In this document: positions 1-64,000 of the stretch, piece after piece
Layout: every line of letters begins with the position of its first letter
Position numbering within the stretch: the first letter of the stretch is position 1
From: Squalus acanthias
Lineage: Eukaryota
Assembly: GCA_030390025.1 (NCBI GenBank)
Contig: CM059432.1
Location: 11,408,001-11,472,000, forward strand
Reading direction: 5' to 3'
DNA length: 64,000 nucleotides
Made by a program: the position numbers and the translations under genes
The notes under the pieces: generated by a model
Told to the model about the DNA's origin: nothing
The model's database searches: none
What the model saw: the letters and a program-made list of their open reading frames with translations, nothing else

Positions 1-1116
1 AGTTCTTCTGGCTATTTTCATTTCATGCTGAAATTCAGTAACAGGAATAGCCCTTGAAGGAAAAAGTATATATTTGCTTCTCAAAATGATGCTGGACCAT
101 TCCTAAACTATTGCTGGTGTAAGTTTTTGTTCCAGAAGTTTACATCTAACTAATGAGCATTTTATTGATAAAATTGAAATAAAAATGTTGAAGCAGTAGG
201 GGGTTGCCTCAAATACAGTCTTTTGATTTATATTGTTGCAATGACCAGTCTAATTGAGGAAAGGATTGACACTGGAATTTAAACGCAAACTTCATTGTGC
301 CTTTTTTTTAAAGGAAAGACTGCATGGGTTCGGTTTCTTTGGCCTGACAGGTGTCAGTGAAGAATGTTGCTTTTCCTCTTAGTTTGAGTCCTGTATGTTG
401 TGTATCCAGGGTGAATGGCACTGCATTAATGATTTTTGGCATTTAATCTGGTAACTGCCTTGTCTTTGTTGAAGTATTCAAAATGTTCTAGCTATCGATG
501 AACTATTATTGGAACCTTGATTATCCACCACAATGGAGCTTGGGAGGAATATGGTGCCACCAGTAAAGCATTTTAAGCCAGAATTCTTGATTCCGGCAGG
601 TGGTGTTAGGAACACAGGAACAGGAGTAGGCCATTCATCCCCTCGAGTTGTTAACGTTCAGTGCATGAGGGCTTTTAAGATGGCTGATAAATTGCCTGTT
701 CCAGCAATAGCAAAGGCAGAATAACAGAGATGGGTCAAAGAAAAAAATTGCTACCATCCCGAATCCCAGTGTTCCAACAATCTCAAAATTTCTCACATGA
801 TGAAGAATGTAGATAACGAGAGCATGAATAATTGAAGTTGTGTTGCGCTGTTAACTTTTTTTTAAGTTGCTGTAATTTTATTGCAAAGTATATAAAGCAT
901 TTAAAATAAACTTGTATTTCCAATTTATTCATTCTTTTAAATAGAAGAAATATTTCATGACCCAACAAATCCAATTGGGGGAGGGAGAGTTCTTTGGACA
1001 ATTGCCATTTTTAGTCTATGACATTTTGTTTCCATGCCGTAGAGTTAAACCTTGCTGTTTTGACTAGACAATACTGCAGGAGGTTGATTTTGTTAATGCT
1101 TTTGATTCTCTGTTAA

Positions 1117-4100
1117 CAAATTATAGACCTGTTAGTCTAACATCTGTTGTGAGGAAGTTATTGGAATCTATAATTAAGGACAGAATGACTGAGCACTTAG
1201 AGAAATTTGAGCTGATTAGAGAGAGCCAACATGGATTTGTAAAGGGTAGGTCATGTCTAGCGAACTTAATTGAATTTTTTGAGGAAGTAACTAAAGTTGT
1301 AGACAGGGGAATGTCTATGGCTGTAATTTAGAACATAAGAAATAGGAGCAGGAGTAGGCCATTCGGCCCCTCGAGCTTGCTCCACCATTCAATAAGATCA
1401 TGGCTGATCTTCTACCTCAACTCCACCTTCCCGCACTGTCCCCATATCCCTTGATTCCCTTAGTATCCATCTTTGTAGAGAATTTCAAAGATTCACAACC
1501 CTCCGAGTGAAGAAATTTCTCCTCATCTCAGTCCTAAATGGCCGACCCCCTTATCCTGAGACTATGACCCCTAATTCTAGACTCTCCAGCCAGGGGAAAC
1601 ATCCTCCCAGCATCTACCCTGTCGAGCCCCTTAAGAATTTTATATGTTTCAATGAGATCACCTCTCAATCTTCCAAACGCTATGGAATATAGGCCTAGTC
1701 TACTCAATCTCTCTTAGGACATCCCAGGAATCAATCTATTCATCCTTTGCTGAATTCTAAAATCCTCCCAAATCCTCAGGTTTACTACTTTTTGTGGCAG
1801 CGTTATAAGCTACTTCCTTTAATCTAATACCATCTTTAACTTCTCTGGTTAGCCACGATTGGACCACTTTTCCCATGGGGATTTTATTCCTTAAGGGAAT
1901 GTAAATCATTATGAATTATGAATTATTTCTTTAAATGTTTGCCATTGCTCTCCTCATGTCTTTAATCTAGTTTCCCAATCTACCTGAGCCAACGCGCCCC
2001 TCATACCTACGTAGTTTGCTTTGTTCAGATTTAAGACCCGAGTTTCGAGCTTAACTAAATCACTCTTAAACTCAAGATAAAATTCTATAATATTATGGTC
2101 ACTCTACCCCAGAGACTCCTTTACTACAAGGTTATTAATTAACCCTATTTCATTGCACAATACTAGATGTAAAATGGCCTCTTCCCTAGTTGGTTCCTCG
2201 ACATACTGATCTAGAAAACTATCTTGAATGCATTCTATGAACTCATTCTCTGCACTATTACTGCAAATTTGGTTTGCCCAGTTTACATGAAGATTAAAGT
2301 CCCCCATGATTACTGTATTACCCTTGTTACATGCACCTCTAATTTCCTGATCTATACTGTGCCCAACACGACAACGACTTAGAGGGCCTCTAAGCTACTC
2401 CCCACCAGTGTTTTCTGCCCCTTGTTGTTTCTTAGCTCCATCCAAAGTGATTCTACATATTGATTTTCTGAGCCAAGATCCTTTCTCTCTACTGTCTTTA
2501 TCCCATCCTTTATTATCAGGGCTACCCCCCTCCTTTTCCAATTTGCCTATATCTTATAAAAGTGAAGTCTCTGGAATATTTAGTTCCCAACCTTGGTCAC
2601 TCTGCAACCATGTCTCCATAATGGCTATTAGATCAAACCCATTAATTTTTTACTGTACTATTAATTCATCTATTTTGTTGAGAATGCTTCACACATTTAG
2701 ATATAATGCCTTTAGCTTTAATGTTTTTCTGTTTCCCTGATGTCACCTTAGTCTCTAATGACCTATTACCTTTGTTAAGCGCTGTCCCTTCCTGACACTA
2801 CTCTGCTCTACAGCCTTGACATTTCTCTTACTGCTTTTGGATTTACCCTTTTCTGAACCACCCCTCACCCCCGCCCTGTGTACCTCCCTAGTTATTCAAT
2901 TCTTCAGGACACTGGAGCCTGTCCCAATGGGACAGCTCCGTCTTTCTCCAGAACTGGTGCCGGTGAGGTTCTGCGTTTTAATTTGGACCCTAGCTCTTCA
3001 AATTTTCTCAGCAGAACCTCATTCCTAGTTCTACCTATGTCGTTGGTTCCTGTGTGGACCACGACAACCGCCCCCAACCCCACTCCAAGTTCTTCTCCAG
3101 CCACGAGGCGATGTCCTTAACCCTGGCACCAGGCAGGCAACGCAACCTGCTGTCAAAGAAGCCTTGGAGAGTTGCTGCAGTACATCTTGTAGATGGTACA
3201 CACTGCAGCCAAGATGCGCCGGTGGTGGAGGGAGTGAATGTTTAAGGTGGTCGATGGGATGCCAGTCAAGTGGACTGCCTTGTCCTGGATGGTGTCGAGC
3301 TTCTTGAGTGTTGTTGGAAAGGCTTTTGGGAGTCAGGTGAGTCACTTGCCACAGAATACCCAGCCTCTGACCTGCTCTTGTAGCCACGGTATGTATGTGG
3401 TTGGTCCAGTTAAATTTCTGGTCAATGGTGACCCCTCCCCCCTCCCCCCCCACTCCCGAGGATGTTGATAGTGGGGGATTCGACAATGGTTATGCCGTTG
3501 CATGTCAAGGGGACGTGGTTAGACTCTCTCTTGTTGGAGATGGTCATTGCCTGGCACTTGTGTAGCGCGAATGTTACTTGCCACTTATCAGCCCAAGCCT
3601 CGATATTGGTGGCATAGTAAGTAGTGTAGACAGGTGCATAAAATTACGAAGAGACATTGATAGATTAAGTGAGTGGGCAAAACTGTGGCAGATGGATTTC
3701 AACGCAGGTAAGTGTGAGATCACTTATTTTGGACCAAAAAAGGATAGATCGAGTATTTTTTACTGGTGAAATGGTGGAGTTCCAAAGAGATTTAGGTGTC
3801 CATGTACACAGATCACTAAAATGTAGCAGTCAGATACAAAAAATAATCAAAAAGACTAATGGAATGTTAGTCTTTATAACTAGAGGGCTAGAATATAGAG
3901 GAGGAAGTTTTGCTCCAGCTATACAAAGCCCTGGTTAGACCATATCTGGAGCACAGTGTACAGTTCTGGGCACCGCACCTTAGAAAAGATATATTGGCCT
4001 TGGATGGAGTGCAGCGCAGATTCACCAGAATGTTACCAGGGCTCCAAGGGTTAGATTATGAGGAGAGATTACATAAACTAGGCTTATATTCCCTGGAATA

Positions 4101-4445
4101 TAGAAGGTTAAGGGGTGATTTGATTGAGGTTTTTAGGATTTTGAAAGGAATTGATAGGGTAGATAGAGAGAGAGAGTTTTTCCCACCGGTGGTGGAGTCT
4201 CGGACAAAGGGACATGACCTTAAAATCAGAGCCAGGCCATTCAGGAGAGAAGTTAGCAAACACTTCTCCACGCAAAGGGTGGTAGAAGTGTGAAACTCTC
4301 TCCCACAAAAGGCTAGCTCAATTAATAATTTTAAATCTGAGATCGATAGATTTTTGCTAGCCAAGGCAGGTGGATGGAGTTAGGATACAGATCCACCATG
4401 ATCTCATTGAATTGTGAAACAGGCTCAAGGGGCTGAATGACCTAA
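1117..4445. mobile_element. Cluster of nested, degenerate CR1-clade LINE fragments in both orientations (RT, endonuclease, ORF1 esterase pieces and 3' ends)
   Basis: ORF fragments SQHGFVKGRSCL (1149), GDFNLH/DQYVEEPTRE (2104, -), HTGTNDIG esterase (2904, -), LYKALVRPYLE..RRLRGDLIE (3910); many stops and frameshifts. Confidence 0.85.
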
Positions 4446-5107
4446 TGTAAATGGGATAATATGGTGCACATATGTTAATGATATTTGAATAATTTCATTT
4501 TCGAAAAGCATGTCTTGCCACTAAAATGCCATGACCACCTGTATGGATCTAATACTGACTGTACCCATGCCGTCCTATAAAGGGGATGAAATTTGATGAA
4601 CCTTTAAATCCATATCCAAAACATAAAAAGAAAATGGTTTGAGTTTTTTTTAATTGGCACAGTCAAAGTTGATCTGTGAACTTTTAAATTAACACTCGGG
4701 CAGTTACAACCTCACTACGTAATTATCACAGGAAATGTAAATTCAGGCCAGGAGTTATTTACGTCTTAATTAGCTTAACGAGACACTGGTGTATAAAACA
4801 CTATCCTGTCAACAGGCATTGGTCTATAGATCATCATCAATATAGTTTCATACGTCACATCATCCTGTTTACCAACTGCGACTGGTATTGGACCAACTTG
4901 TTTAATTTTAGAGTTGAGTGTATTGGTTATAACCAAATATAATACTGGTATTAGCACAGCAGAATCCTGCCACCCACTGTATAACCTGTGGAATTTTAAA
5001 CTGTGCGGGCAGAAGAGTTGAAACTCCTTTTTGTTTTGTACATGTTGTTTTAGTGAATTGTTAATCAGTAGTGTACTATTTATGTAACTGTTGCTTCTTT
5101 TCAATAG

Positions 5108-5161
5108 GAAGGGTGCCTGTGCCCATCAGATAGCACAGTATCTCGTCACGGTGCTTCAGAG
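5108..5161 (+). CDS. LDLRAD4: LDLRAD4 penultimate coding exon (54 nt, EGCLCPSDSTVSRHGASE)
   Basis: ttcaatag acceptor, gtatgc donor, phase 0/0; resembles the vertebrate LDLRAD4 EGCLWPSDS..GASE exon and joins in frame to the last exon. Confidence 0.88.
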
Positions 5162-5518
5162 GTATGCTCCAGCTATATGTTCCATATATAAAGTTGTATT
5201 TCAATACTATGAAACAGTTCTCTATATTGTCTGAAATGTGCAAACCATCAGAAAATTGAAGAGTAATGATGCAGTTTAAATATGATCATACAAAATATAC
5301 CAGCAAGGGTGGGATGACCACCTGTTCTCCAATCCAAAACTAGATGTACAAACCCCAACCTGTTTGTATATGAATGATTAGCTCCTTCCATTTTCCATGT
5401 TTGCAAACCCAAGCTGTTTTATAGATCAAAGCGCGGCATTTTCTGCCCAGTTCTCATTTATTATTGCTACAATTGCTAAATGGCCCAGGGGGGTTAGTTA
5501 ATTCTAAGTCCTATATCT

Positions 5519-6427
5519 CAGTGGTTCTCAAACTGGTGTCCGCAGACCTCTGGGGGTCCGTAGAGACTTTCCAGGTGGTCTGCGAAATAATGTGATAATA
5601 TTCGTTATACTCGAACTTTTCCCAAACCAGTTGTGTGGGATCATCTTGGATCATTAATGTTGGCAAGTTGAAACCGCCGCTGGGTCGAATCAAGCCGAAA
5701 TCCCGTTACCGCGGCAGCACTGATTTATGTGTCAGAAAGTTCTGGAAAAGTTGCGTGGTGGAGGGAGCGGGGCTGTTGGAGACCCGGGGCCCATCTGGTT
5801 GCCCGGCTGTTGTTTTTTGGGGGGAGGTGAGAGGAGAGTTCAGGTTCGCAAGTCACTGGCTGGAGACGGCAGAGTGTGGACTGGCTGAGAGCTGGAAATG
5901 CAAGGACTTGTTCCTGACCCGCTAGGAACGCCCTGACCTCGAAAAGAACAAGTTTGTTTGATGTGGATGTCGGCAGACGATCCCAATCACTCGAGCAGCT
6001 GTATTTTTTGGGAGGTTTCTTTTTCGTCTTGAGTTCTTTAGCTCTTTGGCATTGAATTAAAATTGAGGCTTTTGGTAATTTCAAATATATATATTTTTTA
6101 AAGTTTTGTAATTAAAATTCGTAGATGAGCAGTAGTTGTTAGGACGATACTTAAAATTAATAACAAGTAGGAAAGTGAACAGCAGGCGCAGCTTTAAATA
6201 AATTGTCAAACATCACACCTCGGATAGACTGTAGTGAGCAGCAGGCACACCCATCTCAATGATATCTAAGTAAATACCTGTTTTCTTAAAAGCATTATTA
6301 AAACACTCTTTACACACGGCACTTTCATATTCTGAGTATTAGATAGTGTTATAATTTAGATGGAGGTCCGTGATTGCTAATCCATTTGAAAAGGGGTCCT
6401 GCAACCAAAAAAGTTTGAGAACCGCTG
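5519..6427. mobile_element. Non-autonomous hAT (Charlie-like) DNA transposon
   Basis: TIRs CAGTGGTTCTCAAAC ... GTTTGAGAACCGCTG; imperfect 8-bp flanking duplication ctatatct / ctttagct; no transposase ORF. Confidence 0.75.
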
Positions 6428-7261
6428 CTTTAGCTTATCAAGTATCTCTGCCACACTGATTTCAAATTCCTCTGGTATACTGGATGTACAAAAAAAATAG
6501 AAAGCAAGCTAATATTATCCTCTTTAATGAACAATTCCACAATATTTAGAAACTTTTATCTTCAGTTTCACTGCTACTTTCATCTTTTCTAATTTTAACT
6601 TCATCTTTAACTACCTTTTTATTCTGGTACTTGAAAAATGTTTCACATCTCATCTCTTTGCCTTCTTCAAAACTCCAAAATCTATTTTCATCTTTAACAG
6701 ATTATTCTACTCCTCCCAGTGTTCCCCATTGCATTTTTCCTTGTTGGGGTTGTGTAGATTGCTTTTTCCTTAATCCCATTTCTATTGCTCTTTTTATCCA
6801 TTTGGGGAACTGCTTGATTAGCTTACACTTATTTTTCTTGGGTAACTACTTATCTTTTATATTCCACAGTACAGTTTTAAAAGTGTTCAGTGTTTTTCTT
6901 CTGGTATCTTTTAAAGTACGTAACGGTTGGTTTATTTTAGTTCATCCTCATTGCTTTAAAGTTTATCTTTTTTTAAATTGCCCTTGGCTCTTACTGCAGG
7001 ATCATCTTTAACTTTGGGTGCTGTGATATTACAGATACTGATCTGTTTAGTGCAGGGTGTAACTGGCAGATCCAAATTACACTGCTGGCTGCAGCTCCCA
7101 GCTTTTAATGTTAGGAGAGTACTCGCTTGTACCAGTTACACCTGGTGAGAACCCCAAGAATAATCTAAGTCAGATTGCCAATTTGACTCCCAAATTATAG
7201 TGCCACTTTTGCATTGACTCACTTTTAAATCCAGATGCCGTTATCACAATGGTGCTAGTCT

Positions 7262-9642
7262 TACTGAAGGACAAAGCTGCCAGTCTGGGCCTGCGACAGG
7301 TGGTGAGAGAACCAACACGAGGGAAAAACCTACTTGACCTCATCCTCACCAATCTACCTGTCGCAGATGCATCTGTCCATGACAGTATTGGTAGCAGTGA
7401 CCACCGCACAGCCATTGTGGAGACGAAGTCCCGTCTTCACACTGAGGACACCCTCCATCGTGTTGTGTGGCACTACCACCGTGCTAAATGGGATAGATTC
7501 AGAACAAAGCAGCTCAAAACTGGGCATCCATGAGGCGCTGTGGGCCATCAGCAGCAGCAGAATAGTATTCCACCACAATCTGTAAACTCATGGCCTGGCA
7601 TATCCCTCACTCTACCATTACCATCAAGCCAGGGGACCAACCCTGGTTCAATAAGGAGTGTAGAAGAGCATGCCAGGAGCAGCACCAGGCGTACTTAAAA
7701 ATGAGGTGCCAACAAGGGGAAGCTGCAACACAGGACTACATGCACGCTAAAAAGCGGAAGCAGCATGCTATAGACAGCGCTAAGCGATCCCACAATCAAC
7801 GGATCAGAAAAGCTCTGCAGTCCTGCCACATCCAGTTGTGAATGGTGGTGGACCATTAAACAACTAACGGGAGGAGGAGGCTCCATGAATATCTCCATCC
7901 TCAATGATGGTGGAGCCCAGCACGTGAGTGCAAAAGACAAGGCTGAAGCGTTTGCAACCATCTTCAGCCAGAAGTGCCGAGTGGATGATCCATATCGGCC
8001 TCCTCCTGAGGTCCCCACCATCACAGAAGCCAGTCTTCAGCCAATTTGATTCACTCCACGTGATATCAAGAAACAGCTGAGCGCACTGGATACAGCAAAC
8101 GCTATGGGCCCTGACAACATCCCGGCTATTGTGCTGAAGACTTGTGCTCCAGAACTAGCCGCGCCTCCAGCCAAGCTGTTCCAGTACAGCTACAACACTG
8201 GCATCTATCTGACGGTGTGGAAAACTGCCCAGGTATGTCCTGTCCACACAAAGCAGGACAAATCCAATCCGGCCAATTACCGCCCCATCAGTCTACTCTC
8301 AATCATCAGTAAAGTGATGGAAGGTGTCATCGACAGTGCTATCAAGTGGCACTTACTCACCAATAACCTGCTCACTGATGCCCAGTTTGGGTTCCGCCAA
8401 GACCACTTGGCTGCCGACCTCATTACAGCCTTGGTCCAAACATGGACAAGAGAGCTGAATTCCAGAGGTGAGAGTGACTGCCCTTGAAATCAAGGCAGCA
8501 TTTGACCGAGTGTGACATGAAGGAGCCCTAGTAAAACTGAAGTCAATGGGAATTGGGGGGAAAACCCTCCACTGGCTGGAGTCATACCTACCATAAAGGA
8601 AGATGGTTGTGGTGATTGAAGGTCAATCATCACAGTCCCAGGTCATCGCTGCAGGAGTTCCTCAGGGCAGTGTCCTAGGCCCAACCATCTTCAGCTGCTT
8701 CATCAATGACGTTCCCTCCAACTTAAAATCAGAAATGGGGATGTTCGCTGATGACTGCACAGTGTTCAGTGCCATTCACAGATAATGAAGCAGTCCATGC
8801 CCGCATGCAACAAGACCTGAACGACGTTCAGGCTTGGGCTGATAAGTGGCAGGTAACATTCACGCCACAGAAGTGCCAGGCAATGACTGTCTCCAACAAG
8901 AGAGAGTCTAACCACCGCCCCATGAATTCAATGGCATTACCATCGCCGAATACCCCACCATCAACATCCTGGGGGGTCACCATTGACCAGAAACTTAACT
9001 GGACCAGCCACATAAATACTGTGGCAACAAGAGCAGGTCAGAGGCTAGGTATTCTGCAGCGAGTGTCTCACCTCCTGACTCCCCAAAGCCTTTCCACCAT
9101 CTACAAGGCACAAGTCAGGAGTGTGATGGAATACTCTCCACTTGCCTGGATGAGTGCAGCTCCAACAACACTCAAGAAGCTCGACACCATCCAGAACAAA
9201 GTAGCCCGCTTGATTGGCACCCCATCTACCACCTTAAATATTCACTCCCTCCGCCACCGGCGTACCGTGGCTGCAGTGTGTACCATCTACAAGATGCACT
9301 GCAGCAACTCGCCAAGGCTTCTTTGGCAGCACCTCCCAAACCCGCGATCTCTTCCACCTAGAAGGACAAGGGCAGCAGATGCATGGGAACACCACCACTT
9401 CCAAGTTCCCCTCCAAGTCACACACCATCCTGACTTAGAAGTATATCGCCGATCCTTCATCGTCGCTGGGTCAAAATCCTGGAACTCCCTCCCTAACAGC
9501 ACTGTGGGAGTACCTTCACCACACGGACTGCAGCGGTTCAAGAAGGCGGCTCACCACCACCTTCTCAAGGGCAATTAGGGATGGGCAATAAATGTTGGCC
9601 TTGCCAGCGACGCCCACATCCCATAAACGAATTTAAAAAAAA
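7262..9642 (+). mobile_element. 5'-truncated CR1-clade LINE (second family), ORF2 broken by frameshifts and stops
   Basis: Endonuclease end (LDLILTN..SDH), RT motifs NYRPISLLS, QFGFR, GVPQGSVLGP, FADD, KAQVRSVMEYSPLAW; ends in an A-rich tail. Confidence 0.88.
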
Positions 9643-9846
9643 TAACTGGTGGTCTTAAACATACTTTGGTCACTAGTACACAGAAGCTTAATATTCATTC
9701 TTATAAAGATTAAAGATACATTAGACAGTTACATTCCTGAGGTCTGCTTTTAAAATGCGTACTGTAATTTTAAATGACATAAAAAATCATCTCTTGTTAT
9801 CTCAGTACAAATACAATCCTAAGATGTTTAATTTTTTTGCTTTCAG

Positions 9847-10386
9847 TTAATGTATACTCCAAGATCAAGGGACAGATTTTCAGCTCCATCGTTCATGCAG
9901 AGGGAACGCTTTAGCCGCTTCCAACCCACGTACCCCTACATGCAACATGAGATTGATCTTCCTCCCACCATTTCACTGTCAGACGGAGAGGAACCTCCTC
10001 CATATCAGGGGCTGTGCACATTGCAACTTCGAGATCCAGAACAGCAAATGGAGCTCAACCGTGAGTCCGTCAGGGCTCCGCCCAACAGAACCATCTTTGA
10101 TAGTGACTTGATTGATGTCTCTGTGTATAATGGAGGACCGCGCCCCCCAAGCAGCAATTCGGGCATAAGTGCAACCAATTATAGCAGTAATGGGAGGATG
10201 GAAGGACCGCCACCCACTTACAGCGAGGTCATGGGTCACTACCCAGGGTCAGCTTTTTTCCATCACCAGCACAGCACACCTCCTTCAACACACGGGGGCA
10301 GCGGACATCACTTTCAGCAGAACAGTGAAGACAGTACAATTGTCCCATTCAGAGGGAAGGACTCGCACACAGGAAAAATAGTTTGA
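9847..10386 (+). CDS. LDLRAD4: LDLRAD4 last coding exon (cytoplasmic domain with PY motifs and Smad-interacting motif)
   Basis: tttcag acceptor; [58 protein letters not shown] typical of PMEPA1/LDLRAD4; C-terminus [14 protein letters not shown] and the neighbouring genes favour LDLRAD4; TGA stop. Confidence 0.93.
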
Positions 10387-13300
10387 CCGGCTCTGTGGAT
10401 GCTTGAACTGAAACAGGTGCGGCACCACTGGGCTGCACTCCTGTGGCACAAGATGTTATTTAGTGCAAATTGGTACAGTTTAGTAAAACCAAACAAAAAG
10501 TCCTGTTTGTTTTCTTTGAGGGAGTGCATGATATGTTGATTCTAACAATATAACTTCCACTTTGGCAAACTAGCAGCGTTTGGCAAACAGTTTTTTATCT
10601 GGATTATTTAATTTTAAAGATACTTAACACAGAATTTCTGCTGTTGGCTTGTAGATTTTTTTGTAGTAACTGAATTGCCCGAGATGGATGCTTAAGGTGT
10701 TTAATGATAACTACTTTTTTGGCCAGTTTTGTGATATTTTCAAACAAAAAATTGAAATTCCTTTTGAGTGCCAAGACAAAAAGGTGGAAGAAAAAATGCA
10801 ATGATTTAACTTGTTTGTGAAAAATTGAAATGTTGCACTATTTTCTTGTTTGAGAAAAGGGGAATTGCTTTATGGGGAAATTTAATCTATCTTTGTTGTC
10901 TTCACGCCTGTGGAACTGAGTAGAATTTCTAAGGATGCAGGGGACTAGCGTTTTCAGTGCATGGAGGTTGTTTCTGAAAAGAGAGTTCTGGTTCCAGCCT
11001 AATGCCTATTTACACAGGAAATGGAAAATACAGGGACACAAAATGTTAACTGTCATTGCAATAACTATTAGGAACACCAATACGATGAGAATTTCCAACT
11101 TGAAGTCTACTGGGCGGATGGTAGCTCAAAGCTCAATGACTCCAAGTCTGCAGCTGTTTAGAATGAACAGTGATGCATATTTTCAACTGCTCAAAGATAT
11201 CAGCATATTAGCACATGCTTAACCTTAGTCTCCCAATACATTGAAATTAGTTCAAAGGCGTTATGTGAAGTGGAGTATGTAAGGCATCACAATAAGGTCT
11301 TCATTAGATTACTCTCGAGTAACAGTTTTGACATTTGCAAATGTGCAGTAACTGTTCATTTCATTGTACTGTCTGCAGAAAGAACTTGAATGTTTAGACT
11401 TGGAAAGCTTGTGTTCAATTCCCGAAGTGAAACGTAGATTATAGATTAGTTCTAGTTCAGTCTTGATATGCAGTGACGAAGACTCACGTTACATTTACAC
11501 ATGGATCTATCGGTAGGAGCTTTTTTTCTTAAAATACTCACAACTTAATGTAAAATATTTCTAAACAAATCATACTATGTTTAAACTGCCTGTTGCTTTT
11601 GTAAATTTTCAGACGTTTACCCAACACATTTTGGTCAAAAACTGAGGTTCAGCATGTGCAAGATACTTAAAAGCCCTTCCATGTGAATTTTGACTGTAAT
11701 GTTTTCAATGTGTTCATTTAATTGTTTCTATGTGTATCTATAGAAATTAGAATGAAATATTGCCAGGGACGCACGTATAGGCACTGAGAGTCTCCAAGAG
11801 TGACCTAAAAGTACAGTCTGTGCTGACTGCATTCCTCATTACAAACCGTCAAATTGTGTTTCATTCCTTGTGTTTCCAAACTACCTTTTGAAGTGACCTG
11901 TAAACCGAATACTTGAAACTGTGATGACTTTCACAGTCGACTTTCCTTAGCCCTCCGCAGTTGTAGTTATAAATGCAAAACAGCTGCGGTTTACCAAATT
12001 TCTGCATTATTTGTCACCTCTTGGTTTTTGCCTTTGTACTTTTACAGCCCGTGGAAAACATACAATGAAACTTTTCACGTTAAAAACATTTTTGAGGCTG
12101 TTCTATTTTAAGAAAATGAAGAAAAAATATTCATGTGACTTTGTCCTGAGATACATGATGTTTAGCAGTGAGCAATATGTATTCAACAGGTAATGCTTAT
12201 ATATTTCCACTGCTATGTGGCTACAGATTATTAACTGATACGTGACATTGCAGCGAGATTAGGAAGATATTAATCTTGAGTTGCATAGTGGTAAAAATGA
12301 GTACTGTTTGAATAATAATACACCAGTTCTTTTTACAAATGACTAAAGTATTTTTTTTCCATGCTTGGTAATAAAAATGGGCAGGAATAATTAGCAGGTG
12401 GTGTTCAAAAGACTGGAAAAGTTGTGTAGTTCCATTGTCATAACTTACAGCACATGCAGAATATGATGTAACGTTATCAGTTATTTGGCACAGCCATCTT
12501 ACATGACAGCTCACGAGTAGCAAAGTTGTGAGTGAATTATTTTGAATATTTTCTTAATAATGAAGTGCAGTTTTGCACTAATAAACATTGTGTTTTGTTC
12601 GTATCACGATTGTAAAATGTTTACCTTCCCTTCCCGTGACACCGCACCCGCCTCCTTTTACTCCCGTGCAGGAGCTATAATGTGGAAAGTACAGGTTTAG
12701 AGTTCTCCACACACAGTGCAGTGTTGTGCTTTGAAAAAGGGCCATTAATGGACCCAAATGTCAGTACTAATGACGGTCATTGCACAGTGAACACCATCAT
12801 AATGGGCTAAACATACATTAGACATGCAGTTGTCATGGTATATCCAATCTCTTGTCATTTTTTAGTGAATTCTCTATTAGTAACAAAAAGGTGAAGCTGT
12901 ACAGACGACCTAAATGTTGTGGCAGTTTTTCAATCAATAAAAGAGCATAATTAATGTGAGACTCTCTATAACTGAAGTAGATAACTGCTGCGGATTTGAA
13001 TGGAGAATGGCTAAAACTGAGCAGCAAGTCATCCAGCCAACTTGTCCACTGTTTCCTAGACTTGCCTTTTCGTGTCCTTTTTAATGTTTATACCACAGGT
13101 ACGATTGATTAATAATGTATCTTCTTCAGAGAGCACATTCTTCGTAGACTAATGTGAACATTTATAATTCACCAGTCACACATGTTAGATAAGAGAAGTT
13201 GACAGACAAACCTTGCAATGTTTAGATTAGCTTTAGGTCTGTTTTCTCAAGGGCTATGAAGGATCCTTTTAGAATCTTGCCTCCTACTTTAGCCTTTTCC

Positions 13301-16050
13301 CATCGCATATAGCCTCAAGCTAGGAATGGCGCGAGGTAGGAACTAATCCTCAGACAATACGTACCTTTTTAGACATGCTAGAATAAAAGAAACACCTTAA
13401 CACTTAATGCATCTTGTTGCAGATGTATGTTTTTCAACACCAGGCAATATTGCACTTTTGCTAATTTTTAAAAATAATTTTGTTTCATAAATGACCTTTC
13501 CTCATGCCTTGCAGTATCCTGTATGATTCTTGAATGAAAGATAAACAAATCTTAGTCACTATGTTTCTTTGATTCTGAAGCGTTCCTTTTTTGTGTCGTA
13601 AGGTGTATGATTTCCGAAGACTGCCAGAGTTAACTTGTTCAGTGGTGCTGCTGCTTCTATTGCTGCTATTGCTTTCGCTAATTTGTATGTCAGCTTATTA
13701 TAATCATACGGTATATCATAAGACAGTTGGTGCGTGAAGAAGCCTCTATGCTTTCTGTGTCAGCTGTGGTAGAAACTGATCTATATATATTTTTGAGGAG
13801 GTTTGCATGTTACTAGTCTGTGAGCAGATAAGGTGCCTCATTTTCAGGTTTGAGCAGATATAGGAATCCCCTTGCACTCTGAGCTCCCACCTTTGTTGTG
13901 CCTCACTTAAATATGGTGCTTCTTTTGTTGTCTGTCTCTTTTATGTTTATTTGTAAGGTGCTGTATATAACTTGAATATATTATGCACATATCCTACCCA
14001 ATGGGTAGAAAAAAAGACATTGTTAATAATGTATGATAATGTATAAATGACATAAATTTTAACACAGTGGCATAGAATTTATGAATGCCTACCATGTGCT
14101 TTGTCCTTTTTGTAAACAAAAGTTTGCAAAGTAATACATAAAGAAAAAAATCTACTTACTTTATTTTCCTAAAAATGATTATCCTGTAATGCTACGGTAA
14201 AAAGCTGAAAATGCCGAGCTTGACAATTGCCTCCTTGGTTGGGGGTTGTTGGTCGGTTTGTATGTAACAGAATTCTCAGTTGTAAATGTAACTTTGCAGT
14301 GAAGAAGACTTGCTCAGTCAGCGTTAAAAATGCAACAGAATATTCACAATTTCTTTTGCCTGTCATTCAGCTGTCACCCAGTTGGACCAGTATTAGTTTA
14401 AAGAAAGAAAGACTTGCATTTATAAAGTCTGTCTTTCTTTATTAGTTTAATTCTTTAAAAGGTTTAATATGTAGCTTTGGTTACTCTGAGGGGAAAAAAT
14501 GAAGATCCTGCAGATTTTTTTAAATATAAAAACATTTAGGAAAAAAGTAACTTGTCCAAAATATTAGAAATATTAAAAATAATTGGAATTAGATAAATTC
14601 TCAATTACTTCAACATTACCAATCAGCTCCTTTTACTTTCTGACCCATTTTTTGAAGAAAACAATATAGTACAATGCCTGTGTTCTAAGAAATGCAGTTG
14701 CTGAATAATAGGGGCAGAGCTATGGCCAAAGGATCAGGGGGCGGGGGGAGACAAAGTTCCGATTTGGCCCCCAGGCCAAAATCTAGGTCAGGAGTCTGGG
14801 GCCAGAGAGCTAATGGTTCGTGGCTGCACAGTACAGCACAGCAACAATGACATCCTCCATTTGAGCCAGAGTCAAAACACCAACGTGATCACCATTGGGA
14901 ATTTAAAAGTTAAGTGAGTAAGTTATTTGTATTCAGTTTTAGCTGAGTCCTGGCCAACCTCAAAGTGATCAGGTGGGCTGGGTAGGGGGGGCGGCAAGCG
15001 GGGAGATAAATCATGACTCCTCCCGATCCCTAATTGGCTCTAGGGGAGGGGGCAAACAGCACTGACCTATCCAAAGGAGTGACCTAGTATGTAATTTTAG
15101 TAATTCACAACTCTGCCACTTAAAATTTGAAGCAAATGGCAGTGGGAGCACATACAATGTAAAAGTTAATAAGATCTCCTCAAATATAGGAATTTTTATT
15201 TGCTGCAGTTAAGCAATTTATAATAATTGACACTGGAATCCCTGCCATCTCCGTTAGTGATAACATGAATAAAATCATACTAAATATAGTTAGCTTATCT
15301 GGTGTAATAATAAACTGCAAATACAGTTGTTTCTCTCAGATCTGTTAGCGTTTTTTTAAATTGATAAGTATCTTGTAGACAATATACAACAAGTTCATTT
15401 TCATTTAGAGGGTTTTTTTTTTTTACATAGCGATGCTGCACACATCAGGATCTACAAATACAGATGCCAGCTTTCTAGCTGCTAGTTTTTTTTGCCAGGC
15501 TTTATTCCTGCTTTGGTGCGTCAGCCACAGGACATTTTATTGTAGCTTTTAAACCATCATACACCCATGTTTTGTTACTTTTAGTTACCAAAGCAAATTG
15601 TGTCCAGCAATATCAGAAATAGTTGATGTTCCTTGCGTTTAGAGTTCTGTTATCACAAGATGATGCTGGCAGAAATGTTAACTGTACAATGTGACTGTTG
15701 TACAATTAATAGACATCCATGTGACCTGTAATGGCAAAATTTGCTTTTATGGAATTTTTTAACAGTATTTGCTTATTTCCATGATAACACTGTTATCTAC
15801 AAAAAATTGAAACTGTTGTGTATTTGCCTCTTTTAATTAAGCAATGGTGATGTCATAGTTTATAGACCCAAGGTCTGGTATTGCAATACTTTACAGAAGA
15901 TGTTGCTAAGTGCTGTTGTAGTCAAAAATATTTTATGCTTGTACTTGGCTGTGGTCAGACCATAGCGAAAATCATTAAAATAAATTGAAATAAACACTGG
16001 CTTCTTCCTTTTCATTTTTTTGGTATTTTCAAATAAAGTGTGTTGCTTCA
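10387..16050 (+). other. LDLRAD4: Probable long LDLRAD4 3' UTR
   Basis: AT-rich sequence without recognisable LINE/SINE after the stop; AATAAA at 12580, 15979, 15989 and 16032; repeats resume right after ~16060. Confidence 0.55.
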
Positions 16051-16179
16051 AGTGAAGCTCAAGAACATTAACCTACCTCCTGATCTGTCCTAATATCTCG
16101 TGGCACGGTGTCAAATTTTGTTTGATAACACATCTGTGAAACGCATTGGGACATTTTACTACGTTAAAAGTGCTATATA

Positions 16180-16534
16180 TAGGAAACTCTTTATTAACCG
16201 GCACCCAAATATCCGGAAATCTCTCTTAACCGGCAAAATTCTTGAGTAGGTAACTGGGGTTTTCCTTCATCTCTCGTTTAAAATTAACTTTAAAAAAAAC
16301 CCCGAGGCGTTTGCCTTGTATCGGAGCGTGTAGATTGGGAGGGGAATGTGCAGCCCGGGTAGGCAGCGGACACGACAGATGGTCAGCTGGCGGTCTCCGG
16401 GAAGACGGAGCTCCGAATGCAGGCGCATGTCAATGTGTACGGGGCTCTCGTACGTTGGGAGATATAACTCTCCGTTATCCGGACTTTTTGATTAACCGGC
16501 ACCACGCCGGTCCCAGTTAATAAAGAGTTTCCTG
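16180..16534. mobile_element. Tc1/mariner-type (pogo/Tigger-like) MITE, copy 1
   Basis: TIR (C/T)AGGAAACTCTTTATTAAC at both ends, flanked by TA; end sequences shared with the copy at 26828-27201. Confidence 0.8.
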
Positions 16535-16539
16535 TAACT

Positions 16540-17695
16540 ACTTATATTTATATAGCGCCTTTAACATAATAAAACCATCCCAAGGTGCTTCACAGGAGTG
16601 TTATAAAAAACAAACCAATTTGACAACGAGCCATATAAGGAGATGTTAGGGCAGGTGACCAAAAGCTTGGTCAAAGAGGTAGGTTTTAAGGAGCATCTTA
16701 AAGGAGGAAAGGGAAGCAGAGAGATTTAGGGAGGGAATTCCAGAGCTTAGGACCCAGGCAGCTGAAGGCACGACCTCCAATGGTGGAGCACCGAGGTCCA
16801 GGGGGATTATAGGGCTGGAGGAGATTACAGAGATAAGGAGGGGGCGAGGCCATGGAGGGATTTGAAAACAAGGATGAGAATTTTAAAATTGAGGCATTGC
16901 TTACCTGGGAGCCAATGTAGGTCAGCGAGCACAGAGGAGACGGGTGAGCAGGACGTGGTGTGAGTTAGCACACAGATGGCAGAGTTTTGGATGACCAAGT
17001 TTATGGAGGTAGAACTAGGGAGGCCAGCCAGGAGTGCATTGGAATAGTCAAGTCTAGAGGTGATAAAGGCATGGATGAGGGTTTCAGCAGCAGATAAGTT
17101 GAAGTAAGGGCAGAGACGGGCGATCTTACAAAGGTAGAAATGGGCAGTCTTGGTGATAGAACGGATATGAGGTAGGAAGCTCAATTCGTGATCAAATATG
17201 ACACCAAGGTTGTGAACAGACTTGGTCAGCCATAGACAGATGCCGGGGAAAGAGATTGAATCAGTGGAAAGGGAATGGAGTTTGTGGCGTGAACCGAAGA
17301 CAATGGCTTCCGTCTTCCCGATATTTAATTGGAGGAAATTTCTACTCCTCCAGTGCGGGATGTCGGACAAGCAGTCTGATAATATAGAGACAGTGTTGGG
17401 TTCGGGAGAGATGGAGGAGAGGTAGAGCTGGGTATCATCAGCGTACATGTGAAAACTTACGTTGTGTTGCCGGATGATGTCATCGAGGGGCAACATGTCG
17501 GTGAGAAATAGGAGGGGGCCAAGGATAGATCCTTGGGGGACACCAAAGGTGACAATGCGGGATCGGGAAGAGAAACCATTGTCAGTGACTCTATGGTTAT
17601 GGCTGGAAAGATAGGAATGAAACCAGGAGAGTGCAGTCCCATCCAGCTGGATGACGGTGGAGAGGCGTTGGAGCAGAATTTTGTGGTCAACCATA
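16540..17695 (-). mobile_element. L2-clade LINE 3' fragment
   Basis: 297-aa ORF with GVPQGSILGP, YADDTQLY, LQLNIGKTE, SRLDYSNALL, LHWLP motifs; L2-type 3' end. Confidence 0.88.
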
Positions 17696-18251
17696 CAAGT
17701 TATTGCAGGAAATGGCATTTTAATGTTTCTAATTTGTCTGTTTAATATGATTTCATAATAGAATAAGTTTGATTTAATTTGTAAAAATGGTGATAGGGCA
17801 GCGACTGCTATTCTACACGTAAATCTTTCTCAGGCAACAATGTTGTTTTCTTCAAATAGCTTTCTTGCTAAAGGTGAGGTACGTCAGTGGTGGAGAATGA
17901 AATTTGAAGTTTTGCACCTTCCCCAGGTCAGGCATAGCATGATCAAATGTGAAATAAAGTTCCTCTACCCCAGCAGTGTGCCTTCAACTTCAGAAAAGCA
18001 CACCCTCCAACTTGACTTTTAAAATCACCACCAGTTACATCTGGTACTGAAGTGAGACTTCCAATTGGTGCTGAATTTAGTTGTGGATCTGTGCCCATAA
18101 GGAACTAAATTGAGGTTTTCCAAATTTGTTTAATCCAGAACCTTACTTCAGCAGAGTGCAGATTTCATCCTGTAACTCTTGGCTTAACTCAAACCTAGAT
18201 CCCTAGGATGCTGCGCCACACAGTTCTCCATTGGCTTTCTTTTATAAATTA

Positions 18252-21200
18252 AACATACGAAATAGGAGCAGGAGTAGGCCATTTGGCCCTTTGAGCCTGC
18301 TCCGCCATTCAACAAGATCATGGCTGATCATCTACCTCAACTCCACCTTCCCGCACTAGCACCATATCCCTTAATTCCCAAAAATTTATCGACCTCTGTC
18401 TTGAATATATTCAACGACTGAGCATCCACAGCTCTCTGGGGTCGAGAATTCCAAAGATTCACAACCCTTTGAGTGAAGAAATTTCTTCTCATCTCAGTCC
18501 TAAATGGCCGACTCCTTATTTCTGAGGCTGTGACCCTGTGTTCTAGATTCTCCAGCCAGGGGAAACATTTTCTCAGCATTAACCCTGTCAAGCCCCTTAA
18601 GAATTTTATATGTTTCAATTAGATCACCCCTCATTCTTCTAAACTCTAGGGAATATTGGTCTAGTCTACTCGATCTCCCCTCATAGGGCAATCCCCTCAT
18701 CCCAGGAACCGGTCAAGTGAACCTTTGTTGCACTCCCTCTAAGGCAAGTATGTCTTTCCTTAGGTAAGGAGACCAGAACTGTACACAGTACTCCAGGTGT
18801 GGCCTCACCAATGCCCTGTATAATTGCAGTAAGACTTTACATAGGATATACGGCGCAGAAACAGGCCATTCGGCCCAACCAGTCCATGCCGGCGTTTATG
18901 CTCCACTCGAGCCTCCTCCTGTCTTTCCTCATCTAAATCTATCAGCATAATCCTCTATTCCCTTCTCCCTCATATGTTTGTCCAGCCTCCCCTTAAATGC
19001 ATCTATACTATTCGCTTCAACCACTCCCTGTGGTTGCAAGTTTCACATTCTCAGTACTCTCTGGGTAAAGAAGTTTCTTCTGAATTTCCTATTGGATTTC
19101 TTGGTGACTATCTTAAATTGATGGCCTCTAGTTATGCTCTTCCCCACAAGTGGAAACATTCTCTCTGTATCCACTCTATCAAAACCTTTCATAATTTTAA
19201 AGACCTCTATTAGGTTACCCCTCTGCCTTTTTTCAAGAGACCCAGCCTGTTCATCCTTTCCTGATATGTATACCCTCGCATTTCTGGTATCATCCTTGTA
19301 AATCTTCTCTGCACCCTCTTCAGTGCCTCTATATCCTTTTTATAATAGGGCGACCAGCTCTGTACGCAGTACTCTTAAGTGTGGTCTAACCAAGGTTCAA
19401 TACAGGTTTAGCATAACTTCCCTATTTTTCAATTCTATCCCTCTAGAAATAAACCCTAGTTCTTGGTTTGCTTTTTTTGTGGCCTTGCTAACCTGCAAAG
19501 ACTTCCTTATTCTTAGTCATAACAGCCCATCGAGTCTATGCCAGCTCTCTGTAGAGCAATCCAGTCAGTCCCATTCCCCCGCTCTATCCCCATAGCCCTG
19601 CAAGTTTATTTCCCTCAAGTGCCTATCCAGTCTCCCCTTGAAAACATTCTGTCTCCGCTTCCACCACTTCCGTCGGCAGTGAATTCCAGGTCATCACCAC
19701 TCGCTGCGTAAAAATGTTTTTCCTCACATCCCCCCTGTATCTCTTGCCCAAAACCTTAAATCTGTGTCCCCATGTCCTTGTACCATCAACTAGTGGGAAC
19801 AGCCTTTCCCTGTCATAATCTTGTACACCTCTATCAAATCACCTCTCAACCTCCTTTGCTCCAGTGAAAACAAATCCAGCTTCTCCAACCTGTCCTTGTA
19901 GCTAAGATCCCCCATCCCCAGAACCATTCTGGTAAATCTCCTCTGCACCCTCTCTTGGGGCGCTGCGAGGGAATATCGCGGCACGTTACGCCGCGGTATT
20001 GCAGGCCTTCCTAAAGTGTGGTGACCAGAACTGGACGCAATACTCCAGTTGTGGTCTAACCAGCGCTTTATAAAGGTTCAGCATAACTTCTCTGCTTTTG
20101 TACTCAATACCTCTATTTATGAAGCCCAAGATCCCATATGCTTTGTTAACCACTCTCTCAATATGCCCTGCCACCTTCAGGGACCTATGCACATTAACTC
20201 CCAGGTCCCTCTGTCCCTGCACACTCTTTAAAACTGTGCCATTAAGTGTATATTGCCTCCCCCTGTTCCTTCTGCCAAAATGCATCACCTCACACTTCTC
20301 TGTATTAAATTCCGTCTGCCCATTCTGCTAGCCTTTCTATGTCCTGTTGCAGTCGATTGGTATAATCATCACTGTTATACTCTAATCCCTCTGTAACAAA
20401 AGCTAACATGCCATTTGCTTTCCTAATTACTTGCTGTACCTGCATGTTAACTTTGTGATTTCATGTACAAGGACACCCAGGTCCCTCAGAATGCACATTT
20501 CCCAGTCTCTCACCATTCAAAAAATATTCTGCTTTTTTGTTTTTCCCACCAAAGTGGATAACTTCACACTTCCCCACATTGTATTCCATTTGCCATGTTC
20601 TTGCCCACTCAATCAACCTGTCTATATCTTTTTGCATCCTCCTTACAGCTTACTTTCCCACCTAACTTTGCATCAGCAGCAAACTTTGATACGTTGCACT
20701 CAGTCCCTTCATCCAAGTCATTAATATAGATTGTAAATAGCCAAAGCCCAAGCATTGCGGTACCCTGCTAGTTACAGCCTGCCAACCTGAAAAAGTCCCA
20801 TTTATTCCTACTCTGTTTTCTGTCCATTAACCAATCCTCAATCCATGCTAATTAATATATTACCCCCAATCCTGAGTCCTAATTTTGTGTAATAACCTCT
20901 TGTGTGGCACTTTATCAAACTTTTTGAAAATCCAAATACACTACATCCACTGGTTCCCCCTTATCCATCCTACTAATTACATCTTCATAAAACAGATTTG
21001 TCAAACATTATTTCCCTTTCATAAAACCATGTTGACTCTGCCTAATATTACGATTTTCTAAGTGCCCTGTTACCACGTCCCTAAAATAGATTCTAGCATT
21101 TTGCCTACTAGTGATGTTAGGCTATATAGTTCCCCGTGTTTTTTCTCTCCCTCCTTTCTTAAATAGTGGGGTTATGTTTGTTACCTTCCAATCCTTGGGG

Positions 21201-22330
21201 ACTGTTCTAGAATCTAAGGAATTCTGGAAGTTTAATACCAGTGCATCCACTATCTCTGCAGCTACCGCTTTTAAAACCAAAGGATGCAAGTCGTCAGGTC
21301 CAGGGGATTTGTCGTCACTTCGTCCCATTAATTTCTCCAGTACTATGTCTTTAAATTCCTCATTCTCTCTAGATAGACCCTTGGTTCCCCATTATTTCCA
21401 GAATGTTTTATGTGTCTTCTACGATGAAGGCAGATACAAAGTATTTGTTTAATGTCTCTGCAATTTCCTTCTTGCCTATTATAATTTCTCCTGTCTCTGC
21501 CTCGAATGGGCCCATGTTTACTTTCACTTCCTATTTACATACCTATGGAACTGTTTACAATCTGTTTTTATGTCTCTTGCAAATTTACTCATTTTTTCTT
21601 TCCTCATCAATTTCTAGGTCCTCTGCTGAATTCTAAATGCCATCCATTCCTCAGGCTTACTACTCTTTTTGGCACCATTATAAGCCTCTTCCTTTGATCT
21701 AATACCATCTTTAACTTCTCGTTAGCCACGGTTGGACCACTTTTCCTGTGGGGTTTCTGTGCCTTAAAGAAATGTATATTTGTTGTAAATTATGTATTAA
21801 TTCTTTAAATGCTAGCCATTGCTTGTCTACCATCATACCTTTTAATGTAGTTTCCCAATCTACCTTAGCCAACTCGCCCCTCATACCTACGTAGTTTACT
21901 TTGTTTCGATTGAAGACCCTAGTTTCGGATTTAAAATTCTATCATATTATGGTCACTCTTCCCTAAAGGCCCCTTTACTACAAGGTTATTAATTAACCCT
22001 TTCTCATTACACAATGGCCTGTTCCCTTGTTAGTTTCTCAACATACTGATCCAGAAAACTATCTTGCATACATTCCATGAATTCATCCTCCCCATTATTA
22101 CTGCAAATTTGGTTTGCCCAGTCTATATGTAGATTAAAGTCCCCCATGATTACTGTATTACCCTTGTTACATGCGCCTCTAATTTCCTGATTTATATTCC
22201 GCCCAACATTACAACTACTGTTTGGGGGGCTATAAACAACTCCTACCATTGTTTTCTGCCTCTTGCTGTTTCTTAGCGCCACCCAAACTGATTCTACTTC
22301 TTGATTTTCCGAGCCACGATCCTTTCTCTC
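18252..22330 (-). mobile_element. Degenerate CR1 LINE carrying two nested CR1 insertions (~18838-19497, ~19515-20376)
   Basis: Endonuclease to 3' end fragments in order; 7-bp duplication aagactt at 18831-18837 and 19498-19504 brackets the first insert. Confidence 0.82.
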
Positions 22331-23500
22331 TAAATTGATTCAAATATTTTCCTTTTTAAAAATTTGTTCTTGATGTGGGTGACACAGGAAAGTCTATTGA
22401 CATATTTGATTCATTTTATACTAAAAGTCTGGTTATTCTGTACACAACAATCCACCATAGATATAATTAAAGTCTTTGCAAAGTTAAAGAGATCAGGGCC
22501 CAATTCTTAACAAGAATTAATTTTTTGAATGCATAAATTTTGTAATAAGTCACTTGTCACTCTTTGCAGGACAGTATAGCCAACTGTAGAATCCCTTTAG
22601 TCTGCTCCAACATACCCATGTCCAATATCAAAAATGTCCGTAACCAGGGCTACTGACAAAACATTTAGAATTGTACAGCTTCTAACAGGAAGTTAGAAAT
22701 AGGTCGTAGATGGGCTTTTTGAAGAGACTTCTGCCACTACGGAGCAATGTCTTGGCTCTTTACACTTCCTCCAGCCTCTGCTGTCAGTGACTAGAACTGG
22801 ACACAGACAGACTACTAGAAAGCACTGGACAGTTTGATCATGACTTCCTCTGACTTGTATTCCATTGGCTTTGCTGATTGGAGCCTGCCAAGTGTCAATG
22901 CGAAGGTTCTTGGGTGTAGCTCAACTTCAGCCGTAGCTATTTGAACAGCAATCGTACCCATGTTAATTGCCTCAATGGGGTTGTGTTTAAATGTGGGGAA
23001 AGTTATAAACACAAAAAGCAAGATGCCAAGAGTACAGAAAACATTTTACTTTCAATTTTCTCAAACCCTGAGCATGTGGTTCAAGTGAGACTTTATAACC
23101 GATTAGGTGGCCTATAAATGCCACCTAGAGCCAATAAAAAAACATTTACACAATGTACATAGCGCTAATTCCCAGAGTACTTCTGACAAAACCACATGTA
23201 CACATTTCAATCGCTGCATATAAAGCATTTAAAATACATCAACCCCTTCATTTTAAACAAACCATGCGGACATTTTCTGTTCACATCTAGTGAAAGTGAA
23301 CATTTTATAATGGATTTAAGAATTGATAAGACAGCACGGTTTCTGCAGCAAAATGTGTAGTAGATACAGTAGACCTTCGGCGTACTGAAGCTTTTAAGCG
23401 TATTGCCATGAAGTCGATGAGTCACTTTGACAAGCAGTCCGAAAGTGTAAATAAACAGCTTCAACCCATTTAAGGTCACATTACAGTTTGGATCTTTGGA

Positions 23501-23593
23501 TTAGAAGAGAGCTGGTGGAATGCCACTGCCAAACAGCAATCTCCAAGAACTTGGGATCTTCCACTGCGCACGGGTCACGGTGTGCTGATCACT
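23501..23593 (-). CDS. PSMG2: PSMG2 exon 7 (last; SDQHTVTRAQWKIPSSWRLLFGSGIPPALF*)
   Basis: tcttcag acceptor; conserved PAC2 C-terminus WKIPSSWRLLFG; TAA stop. Confidence 0.93.
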   Translation of the reverse strand, partial: SDQHTVTRAQWKIPSSWRLLFGSGIPPALF

Positions 23594-25191
23594 CTGAAGA
23601 GAAGCATTTCAATTAATCAAATAGATCAATCCCATTCAACTGCAGCATCCTGTGTCAATACTGTGCTGTAGCCTGAAAGTTACATCAGCCAGTGCAGTAC
23701 AAGTCTTCCTTGAAACATTTTAAACTCCACATGCCAATAGGATAACTGGTGTCAGCTTCCAGAAACAAATTGGGGGTCGTTAGCTCGAAGTTATTCACAG
23801 CCTGCTCAGTCAGAGGTTATTTCCCAACTCTAGTCTATACAAGGCTTCACTCTAAGCTATGTTCTTGGAGCAGAGGAGGCAGCATTAAATCCCTAAACAC
23901 CAGCAGCACTAATACACTTCCCAGTAAATGGCAGGATAGCCAAGAAGTGGCACCGTACCAGTAGAGAAGCCATATTTGCCTTAAATACTGCTGTACAGTA
24001 ATTCTCCAATACCCAATTTGCTACATGCTATTCAGTTATAGATTTACCCAATATCTTCCCAAAAGAAAAAAAGTTTCCCAGATCAATGAAATTCAACATC
24101 AAATGCTAACGTTGTGGAAGAATCCGGCCTATATGAGGGAGAGGATAAGGAGTTTGAAGCTCAGCTTAGGTATAAACAAGATACAGATGTGGTTCAGCCT
24201 GAATGAGCAGCCAAAGAGAGGGATAAGCTCAAGGATAGAGGTTTGATGGGAGTTAAATAAGATGGCTCAACTGGAGGAAGTTTTGAGCCTTTTGCAACCC
24301 AAAATGGAAAGCTATATTGGCCTTGGATTCACTAGAATTATACCAGGGCTTAAAGGGTTGAACTACGAGGACAGGTTGCATAAAATTTAGCTCGTGCTCC
24401 CTTGAAGTTAGATGGCCGAGGGCAACGGGACATCTGGGACCTTAGTGAATGGCGGGATCTCCTTAACCAATGAGATTCAAGGATTGAGAAAGAAACGGGA
24501 ACGATGGCGAAGGAGGGTGAATTAGAGTCAAATCAAGTACAGAAAGAGAAATGAGGGAAAGAAAGACTGGACTGAGAGAGAGAAAAAAAGAGGGGAAAAG
24601 TAAGAATTTTTTTAAATCTCTAAGAATTTACGACCTGCTGGAATGAGACTCAATAGTTTAAATTGTTCCCTTTCTGGGCCAGAGAAGCTTGATTGGCATT
24701 TCATTAACAAATATCACATCATTAAAAGGGTACTTGTGCTGTTAATTACCAGCCCTAACTTTCTGCGGTGAGTTTAACGGGCAATTAATGTGCAAATCCA
24801 GCAAGTTCTTAAAAATAACATGGAGGCTGAGGACGAGATGCTGTTTGTGCGAAGCAAACAGAGCAGCATAAATCGAGCAGCAAGTTCTGGAGATTCACAG
24901 CGCACGGTGTATCGCTTCATCCCCCGAGCTTGCTGGCTGATTTGCGCATTAATAACAGTGTGCGTCGTGAAGTCATCGTTACTTCTCCAGGAAGATTTGG
25001 CTCACTATATTTAAAATACACAACTGCACCAATTTGATATCCCTGCTAAAGAATGGATTTCTTTTAATCAAATATTTCATTGCACCAAAAATAAGAGAAA
25101 CAACCTGTACCGCAGTCACTATAGCTAATGTTCAAACAATCTCGGGGATCACATTTAACAGCTACACCTCAGCAGAAATGGCATCACTTAC

Positions 25192-25312
25192 TGTTTTTTC
25201 TATTAACTGCATCCACTCATTCAGGAAGTTGAGAAGGTTGAATGCATCAGGGATATTATCCCCTTCGGAACAGAAAATCAGGAGCACTGACAATGGGATT
25301 TCTTCAGTGCAA
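25192..25312 (-). CDS. PSMG2: PSMG2 exon 6 (121 nt)
   Basis: gtag/gtaagt boundaries; CTEEIPLSVLLIFCSEGDNIPDAFNLLNFLNEW with the conserved SEGDNIPDA motif. Confidence 0.93.
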
Positions 25313-26204
25313 CTACACACAAACAAAATGAGCATGCAGTTAGCATACAAACAAGTGTAGAAATATTTCTCTTTACTATAAAACTCAGAATTTCTTAGCG
25401 CTATCTGTCTATCCAAAAAGAGAATTCGGTCCTTTAGGTCCTCACTGTTGCCGTGTTCAGCAAGTGTTGACCAGAGACTGCTCAAAGCTCTAGTCAATGC
25501 TGCAAGTATTTTGTATGTTGTGTTGAGCCAGCTTTTAAATACTCGCAGGTAGTTTTGTTACAAAGTGCTCCCTCTGGTGACCCAGCTGCGCACTGCTGAA
25601 ACTCAGCTGGAGAGAACAGCGGCTGAGCACAACCGGCAGTCCACGGCGTAGGTTTGAACCAGGTCCCATTGTTGGGAACTCTCGACACTTGTGGAGCCGA
25701 CAGGCAGCCCCCGAAATAGACACATCACGTAACCTGGTCAGCCAGTAAACAAAGGAACATACCCTCGCAAAGGGGATTTAAACAGGCTGTCTCTGAACAA
25801 AACATTATCCAAAGGGAGTAACTGAAGTTTTCCTAGTCTTTCATTGGAATCCACCTGTCTTACTGTTTCAGAAAGAAGGGCCCCAGATGTCATATCTCTT
25901 CCAACATTCACATGCATTTATTTTCAACCTTAGTTTAGTGAGATTTACCTGTCTGAGATGAAGCTGTGGATGAGCTAAAATTTCCTACAATTCATCAAGA
26001 AGATCAATGCCGTTGTTTTCAGTCCCACCAAAAAACTTTTTCCTTCCCCTCCACCCTCTTCCTTGGCTGCTCAATCAGGCCGAACCACACTGCACACAGC
26101 CTCAGCGCACTGTTCAATCCAAAACTGAGCTTCAGACCCTGTACTCTATTCACTGCCAAGATTACTTCCTTCCAAAAGGGCACATGGCTTGTCTCCATCT
26201 TGTG

Positions 26205-26645
26205 TGTCAGCTGTGGCTCAGTGGGTAGCACCCTCGCCTCCGAGTCAGAAGGTTGTGAGTTCAAGTCCCACTCCAGCAACATGAGCACAAAAATCTAGGC
26301 CGACACTCCAGTGCAGTGCTGGGGGAGTCCTGCACGGTCGGAGGTGCCGTCTTTCAGGTGAGACATTAAACCGAGGCCCCATCTGCTCTCTCAGGTGGAT
26401 GTAAAAGATCCTATGGCACTATTTCGAACAAGAGCAGGGGAGTTATCCCCGGTGTCCTGGCCAATAGTTATCCCTAAAACAACATAACAAACACAGATAA
26501 TCTGGTCATTGCATTCCTGTTTGTGGGAGCTTGCTGTGTTCCCTACATTACAACAGCGACGACACTTCAAAAGTACTTCATTGACTGTAAAACGCTTTCG
26601 GACGTCCAGTGGTCGTAAAAGGCGCTATATAAATGCAAGTCTTTT
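26205..26645 (+). mobile_element. Full-length tRNA-derived Deu-domain SINE (SacSINE1-like)
   Basis: Pol III A box gtggctcagtggg, B box gttcaagtcc, central GTAAAAGATCC..GGCACTATTTCGAA..GTCCTGGCCAA domain, L2-like tail GGCGCTATATAAATGCAAG. Confidence 0.8.
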
Positions 26646-26779
26646 TTACCTTACCCACTGAAAACCCATCTTGCTCACCCCCTAGACTTATAAGCTTTTG
26701 GTCACCTTTCCTAATCCTCCTGGAAAGGCTCTCATTTCTTCGTCAAAAGGTCCTTTTCTACGTTAAAGTACTATAGTAA

Positions 26780-27710
26780 GCTGGGTATTCTGCGGCGAGT
26801 GACTCTCCAAAGCCTTTCCACCATCTACAGGAAACTCTTTATTAACCGGCACCGACGGGACCGGCGTGGTGCCGGTTTATCGAAAGTACCGGATAACGGA
26901 GAGTTATATCTACCGAGGCTATTTTTAACAAAGAAAAATAAATAAATCAAGAAATGTGCAGTATACAGTATTTGGGTACTTTTGAAAACTACCCCTACTG
27001 ACTAAATCGGCGTTCTCGGACTCGGGATCGGCAACATTGCCAGTTATTTGAGAGGAGTTTTCGAAGTACTCGGCGTTCGCGGAGACTCGACTGCGACTCG
27101 GCAACATTGCCGGTTATTTGAGAGGCGTTTTCGGAGGATGATTTTTGCCAGTTAAGCGAGAATTCTGGATATTTGGGTGCCGGATAAACAAAAGTTTCCT
27201 GTACAAGGCACAAGTCAGGAGTGTGATGGAATAATCTCCACTTGCCTGGATGAGTGCAGCTCCAACAACACTCAAGGAGCTCGACACCATCCAGGACAAA
27301 GCAGCCGCTTGACTGACACCCCATCCACCACCTTAAACATTCACTCCCTCCACCGTGGCTGCAGTGTGTACCATCTACAAGATGCATTGCAGCAACTCGC
27401 CAAAGCTTCTTCGACAGCACCTCCCAAACCCTCGACCTCTACCACCTAGAAGGACAAGGGCAGCAAGCGCATGGGAACACCACTACCTCCAAGTTCCCCT
27501 CCAAGTCACACACCATCCTGACTTGGAAATATATCGCCGATCCTTCATGGTGGCTGGGTCAAAATCCTGGAACTCCCTACCTAACAGCACTGTGGGAGTA
27601 CCTTCACCACACGGACTGCAGCGGTTCAAGAAGGCGGCTCACCACCACCTTCTCAAGGGCAATAAATGCTGGCCTTGTCAGCGACGCCCACATCCCATTA
27701 ATTAATTTAA
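26780..27710 (+). mobile_element. CR1-clade LINE 3' fragment (same family as 7262-9642), interrupted by a MITE
   Basis: Close match to 9050-9630; sequence resumes exactly after the MITE. Confidence 0.85.
26828..27201. mobile_element. Tc1/mariner-type MITE, copy 2
   Basis: CAGGAAACT...AGTTTCCTG TIRs; TA duplication demonstrable because it splits the host LINE sequence CATCTA|CAAGGC. Confidence 0.88.
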
Positions 27711-28097
27711 AAAATATATAAATCCGGCACTCTTAGGCAGCCCTGAGTTCCTGCGTGTACATCACCCTAGAATGCAAGTTAATGCGCACTGCATTCCAGG
27801 GCTTACAATCCAATAGCTGAAGCTTTACAAATCAGAACCCAAGTAACAGGTTGTAGCAGCTTGATTTGCTTCAGTCTTGAACATGTTGTGGGGTAAACCA
27901 AAATGATCAGCCAGCATGTTTGGAACTGAATTTCAGTTAAATTCCATCCCTCTAGTTCCAATGGTGCAGGGTATCAAGAGATCTCAGTATAACTTGTGCC
28001 ACACTGCACCCTGCAGAGTTACACAGCAAAACTTCATCCTCAGTCTGTGACCATCACCAGGACCCAGGTCTAGCACCAGACATATCAAAACTCCTAC

Positions 28098-28271
28098 CTG
28101 TCACTGTAGAGCGATTTTGTGATGCCCCCTCCTGGGATGTAGATCTCCTGCTCCACCTCACTAATGCCAGGGAAGGCCGCTACCCTTTCCAGCTCTTTCC
28201 ATTTGAGGGTCTGGAACTGGTCTCCCACAATGGTCTGCAGAGCAGGTGTTGCCAAATATCGTAGCGGAGTG
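28098..28271 (-). CDS. PSMG2: PSMG2 exon 5 (174 nt)
   Basis: cacag/gtagga boundaries; TPLRYLATP...LKWKELE...IYIPGGGITKSLYSD. Confidence 0.93.
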
Positions 28272-28280
28272 CTGTGAAGA

Positions 28281-30130
28281 TCATAGAATCATAGAAAGTT
28301 ACAGCACGGAGTGAGCCATTTCGGCCCATCGTGTCCGCGCCGGCCAACAAAGAGCTATCCAGCCTAATCCCACTTCCCAGCTCTTGGTCCGTAGCCCTGC
28401 AGGTTAGAGCATCACAAGTGCACATCCAAGTACTTTTTAAATGTGGTTAGGGTTCCTGCCTCTACCACCCTTTCAGGCAGTCAGTTTCAGACCCCCACAA
28501 CCCTCTGGGTGAAGAAATTTCCCCTCAAATCCCCTCTAAACCTTCCACCAATCACTTTAAATCTGTGCCCCCTGGTTTTTGACCCCTCTGCTAAGGTCCT
28601 TTCTATCCACTTTATCTAGGCCCCTCAATTTTATACACTTCAATAAGGTCTCCCCTCAGCCTCCTCTGTTCCGAGGAAAACAGACCCAGCCTAACCAGTC
28701 TTTCCTCATAGCTAAGATTCTCTACTCCTGGCAACATCCTTGTAAATCTCCTCTGTACCCTCTCTAGTGCAATCACATCTTTCCTGTAACGTGGTGACCA
28801 GAACTGCACGCAGTACTCTAGCTGAGGCCTAACTAGTGTTTTATACAGTTGAAGCATAAACCCCCTGCTCTTGTATTCTATGCCACGGCTAATAAAGGCA
28901 AGCATTCCGTATGCCTTCTTAACCACCTTATCTACCTGGCCTGCTACCTTCAGTGATCTGTGGACATGCACTCCAAGGTCCCTTTGCTCCTCTACACTAC
29001 TCAGTGTCCTACCATTTAATGTGTATTCCCTTTCCTTGTTAGCCCTCCCCAAATGCATTACCTCACACTTCTCCGGATTGAATTCCATTTGCCACTGTTC
29101 TGCCCACCTGACCAATTTATTGATATCTTCCTGCAGTCTACAGCTTCCTTCTTCAGTATCAACCACATAGCCGATTTTAGTATCATCTGCAAACTTCTTA
29201 ATCATACCCCCTATATTCAAGTCTAGATCGTTGATATATACCACAAAAAGCAAGGGACCTAGTACCGAGCCCTGCGAAACCCCACTGGAAATAGCCTTCT
29301 CGTCACAAAAACACCCATCAACCATTACCCTCTGCTTACGAACATATGAATTAGGAGCAGGAGTAGGCCACTTGGCCCTTTGAGCCTGCTCCGCCATTCA
29401 ATAAGATCATGGCTGATCCGATTACTCCACATTCCCGCCTACCCCCGATAACTTTTCACCCCCTTGTTTACCAAGAATCTATCTGTCCTTCCTGTCTCCG
29501 AGCCAGTTTTGAATCCAACTTGACACTTTGCCCTGGATCCCATGGGCTTTTAACTTCGTGACCAGTCTGTCATGTGGAACCTTATCAAAAGCTTTGCTAA
29601 AGTCTGTATACACTACATCAAACACACTACTCTCATCTACCCTCCTTGTTACCTCCTCAAAAAATTCAATCAAGTTTGTCAGACACGACCTTCCCTTAAC
29701 AAATCCGTGCTGACTACCCTTGATTAATCCGTGTCTTTCTAAATGAAGATTTATCCTGTCCTTCAGAATTCTTTCCAATAATTATCCCACCACCGAAGTT
29801 AGGCTGACTGGCCTGTAATTACTCGGTCTATCCTTTTCTCCCTTTTTAAACAAGGGTACCACATTAGCAGTCCTCCAGCACCACACCTGAAGCCAGTGAG
29901 GATTGAAAAATGATGGTCAGGGCCTCTGCTATTTCCTCTTTTGCTTCGCTTAACAGCCTGGGATACATTTCATCCGGGCCTGGGGATTTATCCACTTTTA
30001 AAGCTGCTAAACCCATTAATACTTCCTCTCTCACTATGTTTATTTCATCTAATATTTCACACTCCTCCCCCGATAGCAATGTCTGCTTCGCCACTCTCCT
30101 TTGTAAAAACAGACGCAAAGTATTCATTAA
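28281..30130 (-). mobile_element. CR1 LINE 3' half with a nested CR1 3'-end fragment (~29338-29482)
   Basis: RT ORF pieces KSPGPD, QHGFVKGRSCLTNL, FADDTK, RRLRGDLIE; TTCTATGA tail repeats at ~28281-28297. Confidence 0.88.
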
Positions 30131-31739
30131 GAACCCATTAAGATGGAACGCAGTTTCTAAAGTGTTTGACTGCATTGGTAGAATTTTAAGTTTCATGCTG
30201 ACTTTCCTTTCCTTTGATACAATTTAACAAGCAATTAAGAAGCGTGCACCCTTTCTCATATTTTATACAGGTGTTAGAGCAAGCAGAGTTAAATATAACC
30301 CCCCGCCCATCACCTCCCACTACTTGTCCACTAGGAAGAACTATGTCCATTTCTAACTTTTCCAAACACCCACAATCAGAAAGGTCTCCAGCTAAAAACA
30401 CTTTCCACCCTCAACTTGTGTGACAATTTGAAATTCTACACAAATCGGATGTGTGAATAAATTAATATGCAACAGTTCTTGCAAGGTGAAGGCTAATTAA
30501 AAGTAAGTGAAATGCATCTAAGAAAAAAAAAATCCTCACAGGATTTCCAGACACACAACGTTAGATTATTAGGTTCTTTGTTATCACAACAGTGTCTAAA
30601 ATCTACAATACACTAAATAATCCCAAACAGCCTTGTAACAAGAGTAAATATGGACAACATTTAACTAAACTAACAGCAGTACAAGAATGTCAGAAATAGC
30701 AGACACTTGTTAATTGTTTAACTTGCTCTTACAGACTTGTTCCTATCTCTAAATACAAAGCAGTCCACTACTGCCTGCGCCCCCTCCCCTCAGGATAAGG
30801 GGTCGGCAATTTAAGACGGAGATGAGGAGGAATTTCTTCACTCAGGGGGTTGCGAATCTTTGGAATTTTCTACCCCAGAGGATGCTCAGTTGCTGAGTAT
30901 ATTCAAGACTGAGATCGATAGATTTTTGGACTCGTGGGGAATCAAGGGATATGGGGATCGGGCGGGAAAGTGGAGTTGAGGTTGAAGATCAGCCATGATC
31001 TTATTGAATGGCAGAGCAGACTCGAGGGGCTGAACGGTCGACTCCTGCTCCTAATTCTTATGTACCAGTAAAATCAGACCACAAATCAGTAGAAAGGCTG
31101 AAAGCTTTCACATTATACAGACTCCTAGGTTACTAGTTAGTATACACACAAACTTGATGAATTTATTTTGCTGGAAATCACAGATGGAATGCTAAGCTTC
31201 ACTACAGAGATTGCTTTGACATTTTGAATGCTGGTGCTGTATACATTTCTATCCTGCTCGTGAAGAAGCTTGTTCAAAGAAACCTGATTAGAAATGAGGC
31301 AGAAACTGTTGTCCTCTCCTGAATATGCTGACTCTTACCAAGGTGCAGTTCCACAAGTGACACCAGCCCTCTGATACCTCACCCCAAGTGGCTAATCTTT
31401 TACATGTGAGCTTAGACAAGTGTCAGCAGGTGATTCAACCATGGGAATATCACAACTGATCCTGCTCTTCCCAGCTGTGGGCAGTTAAATAACATCAGGA
31501 GCAGGATCTTTGCGGATTCATTCCTCCCCGCACCCCCCCCCCCCTTTTCATAGTCCAGACACACCTAGGCCAACTGAAGTGGCCCTGGGCAGCCCTTGCT
31601 GAGACCAGCTAACACAGCAGAGAGCTAGGATCAGACCTGATCTCCTTGGCTCAGTACGACACCATTCACCCACTGAACGTTTGAAAACCTAATTTTAACC
31701 ATTGTTAAAAGTCAAAAGTTATGTTGCTGCTGAACCTAC

Positions 31740-31858
31740 CCAACGAGCTGCTGGTCTACACGGTGGTGGGCGTGGCTGCTGGACAGGACCACGACTCTGC
31801 TGAATTCACTCTCTTTGATCCAAGAAAGGAGTTGCTGTCGGAATGAGCGGTGTTTACC
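31740..31858 (-). CDS. PSMG2: PSMG2 exon 4 (119 nt)
   Basis: ttctag/gtaggt boundaries; GKHRSFRQQLLSWIKESEFSRVVVLSSSHAHHRVDQQLVG. Confidence 0.92.
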
Positions 31859-32977
31859 CTAGAAAGGGCAGATGAAACTCTGGTTATTACACAGAAATTA
31901 CAGCACAGAAACAGGCCATTTCTATGCCGGTGTTTATGCTCCTCACGAGCCTCGTCCCACCCCTCTTCATCTAACTCTATCAGCATATCCTTCTATTCCT
32001 TTCTCCCACATGTACTTATCTAGTTTCCACTTAAGTGTATCTATTCTACTCCTTGTGGTAGTGAGTTCCACATTCTAACCACTCTCTGGGTAAAGAAGTT
32101 TTAGGGAGTTTAACACCCTGCTTATTTGAGTTAAAATAAAACAGATGGAGAGCAGCTCGATACTAAAGGAAGGAATGGAGCTCTTTCCACCCCAAGAGGT
32201 AATAGATCATAAGACAGGTTTGGATGAACAAAAGCCCGTTCGGTCTCATCCTTCCAAAAGAGCAACCCTACCATTTCTCCAATGAAACGCTTCGCTGTTT
32301 CTTAAATGAGGCAAATGTCCTGACTTCAAAAGGAATGGGCTTCCTGTATCTAAAACATTATTACATTCTGAAATGAGAAATGATTTAATGCACTGCCTTT
32401 TCATTTAAGGACAGGAGATGTGTTGCTACTATAACCACCAGGTCTTTAACACGAGAGCAAACTGTATTCAATCATCTGAACGTACAACTTCATCAGAACG
32501 ATCACCACCTTGCTCGCAAACATTTATGCATTTGACATGGTGAAGGGCAGATCACAATCAATTTTTGTTTGAAAGCAAGTCTTTTACAGTTTGGTTTAGA
32601 GACAGAATACCAAATTATAAAGCTCAGAATGGCCAGGCAGTGAAGGGAACAGGGCAGCACAGTATACATAAAAATCCTATGCATCCCAATTAACTAGCAG
32701 ATTACCTATGGTGTTGTTCACAGGTAGTCTGGGGGTTTAAGTATGCCTTTGCTGTTTAGCTGTGTTTAACCTGCCCTGCATCTTTAAAAACTAGTGGACA
32801 AGTGGTTTAAATAGAGACATTCGGAGATCGGTTAAAAGCTAATTGCTGGGCAAGCTTCTTTAGATTGGCAGTTACTTGTAAATCCCTGATTCCTGCTCTT
32901 CGGGATCAGAAAACAAAATAGAACAAGGAATGACTTGCTTGTCTTGTTTTGGTTTAGATGGCATATGCAGTCGATCT

Positions 32978-33235
32978 TTGGCCAGGACACCGGGGATAAC
33001 TCCCCTGCTCTTCTTCGAAATAGTGCCATGGGATCTTTCATGTCCACCCGAGAGAGCAGACGAGGCCTCGGCTGAACGTCTCATCCGAAAGACAGCACCT
33101 CTGACAGTGCAGCACTCCCTCGGCACTGCACTGGAGTGTCAGCATAGATTTTGTGCTCAAGTCTCAGGATTGGGACTTGAACCCACGACCTTCTGACTCA
33201 GGCGAGAGTGCTGCACACTGAGCCACGGCTGACAC
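32978..33235 (-). mobile_element. Deu-domain tRNA SINE, 5' half
   Basis: Reverse complement of the SINE head and central domain seen at 26205. Confidence 0.8.
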
Positions 33236-34665
33236 CATTCTTTCTCATACTTTAGACACTCTGAAAAGTGACATATGTACACTTCAGTAAAGTGCAGTAA
33301 CAATTTTCAGTAATAAGCTCAAGTGTGTTTGGTAAGTAATATATAAAATATGCTACCAACACATGTAGCATGGCCAGGAGGGATCTCGGGTTCAATTTCT
33401 ATTGTTAGTTAATCTCAGCCAGAATGGCAGTGCAAAAATTACAATTGGCCAGTATGCCCGCTGGTTCCTGTCTAAACGACCCAGTGTGTGGACGTTGAGT
33501 GAGTATAAGAACAGAGCTCACCTGTGATGATGCCACTTAGCTCACAATGTGAAGAATGGCCATTTGGGCGAGGCAATGGGAGGGTGCCAGCTCCCAGTCT
33601 ATGCCATAATGAGTCGATGACTTTATGAAACAGAGAAAAAAAATAGGGGTAAAATAAAATGCCTATTTTGTAGCCATGGTATCATTCGTTTTGGCGATGG
33701 TGAACACAAGTAACAGTGCATGAATGGACTGACGAAACACATTGCTAGGGAATATCATTCTAACTTGCACTGCATTTCTGATGTGGTGGAGCCTGTAACC
33801 GTCATTAACTTTTTCCGTACACATCTGCCCAAAGCCTGAACAGACATTCAAACCAAAAGGTTCCAGAGATGGTCAGATGTCAAAACGCAGAGCAAGAGTT
33901 TGGGCTTTCTCCCAACACTTCTGAATTCTGCTCACGTTAAAAGGCATATTCAATAAGTGGACCGAGTCTGTTATGAACTGTGAACTGGATAGTGTGCCCT
34001 TGGAATTAACAATATTTCCAATTGCTGGATCGACTGCATTTAGGATGTCCACCAGATTCTTCTCATTCATGTGAAAGGCACAAATACCACATCATACCAA
34101 TGCATACTGGTTAAAATAAAATCAGGCTGAATAATACTTGGAAGCAGTGTGACAAAGAAAGATATTGAGACTTAAAAAATAAATTCAACCACAAGGAGGG
34201 GAAATCTTTCTTTAGAATGTGTTTTACAGTTTGATAAGTGACAGGATTTCGGAATGAAACAAACTTTCCATGAACTTCACAATACAATATTGTATGTGGA
34301 TGACGTCAATTTCCAGGCATTCCGAACATGAAGTTCAGATCTCTAGCCAAGAAAAGCAGGAGATAATTCTCCAGTACTAAAACAGTTCAAAGGTCTCAGA
34401 AGTCCAAGCTGTTTAATCAACCACGATTAGTCACAATGGTGTCATCCAGGTCTCACATACTTGCTGAATGCCTTGATGCAATTCCGTTCGTGCTGAAACA
34501 AAGTCTCTATATGGAAACTAATTTTCAGTTCAATCAACTTGTCCCAGACATCTCATCTCCCATTTTCATAATTTGGTGAGGGCAAACAGCTTCATTTAAA
34601 TTCCCACTGTTTTAAAACACCATTGAACAAAGACAGAAATCTCCCGAGTTAGTTACAGTGAATAC

Positions 34666-34724
34666 CTGAACAATTGGGGAACGAATCTGCAGGACTGCCA
34701 ACTTCTGCTCCGCCGATGCATAAA
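34666..34724 (-). CDS. PSMG2: PSMG2 exon 3 (59 nt)
   Basis: ttacag/gtattc boundaries; VYASAEQKLAVLQIRSPIVQ; phases fit exons 2 and 4. Confidence 0.9.
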
Positions 34725-35049
34725 CTGTAAACAGAGAGAAAATCAACACATGAAGCACAAGAGGCCACCAAATTATCACACTGACGTTTTCGCAGTTATC
34801 GGAACCAGTTTATTTATAATATACCACATCCTCAAGAAAAAAAACTTCCATTCCTGTCAGGAAAATGAGCAACACCAAGGACTACTCCTTCGCAATTAGA
34901 ACAAGAAACCAATTTCTGGATGTAATTATAATAACTACATAATAACTGTAATTAAAATGGCTGCCTTTGGAAGCCATACAAAGAGGTCTGTTCGTGAGAG
35001 GTCTGCTCCAGAGAAAGACAGACTTGCAAAGAAAAATTTACATTTATAT

Positions 35050-35940
35050 AGGACCATAGGAACAGGAGTAGGCCATTCAGCCCCTCGAGCTTGTTCAGTC
35101 ATTCAATTCGATCATATCTGATCTGTATCTTAACTCCATCTACCCGCCTTGGTTCCATATCCCTTAACACCTCTACCTAACAAAAATCTATCAATCTCAG
35201 TGTTGAATTTTAAAAAATTGATCCAGCCGCTCAGCTTTTTTTTTTCCCGGGGGAGGGGGAGGGGTGGAGAAAGAGAGATGGGGAAGAGCGCTCCAGATTT
35301 CCACTACCTTTGTGTGCTTCCTGACAGCACCCCTGAACAGCCTAGCTCTAATTTTAAGGTTATGCCCCCTTGTTCTGGCCTCCCCCACCAGAGGAAATAG
35401 TTTCTCCCTATCAAATCCTTTAATCATCTTAAACACCTCAATTCGATCACCCCATAATCTTCTATACTCAATGGAATACTTGACTAGTCTATGCAACCTG
35501 TCTTCATAATTTAACACTTTTAGCCCCAGTATCATTCCAGTGAATCTGCACTACATCCCTCCAAGGCCAATATATCCTTCCTGAGGTGCAATGCCCAGGA
35601 CTGGACACAGTGCTCAAGGTGCAGTCTAACCAGAGCTTTATACAACTGTAGCATAACTTCCACCCCTTTGTATTTCAGCCCCCTTGAGAGAAAATGTTAG
35701 CCTTTTTAATTATTTTTTGTATTTGTCCATTAGTTTTTAGTGATTTCTGTACTTGGGCCCCTAAATCTCTCTGCTCCTCCACAGTTCCCAGCTTCTCACC
35801 ATTTAGAAAATACTTTGATCGGTCTTTCTTGTGGATGACCTCACCCTTTCCCACATTGAACTCCATCTGCCACAATTTTGCTCACTCACTTGTCCTGTTG
35901 CAACTTTGTGGTCTTAGGTACACTACTTACTGTGCTACCT
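35050..35940 (-). mobile_element. CR1 LINE 3' fragment
   Basis: WQMEFNVGK, QRDLG, EYRRLWGDRIEVFK fragments and CR1 3' UTR. Confidence 0.82.
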
Positions 35941-36554
35941 AACTTAGTGGCGCCTTTAATGTTCTCAGGATGTCCTAAAGTGCTTTACTGCCAATGAAGT
36001 ACTTTTGAATTGTAGTCATTGTTTGTAAAGGTAAAGGATTTCCTTTGTTGCCTTCTGTTTCAGCTAGGAGGACAGGGCTGGCTGGGCTGAGCTAACATAG
36101 GCTCTGTTAACACGGAGTGGCCACACTGGAAGCTTAGTGAGGCACTGTCAAAACTCAAGAATTGAGGGCAGGTAAGTCTAAGGTATGGACCTAAACTTGT
36201 GGAACGAACCCATAAGATGCATCAGCTCCTCGAGTCTCATTCCTCAATACCTTTTGCATCCACTGCCGAAAATGGATTTGCAAGATGTAACTAAATATAT
36301 TGAAGTCAGATGTAATTAAGTTATGAGAATTTATATTTATTAAAGCGTCAGATAACAAACTCCCCAAAAGACTTGCATTTCTATAGCGCCTTTCACGACC
36401 ACCAGATGTCCCAAAGCGCTTTACAGCCAATGAAGTACTTTTGAAGTGTAGTCACTGTTGTAATGTACAGAACGTGGCAGCCAATTTGTGCACAGCAAGC
36501 TCCCACAAACAGCAATGTGATAATGAGCAGATAACCTGTTTTAGTGATGTTGAT

Positions 36555-39102
36555 TAGGATTGCGAAGGGGTGGAAAGTTTCCGGAAATTTTCCACGGGAA
36601 GTTTAGCTTGGGAATTTTGCCCAAAAAGCACATGCTAGCATAATATTGTTTCTTTTGTATTTCTTTCTTTTTTTTCCCCACAGGTCCTCTCCTAAAATTA
36701 CTAACAGAGATGGAATCTTAATTATTAAGGAATTTCTTAATCAATATATGTTTATCTTACTTGGCTTGTTTTAATAATTACAAGTTTTGTGTGTGACTGT
36801 GAACAAATGTGTCCCGATTGGTTGGATGAGTGGATGAGCGATTAGCTCCCTCTACTGGTGATGTAGCGTCGTGCGTGCACAGGTCATGCTTCCATCACAT
36901 GGAGCATCAGGAAAAATTTACTCACCCTGTTGCAATCGTGCTGATCAACCGCAGTTCGACACAGAGACGAATGCCCTTTATTTCTCTCCATAGAACAATG
37001 CCACGTTTACCGTCGGATGTGTGGAAGCATTTTACCCCAGGCATTAAAGATGGAAAGACTGTGTACATGTGCAAACACGGTACAAAGTCATATGTAAAGA
37101 ATGCCACAAAGATGCAGCAGCATTTATCCAAATGCAACAACTTCACTCAAAGCTCACAGCAGTCAGCCCAGAGTTCCTCTGCTTCCATTCAAGAAGGTGA
37201 TGGTTCACATTCAGCATCAGGCTCCTTATCATCAGCAACTCCTGGCCCATTTGGAAGGTTCTTTGATACAATGGATAACCATAGCCAGAAGAATGCCTTG
37301 CTCGAGCTGTATATGCGACAGGCTCACCCCTCATGCTCACAGCCAATGTGTACTGGAAGTGATTTTTCAATGTTACTCGCCCTCCATACTGTCCTCCCAC
37401 CAAACATGCTTTGTCTAGTTATTTGCTGGAGGCTGAGTATAACAGAGTCCAAGGAAAGCTCAAAGAAACGATAGAGATGGCAGACTGTGTTGCAGTTATC
37501 TCAGATGGGTGGTCAAATGTACGAGGGGAGGACATCATAAACTACATCGTCTCCACTCCTCTCCCAGTGTTCTTCAAGAGCACAGACACGAAGGACAACA
37601 GACACATACATTGCTGATGAGCTGAAAGCGGTCATCAACGATCTTGGATCACAAAAGGTCTTTGCAGTAGTTACTGACAATGCTGTGAATATGAAGGCTG
37701 CTTGGGCTCAAGTGGAGGAGGCCTACCCTCATATTACATCTATTGGGCTCGCAGCTCATGGGCTCAACCTGCTCCTCAAGGACATCATGGGTTTGAGAAC
37801 CATGGAAACACTGTACAAGAGAGCCAAGCAAGTTGTTAAGTATGTCAGGGGAAAACAGGTAGTTGCAGCAACCTACAACTCCAAGCAAACAACAAAGAAC
37901 AAGAACACCACACTGAAGCTGCCTAGCAACACTAGATGGGGTGGCGTTGTCATAATGTACAACAGCCTTCTGGAGGGTAAGAAGTCACTGCAAGAAATGG
38001 CAATATCCCAGTCTGGGGATATGGAAACCACCATCAAGAAAATACTGCTGGATGATGTGTTTTGGGAGAGAGTGGTTAGCAGCCTTAAACTACTCTCACC
38101 AGTAGCATCTGCAATTGCTCAGATTGAAGGAGATGACGCTGTCTTGTCAGATGTTCTCAGGCTTTTTGCTGATTTAAAAGAACAAATCAGCATTGCCCTA
38201 CCCACATCCCTGCTGCTCAAAGCAGAGAAGGCAATTGTTCAATTCATACAGACGCGTCAAGAATTTTGTGTCAAGTCGATTCGTGCTGCAGCATACATGC
38301 TGGACCCAAAGCATGTTGGGAGACCGATACTTTCTGGAGAACAGATCAACAGCGCTTACAGTGTGATTTCTACCCTCTCACGCCACCTCAATCTGGACGT
38401 GGGCAAAGTTCTGGGAAGTCTGGCAAAGTTCTCTACCAAGCAAGATCTTTGGAATGGGGACAGGATATGGGAATCATGCAAGCATATCAGTACACATACC
38501 TGGTGGAAGGGACTTTGTGCATCTGAGGCCCTGTCACCCATTGCATCGGTGATACTCCAAATCCCACCTTCATCAGCGGCCTCTGAACGAAACTGGTCAC
38601 TTTTTGGGAATACGCATACAATGGTGCGCAACAGGCTGACTAACTAGAGAGTGGAGAAACTGGTGGCTATCCGGGCGAACCTACAACTTATTGAGCCAGA
38701 TACAGAAGTGTCCACCACACAGCTAGACAGTGACACAGAGGAGGAAATGGACACGTCAGAGCCAGAGTCAGAGAATCAGGAGGAGCAATGATGAGTAGAA
38801 GACTCAAAGGGACAAAATAAGGACAAATTACAGGCTAAAATAAGCTGACGCTCTTTTTATTTTATTTTAGATGGGTCTTTTTTGTGGGGGTTCAAAAAAG
38901 TTCAAAAATTATAACCTAAATAAAGTTTTGAAAGCCTGTTTTTATTTGTATGGAACAGTATGTCTATTTTGATGACAAAGATAACATAAGGGTCAGAGAC
39001 AAAAACCATCAGTGTGCAAAAAAACTCTAAATTCCCATAAATTCCCGAAAATTCCCATGGAAAGTTTCCTCTTTTACAAATTCCCGGAATTTTGCAACCC
39101 TA
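36555..39102 (+). mobile_element. Full-length hAT DNA transposon with a disrupted transposase
   Basis: Perfect 8-bp TSD ATGTTGAT (36547-36554, 39103-39110); TIRs TAGGATTGCGA / TTGCAACCCTA; subterminal GGAAAGTTTCC and AAATTCCC repeats. Confidence 0.93.
36998..38790 (+). pseudogene. hAT transposase (BED zinc finger, catalytic core, C-terminal dimerisation domain) with at least two frameshifts and an in-frame stop
   Basis: SDVWKHF..YMCKH..MQQHLSKC (BED-like), SDGWSN, VTDNA, AAHGLNLL, TRW, WW..SSAASERNWS..RNRL; split over ORFs 36830, 37411 and 37685; TAG at 38645. Confidence 0.88.
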
Positions 39103-39655
39103 ATGTTGATTGAGGGATAAATATTGGCCAGGACACCGGGGATAACTCCCTTGCTCTTCTCCGAAATAGTGTCATGGGATCTTTTACGTCCACCTGAGAG
39201 CAGATGGGGCCTCGGTTTAATGTCTCATCGAAAGACGGCACCTCCGACAGTGCAGCACTCCCTCAGTACTTTTTAAAGAAAAGGTAAAGGCCAATGAGCT
39301 CTTTTTTGATAGACTTGACCTACCACCCAACTCTATACCTTAATGCTCTCTCTCAACACATCCAATTGCCTCTCAAACGGACTTATACTGTTTCAAATTT
39401 TGGGCAAGACTCCCTTGCGTGGTGCTAACTTCCTCATTTAAATTTGCATTTCTGGTGCTTTAATCGCTTACTACAGTGAACAATTTGCCTCAACTAGTTT
39501 TATTCTTCCCTTTCATAATCTTCAAACCTTCATCACATGGAAGTTTCTGTTTTCCAAAAAAAATTACTCAATGTAAATTCCTAAATACCGAGATCATGTC
39601 ACAGAGTTCTTCCCTCTCGTTCTCCTCAATGCAAAATGCCACTCACTCCACTCAC

Positions 39656-39827
39656 CCTCACAGCTGATGCACATTTCTGCTGAATTCTCTGAAGTTGTTG
39701 CATATGGATTGTTTCCCACCACCGGAAGAAGACAGTCACTGTGGATATAACCAACCCGTGACAAACTGAGTGTAGAGATGATCAGATCCACTGCTAGCTG
39801 ACCAACGTTACCCACAGACACAACTGG
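39656..39827 (-). CDS. PSMG2: PSMG2 exon 2 (172 nt)
   Basis: ttacag/gtgagt boundaries; PVVSVGNVGQLAVDLIISTL..DCLLPVVGNNPYAT. Confidence 0.95.
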
Positions 39828-40623
39828 CTGTAACATTAAAAAGATCAGTTAATTGAAAATTATATCAAATTACACTTTTGCTGCATTCTGCCACACAACT
39901 AAACTGATCCATTATATGATCAAGGAAATAAAGTTCATTGGGTTCCTAACATTGTAATTACTTTCCCCCCCCCCCCACTCGGCACACCATTGCCACAACA
40001 CTCACGAGACATGTGGTCAATGCAGTGTACACTGAATGCAAAGATAGCAGCAATAAGGCCTTAGACTTACCAACTTATTTTCCACATATTTGGATAGAAA
40101 ACATACCATCTTCATGTGGTGCTCACTACTTCTCTCCTCATTTGCATCCACCAGCCGTACACTTGATAGTGGGAACATACTTTGCAGGAATATCCCGAGT
40201 GTCAAACTGCATCCCACCATCCTATCCCATTTTTTCCTTCTCCCTACCCACCCGTTTTCAATTGCCATCACCCAAGCTTCAGCAGCCGAGATGGTGCAAT
40301 AGTTCAGTTTGCAAAGTATGGCTCTCTATATTGACCCCTGGGTAGGGCCACACAGGCAATCTCAGGTTTTTCCCCTACATGAGAATTTCTTTTTGGGGAG
40401 GAGGTTCCAGCGGGGGGGGCTGCATGGTGGAAAGAGAGTAAGTGTTAATTATGTAGTGTAACTGGCAAAGGAAATATATACACGATGTAGGACTGACAGC
40501 GAGAGCAGTATGGCGAGTGTAACTGAATGGAGCCCTTCGGGTATTCAAGATAATTATAGTTAGATTACAGGGGTGGCATGATCTGGAATTAAGGGAATAT
40601 TTTGTACTTACCTTAATTCCAGA

Positions 40624-40800
40624 GAATGCATTCCCTGTAAGCTGTGCGATGTTCTGCGCGGCCTGTTTATTTCAATGCGCGATCCCTTTAAATTTCTGCA
40701 CATGCGCGGTATTTCCGATATAAAAGCTTGAGAGAGGCCTGCGCGGGACCTTGCAGATTACTGCGCGGCCACGCATGCGCGCAGCTTAGAGGGAACATTG
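40624..40800. mobile_element. Short MITE (hAT-like TIRs)
   Basis: AATGCATTCCCTGTAAGCTGTGCG ... CGCGCAGCTTAGAGGGAACATTG imperfect inverted termini. Confidence 0.6.
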
Positions 40801-40809
40801 CTTACAGTG

Positions 40810-43800
40810 CTTTAGGCGGAATCTATGCCGAAATTCAAGATTAGATTGGTAAGTGGATGAAAGAAAATGAGTTTAAGTGATATGTGAACAGGGTGGGTAA
40901 ATGGAAGAACTGTTTGTTCATGTGGAGGGTCAACACCAACAAGAACTGGTTGGGCCAAATAGCGAGTTTCCATGTTGTAGCTTCCATGTACTGTAGTTCC
41001 CTTAAAAAAAAAACTACCCTTGAACCCTTGGTCCTCGCAAACTACCAAATTTCCAACCTCCCATTCCTCTCCAAAGTCCTTGAATGTCTTGTCGCCTCAC
41101 AAATCCTTTCCCATCTTTCCCGCAACTCCATGTGTGCACCTCTCCAATCAGGTTTCCACCTCTGCCACAGTACTGAAATGGCGTTTATCAAACTCACAAA
41201 TGACATCCTATGTATCCATGATCATGGTGCACTATCCCTCCTCATCCTTCTCAACCAGTCTGCAGCCTTTGACACGGTTGACCACACTGTTGCCTAGCTG
41301 GGTGGGACTGCCCTTGCCCGGCTCCATTCTTATCTATCCAGTGGTAGCCAGCGAACCTCATACAATGGCTTCTCTTCCCGCTCTGCTAGCTCCAAAGTCC
41401 CTTAAGGATCTATCCTTGGCCCCCTCTCATTTCACATCTATATGTTGCCCTTCAGATAGAAGAGAATGAAAAAGAAAAATATTGTGGATACTGGAAATCA
41501 GAAAGTGCTGCAAAGTCAGGTCAGGCAGATCTGTGAAGAGGACAAGATATTTTAGGTATGGACCTTTAATTCACGGGATGTGGGCGTCGCTGGCAAGGCC
41601 AGCATTTATTGCCCATCCCTAATTGCCCTTGCGAAGGAGGTGGTGAGCTGCCTTATACAACTGAGTGGCTTGCTGGGACATTTCAGAGGGCAGTTAAGAG
41701 TCAACCACATTGCTGTGGGTCTGGAGTCACAGGGCGACAGATTTCCTTCACTAATGACAATCTATCCAGTCATAGCCAGCAAACCTCATACAATGGCTTC
41801 TCTTCGCGCTCCTGCACTGTTTCATGGTCACCATTACTGATACTAGCTTTTTATTCCAGATTTATTTAATGAACTGAATTTTAAATTCCCCAGTTGCCGT
41901 GGTGAGATTTGAACTCATGTCTCCGGCCTCTGGATTACTAGTCCAGTAACATAACCACTATGCTACCGTACCCTACATCAGATAGAGGAGACTGTCATAC
42001 CATAAAGGTGGGTTCATAGGATCATAGAATAGTTACAGCACAGGAGGAGGCCATTCGGCCCGTCGAGCCCGTGCCGGCTCTCTGCAAGAGCGCTTCAACT
42101 AGTCCCACTCCCCCACCCTTTCCCCGTAACCCTGCAAAATAGAACTACAGTGAAGCCCAGCACCTTCAGTGAAAGACCAGGCTCTAAACCAGTACTTCAG
42201 GCATATTATATAGAATTACATTAACAGCACAGAAAGAGGCCATTCGGCCCCACAAGTCTGTGCTGGTGTTAATATGCTCCACAGCAGCCTCCACCCACCC
42301 CCTCTTCATCTCAGCCCATCAGCAGAACCTTGTGATCATTGATTGAAGGCACATTGCTCGAGGAAATAGTTATTAGGACTTCCAGCAAGAGAGCTCGATA
42401 ATTAACAGGTGTCTTGTGTGATGCCCGGATTTCAAGGGTTAAGTTACGAGGAGAGATTACACAAATTAGGGTTGTATTCCCTGGAATTTAGAAGGTTAAG
42501 GGGTGATCTGATTGAAGTTTTCAAGCTATTAAGGGGAACTGACAGGGTCGAGTGAGAGAAACTATTTCTGCTGGTTGGGGAGTCTAGGACTAGGGGGCAT
42601 AGTCTAAAAATTAGAGCCAGACCGTTCAGGAGTGAAATTAGGAAACACTTCTGCACACAAAGGGTGGTAGCAGTTTGGAACTCTCTTCCGCAAACAGCAA
42701 TCGATGCTAGATCAATTGTTAATTTTAAATTTGAAATTGATAGCTTTCTGTTAACCAAAGGGATACGGGGCAAAGGCGGGTATATGGAGTTAGGTCTCAG
42801 ATCAGCATGATCTCACTGAATGGCGGAGCAGGCTCGAGGGGTTGAATGGCCCACACCTGTTCCTATGTTGCACCCAGAGAGTGGCAAGAATGTGGAACTC
42901 TACCACAGGGAGTGGTTGAAGCGAATCGTATCGATGCATTTAAGGGGAGGCTAGACAAGCATATGAGGGAGAAGGGAATAGAGGGTTACGCTGATAAGAG
43001 TGAGTACAGGAAAGACGAGAGGAGGCTTCTATGGAGCATAAACGCCGGCATCGATTGGCTGGGCCGAATGGCCTGTTTCTGTGCCGTATATCCCATGTAA
43101 TCTTATAATCATAGAAATTTACAGCACAGAAGGAGGCCATTTGGCCCATCGTGTCCACGCCAGCTGACAAAGAGCTATCCAGCCTAATCCCACTTTCCAG
43201 CACTTGGTCCGTGGCCTTGTAGGTTACGGCACATCAAGTGCATATCCAAGTACTTTTTAAATGCGATGAGGGTTTCTGCCTCTACCACCTTTTTAGGCAG
43301 TGAGTTCCAAACCCCCACCACCCTCTGGGTGAAAAAAATTCTCCTCAACTCCCCTCTAAACCTCCGACCAATTACTTTAAATCTCTGCTCCCTGGTTATT
43401 GAACTCTCTGCTAAGGGAAATAGGTCCTTCCTATCCACTCTATCCAGGTCCCTCATAATTTTATACACCTCAATTAAATCTCCCCTCAGCCTCCTCTGTT
43501 CCAAAGAAAACAACCCCAGCCTACCCAATCTTTCCTCATAGCTAAAACTCCCCAGCCCAGGCGACATCCTGGTAAATCTCCTCTGCACCCACCCCCCTGC
43601 CCAGCACAATCACATCCTTCCTGTAATAAAAACAGAAAATGCTGGAAACACTCAACAGGTCAAGCAGCATCTGTAGAGAGAGAAACTGAATTAACACTTC
43701 AGGTCAATGACCCTCCGTCAGAACTGGAAAAAATTAGAGGTTTTTAAGCAAGTGATGGGGCAGGGAAAGGGAGGAGAGGAGGAAAGAACAAAAGGGAAGG

Positions 43801-45165
43801 TCTGTGATAGGATGGAAGGCAGGAGAGATTAAAAGACAAAAGGGATGATGGTGCGAGGTGAAAGGAGATGGTAATAGGACAAGTTAAGAAACAAAAGATG
43901 ACTCTAAATGAGGTGTAAATGGGAATGGCAGAATGATCGACAGCTGCCATGTGAGAGAGAGAAAAAGAGGCCGAGAAAGAAGAACTTGCATTTATATAGC
44001 ACCTTTCACGACCACCGGACATCTCAAAGCGCTTTTCCTGTAATGTGGTGACCAGAACTGCTCGTAATGTCGGCTAAATAGATAGATTTTTAGACTCTAG
44101 GGGAATCAAGGGTTGTGGGGATCGGGCGAGAAAGTGGAGCTGAGGTGGATGATCAGCCGATGATCTTATTGAATGGCGGAGCAGGCTCAAGGGGGCCGTA
44201 CGGCCTGCTCCTGCTCCTATTTATGTTCTTAAAGGCGGCCGTATAAAAGGCCAGCGGCCGAGTTGACTCGCACTTTATGGGGGAAGGCTAATGGAATATT
44301 GGCCTTTATTGCAAAGGTTATGGAGTATAAAAGTAGGCAAGTTTTGATGCAACTTTACAGGGCTTTGGTGAGACCGCAGCTGGAGTACTGCGTACAGTTT
44401 TGGTCGCCATATTTAAGGAGGGATATACTTGCATTGGAGGCAGTGCAGAGAAGGTTCACGAGCTTAATTCCTGGGATGAAGGGGTTGACGTATGACAAAA
44501 GGTTGATACTCATTGGAGTTTAGAAGAATGAGAGGTGATCTTATTGAAACATGAGAAGTCGCACAACACCAGGTTATAGTCCAATAGATTTATTTAAAAT
44601 TACAAGCTTTCGGAGCTATCCTGCCCCTTCGTCAGGTAGAGTTACTGTGAGAGAATCTACCAGAATTCACAGAATATAAACACAGAGATTCAATCTTTCC
44701 CTACATCAAAGACACACTAAGAGCACAGCCAAGACAATGAGATGTGTCCCAGGGGGTCCAACGTGTCAAAACACCTGCTGGCTGCATATCCTCTCCATTT
44801 GGGTTAATTGGGCTTATTGAAACATGTAAGATTCTGAGGGGGATTGACAGGGTAGGTGCAGAGAGGATGTTTTCCCTCGTGGGGGAATCTAGAACTAGGG
44901 GGCATAGTTTCAGAATAAGGGGTGGCCCATTTAAGACGGAGACGAGAAGGAATTTCTTCTCTCAGAGGGTCCAGAGAGCGGTGGAGGCTGGGTCATTGCA
45001 AGTATTCAAGGCGGAGATTAACAGACATTTGAGCTACAAGGGAGTCAAGGGGTAGGGGGGGGGGGAAGAGAGCGGGAAAGTGGTGCTGAGGCCAAGATTG
45101 GATCAGCCGATGATCTTATTGAATGGCGGGGCAGGCTCGAGGGGCCGACTCCTGCTCCTGATGTT
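40810..45165. mobile_element. Dense mosaic of L2, CR1, SINE and Penelope-like fragments in PSMG2 intron 1
   Basis: L2 RT piece (NLPFLSKVLE..AFDTVDH, ~41010-41450); CR1 3' ends + (42440-43100, 44270-45165) and - (43105-43625); Penelope-type repeat 43625-43950. Confidence 0.75.
44554..44812 (-). mobile_element. Penelope-like terminal fragment inserted in a CR1, carrying a hammerhead-like motif
   Basis: 14-bp flanking duplication CTTATTGAAACATG (44540-44553, 44813-44826); minus strand CTGACGA-stem-GAAAGCTT followed by AATAAA. Confidence 0.7.
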
Positions 45166-45225
45166 CTTATGTAATCACAGGCTGTGAAAACAAAGCTTGA
45201 CCGTTCTCCGAATGCGGCTCCCTAC

Positions 45226-45294
45226 CATGATAAGTGTGTAACCGCGGAGGTTTCCACAGGCAGGCCCGGTGGGGATGAACAGCGCGCTCTCCAT
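45226..45294 (-). CDS. PSMG2: PSMG2 exon 1 coding part (MESALFIPTGPACGNLRGYTLIM)
   Basis: Kozak gccATGg; gtaggg donor; the seven exons sum to 807 nt (268 aa plus stop) in one frame. Confidence 0.9.
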
Positions 45295-46313
45295 GGCGGA
45301 ACCGAGGCCCGGGGCGCAGCAACTCGACAACCGCCGCTGTCGCGCTCCTGATGACGCACTCGCTGATTTCTTGGGAAGGCGGGCCGGGGTCCTTCCATCC
45401 CGACCAGCGCACCACACCAGACACCGACAGGCCCCTTTTTAGGCCTTTATGTTCATTTTTTGTTTAAAAAATTTTTAAATTTTAATTAGAAGAAGCTCGC
45501 TGCAGCTGTTTCTTTCCAAATCCACCCCAAGCGCTTGTGACTTTGTACAAAGAGCTGAGACATTAATTGTAAATAAAATGTTCAAATTTTTTTTTAAAAA
45601 GCCGTTCCCCGCTAAGCCGGGAATTTTTACATTTTTTTTTAAAGAAAAGTCAGGCAGTTGAAACGGGCAGGTTGGGGAAATTCCGCGCCAAAAGGTTCGA
45701 GCTGCTGCCTGCGCGGCCGTGGGAGGGGCATGGGGATAGAGGCGGAGCTTCGCGCGCGTTGGGAGGTGAGGCCAGGGATTGGTCGCCGTTGGAAAGAAAG
45801 GGGGCGGTGCTGATTGGCCGTTGTTCGGCAAGGGGCGGAGCTTGTTGGTCGTTGGGCGGAGGATGAGGCGGGGCCTGGTCGCCGTTGGGCGAGGGGGCGG
45901 TGCTGATTGGCCGTTGCGTGGAGGGGCGGTGCTGATTGGCCGTTGTTCGGCAGGGGGCGGAGCTTGTTGGTCGTTGGGAGGAGGATGAGGCGGGGCCTGG
46001 TCGCCGTTGGGCGAGGGGACGGTGCTGATTGGCCGTTGCGTGGAGGGGCGGTGCTGATTGGCCGTTGTTCGGGAGGGGGTGGGGCTCGTTCGTCGGTGGG
46101 GCGGTGCTGATTGGCCGTTGGGAGGCGGGGGCGATGCTGATTGGCTGTTGGAAGGAGGCGGTGCTGATTGGCCGTTGTTGGGAGGAGGGGGCGGTGCTGA
46201 TTGGCCGTTGTAGGAGGAGACGATTTTGCTATCGAGGCAGAGCCTGGTTGCCCGGGGTGAAGGCTGTTGAGGCGAAATATTCGGTTAAATATCCCCCTCA
46301 CCCCTCCAATATC
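45295..46313. promoter_or_regulatory. PSMG2/CEP76 bidirectional CpG-rich promoter and 5' UTRs
   Basis: Divergent ATGs at 45294 (-) and 46314 (+); high CpG density; multiple CCAAT and GC boxes. Confidence 0.88.
45770..46210. repeat. Minisatellite of GGGGCGGTGCTGATTGGCCGTTG units with 122-bp higher-order period
   Basis: CTGATTGG at 45810, 45903, 45932, 46025, 46054, 46107, 46137, 46164, 46197. Confidence 0.9.
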
Positions 46314-46376
46314 ATGTCGCTGCCGCCGGACAAGGCTTCCGAGCTCAAGCAAATCATTCACAACCAGCTTGCCCAG
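46314..46376 (+). CDS. CEP76: CEP76 exon 1 coding part (MSLPPDKASELKQIIHNQLAQ)
   Basis: Matches the CEP76 N-terminus MSLPPEKASELKQ; cag|gtgagc donor. Confidence 0.93.
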
Positions 46377-46465
46377 GTGAGCCGACCCTCCGCTCCGACA
46401 CACACCGGGGGAGCTGCGGCCGCGCTTTTCCTCCGACCTCAGCGGTGCTTGAGATGCAAGAAAGA

Positions 46466-47052
46466 CAGACTTTCTATAGCGCCTTTCACGACCACCGGAC
46501 GTCCCAAAGTGCCTTATAGCCAATGAAGTACTTTTTGAAATCTAGTCATTAGGAAACACAGCAGCCAATTTGAGCACAGCAAGACCCCACCAAACAACAA
46601 TGTGATAATGACCAGATAATCTTGTCTTTGTGATGTTGATTGAGGGATAAATATTGGCCAGAACACCGATGATAACTCCCCTGCTCTTCTTCGAAATAGT
46701 GCCGCGGGATCTTTTACGTCCACCTGAGAGAGCAGGCGGGGCCCTCGGTTTAACGTCTCATCCGAAAGACAGCACCTCCGACAGTGCAGCACTCCCTCAG
46801 CACTGCACTGGGAGTGTCAGCCTAGATTTTTGTGCTCAAGTCTGTGGAGTGGGACTTAGACCCCCACAACCTTTCTGACTCAGAGGTGAAGGTGCCCACT
46901 GAGCCACTGGCTAGCATTAGCCGTGCAGAACTAGCCCTGTCACGGAGTCTCAAATCCTTAACCCATAGTGCCCCCTTTTTTAAAGGGACATAAACAATGA
47001 ATTCTAAATTATAATAAAACTAACATTAAAAACTTTTAAATTATAATTTTAA

Positions 47053-47095
<43 letters not shown>

Positions 47096-48500
47096 GTGGG
47101 TTCAAGTCCCACTCCAGAGACTTGAGCACATAATCTAGGCTGACACTCCAGTACAGTACCAAGGGAGTGCTGCACTGGCGGAGGAGCCATCTTTCAGATG
47201 AGACGTTAAACTGAGGCCCCGTCTGCCCCCTCAGGTGGATGTAAAAGATCCCATGGGTAATATTTCAAAGAAGGGAAGGGGTGTTCTGGTCAATATTTAT
47301 CCCTCAACCAACATCACCAAAACAGATTATCTTGTCATTGTCATGTTGCTGTTTGTGGGAGCTTGCTCTGCATATTAAATGCATTTTATATTAAATAATC
47401 GAAGAAAGCAAGAACATTGCATTTATATCGTGTCTTTCATAACCACAGGATGTCCCAAAAAGCGCATCACAGCCAATTAAGTACTTTTTGAAGTATAGTC
47501 ACTGTTGTAATGTAGGAAACTGCAGCAATCAATTTGCCCACAGCAAGGTCCCACAGACAACAGTCAGGTAAATGACCAGAAATATGTTTTTTAGTGATAT
47601 GGTTGAGGGATAAGTATTGGCCAAAACTTCCCTCTTTTTTATTTATTGGTTCATGGGATGTGGGTGTCGCTGGCAAGGCCAGCATTTATTGCCCATCCCT
47701 AATTGCCCTTGAGAAGGTGGTGGTGAGCCGCCGCCTTGAACCGCTGCAGTCCATGTGGTGAAGGTACTCCCACAGTGCTGTTAGGGAGGGAGTTCCAGGA
47801 TTTTGACCCAGCGACGATGAAGGATCGACGATATACTTCCAAATCAGAATGATGTGTGACTTGGAGGGGAACTTGGAGGTGGTGGTGTTCCCATGCGTCT
47901 GCTGCCCTTGTCCTTCTAGGTGTAAGAGGTCGCGGGTTTGCGAGGTGCTGCTGAAGAAACCTTGGCGAGTTGCTGTGGTGCATCTTGTAGATGGTACACA
48001 CTGTAGTCACGGTGGGGCCGGAGGTGGAGGGAGTGAATGTTTAAGGTGGTGGATGGGGTGCCAATCAAGCGGGCTGCTTTGTCTTGGATGGCTATGCTAT
48101 GCTATGGGATCTTTTACGTCCACTTCAGTTTAATGTCTCATCCGAAAGCCGACACCTCCAACAATGCAGTGCTCCCTCAGTACTGAAGCAAAATACTGCG
48201 GATGCTGGAAATCTGAAATAAAAACAGAAAACGTTGGAAATACGCAGCAGGTCAGGCAGCATCTGTGGAGAGAGAAACAGAGTTAATGTTTCAGGTCGAT
48301 GTTCTGACGAAAGGTCATCGACCTGAAATGTTAACTCTATTTTTCTCTCTCCACAGATGCTACCTGATCTGCTGAGTATTTCCAGCACTTTCTGTTTTTA
48401 CTCCTTCAGCACTGCACTGGAGTGTCAGCCTAGATTATGTGCTCAAGTCTCTGGAGTGGGACTTGAGTTTACGACATTCTGACTCAGAACTGAGCCAAGG
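46466..48500. mobile_element. Three Deu-domain SINEs (46466-46910 -, 47053-47372 +, 47415-48500 -); the third is interrupted by a LINE 3' fragment (~47640-48090) and a Penelope-type insert
   Basis: A/B boxes and central domain recognisable in each; LINE piece matches 9190-9630 in reverse. Confidence 0.8.
48186..48400. mobile_element. Palindromic Penelope-like terminal repeat insert with hammerhead-like core
   Basis: Inverted arms ~48219-48301 and ~48315-48400; same repeat as the end of the GIY-YIG element at 58023; imperfect 14-bp flanking duplication CTCCCTCAGTACTG / CTCCTTCAGCACTG. Confidence 0.75.
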
Positions 48501-49279
48501 CTAAATGGAACTCAAAAATCCTGGTGGAACTTCAGAAGTCCAAAACCTGACTTTTAAATCCAACTTAGACTGATGGGCCAAAAGTCACTTCTTCTGTGTA
48601 AAATAGTGTTGAAGATTAAAGATCTGAGTTTAAGCGAACAATAGCAAAAAGTGGAGTAGATATGTAAGATACCAATAACATCAGTTTCACGGTGATATTC
48701 GAAAGATGATCCCAAAGTACAAAGTTTTCTTTTTCAGTAATGCATTTTTAGTATTTTTATCATTCTTTTCTCTCCTGTATTGGTCGCCTCCTGTACGAAG
48801 AGAATGAGCTGGAGAGCTCCCTGGATCGATCTTGTGATGCCGTCAGGAGGTGTGTGAGAATAATGAAGGGCTGTCTGACCTGGAGTAAGAGCGGGTGGAG
48901 CACCTGTCGTCTAGCTGCCTTCCGACAGCAATATCCTTGAGATTTAAAAAACTTGCTGCAAAGGAATTGAGGGCTCTAGCTACATCCTGCTGGAACAGAT
49001 CATGTATTAGAGGTCTGGTGTAACATGCTGTCTAGACGTACTCCCCTCAAGCTTTCTTCTTTCGAACAAATTTGTAAAAGCGTATACAGATTAACGCACA
49101 GAGAAAAATATTGACACTCGTCTTTCTAATACAAGTCCCTTTTTTGGAGTTGAGTGCTGGTTTTTTTTGGTTCCCACATACATAGATACATAGATACATA
49201 GAAGATAGGAGCAGGAGTAGGCCATCCGGCCCTTCGAGCCTGCTCCGCCATTTAATGAGATCATGGCTGATCCTTCAAT

Positions 49280-52246
49280 TCAGTATCCCGTCCCCGCCTT
49301 CTCTCCGTAACCCTTAACCCCTTTTGCCTGTAGAAATATATCTAATTCCCTCTTAAATATATTTAATGAGCTGGCGTACACTGCCCTCTGTGGCAATGAG
49401 TTCCACAGGTTCACCACTCTCTGAGTGAAGAAATTCCCCCTCATTTCTGTCCTAAATGGTTTAGCCCTTATCCTTAAATTATGTCCTCTAGTTCTGTTCT
49501 CACCCGCCAAGGGAAACATTCCTTCTGCATCTAGTCTGTCTAGACCTGTCAGAATTTTATACACTTCTATGAGGTCCCCTCTCAATCTTCTAAACTCCAG
49601 TGTGTACATCCCTAAACTACATAGTCTCTCCTCATAGGTCAATCCCGCCATTCCTGGTATCAGCCTGGTGAATCGCCGCTGCACCCCCTCCATGGCAAGA
49701 ACATCTTTCCTCAGATGAGGCGACCAAAACTGTACACAGTACTCGAGGTGTGGTCTCACCAGTGCCCTGTACAGCTGCAGCAAGGTATCCCTGTTCCTGT
49801 ATTCCAACCCTTTTGCTATGAAGGCCAGCATACCGTTTGCCTTCTTGACCGCCTGTTGCACCTGCATGCTCGCCTTCAGTGACTGGTGTACAAGAACACC
49901 CAGGTCTCTCTGTACTTCCCCCTCTCCCAATTTATTGCCATTTAAATAATAATTTGCCCTCCCGTTCCTGCACCCAAGGTGGATAACTTCGCACTTGTCC
50001 ACATTATAGTGCATCTGCCATTTATCCGCCCAATCACCCAGTCTGTCCAAATCGCTCTGGAGCTTCCTGGTCTCCTCCTCTGAGCCCACCCCCCCTCCTA
50101 GTTTAGTGTCGTCTGCAAATTTGGAAATGCTGCATTCGACTCCCTGATCCAGGTCATTAATATAAATTGTGAACAGCTGGGGACCCAGGACAGATCCCTG
50201 TGGTACCCCACTTGTTACTGCCTGCCATTCAGAAAATGAGCCGTTTATTCCAACTCTCTGTTTTCTATCTGACAGCCAGTTCTCTATCCACGTCAATACT
50301 TTCCCCTTTATCCCATGAGCTTCAATTTTCCATGCTAATCTTTTATGTGGGACCTTATCGAAGGCCTTTTGGAAGTCCAGGTACACCACATCTACTGGCT
50401 CTCCCCCATCTATTTTACCAGTTACTCCCTCAAAAAATTCCAATAGATTAGTCAAGCACGATTTACCCTTTGTAAATCCATGTTGACTCTGTCCTATCCT
50501 GTCCCCATTTGCTAAGTGCTCGGCTATTTCATCCTTAATGATGGACTCCAGCATTTTGCCCACAACTGATGTAAGGCTTACAGGTCTGTAATTACCTGCT
50601 TTTTCCCTACCCCCCTTTTTGAATAGTGGGGTAACGTTAGCTACCCTCCAATCCATGGGCACTGTTCCCGAGTCTAATGAATTCTGAAAAATCATGCTTA
50701 GTGCATCCGCTATCTCTAGGGCCACCTCCTTCAGTACCCTAGGATGCATGTTATCAGGCCCTGGGGATTTGTCCGCCTTCAATCCCTTTAGCTTCCTTAA
50801 CACCATATCCTTAGAGATATTGATTTGCGTCAGTTCCTCCTTTGCCAATGTCCCTATTTTTCCCGATATCCCAGGGAGGTTTTTTGTGTCTTCCTTCGTA
50901 AAGACTGACCCAAAGTATGCATTTAGTTGGTCTGCCATTTCCTTATTTCCCATTATATATTCCCCCGTATCTGACTGCAATGGACCAACTTTGGTTTTCA
51001 CCAGTCTTTTCCTCTTGATATACTTATAAAAGCTTTTGGAGTTAGTTTTTATATTTTCCGCCAGCTTGCTTTCGTAAGCTATTTTGCCCTTCTTGATTAA
51101 GCCCTTTGCCCTCCTTTGCTCTATCTTAAACTGTTCCCAATCTTCCGCTCTGGCGCGTTTTTTGGCTATTTTATACGCCCTATCTTTGGATTTTATGCTG
51201 TCTCTAATTTCCCCTGTTATCCACGGTTGAGTCACCTTTTTAGATTTCCTTTTATGCCAGATTGGTATAAACAATTTTTGCAATTTTGTCATTCTATCTT
51301 TAAATGCTTGCCATTGTTTATCTACCTCCAGTCCTCCCAGGAACGTTGTCCAATCAGACCTACTCAGTTCCCGTCTAATGGCATCATAATTCCCCTTGTT
51401 TAAATTCAGGACCTGAGTCTCTGAGTCAATTTCTTCGCTCTCCATTTCGAGTGAGAAATCGATCATGTTATGATCGCTCTGACCCAAGGGTCCCCGTACA
51501 ACAAGATTACTAATTAGTCCCTTCTCATTGCACAGTACCCAGTCCAATATAGCCTGTTCCCGAGTTGGTTCCTCGACATATTGATCCAGATAACCATCCC
51601 TTAAACACTCAAGGAATTCCTCCTCCTCATTATTTTTACTGATTAGGCTAGTCCAATCTATATGTAAGTTAAAGTCACCTATGATGACAGCTGTGCTCTT
51701 ATTGCACGCTTCTCTAATTTCCCTCGTGATGCCCTCCCCAACCTCTATTTTACTATTTGGAGGCCTATATACCACTCCTATTAATGTTTTTCGCCCCTCG
51801 CTATTTCTTAGCTCCACCCATATAGATTCTGTATTAACTGAGTTAATATCCTTCCTTTCAATTGCATTTATCCCCTCTTTTACCAGCAATGCTACCCCTC
51901 CTCCCTTTCTTTTTTGTCGATCCTTCCTAAATACTGAATACCCCTGTATGTTAAGCTCCCAGCCCTGCTCACCCTGCAACCATGTTTCCGTAATCCCAAT
52001 TAGATCATAATTATTAACCTCTATTTCCACAGCTAATTCATCTACCTTGTTCCTGATGCTTCTCGCATTAAGGTATAAAACCCTCAGGCTTTTTTTATGC
52101 TCACATTTTTTATGAATTAGTTTGGCCCTTTGTTTTTTGTTCCTCTCCTTTTTACCATTTATTTCTGTCTGCCTTTCACTTTCCTCTATTTCACTACATG
52201 GGTTTCTAGCCCCCTGCCATACTAGTTTAAATGCTCCCGAACTGCT
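49280..52246 (-). CDS. CR1 ORF2: APE endonuclease and reverse transcriptase (open frame stop-to-stop; no AUG before the endonuclease)
   Basis: LYLNARSI, GITETW, GDFN, SDH, NYRPVSLTS, GVPQGSVLGP, FADD; my translation shows the frame stays open from the listed GTG at 52030 up to 52246. Confidence 0.92.
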   Translation of the reverse strand, partial: SSSGAFKLVWQGARNPCSEIEESERQTEINGKKERNKKQRAKLIHKKCEHKKSLRVLYLNARSIRNKVDELAVEIEVNNYDLIGITETWLQGEQGWELNIQGYSVFRKDRQKRKGGGVALLVKEGINAIERKDINSVNTESIWVELRNSEGRKTLIGVVYRPPNSKIEVGEGITREIREACNKSTAVIIGDFNLHIDWTSLISKNNEEEEFLECLRDGYLDQYVEEPTREQAILDWVLCNEKGLISNLVVRGPLGQSDHNMIDFSLEMESEEIDSETQVLNLNKGNYDAIRRELSRSDWTTFLGGLEVDKQWQAFKDRMTKLQKLFIPIWHKRKSKKVTQPWITGEIRDSIKSKDRAYKIAKKRARAEDWEQFKIEQRRAKGLIKKGKIAYESKLAENIKTNSKSFYKYIKRKRLVKTKVGPLQSDTGEYIMGNKEMADQLNAYFGSVFTKEDTKNLPGISGKIGTLAKEELTQINISKDMVLRKLKGLKADKSPGPDNMHPRVLKEVALEIADALSMIFQNSLDSGTVPMDWRVANVTPLFKKGGREKAGNYRPVSLTSVVGKMLESIIKDEIAEHLANGDRIGQSQHGFTKGKSCLTNLLEFFEGVTGKIDGGEPVDVVYLDFQKAFDKVPHKRLAWKIEAHGIKGKVLTWIENWLSDRKQRVGINGSFSEWQAVTSGVPQGSVLGPQLFTIYINDLDQGVECSISKFADDTKLGGGVGSEEETRKLQSDLDRLGDWADKWQMHYNVDKCEVIHLGCRNGRANYYLNGNKLGEGEVQRDLGVLVHQSLKASMQVQQAVKKANGMLAFIAKGLEYRNRDTLLQLYRALVRPHLEYCVQFWSPHLRKDVLAMEGVQRRFTRLIPGMAGLTYEERLCSLGMYTLEFRRLRGDLIEVYKILTGLDRLDAEGMFPLAGENRTRGHNLRIRAKPFRTEMRGNFFTQRVVNLWNSLPQRAVYASSLNIFKRELDIFLQAKGVKGYGEKAGTGY

Positions 52247-53127
52247 TTATCAAAATTTACCCCGAGAACCTCAGTTCCATCTTTGCACAGGTGTAGACCG
52301 TCCCTTTTGTATAGGTCACACCTACCACAAAACTGGTCCCAATGCCTCAAAAATTTAAAACCCTCCCTCTTACACCACTGCTCAAGCCACGTATTTAGCC
52401 TAACTATCCTGTTCTCTGTACTCTTACTAGCACGTGGCACTGGTAGTAATCCAGAGATTACTACCTTCGAGGTCCTACTTTTTAGCTTGGCTCCTAACTC
52501 CCTAAATTCTACTTGTAGGACCTCTTCCCTTTTTTTAGCTACGTCGTTGGTACCAACATGTATCACGACAACTGGCTGTTCCCCCTCCCCCTCCAGAATG
52601 TTCTGCACCCGCGCCGAGACATCCTTGACCCTTGCACCAGGGAGGCAAATTACCATCCTGGAGTCTCGGTCGCGACCACAGAAACTCCTATCTATTCCCC
52701 TTACAATCGAATCCCCTATTACTATAGCCCTGCCACTCTTTTTCCCTCCCTTCTTTGCAACAGAGCCAGTCATGGTGCCATGAGCCTGGCTGCTGGTGCC
52801 TTCCCCCGATGAGTCATCCCCCCCGACAACAGCACCTAAGGCGGTGAACCTGTTGCTGAGGGAGACAACCCCAGGGGATTCCTGCACTACCTTCCTGCCC
52901 TTGCTCTGCCTTTTGGTCACCCATGTACTATCTACTCTGGCCTTAACCTGCGGTGTGACCAACTCACTAAATGTGCTATTCACAACCCTCTCAGAATCGT
53001 GGATGCTCCAAAGTGAGTCCATCCGCAGCTCAAGGGCCGTCATGCGGTCCCACATGAGCTGCAGCTGGACACACTTCCCGCACACATGGTTGTCAGGGAC
53101 ACAGGAAGCGTCCCTGATTTCCCACAT
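52222..53127 (-). CDS. CR1 ORF1: partial zinc-finger/coiled-coil plus SGNH esterase domain
   Basis: HVCGKC followed by heptad Leu repeats; GDS, PGA, HVGTND, DGLH esterase blocks. Confidence 0.9.
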   Translation of the reverse strand: MWEIRDASCVPDNHVCGKCVQLQLMWDRMTALELRMDSLWSIHDSERVVNSTFSELVTPQVKARVDSTWVTKRQSKGRKVVQESPGVVSLSNRFTALGAVVGGDDSSGEGTSSQAHGTMTGSVAKKGGKKSGRAIVIGDSIVRGIDRSFCGRDRDSRMVICLPGARVKDVSARVQNILEGEGEQPVVVIHVGTNDVAKKREEVLQVEFRELGAKLKSRTSKVVISGLLPVPRASKSTENRIVRLNTWLEQWCKREGFKFLRHWDQFCGRCDLYKRDGLHLCKDGTEVLGVNFDKAVREHLN

Positions 53128-53244
53128 GCTTTCTTACACATTGCGGATTTCGTCTTTCAGCAGCAGGTTAATTAAGAAGAGTTTCAAACATCCAAAATTA
53201 AGAAACAGATCAGGAATCTACAGACATGGGAGCACCTGCGTTAA

Positions 53245-53815
53245 AATATGTAGGACCCTGGTGAGACCACACCTGGAGTATTGTGTACAGTTTTTGTCTC
53301 CTTACCGAAGGAAGGATATACTTGCCATAGCGGGAGTGCAACGAAGGTTCACCAGACTGGTTCCTGGGATGGTGGGGGAGTGTCCTATGAGAAGAGATTG
53401 AGTAGACTAGGCCTATATTCTCTAGAGTTTAGAAGAATGAGAGGTGATCTCATTGAAACATACAAAATTCTTTCAGGGCTTGACAGGGTAGATGCAGGGA
53501 GGATGTTTCCCCTGGCTGGGGAGTCTAGAAAAAGGGGTCACAGTCTCAGAATAAGGGGTCGGCCATTTAGGACTGAGATGAGGAGAAATTTCTTCACTCA
53601 GGGTGGTGAATCTTTGGAATTCTCTACCCCAGAGGGCTGTGGAGGCTCAGTCGTTGAGTATATTCAAGACAGAGATCGATAGAATATTAAGGGAATCAGG
53701 GGATATGGGGATCGTACAGAAAAGCAGAGATGAGGTAGAAGATCAGCCATGATCTTATTGAATGGCGGAGCAGGCTCGAAGGGCCAAATGGCCTACTCCT
53801 GCTCCTATTTCTTAT
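53245..53815 (+). mobile_element. CR1 LINE 3' fragment
   Basis: [24 protein letters not shown] and CR1 3' UTR. Confidence 0.85.
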
Positions 53816-54138
53816 GCACTTAAACCATTTGTGCAATCCGAGGGATTTGTGGAAGCATCTGAAATTTAAGTCAGAGAAGGATTTTAAGGTTTAGGTGATC
53901 GCATTTATATTGGCAACACATGCCACAAATACATTAAGGAGATTATTTTGCCATCCCCCCACATGTGGTATATCTGAGTAGAGGGGTTATTTTTAGCTCG
54001 GGTACTGAGGTAAGTTGTAAATAGTTTTTGAGTAAGAGCTTTGAAGGATATAACGTGTGTATTTTTGTTCTGTTTAAACCTGTAAAGCAAATTTGCAAAT
54101 TGCCAGTGTTAATAACTTGCTGAATGTTTCTTGACCAG

Positions 54139-54288
54139 ATGAATATCCATGGAAAGGTCAGAGAAATCTTGGCAGAGTCGGTCCGGGAAGAACTCGGCTC
54201 ACAAGGTTTATCTGAGGCCGACCTCATAAAAGCATTACAACGGCGTGGCATTATTGACGATGTCATGAAGGAACTCAGTTTTTTAACT
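54139..54288 (+). CDS. CEP76: CEP76 exon 2 (150 nt)
   Basis: ccag/gtaagt boundaries; MNIHGKVREILAESVREEL..DLIKALQRRGIIDDVMKELSFLT. Confidence 0.94.
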
Positions 54289-55889
54289 GTAAGTATTTTA
54301 TTGCAATGAACAGCATATTTCCCAAAAGCTCTCCAATGTTAAAATCAGAGCATCAAAAGCTCATTTACAAAACAAATTATCGGTTTCTATTGAATGTCAT
54401 TACTGTATAGTGCTGATTTAAAACTCCATTAGTTACATTTTTGTCACCCCCTATTTTAGCACGATAACAATAGTATGGTCCTCGCGATGAGATGTAATCG
54501 CTATTCATACATCTCCTTTGATTAACGAGCTGGAAAAATGCCTTTTTGCTGAACAGAATACCTCTTGGGGATGCAATCATGCCCCTATTGTATTCATTCC
54601 TGCCCCCCCCCCCACCACACACACACACACAGATTCAGTAATGCATTGTACATGACCATGACGCACCAGGTAACAAACTAATATGTATTATATAGTAATT
54701 ATGGCTTGAAAAGGTAATGCTGCTAAATTAGTAGTTGAGAGAAGTGCTGAAGGCATAATTCTGATGAGGTGCAGAGAACCCTAAAATGTCTGAGACCACA
54801 CTGGGGACACTGCATACTTTGGCACTGGCTTGATTCTTTTCTTCTGGGGTTACGTGGCTTTGGATCAGCCCTCGGGTTAGTCCAATGTCGAGATCCCCCC
54901 ATCCCCGTTAAAACAAATGGACATGCTTGGGAGTGGGTAGCAGACAGATGGTTCTTCTCCGTCAGTGCTGTCACTGGAAAGCCCCCACAAGACTCCCTCT
55001 TTAAAGAGGCTGCGCGATAAGGACATTAACTGAGCTATGGTATTGGGCCCTTGGATATGTTGTGAAATATAGATGTAGTTTGTGTGTTTATTGTTAATGA
55101 GCCTTCAGATGTGTTTTGTCTCAGCATTTACTAATAAATCTGAAACTTGTTCTTCAACCAGTGATATGTACAGATTAATGAGAAACTGTTGTCCGATATC
55201 CAGTCTTGGAATGAACCTTGCTTCAGCTAAACATTGTGAAAACAGCCATTTTCTTCAGCCTCTACCACAGGCTCCATTCCTTGGCCACCATCTCTGTCCC
55301 CCTCCCACGTCGCTGCCTCAGGCTGATGAACCAGACTGTTCGCAATCTCGCAATCAGGAAGACCTGTCAAATATATGAACGGAGATTAATGAAAAAACAT
55401 AGTAAAACTTTAAATACATTTTTTTTTTAAATCACATTTTTAAAATGGCTTGAAATTACAATAAATTAAGTATTTTAAACAAAAATAAAAAATTTTGAAA
55501 AAAATAATTAAAGTTTTTTACGGGGCTAAAAATAAACTTCCCTTTCTTTGAAGTATTTTTAAATGATAAATCAGTGAAATTTAAAAAAAAAACTTTTTTC
55601 AACTCTTATCCTGGTAAAAGCAGGCCTTACGCTTTTACCAGGCATAAGAATTGTAAGGGTTTTCTGCGGGCGGAGGGTCTCCAAAAAGCGGAAGTATCCG
55701 CCCACAGAGGCCCTTCTCCAGGGCAGCCGGAGGATCTGTCAAGACCATTCTTGAAAGATCGGAAATGCCGGTTTTCAGCGCCTGCGCTGTGCATGCCTGA
55801 AACTGGCATTTCCGATGTCCCTACGGGTGGGTACACAGCGCGTACCCACCCGTAGGGATCGGAATATCTGGGCCAATACAAAAGAAAAT

Positions 55890-57490
55890 TAAGCCTAATA
55901 TAGAGAGGAAGCGAAAAAAAAGTAAGAGCAGATACGAAGAAATATTGGCAGGTAACAAAGGGTAATAGTAAATGATTTTATAAACACATTAAAAAGTAAA
56001 AGAATAGTTTAAAAAAAAAAGGGTAGGACTGATTAGAGTTGAGAGAGGAAATGTAACGGAAGGTGAAGTAATGGCGGTGATACTAAATGAGTACTTTGTC
56101 TTGGTTTTCACAGCAAAGGGCAGTAATGGGAATGAATGGGTACAAGAGGAGGAGGTGGAGCAATTAGATAAGGTAACTATAGATAAGGAAGTTGTTCTGA
56201 ATTCTTTTTAAAAAGGTGGTGGTACTCAAAAGTGGGAAAAGCACCAGGCCCTGAAGACATGCACCCGAGAATGCTCAGGGGAGCCAGAGAGGAAATAGCA
56301 GAAGCTCTGACCACAATCTTTCATACACCTTTAGATGTAGAAATTGTAAAACATTCCCTTTAATACAGCGCCAGAGGTCTGGAGGGTTGCCAAGGTAGTT
56401 AATAGACCAGTCAGCCAAACATGGAATTTACAGCACAGAAACAGGCCATTCGGCCCAACAAGTCCGTGCTCCACACGAGCCTCCTCCCCACCCCATTCCA
56501 GCCAACCCCATCAACATATCCCTCCATTCCTTTCTCCCTCCTGTGTTCATCCAGCCTCCCCCTAAATGCATCTATGCCAGTTGCCTCAACCACGCCCCGT
56601 GGTAGCGAGTTCCACATTCCCACCACCCTCTAGGTAAAGAAGTCTCTCCTGAACTCTTCATTGGATTTATTAGTGACTATCCTATATTTCTGATCTCCAG
56701 GTTAGACCACCCCCACAAGTGGAAACATCCTCTCCACATCTACCCCACCGAATCCCCTCACAACTTCAAAGACCTCTATCAGGTCACCCCTCCGCCTTCT
56801 CTCCTGTTAGTGGGTTAGCTTCTTCCAGGCTAGAATATGGGATAAAATAAATACTCACTGAGAAAGAAATGGGCTGATTAAGCATAGGGTTTGTAAAAGG
56901 TAAGTAATGTCTGGCAACTGTTCCTTGAGAGAATAACTGACTGTATTGGAAAGGAAATGCAGTGGAGTTGAATATGAATTAAAAAAAACATTTAATAAGG
57001 TGCTACATAGGATGCTTGTTGATTTAAAATTAAGGCACATGATATTGAAGCAGCCATGGCAGCATGGAAGTTAACTAAAGGATATAAAACAGAATAGTGA
57101 TTATGGTTGTTTTTTGGACTGGAGTGATGTAACAGCGCTGTCCTCCTAGAGTCAGTGGTTGGGACATAAATGAGTATATGGGATCCTAGCTTTTCAAAAC
57201 AGGGCTACACAAGCACAAGAGGAGAGAAATAATGCCAATCATTGGTTAGACTGCAGTTAAAATATTGTGTCCAGTTTTGAGTGCCTTACTTTGGGGAGGA
57301 TATGAACGGCAGATAGGTATTGCAGAAGAGATTCACGATGATACCAGGAATGAGAGGCTTTAGTTATGAGGCGGGACCCGAGAAACTGGGTCTCTTTTTA
57401 TAAAAATTAAAACAAGAGATGGTTAAGAGATGTATTACAGGTGTTCAAAATTATGAAAGGCTTTGATAAAGTAAATTGGGAACAACTATT
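55890..57490 (+). mobile_element. Old degenerate CR1 with a nested opposite-strand CR1 3' end (~56420-56805)
   Basis: Decayed KAPGP..MHPRML, HRVCKR-like and RRFT motifs; no long ORF. Confidence 0.65.
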
Positions 57491-57625
57491 TTAAAAAAAG
57501 CAAAGACTTATTGCAATTAAAATGTTGCACTCTAGCATGGAATCCTGTAATTCTGTCTTCTAATGCGACCAGTGCTGTTTCCTTTGTTTTAAATTAAATA
57601 GAATAAAGACGTTTTTCATTTCCAG

Positions 57626-57707
57626 GAAGTGGAGGACAAAGAAGCTACGTCCAGTTCAAAACCAGCCACACATTTTGTAGACAAGGAACCGGCTGAATTA
57701 AGGAGAA
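57626..57707 (+). CDS. CEP76: CEP76 exon 3 (82 nt, EVEDKEATSSSKPATHFVDKEPAELRR); gene continues beyond the window
   Basis: tttccag/gtaagt boundaries, phase 0/1; weakly conserved linker expected before the TNIDPTRRYL exon, which I did not find in the window. Confidence 0.75.
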
Positions 57708-58022
57708 GTAAGTGCTTCTGTCATCTTTCTCATTTGAGCACGCTAACATTTTATTGGCTTCTGTAAGTTTTACTGGTTTAAAGTGAATGTTTTTGTTAAT
57801 ATTTACATTATGTTTTCTTGAATTAAATATCGTTAGTGAGGTCAAATCTGTTCTGACTGCAGGTTCAAGAGAAAATGAAGAAATAAATAGAATGTGTGTT
57901 CATAGAATCTTACAGCACTGAGGTCATTTGGCCCGTCGTGCCTGTGCCGACTCTTTGAAAGAGCTGTCCAATTTAGTCCCACGTCCCAGCTTTCTCCCCA
58001 TAACCCTGCAAATTAGTACAAT

Positions 58023-58855
58023 AGCAAAATACTGCGGATGCTGGAAATCTGAAATAACAACAGAAAATGCTAGAAACACTCAGCAGGCCAGGCAGCATCC
58101 GTGGAGAGAGAAACAGAGTCAACGTTTCAGGTCTGGGACCCTTCATCAGAGAAGGCTAGAGATGTAACAGATATTAAGCAGGTGCAGAGGCAGGGAAAGG
58201 GGGAGGGGAGGGGAGGGGAGGAAGGAATATTCTGTGCTAGGGTAGGAGGCAGGAGAGATAAAATGTTGCAAATGGGGATGGCAAAATCATAAACAGCCTG
58301 AAAAATGGGGGTAGGGGTTATAGTCTGAAATTGTTGAACTCAATGTTGAGTCCAGAAGGCTGTAAAGTGCCTAATCGAAAGATGAGGTGCTGTTCCTCGA
58401 GCTTACGTTGAGCTTCATTGGAACAGTGTAAGAGGCCGAGGACAGAGAGATCAGAGTGGGAGTGGAGCGGAGAATTAAAGTGACAGGCGACCGGAAGCTC
58501 GGGGTCACCCGTACGGACTGAACGGAGGTGTTCCGCAAAGCGGTCGCCCAATCTGCGTTTGGTCTCCCCAATGTAGAGGAGACCGCATCGTGAGCAGCGA
58601 ATACAGTATACTAAATTGCAAGAAGTACAAGTAAATCGCTGTTTCACCTGGAAGGGGTGTTTGGGGCCCTGGACAGTGGGAAGGGAGGAGGTTAAAGGGC
58701 AGGTGTTGCATCTCCTGCGCTTGCACGGGAAGGTGCCGTGGGGAGGGGCTGTTGGGGGTGATTGAGGAGTGGACCAGGGTGTCGCGGAGGGAGCGGTCCC
58801 ATCGGAATGCTGAAAGGGGAGGTGAGGGGAAGATGCGTTTGTTGGTGGGACCCTT
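58023..58855 (-). mobile_element. Penelope-like element 3' fragment with GIY-YIG endonuclease and terminal repeat
   Basis: ORF 58318-58647 FTCTSCNLVYCIRCSRCGLLYIGETKRRLGDRFAEH..VACHF..EEQHLIFRLGTLQPSGLN. Confidence 0.9.
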
Positions 58856-58879
58856 CAGCTGCCACCTCCAACATGATCC

Positions 58880-61560
58880 CACCTAAAATGTGGTGCCCAG
58901 AATTGTATACAGTACTGCAGCTGAGGCCTAACCAGTGATTTGTAAAGGTTTAGCATGACTTCCTTGTTTTTGTATTCAATGCCCCTATTTACAAAGCCAA
59001 GTATCCTAGAGTGTTCGGACCTCTGTTATGAATTATTTTGACATAGTCACGAGAAATTATGTTGTTTTTTTCGATACCAAATTAGGAGGCATGGCAGACC
59101 GTGAGGGACATGGACATATTAGCAAAGTGGTCATACAAGTGGCAAATCCAGTTCAATACAGAGAAATGTGAAGTAGTACATTTTGAGAAAAAGAACAGTA
59201 AAAGGAAATATATCCTAAATGGTGAAATTCAAAACAGATTGGAGGAGCAGGGAGGTGTAGGGATGTGGATACATATATCTTTAAAGGTGGGAGTGCAGAT
59301 AGAAAAAGCCGCATAATATAAAACAAAGAGGCAAATGGGATTCATGTAACATGTAAGTGGGCAAAACAATGACAGATGACATTTAACAAGTGCAAAGTGC
59401 TGCACATATTCCATAAATGCTATTGAAATAGCTAATGAAGCTGAAAGAGCCATAGGAGGCTTGGTAGAAGTGACACTCAACATTACTAACCAGTGCAGAT
59501 CAGCAATCGGCAAAGCCAATGGAAAGGCTGAACTACATAGAAAAAGCAGTTGGATACCAAGTGAGAGGAGCTATACAAGTACTCAGGTCAGACCGCACCT
59601 TGAATGATGTGCCCAGTTTTAGTTGCTGAAATGCAATGGAGACATTTAATCAACATCACTAAAACAGATTATCTGGTTATTATCACATTGCTGTTTGTGG
59701 GAGCTTGCTGTGCGCAGATTGGCTGCCGCGTTTCCTACATTGCAACAGTGACTGCACTTCAAAAAAGTACCTCATTTGCTGTAAAGCGCTTTGGGACGTC
59801 CGGTGGTCGTGAAAGGCGCTTTATAAATGCAAGTCTTTCTTTTAAACACTGGAAGCAGTGCAGAGAACCACAACCTTGTGTGAAAGGTCTGGGTTTTGAG
59901 GAAAGACTGAAGAAACTTGAATTTTTCAGCCTAGGAAGGTGGTATCAGGGAGGTGATCTTCTAGAAGTATTTAAGATTGTTAAATAAGCAAATAGAAAAA
60001 GTAAATCAGGAATTTTACTTTATGAGATTGCGAGAGCAGGACAAGAGGCCATGGGTTCAAACTAGTAAATGGTTAAATTTAAAGCTGATATCAACACATG
60101 GAATAGACCTCCAGACATAGTCGAGACAAAACCCCTGGAATCATTTAAGAAACAATGGGATGCCACAATAGAGGGACTTCAGGATCTTTCTGGATGGACA
60201 CTTTTTGTGTCACTCCAGCACTTGGCAAGTTAACTGAACAGACATAGGTCCCTACGACACCAGTAAAAGCTCATTTATTTCAGTTTCAACATTGGTCCCT
60301 TGTTTTCCCAGTGTTTTCTGACATGGCATTTTCCTGCTGTTGAAAATACACGTCACAGTGTCTGGAATTGTATCCAGTGTGGTGCGTTTTTTTTTTCCAC
60401 ATTAGCTGCGCTGACTTCAAATTCATGGGATACGTTGGACAAAGCGTTTATTTTTTCAGTGAGGGTTGGAAGGTTATTTGATCGTGAAGAGCATGGCCCT
60501 CACCAAAGGTCCGCAATTGGTAACTTGCCAGCAGCGATCACCGGGTCGTGATCAGGAGTGAGAGCAATGGCTGATTTTTGCCTCACTCGCCAGGGCCACT
60601 GAGCTCCGTCGTAGCCCCTCTACTGCCTCCCAGCCTCGGATCAGCTAACTCCGAGTTGCTCAGGAATTAGCATAGACTAGGAATTAAACCTGGAAGCTTC
60701 TGGTTCATGTGACTTGGTTACATACTGTCTCTCCCACCTGACCCGTTGAGGGAAGACCTGTATTTCATTTTCTGATAATGCTAATCTGATTTAATTTTGG
60801 ATTACTCTGATTGCAGCATGATGTGAGAACATTCATCATTGCTAGAAATACATAGAAGTTATGATACAGAAAAAGGTCATTTGGCCCATCCAGTCCATAT
60901 CTGGCGTTGACCCTCCACACGAGCAAATAGTTCTAATCCTATTAATCCACCCTGTTCCTACATCTATTTTCATTCATCCGCCTGTCCAATCTAATCTTGA
61001 CACAGTTTCCGTCTCAACCACTAACCATGGAAGTGACTTCCACATCCTCACAGCTCTGTGTAAAGAAGTTTCTCCTGCACTCTATTCTAAACCTCTTACA
61101 TTTAATCTTGTATCTGTGGACCATCGTCCTTGACCCCTCAATATCCGAAACAGTCTTCTGTTTACCCTGTCCCAGCCTTTTATAATTTTAAACACTTCTA
61201 TTCTATTGCTCTGTAACGAAAAGAGACCTGCATTTTCAAGCCTTTGTATTTGTATTTCCTCATACCAGGCAGCTTTCTAGTGAATCTGCATTGAACCCTC
61301 TCTAAAGCCTCAAGACCCTTCCTTATAGTGTGCAGCCTGATACTGCACACAGTACTCTAACTGCGGTCTTAATAAAGTTTTATATAAGCTCGTCATTACC
61401 TTTTGCCTTTAATATTCTGTGCCTCTTGAGATAAAACCTAGAATTCTATTCGGTTTCTTTATCAGCTTATCCACCCGAGGTGCTGCCTTTAATATTCTGC
61501 GAGCCTGTACCCCCCCAAGTCCTTCTGCTCTTCCACAGCACTGAGACTACTGTTCTCAGA
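58880..61560. mobile_element. Degenerate CR1 fragments with an embedded SINE 3' half (59645-59840, +)
   Basis: KWQIQFNTEKCEVVHF, GDLLEVFKI fragments; SINE tail; CR1 3' end on - at 60850-61560. Confidence 0.65.
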
Positions 61561-62454
61561 AATAGGAGTAAGGTTTTCAACTAAAACAGTTGTTCCTTTT
61601 GCATAGGATCCAAACCTCGAGCCTATTGAAGATAAATAATGAGTGCAAGGTGTCTCACGCCCTAATTGTACAGTGTGCCCAGCTGTTCCTTTGAATGGGT
61701 AAAGGCAAAGAAGTTCTGCACCAACTCTCTAGGGCTCAACCCTCCATGCATTTCATGCTATAGTTTCACCTTGCTGGTCTCTTACCTTCTGTACAGTGGG
61801 GAGGGAAGGGAGCAGGTAACCTCTTCAGAAATAACCTGCTTCTCTTCAGGTTCGAGCATCTATGGACTGGGTGATGGGGGTAATATTTGCTGGTTAAACA
61901 TATTGAATGTGGTTCCATCAAGAATCTGAATATAATATTGAAGACACTGTTTTCCCACCGATTAACTAGCTGGTGATCACGATATTGTACTTGAATTGTT
62001 ACTCACAGAGAATGTTGAAGCAATCCCAGAACATTACACGTGAAACGATACCATGATTCAGCAGTGCTACAGGCAGAGTCTTTCTCATGAGTGAAATAAA
62101 CCCAGTAATGCGGTGTTATTAGTGCAGTGTATCGTTACAGAAAAGATGGTTCAAGCAAGTTAAGTAATGAATATTTTTTTTTGGCCAGGTTAAGACTCTC
62201 ACATCCTTTTGGAAATTATTTCCATGGGCCCCATAACATTTGTAGCTAAGAGGGTGAGCTCAAGAACTTTTTTCTTTAATTTGTTCTTGGATGTGGGAAA
62301 CTCTGCATTTATTGCCCATCCCTAGTTGCTCTGAGAAGGTGAAAGTGAGCCTTTTCCTTGAACCGCTGCCGTCCTTGTGCTGATGGTGCCCCCGTAGGAA
62401 ATTCCAGGATAGTGACCCAGTGATGAGGAAGGAATGGCGATATATGCTTAGAGG

Positions 62455-63670
62455 CGCAGGGCAAGGCTAGAATACTCAATGAGTACTTTGTATCGGTGTT
62501 TACTAAGGAGGTGATGCTGACAAAATATCGGGAGAAGTGGAAAAGGTAGAAGCAATGGAAGGGGTGAAAATTGATAGACAGGATGTACTAGAAAAGCTGA
62601 GTATGCTTAGAGTGGACAAGTCGCCTGGTCCAGATGGCTTGCATCCCAGGTTGCTAAGGGAATTGGGGGAAGAGATAGCGGGTGGGCTTGCCATAATTTT
62701 CCAATCTTCCCTAGATGCGGGGGAGGTGCCTGAGGATTGGAAAGTGGCAAATGTGACACCATTGTTCAAGAAAGGGTGTACAGACAATCCTTGTAACTAC
62801 AGGCCGGTCAGTTTAACATCAGTGGTGGGTAAAGTTTTAGAAACAATAATCAAGGAAAACATTAACGGGCACTTGGAAAGGTTTAAGCTAATTAAGCAGA
62901 GCCAACACGGATTTGTAAAAGGCAGATCGTGTTTGACTAATCTAATTGAATTTTTGATGAAATAACAGAGAGGATTGATGAAGGGAATGCAATGGATGTT
63001 GTCTACATGGATTTTTGGAAGGCGTTTGACAAAGTACCACATAGAAGGCTGGTTAACAAAATTGAGACTCATGGAATAGGTGGGTCAGTGGCAGCTTGGA
63101 TAAGGAATTGGCTTAAGGGCAGAAAAAATGAGTTGTGGTAAATGGCTGTTTTTCAGACTGGGGGATGATAGAAAGTGGTGTTCCCCAAGGGTCAGTGCTG
63201 GGGACACTGCTTTTTTGATATATATAAATGACCTGAATATTGGAATACAGAGTAGAATTTCTAAATTTGCCGATGACACCAAACTTGAGGGTGTGGCAAA
63301 CAGTGATGATGATACCAATCGACTGCAATAGGACATAGAAAGGCTAGCAGATGGAATTTAATACAGAGAAGTGTGAGGTGATGCATTTTGGTAGAAGGAA
63401 CAGGGAGAGGCAATATACACTTAATGGCACAGTTTTAAAGAGTGTGCAGGGACAGAGGGACCTGGGAGTTAATGTGCATAGGTCCCTGAAGGTGGCAGGA
63501 CATATTGAGAGAGTGGTTAACAAAGCATATGGGATCTTGGGCTTCATAAATAGAGGTATTGAGTACAAAAGTAGAGAAGTTATGCTGAACCTTTATAAAG
63601 CGCTGGTTAGACCACAACTGGAGTATTGCGTCCAGTTCTGGTCACCACACTTTAGGAAGGCCTGCAATAC
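62455..63670 (+). mobile_element. CR1 RT fragment
   Basis: KSPGPDGLHP, NYRPVSLTS, FADDTK, LYKALVRPQLEYC; frameshifted. Confidence 0.88.
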
Positions 63671-64000
63671 TTGAGCACATAATCCAGGCTGATACTCCAG
63701 TGCAGTGCTGAGGGACTGCTGCACTGTCGGAGGTGCCGTCTTCCGAAGGAGGCGTTAATCCGAGTCCTTGTCTGCTCTCTCAGGTGGATGCAAGAGATCC
63801 CATGGCACTATTTTGAAGAAGAGCAGGGGAGTTCTCCCCAGTGTCCTGGCCAATATTTATCCCTCAGCAAACAACACTAAAGCAGATGATCTGGTCATTA
63901 TCTCATTGCTGTTCGTGGGAGCTTGCTGTGTGCAAATTGGCTGCCGCGTTTCCTACACTACAACAGCGATTGTACTTCATTGGCTGTAATGCGCTTTGGG
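63671..64000 (+). mobile_element. Deu-domain SINE lacking its tRNA head, running off the window
   Basis: Central domain GAGATCCCATGGCACTATTTTGAAGAAGAGCAGGGG. Confidence 0.8.

Follow-up and report, generated by a model that had tools for sequence, protein, structure and literature searches.

A conserved U_UUA_AAC heptamer at the end of ORF1 points to −1 ribosomal frameshifting as the likely source of the CR1 LINE polymerase in Squalus acanthias

A Slippery Heptamer at the ORF1/ORF2 Junction

On the minus strand of the window (the whole 64-kb stretch of Squalus acanthias DNA analyzed here), ORF1 of a CR1-type LINE ends in U_UUA_AAC followed at once by a stop codon, and we consider it highly probable, on comparative grounds, that −1 programmed ribosomal frameshifting at this site yields the endonuclease-reverse transcriptase as an ORF1p-ORF2p fusion. 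The heptamer is kept letter for letter in shark and bird-type relatives and is followed by a G run at a fixed distance, which makes a fusion produced by slippage likely. All that the first-pass annotation had read from the letters of this junction was borne out: ORF1 finishes as GAG CAT TTA AAC TAG, with U_UUA_AAC in register at 52231-52225 (T 52231; TTA 52230-52228; AAC 52227-52225; TAG 52224-52222), ORF2 begins in the −1 frame at 52246 after TGA TAA (52252-52247), shares 22 nt with the ORF1 sense codons and reads through 988 codons before its stop at 49280, and its first AUG (51466, codon 261) lies downstream of the endonuclease SDH (51478). The junction combines three features of a −1 frameshift element, namely a heptamer in the zero-frame register, a −1 ORF open from the heptamer, and conservation at synonymous sites. 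The presence of the heptamer at the junction is not due to chance: counting both strands, the 64 kb contains two instances of heptamer plus stop, and for the encoded residues the joint frequency of the exact heptamer codons is 0.018.

According to the mechanism that we propose, most ribosomes would terminate and release a 315-aa ORF1p, while in a minority tRNA-Leu and tRNA-Asn would re-pair from UUA AAC onto UUU AAA and reading would continue. The predicted fusion would count ∼1,296 aa and carry the junction peptide EHLNLVWQGAR. The adjacent stop and the G tract might perhaps impose a pause; if so, the tract would most plausibly bind a protein or form a two-tier G-quadruplex, rather than take part in a local hairpin or pseudoknot.

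The Element in the Window

The window element is a young copy (across 3945 nt it is 99.85% identical to a full-length sister). Judged by its domain layout and by named ORF1 relatives in sharks, rays, and birds, the only tree built being that of ORF1 from 13 lineages, it is an esterase-ORF1 CR1 LINE: ORF1 encodes an SGNH esterase, ORF2 an APE endonuclease and a reverse transcriptase (PF03372, PF14529, and PF00078 by Pfam), and the copy has a short tandem repeat without poly(A) at its 3′ end, a 5′ truncation, and a candidate target-site duplication (Table 1). The canonical vertebrate CR1 with esterase ORF1, as described in the sections consulted of a CR1 survey (PMC13343379), likewise has an SGNH esterase ORF1, an APE and RT ORF2, a short-repeat tail, and 5′ truncation. 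The LINE had been annotated as intact, which does not hold: identity with full-length sisters ends at ∼53128, and the copy lacks the 5′ UTR (the sisters have as much as 652 nt in common ahead of their AUG) as well as the first 14 codons of ORF1, which is 315 aa long in full-length sisters, the first CxxC among them. The candidate 9-nt target-site duplication is at the same time a microhomology, as the retained element begins with these 9 nt. The copy is unlikely to be a source element. The Pfam search of the element found no encoded protease that could cut a fusion.

Table 1. Features of the CR1 copy and its ORF1/ORF2 junction (window coordinates).
Feature	Position	Strand	Basis or remark
5′ junction of the truncated copy with 9-nt candidate target-site duplication	53119..53127	-	Identical 9-mer at 49171-49179 behind the tail
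ORF1 remnant, 301/315 codons: partial zinc finger, then SGNH esterase	52222..53127	-	PF13472, E 1.2e-11
Slippery heptamer U_UUA_AAC, X_XXY_YYZ register	52225..52231	-	Sequence and lineage comparison
ORF1 stop adjoining the heptamer, TAG (TAA or TGA in other lineages)	52222..52224	-	Sequence
Candidate stimulator: G5 tract, 11-15 nt past the heptamer	52210..52214	-	Conservation across 13 lineages
ORF2 (−1 frame; 988 codons between stops) with basic linker, endonuclease, and reverse transcriptase	49280..52246	-	ORF list and Pfam
APE-type endonuclease domain, all upstream of the first AUG	51470..52069	-	PF03372, residues 60-259
In-frame CUG just ahead of the endonuclease; possible non-AUG start under reinitiation	52085..52087	-	Sequence
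Reverse transcriptase domain	49979..50611	-	PF00078, residues 546-756, E 1.5e-31
3′ UTR: predicted stem-loop and short tandem-repeat tail	49180..49279	-	Sequence; fold computed on sister L247

Conservation of the Heptamer Across Lineages

The heptamer is exact in 128/130 loci of the own genome, fetched with divergent ORF1 queries, and in 30/30 sisters. Sister copies are nearly identical (the 40 best share 100% identity over 451 nt), so their conservation proves nothing, and we discarded it as evidence. We found the heptamer, its phase, and the stop in all 13 divergent lineages (six from the own genome, seven bird-type), which share 42-83% identity in the 240 nt upstream and span a tree of ∼6.5 amino-acid changes per column; as the lineages are related, they do not amount to 13 independent trials. 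This count leaves aside L122 and L184, in which indels have shifted the heptamer, L129, which is truncated where its locus ends, and remote loci that do not belong to CR1. The first-pass annotation had proposed this conservation check, and its central idea, a −1 frameshift fusing ORF1 to ORF2, passed the comparative tests. Among 134 ungapped codon columns, only five have an invariant third base, and three of these five belong to the heptamer, whose first T is constant although the residues there vary. TTA and AAC are each fixed in 13/13 lineages; conserved Leu and Asn codons vary elsewhere, and one of 21 other near-invariant residues has a fixed codon. In all 10 lineages where the endonuclease motif could be placed, it is encoded in the −1 frame and in no other, behind linkers of 37-67 codons. 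Own-genome searches with the queries P0012 and P0016 gave no match at an over-strict cut-off, pattern scans of viral contigs for full-length bird-type elements gave 0 hits, and none of the 80 prokaryote loci retrieved was similar to CR1.

Alternative Routes to ORF2

The main rival, which we regard as unlikely, is termination-reinitiation: having stopped at the end of ORF1, ribosomes would resume at an AUG or near-cognate codon close by in the −1 frame and produce ORF2p as a free protein, with the heptamer and G tract serving as cis signals for the restart. Reviews, in the parts consulted, assign this route to L1 and SART1 (PMC2881922; PMC3894237; PMC5009743), and one of them calls L1 initiation AUG-independent (PMC5009743). 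The CR1 junction resembles SART1, with its UAAUG coupling, and L1 in having a bicistronic LINE RNA, and several junctions offer a start: UAAUG overlaps the stop exactly in one own lineage and in L182, an AUG stands two codons past the stop in the bird-type L123, L126, and L132, and a CUG precedes the endonuclease of the window element (52087). The description of ORF2 as AUG-less holds for the window element's family (no AUG before the endonuclease in 30/30 sisters) and for a second lineage (47/49 loci), but not for CR1 in general, as an in-frame AUG precedes the endonuclease in 4/6 own lineages and in 4/4 readable bird-type loci. Yet these AUGs shift in position (codon index 3, 4, 16, 19, 22, 44, 47) or are missing, even in the youngest family, whereas the heptamer is constant, and the −1 frame is open from the heptamer even to AUGs far downstream. 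Restart, moreover, needs neither X_XXA_AAC nor the GN and KN swaps described below. Unlike SART1, the window element's family has no UAAUG and no in-frame AUG near the stop; its conserved feature is the heptamer.

It is very improbable that the frames are joined at the RNA level, where splicing, or a polymerase slipping on UUU or AAA, would set ORF2 in frame and ordinary translation would give the fusion. Such joining would likewise yield a fusion without an AUG, and G runs are intronic splicing enhancers. The junction has neither a conserved GT donor nor a conserved pyrimidine tract, however, and the contigs of four sequencing runs contain no joint and, among the rows listed, no heptamer indel, a slight argument, as these are contigs whose RNA status is a guess and which cannot reveal expression or frame. 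Runs of three are also short for transcriptional slippage, for which the pertinent section of PMC5009743 names runs of 9. Least credible of all is that the heptamer is a side effect of a need for Leu-Asn at the C-terminus of ORF1p: a conserved helix does end with LN and the lineages share ancestry, but the fixed TTA and AAC codons largely refute this, the preceding wobble T is fixed under differing residues, and the ORF2 of the window element's family would be left without a translation route.

The Region Downstream of the Heptamer

A fold of the downstream sequence had been suggested as stimulator of the frameshift, and this part of the first-pass annotation failed. Its energy in the window copy is no better than that of shuffles (z −0.51), z-scores across the junctions are near zero and the consensus fold is empty, and in the hairpin suggested there 52% of cells are paired, while its covariation resembles that of shuffles. 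No consistent or convincing local pseudoknot candidate was found among the junctions either. Lacking a 3′ hairpin or pseudoknot, the junction is therefore not filed as a structure-stimulated frameshift element.

The G tract is the remaining candidate, with G at its five positions in 13, 13, 12, 13, and 12 of the 13 lineages, under five different residues. Two pairing partners were rejected. In a test of the seven own-genome junctions, the element's own 3′ tail was the best partner in 1/7 and lay within background in 5/7. A C-rich stretch ∼650 nt upstream was the best of 82 bins but had no common register, and its composition is due to Pro/Ser/Leu codons. A two-tier G-quadruplex pattern occurs, as a raw count, in 9/14 junctions and is absent from the window element's family; natural use of a G-quadruplex as a frameshift stimulator was not known as of 2016, according to the section consulted of PMC5009743. 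The same source, where it treats PRRSV, describes frameshifting stimulated by proteins, nsp1beta together with PCBP, through a C-rich motif that lies 11 nt 3′ of the slippery sequence (PMC5009743). By analogy only, the CR1 motif is also short, unstructured, homopolymer-rich, and at a similar distance, but it is G-rich and not C-rich.

Relation to Known Systems

The coronavirus IBV uses U_UUA_AAC in the same register, as far as PMC5009743 was consulted, and, as proposed here for CR1, joins a structural ORF to a polymerase ORF. Unlike viral U_UUA_AAC elements, the CR1 junction has no pseudoknot or stable hairpin, its stop is immediate, and Pfam finds no protease. Among APE-type non-LTR elements, the ORF2 of Dictyostelium TRE5-A and TRE3-A, which belong to another clade and have another ORF1, needs a −1 frameshift according to a review legend (PMC5911963). 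We did not find −1 frameshifting of CR1 in the literature searched, which did not extend to the founding CR1 papers. In the sections consulted of the CR1 survey, the words "frameshift," "overlap," and "translation" are absent and the production of ORF2 is not stated; CR1-group elements are given there as 22-34% of shark and ray genomes (PMC13343379).

The translation of LINE ORF2 has been called an open question (PMC3894237), and the tested cases, L1 and SART1, yield a separate ORF2p. Frameshifting in CR1 would set the ratio of ORF1p to polymerase and tether the reverse transcriptase to the esterase coat; it would also explain the difficulty of annotating ORF2 and dictate the design of a working CR1 retrotransposition assay. 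The heptamer site and G tract are short and open to direct testing.

Other Recoding Signals at ORF1 C-Termini

A wider reading is offered tentatively, with the balance tipping slightly against it: esterase-ORF1 LINEs may as a rule make an ORF1p-ORF2p fusion polymerase and swap the recoding device. Vertebrate CR1 would use U_UUA_AAC with a G tract; elsewhere, some lineages would rely on G_GGA_AAC or A_AAA_AAC and others on UGA-C readthrough. The stimulator in vertebrate CR1 would be novel in type and free of Watson-Crick structure, its G tract being either recognized by a protein or folded into a quadruplex. The LINE that is most abundant in sharks, reptiles, and birds would then be a gag-pol-like system. 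In favor of the main reading too, ORF1 proteins that reach the C-terminus end with LN in 32/35 shark/ray-type and 95/105 bird-type cases, and in 52/113 representatives of 50%-identity clusters; in one of these 52 the preceding residue is E, Q, K, M, or W, which have no T-ending codon, against a background of 17%. Among distant esterase-ORF1 representatives, nine end with QGN and 10 have KN at an equal distance from the DGxH motif, ends that would match G_GGA_AAC and A_AAA_AAC heptamers. Together with U_UUA_AAC, these are among the four heptamers most prone to shift on mammalian ribosomes in the account consulted (PMC5009743). A search for DNA of QGN-ending ORF1 found none, so that the GN class is a protein-level observation; a search for longer fused proteins, itself a weak one, gave three distant matches, none of the window element's family. 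For the KN class there is one case in DNA, L124, where A_AAA_AAC is followed by a −1 frame that stays open as far as the endonuclease. In 19 of 26 junctions without a heptamer, the stop is UGA-C and the endonuclease lies in the same frame.

The ORF1-ORF2 junction of a young CR1 element

The junction of the CR1 element in the window is arranged as the first-pass annotation had described it, with a U_UUA_AAC heptamer in the ORF1 register, an ORF2 open in the -1 frame, and a first ORF2 AUG (51466) lying four codons past the SDH motif. According to domain searches, ORF2 encodes an APE endonuclease and a reverse transcriptase, and ORF1 contains an SGNH esterase. The element had also been described as intact, which does not hold: this copy is 5'-truncated, its identity with full-length sister copies stopping at about 53128, with the 5' UTR and 14 codons missing. 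A 9-mer from the 5' junction is repeated at 49171-49179, past the tail. The family is very young, the best 40 of 736 candidate sister copies all being 100% identical over 451 nt, and its nearest named ORF1 proteins are those of sawshark, skates and rays.

Coordinates of features in the window
Feature	Position	Strand	Basis
ORF1 end, GAG CAT TTA AAC TAG, with U_UUA_AAC in register	52231-52225	-	sequence
ORF2, -1 frame, open for 988 codons	52246 to 49280	-	sequence
Older CR1, 3' fragments, oriented opposite to the adjoining young element	53219-53800	+	sequence
Older decayed CR1, ORF1 remnant and ORF2 start	2640-3180	-	
Broken hAT-type DNA transposase	36830-38647	+	DUF659, hAT dimerisation domain
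C-terminus resembling GIY-YIG	58318-58854	-	weak Pfam match
Open frame with two PPxY motifs	9832-10386	+	sequence

Conservation of the slippery heptamer

Since the sister copies were uninformative, other subfamilies were fetched with divergent ORF1 protein queries, yielding 130 loci from the same genome (each search scored about 126-129, of which the best 20-30 were taken, with a few places occurring twice) and a second sample of 80 metagenome loci. Each junction was located from its tblastn match with the ORF1 C-terminus, independently of the heptamer; the queries end in LN, which may favour these residues and cannot favour their codons. The exact heptamer was found in 128 of the 130 own-genome loci, with TAA behind it in 127. 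Fourteen of the 80 metagenome loci extend to the ORF1 C-terminus with sufficient flank: seven carry heptamer and stop, two have it displaced by indels, and five are distant or misprojected. A query with one of the seven heptamer-bearing loci matched proteins named from many birds. Clustering gave 13 lineages (six from this genome, seven bird-type), all of which have the heptamer followed by a stop, with 42-83% identity upstream; the stop codon itself differs between lineages (TAG, TAA, TGA). In the codon alignment, the third base is invariant in five of 134 ungapped columns, three of these five being the heptamer, the first of them beneath varying residues. The branch lengths of the lineage tree total about 6.5 changes per column.

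Most likely, a -1 slip on this heptamer makes a fusion protein: ribosomes slipping back by one base would produce an ORF1-ORF2 fusion of about 1,296 aa (315 + 981), and those that do not slip would release ORF1p. This reading, already proposed in the first-pass annotation, is supported by comparative conservation, apart from intactness and the hairpin discussed below. The arrangement and its conservation are observed directly, and the slip, the fusion and any part played by the downstream G tract are inferred from them.

A wider protein sample was also compared at the ORF1 C-terminus. Among proteins that align to this end, LN is terminal in 32 of 35 of shark/ray type, in 95 of 105 of bird type and in none of 18 that are more distant. 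Of 150 sequences representing clusters at 50% identity, 113 extend to the profile end and 52 of these end in LN; the preceding residue lacks a T-ending codon in one of the 52, versus a background of 17% (p 0.0007, relatedness ignored). Nine other representatives end in QGN, and ten have KN 21-25 residues past the DGxH motif. These are protein shadows of G_GGA_AAC and A_AAA_AAC, respectively. The former class is known from protein alone, sequence searches having found no DNA encoding a QGN-ending ORF1; the latter is borne out in DNA at one locus (L124:1808-1814), where A_AAA_AAC lies in the ORF1 register about 12 codons upstream of the stop and the -1 frame is open into the endonuclease. Such swapping of XXX with retention of AAAC is predicted by tRNA re-pairing, not by restart or protein constraint.

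Reinitiation, as a rival or a second route for ORF2 translation, stays alive because several lineages carry an AUG before the endonuclease, namely the other four own-genome lineages and four readable bird-type loci, with UAAUG at the junction of one lineage. No such AUG exists in 30/30 sisters or in 47/49 loci of a second lineage; where present, its position shifts between lineages, and the conserved feature of the junction is not an AUG.

For turtle CR1, an ORF overlap of 22 nt was reportedly described, and frameshifting may have been suggested then. The literature covered, which stops short of the founding CR1 papers and of those on SART1 and L1, yielded no claim of frameshifting in CR1. According to PMC5911963, TRE5-A and TRE3-A of Dictyostelium have a -1 frameshift, so this kind of mechanism has a precedent among LINEs.

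Candidate stimulators downstream of the heptamer

The hairpin proposed earlier as a stimulator fares poorly (-7.8 kcal/mol, z -0.51; paired in 52% of alignment cells). No lineage of the 13 has a stable fold in the 40 or 70 nt downstream, one has at 100 nt, and the consensus fold of the aligned lineages is empty. What is kept in the 90 nt downstream of the heptamer is the stop, G at +11 to +15, and G at +18 and +19. The residues encoded over this G tract are Q, G, R, K or L, and glycine is encoded by GGG in all 12 lineages having it there, versus 36% elsewhere; the background for at least four G in five is 4%. No consistent pairing partner for the tract was found in the 3' tail or elsewhere in the element, and a two-tier quadruplex pattern matches 9 of 14 junctions, the window's family not among them. 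In its distance from the heptamer the CR1 G tract, which may play a role in the slip, resembles the protein-bound motif that lies behind the shift site in PRRSV frameshifting (PMC5009743), by way of analogy.

Other junctions and features

Among the own-genome loci L001-L120 and L221-L240, a -1-frame stop lies exactly 22 nt upstream of the ORF1 end in five junction types and 118 nt upstream in one. The decayed older CR1 has an eroded junction, still with AAC-stop and then G runs.

In distant esterase-ORF1 LINEs devoid of the heptamer, ORF1 ends in TGA followed by C in 19/26 junctions, many loci being interrelated (L121, L127, L143, L148, L151, L152, L154, L156, L158, L170, L173, L174, L179, L185 and others). 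These are mostly TGA CTA or TGA CCA; in most, the same frame holds an endonuclease motif 69-130 codons further downstream, and the junctions look readthrough-like from their sequence. At the junction, an annotated ray protein (P0027) switches from ORF1 to the -1 frame without a break (GFKL), and is probably an indel-bearing copy or a gene-model artefact. A shark-type CR1 ORF1 labelled as a Pseudomonas aeruginosa SGNH hydrolase (P0008) likely reflects host contamination. The 3' UTR of the L248 subfamily seems to contain two tail modules in tandem.

Elsewhere in the window, the stretch resembling GIY-YIG is likely a fragment of a Penelope-type element. The open frame with PPxY motifs has no Pfam match; it is likely a host coding exon and resembles PMEPA1/LDLRAD4.
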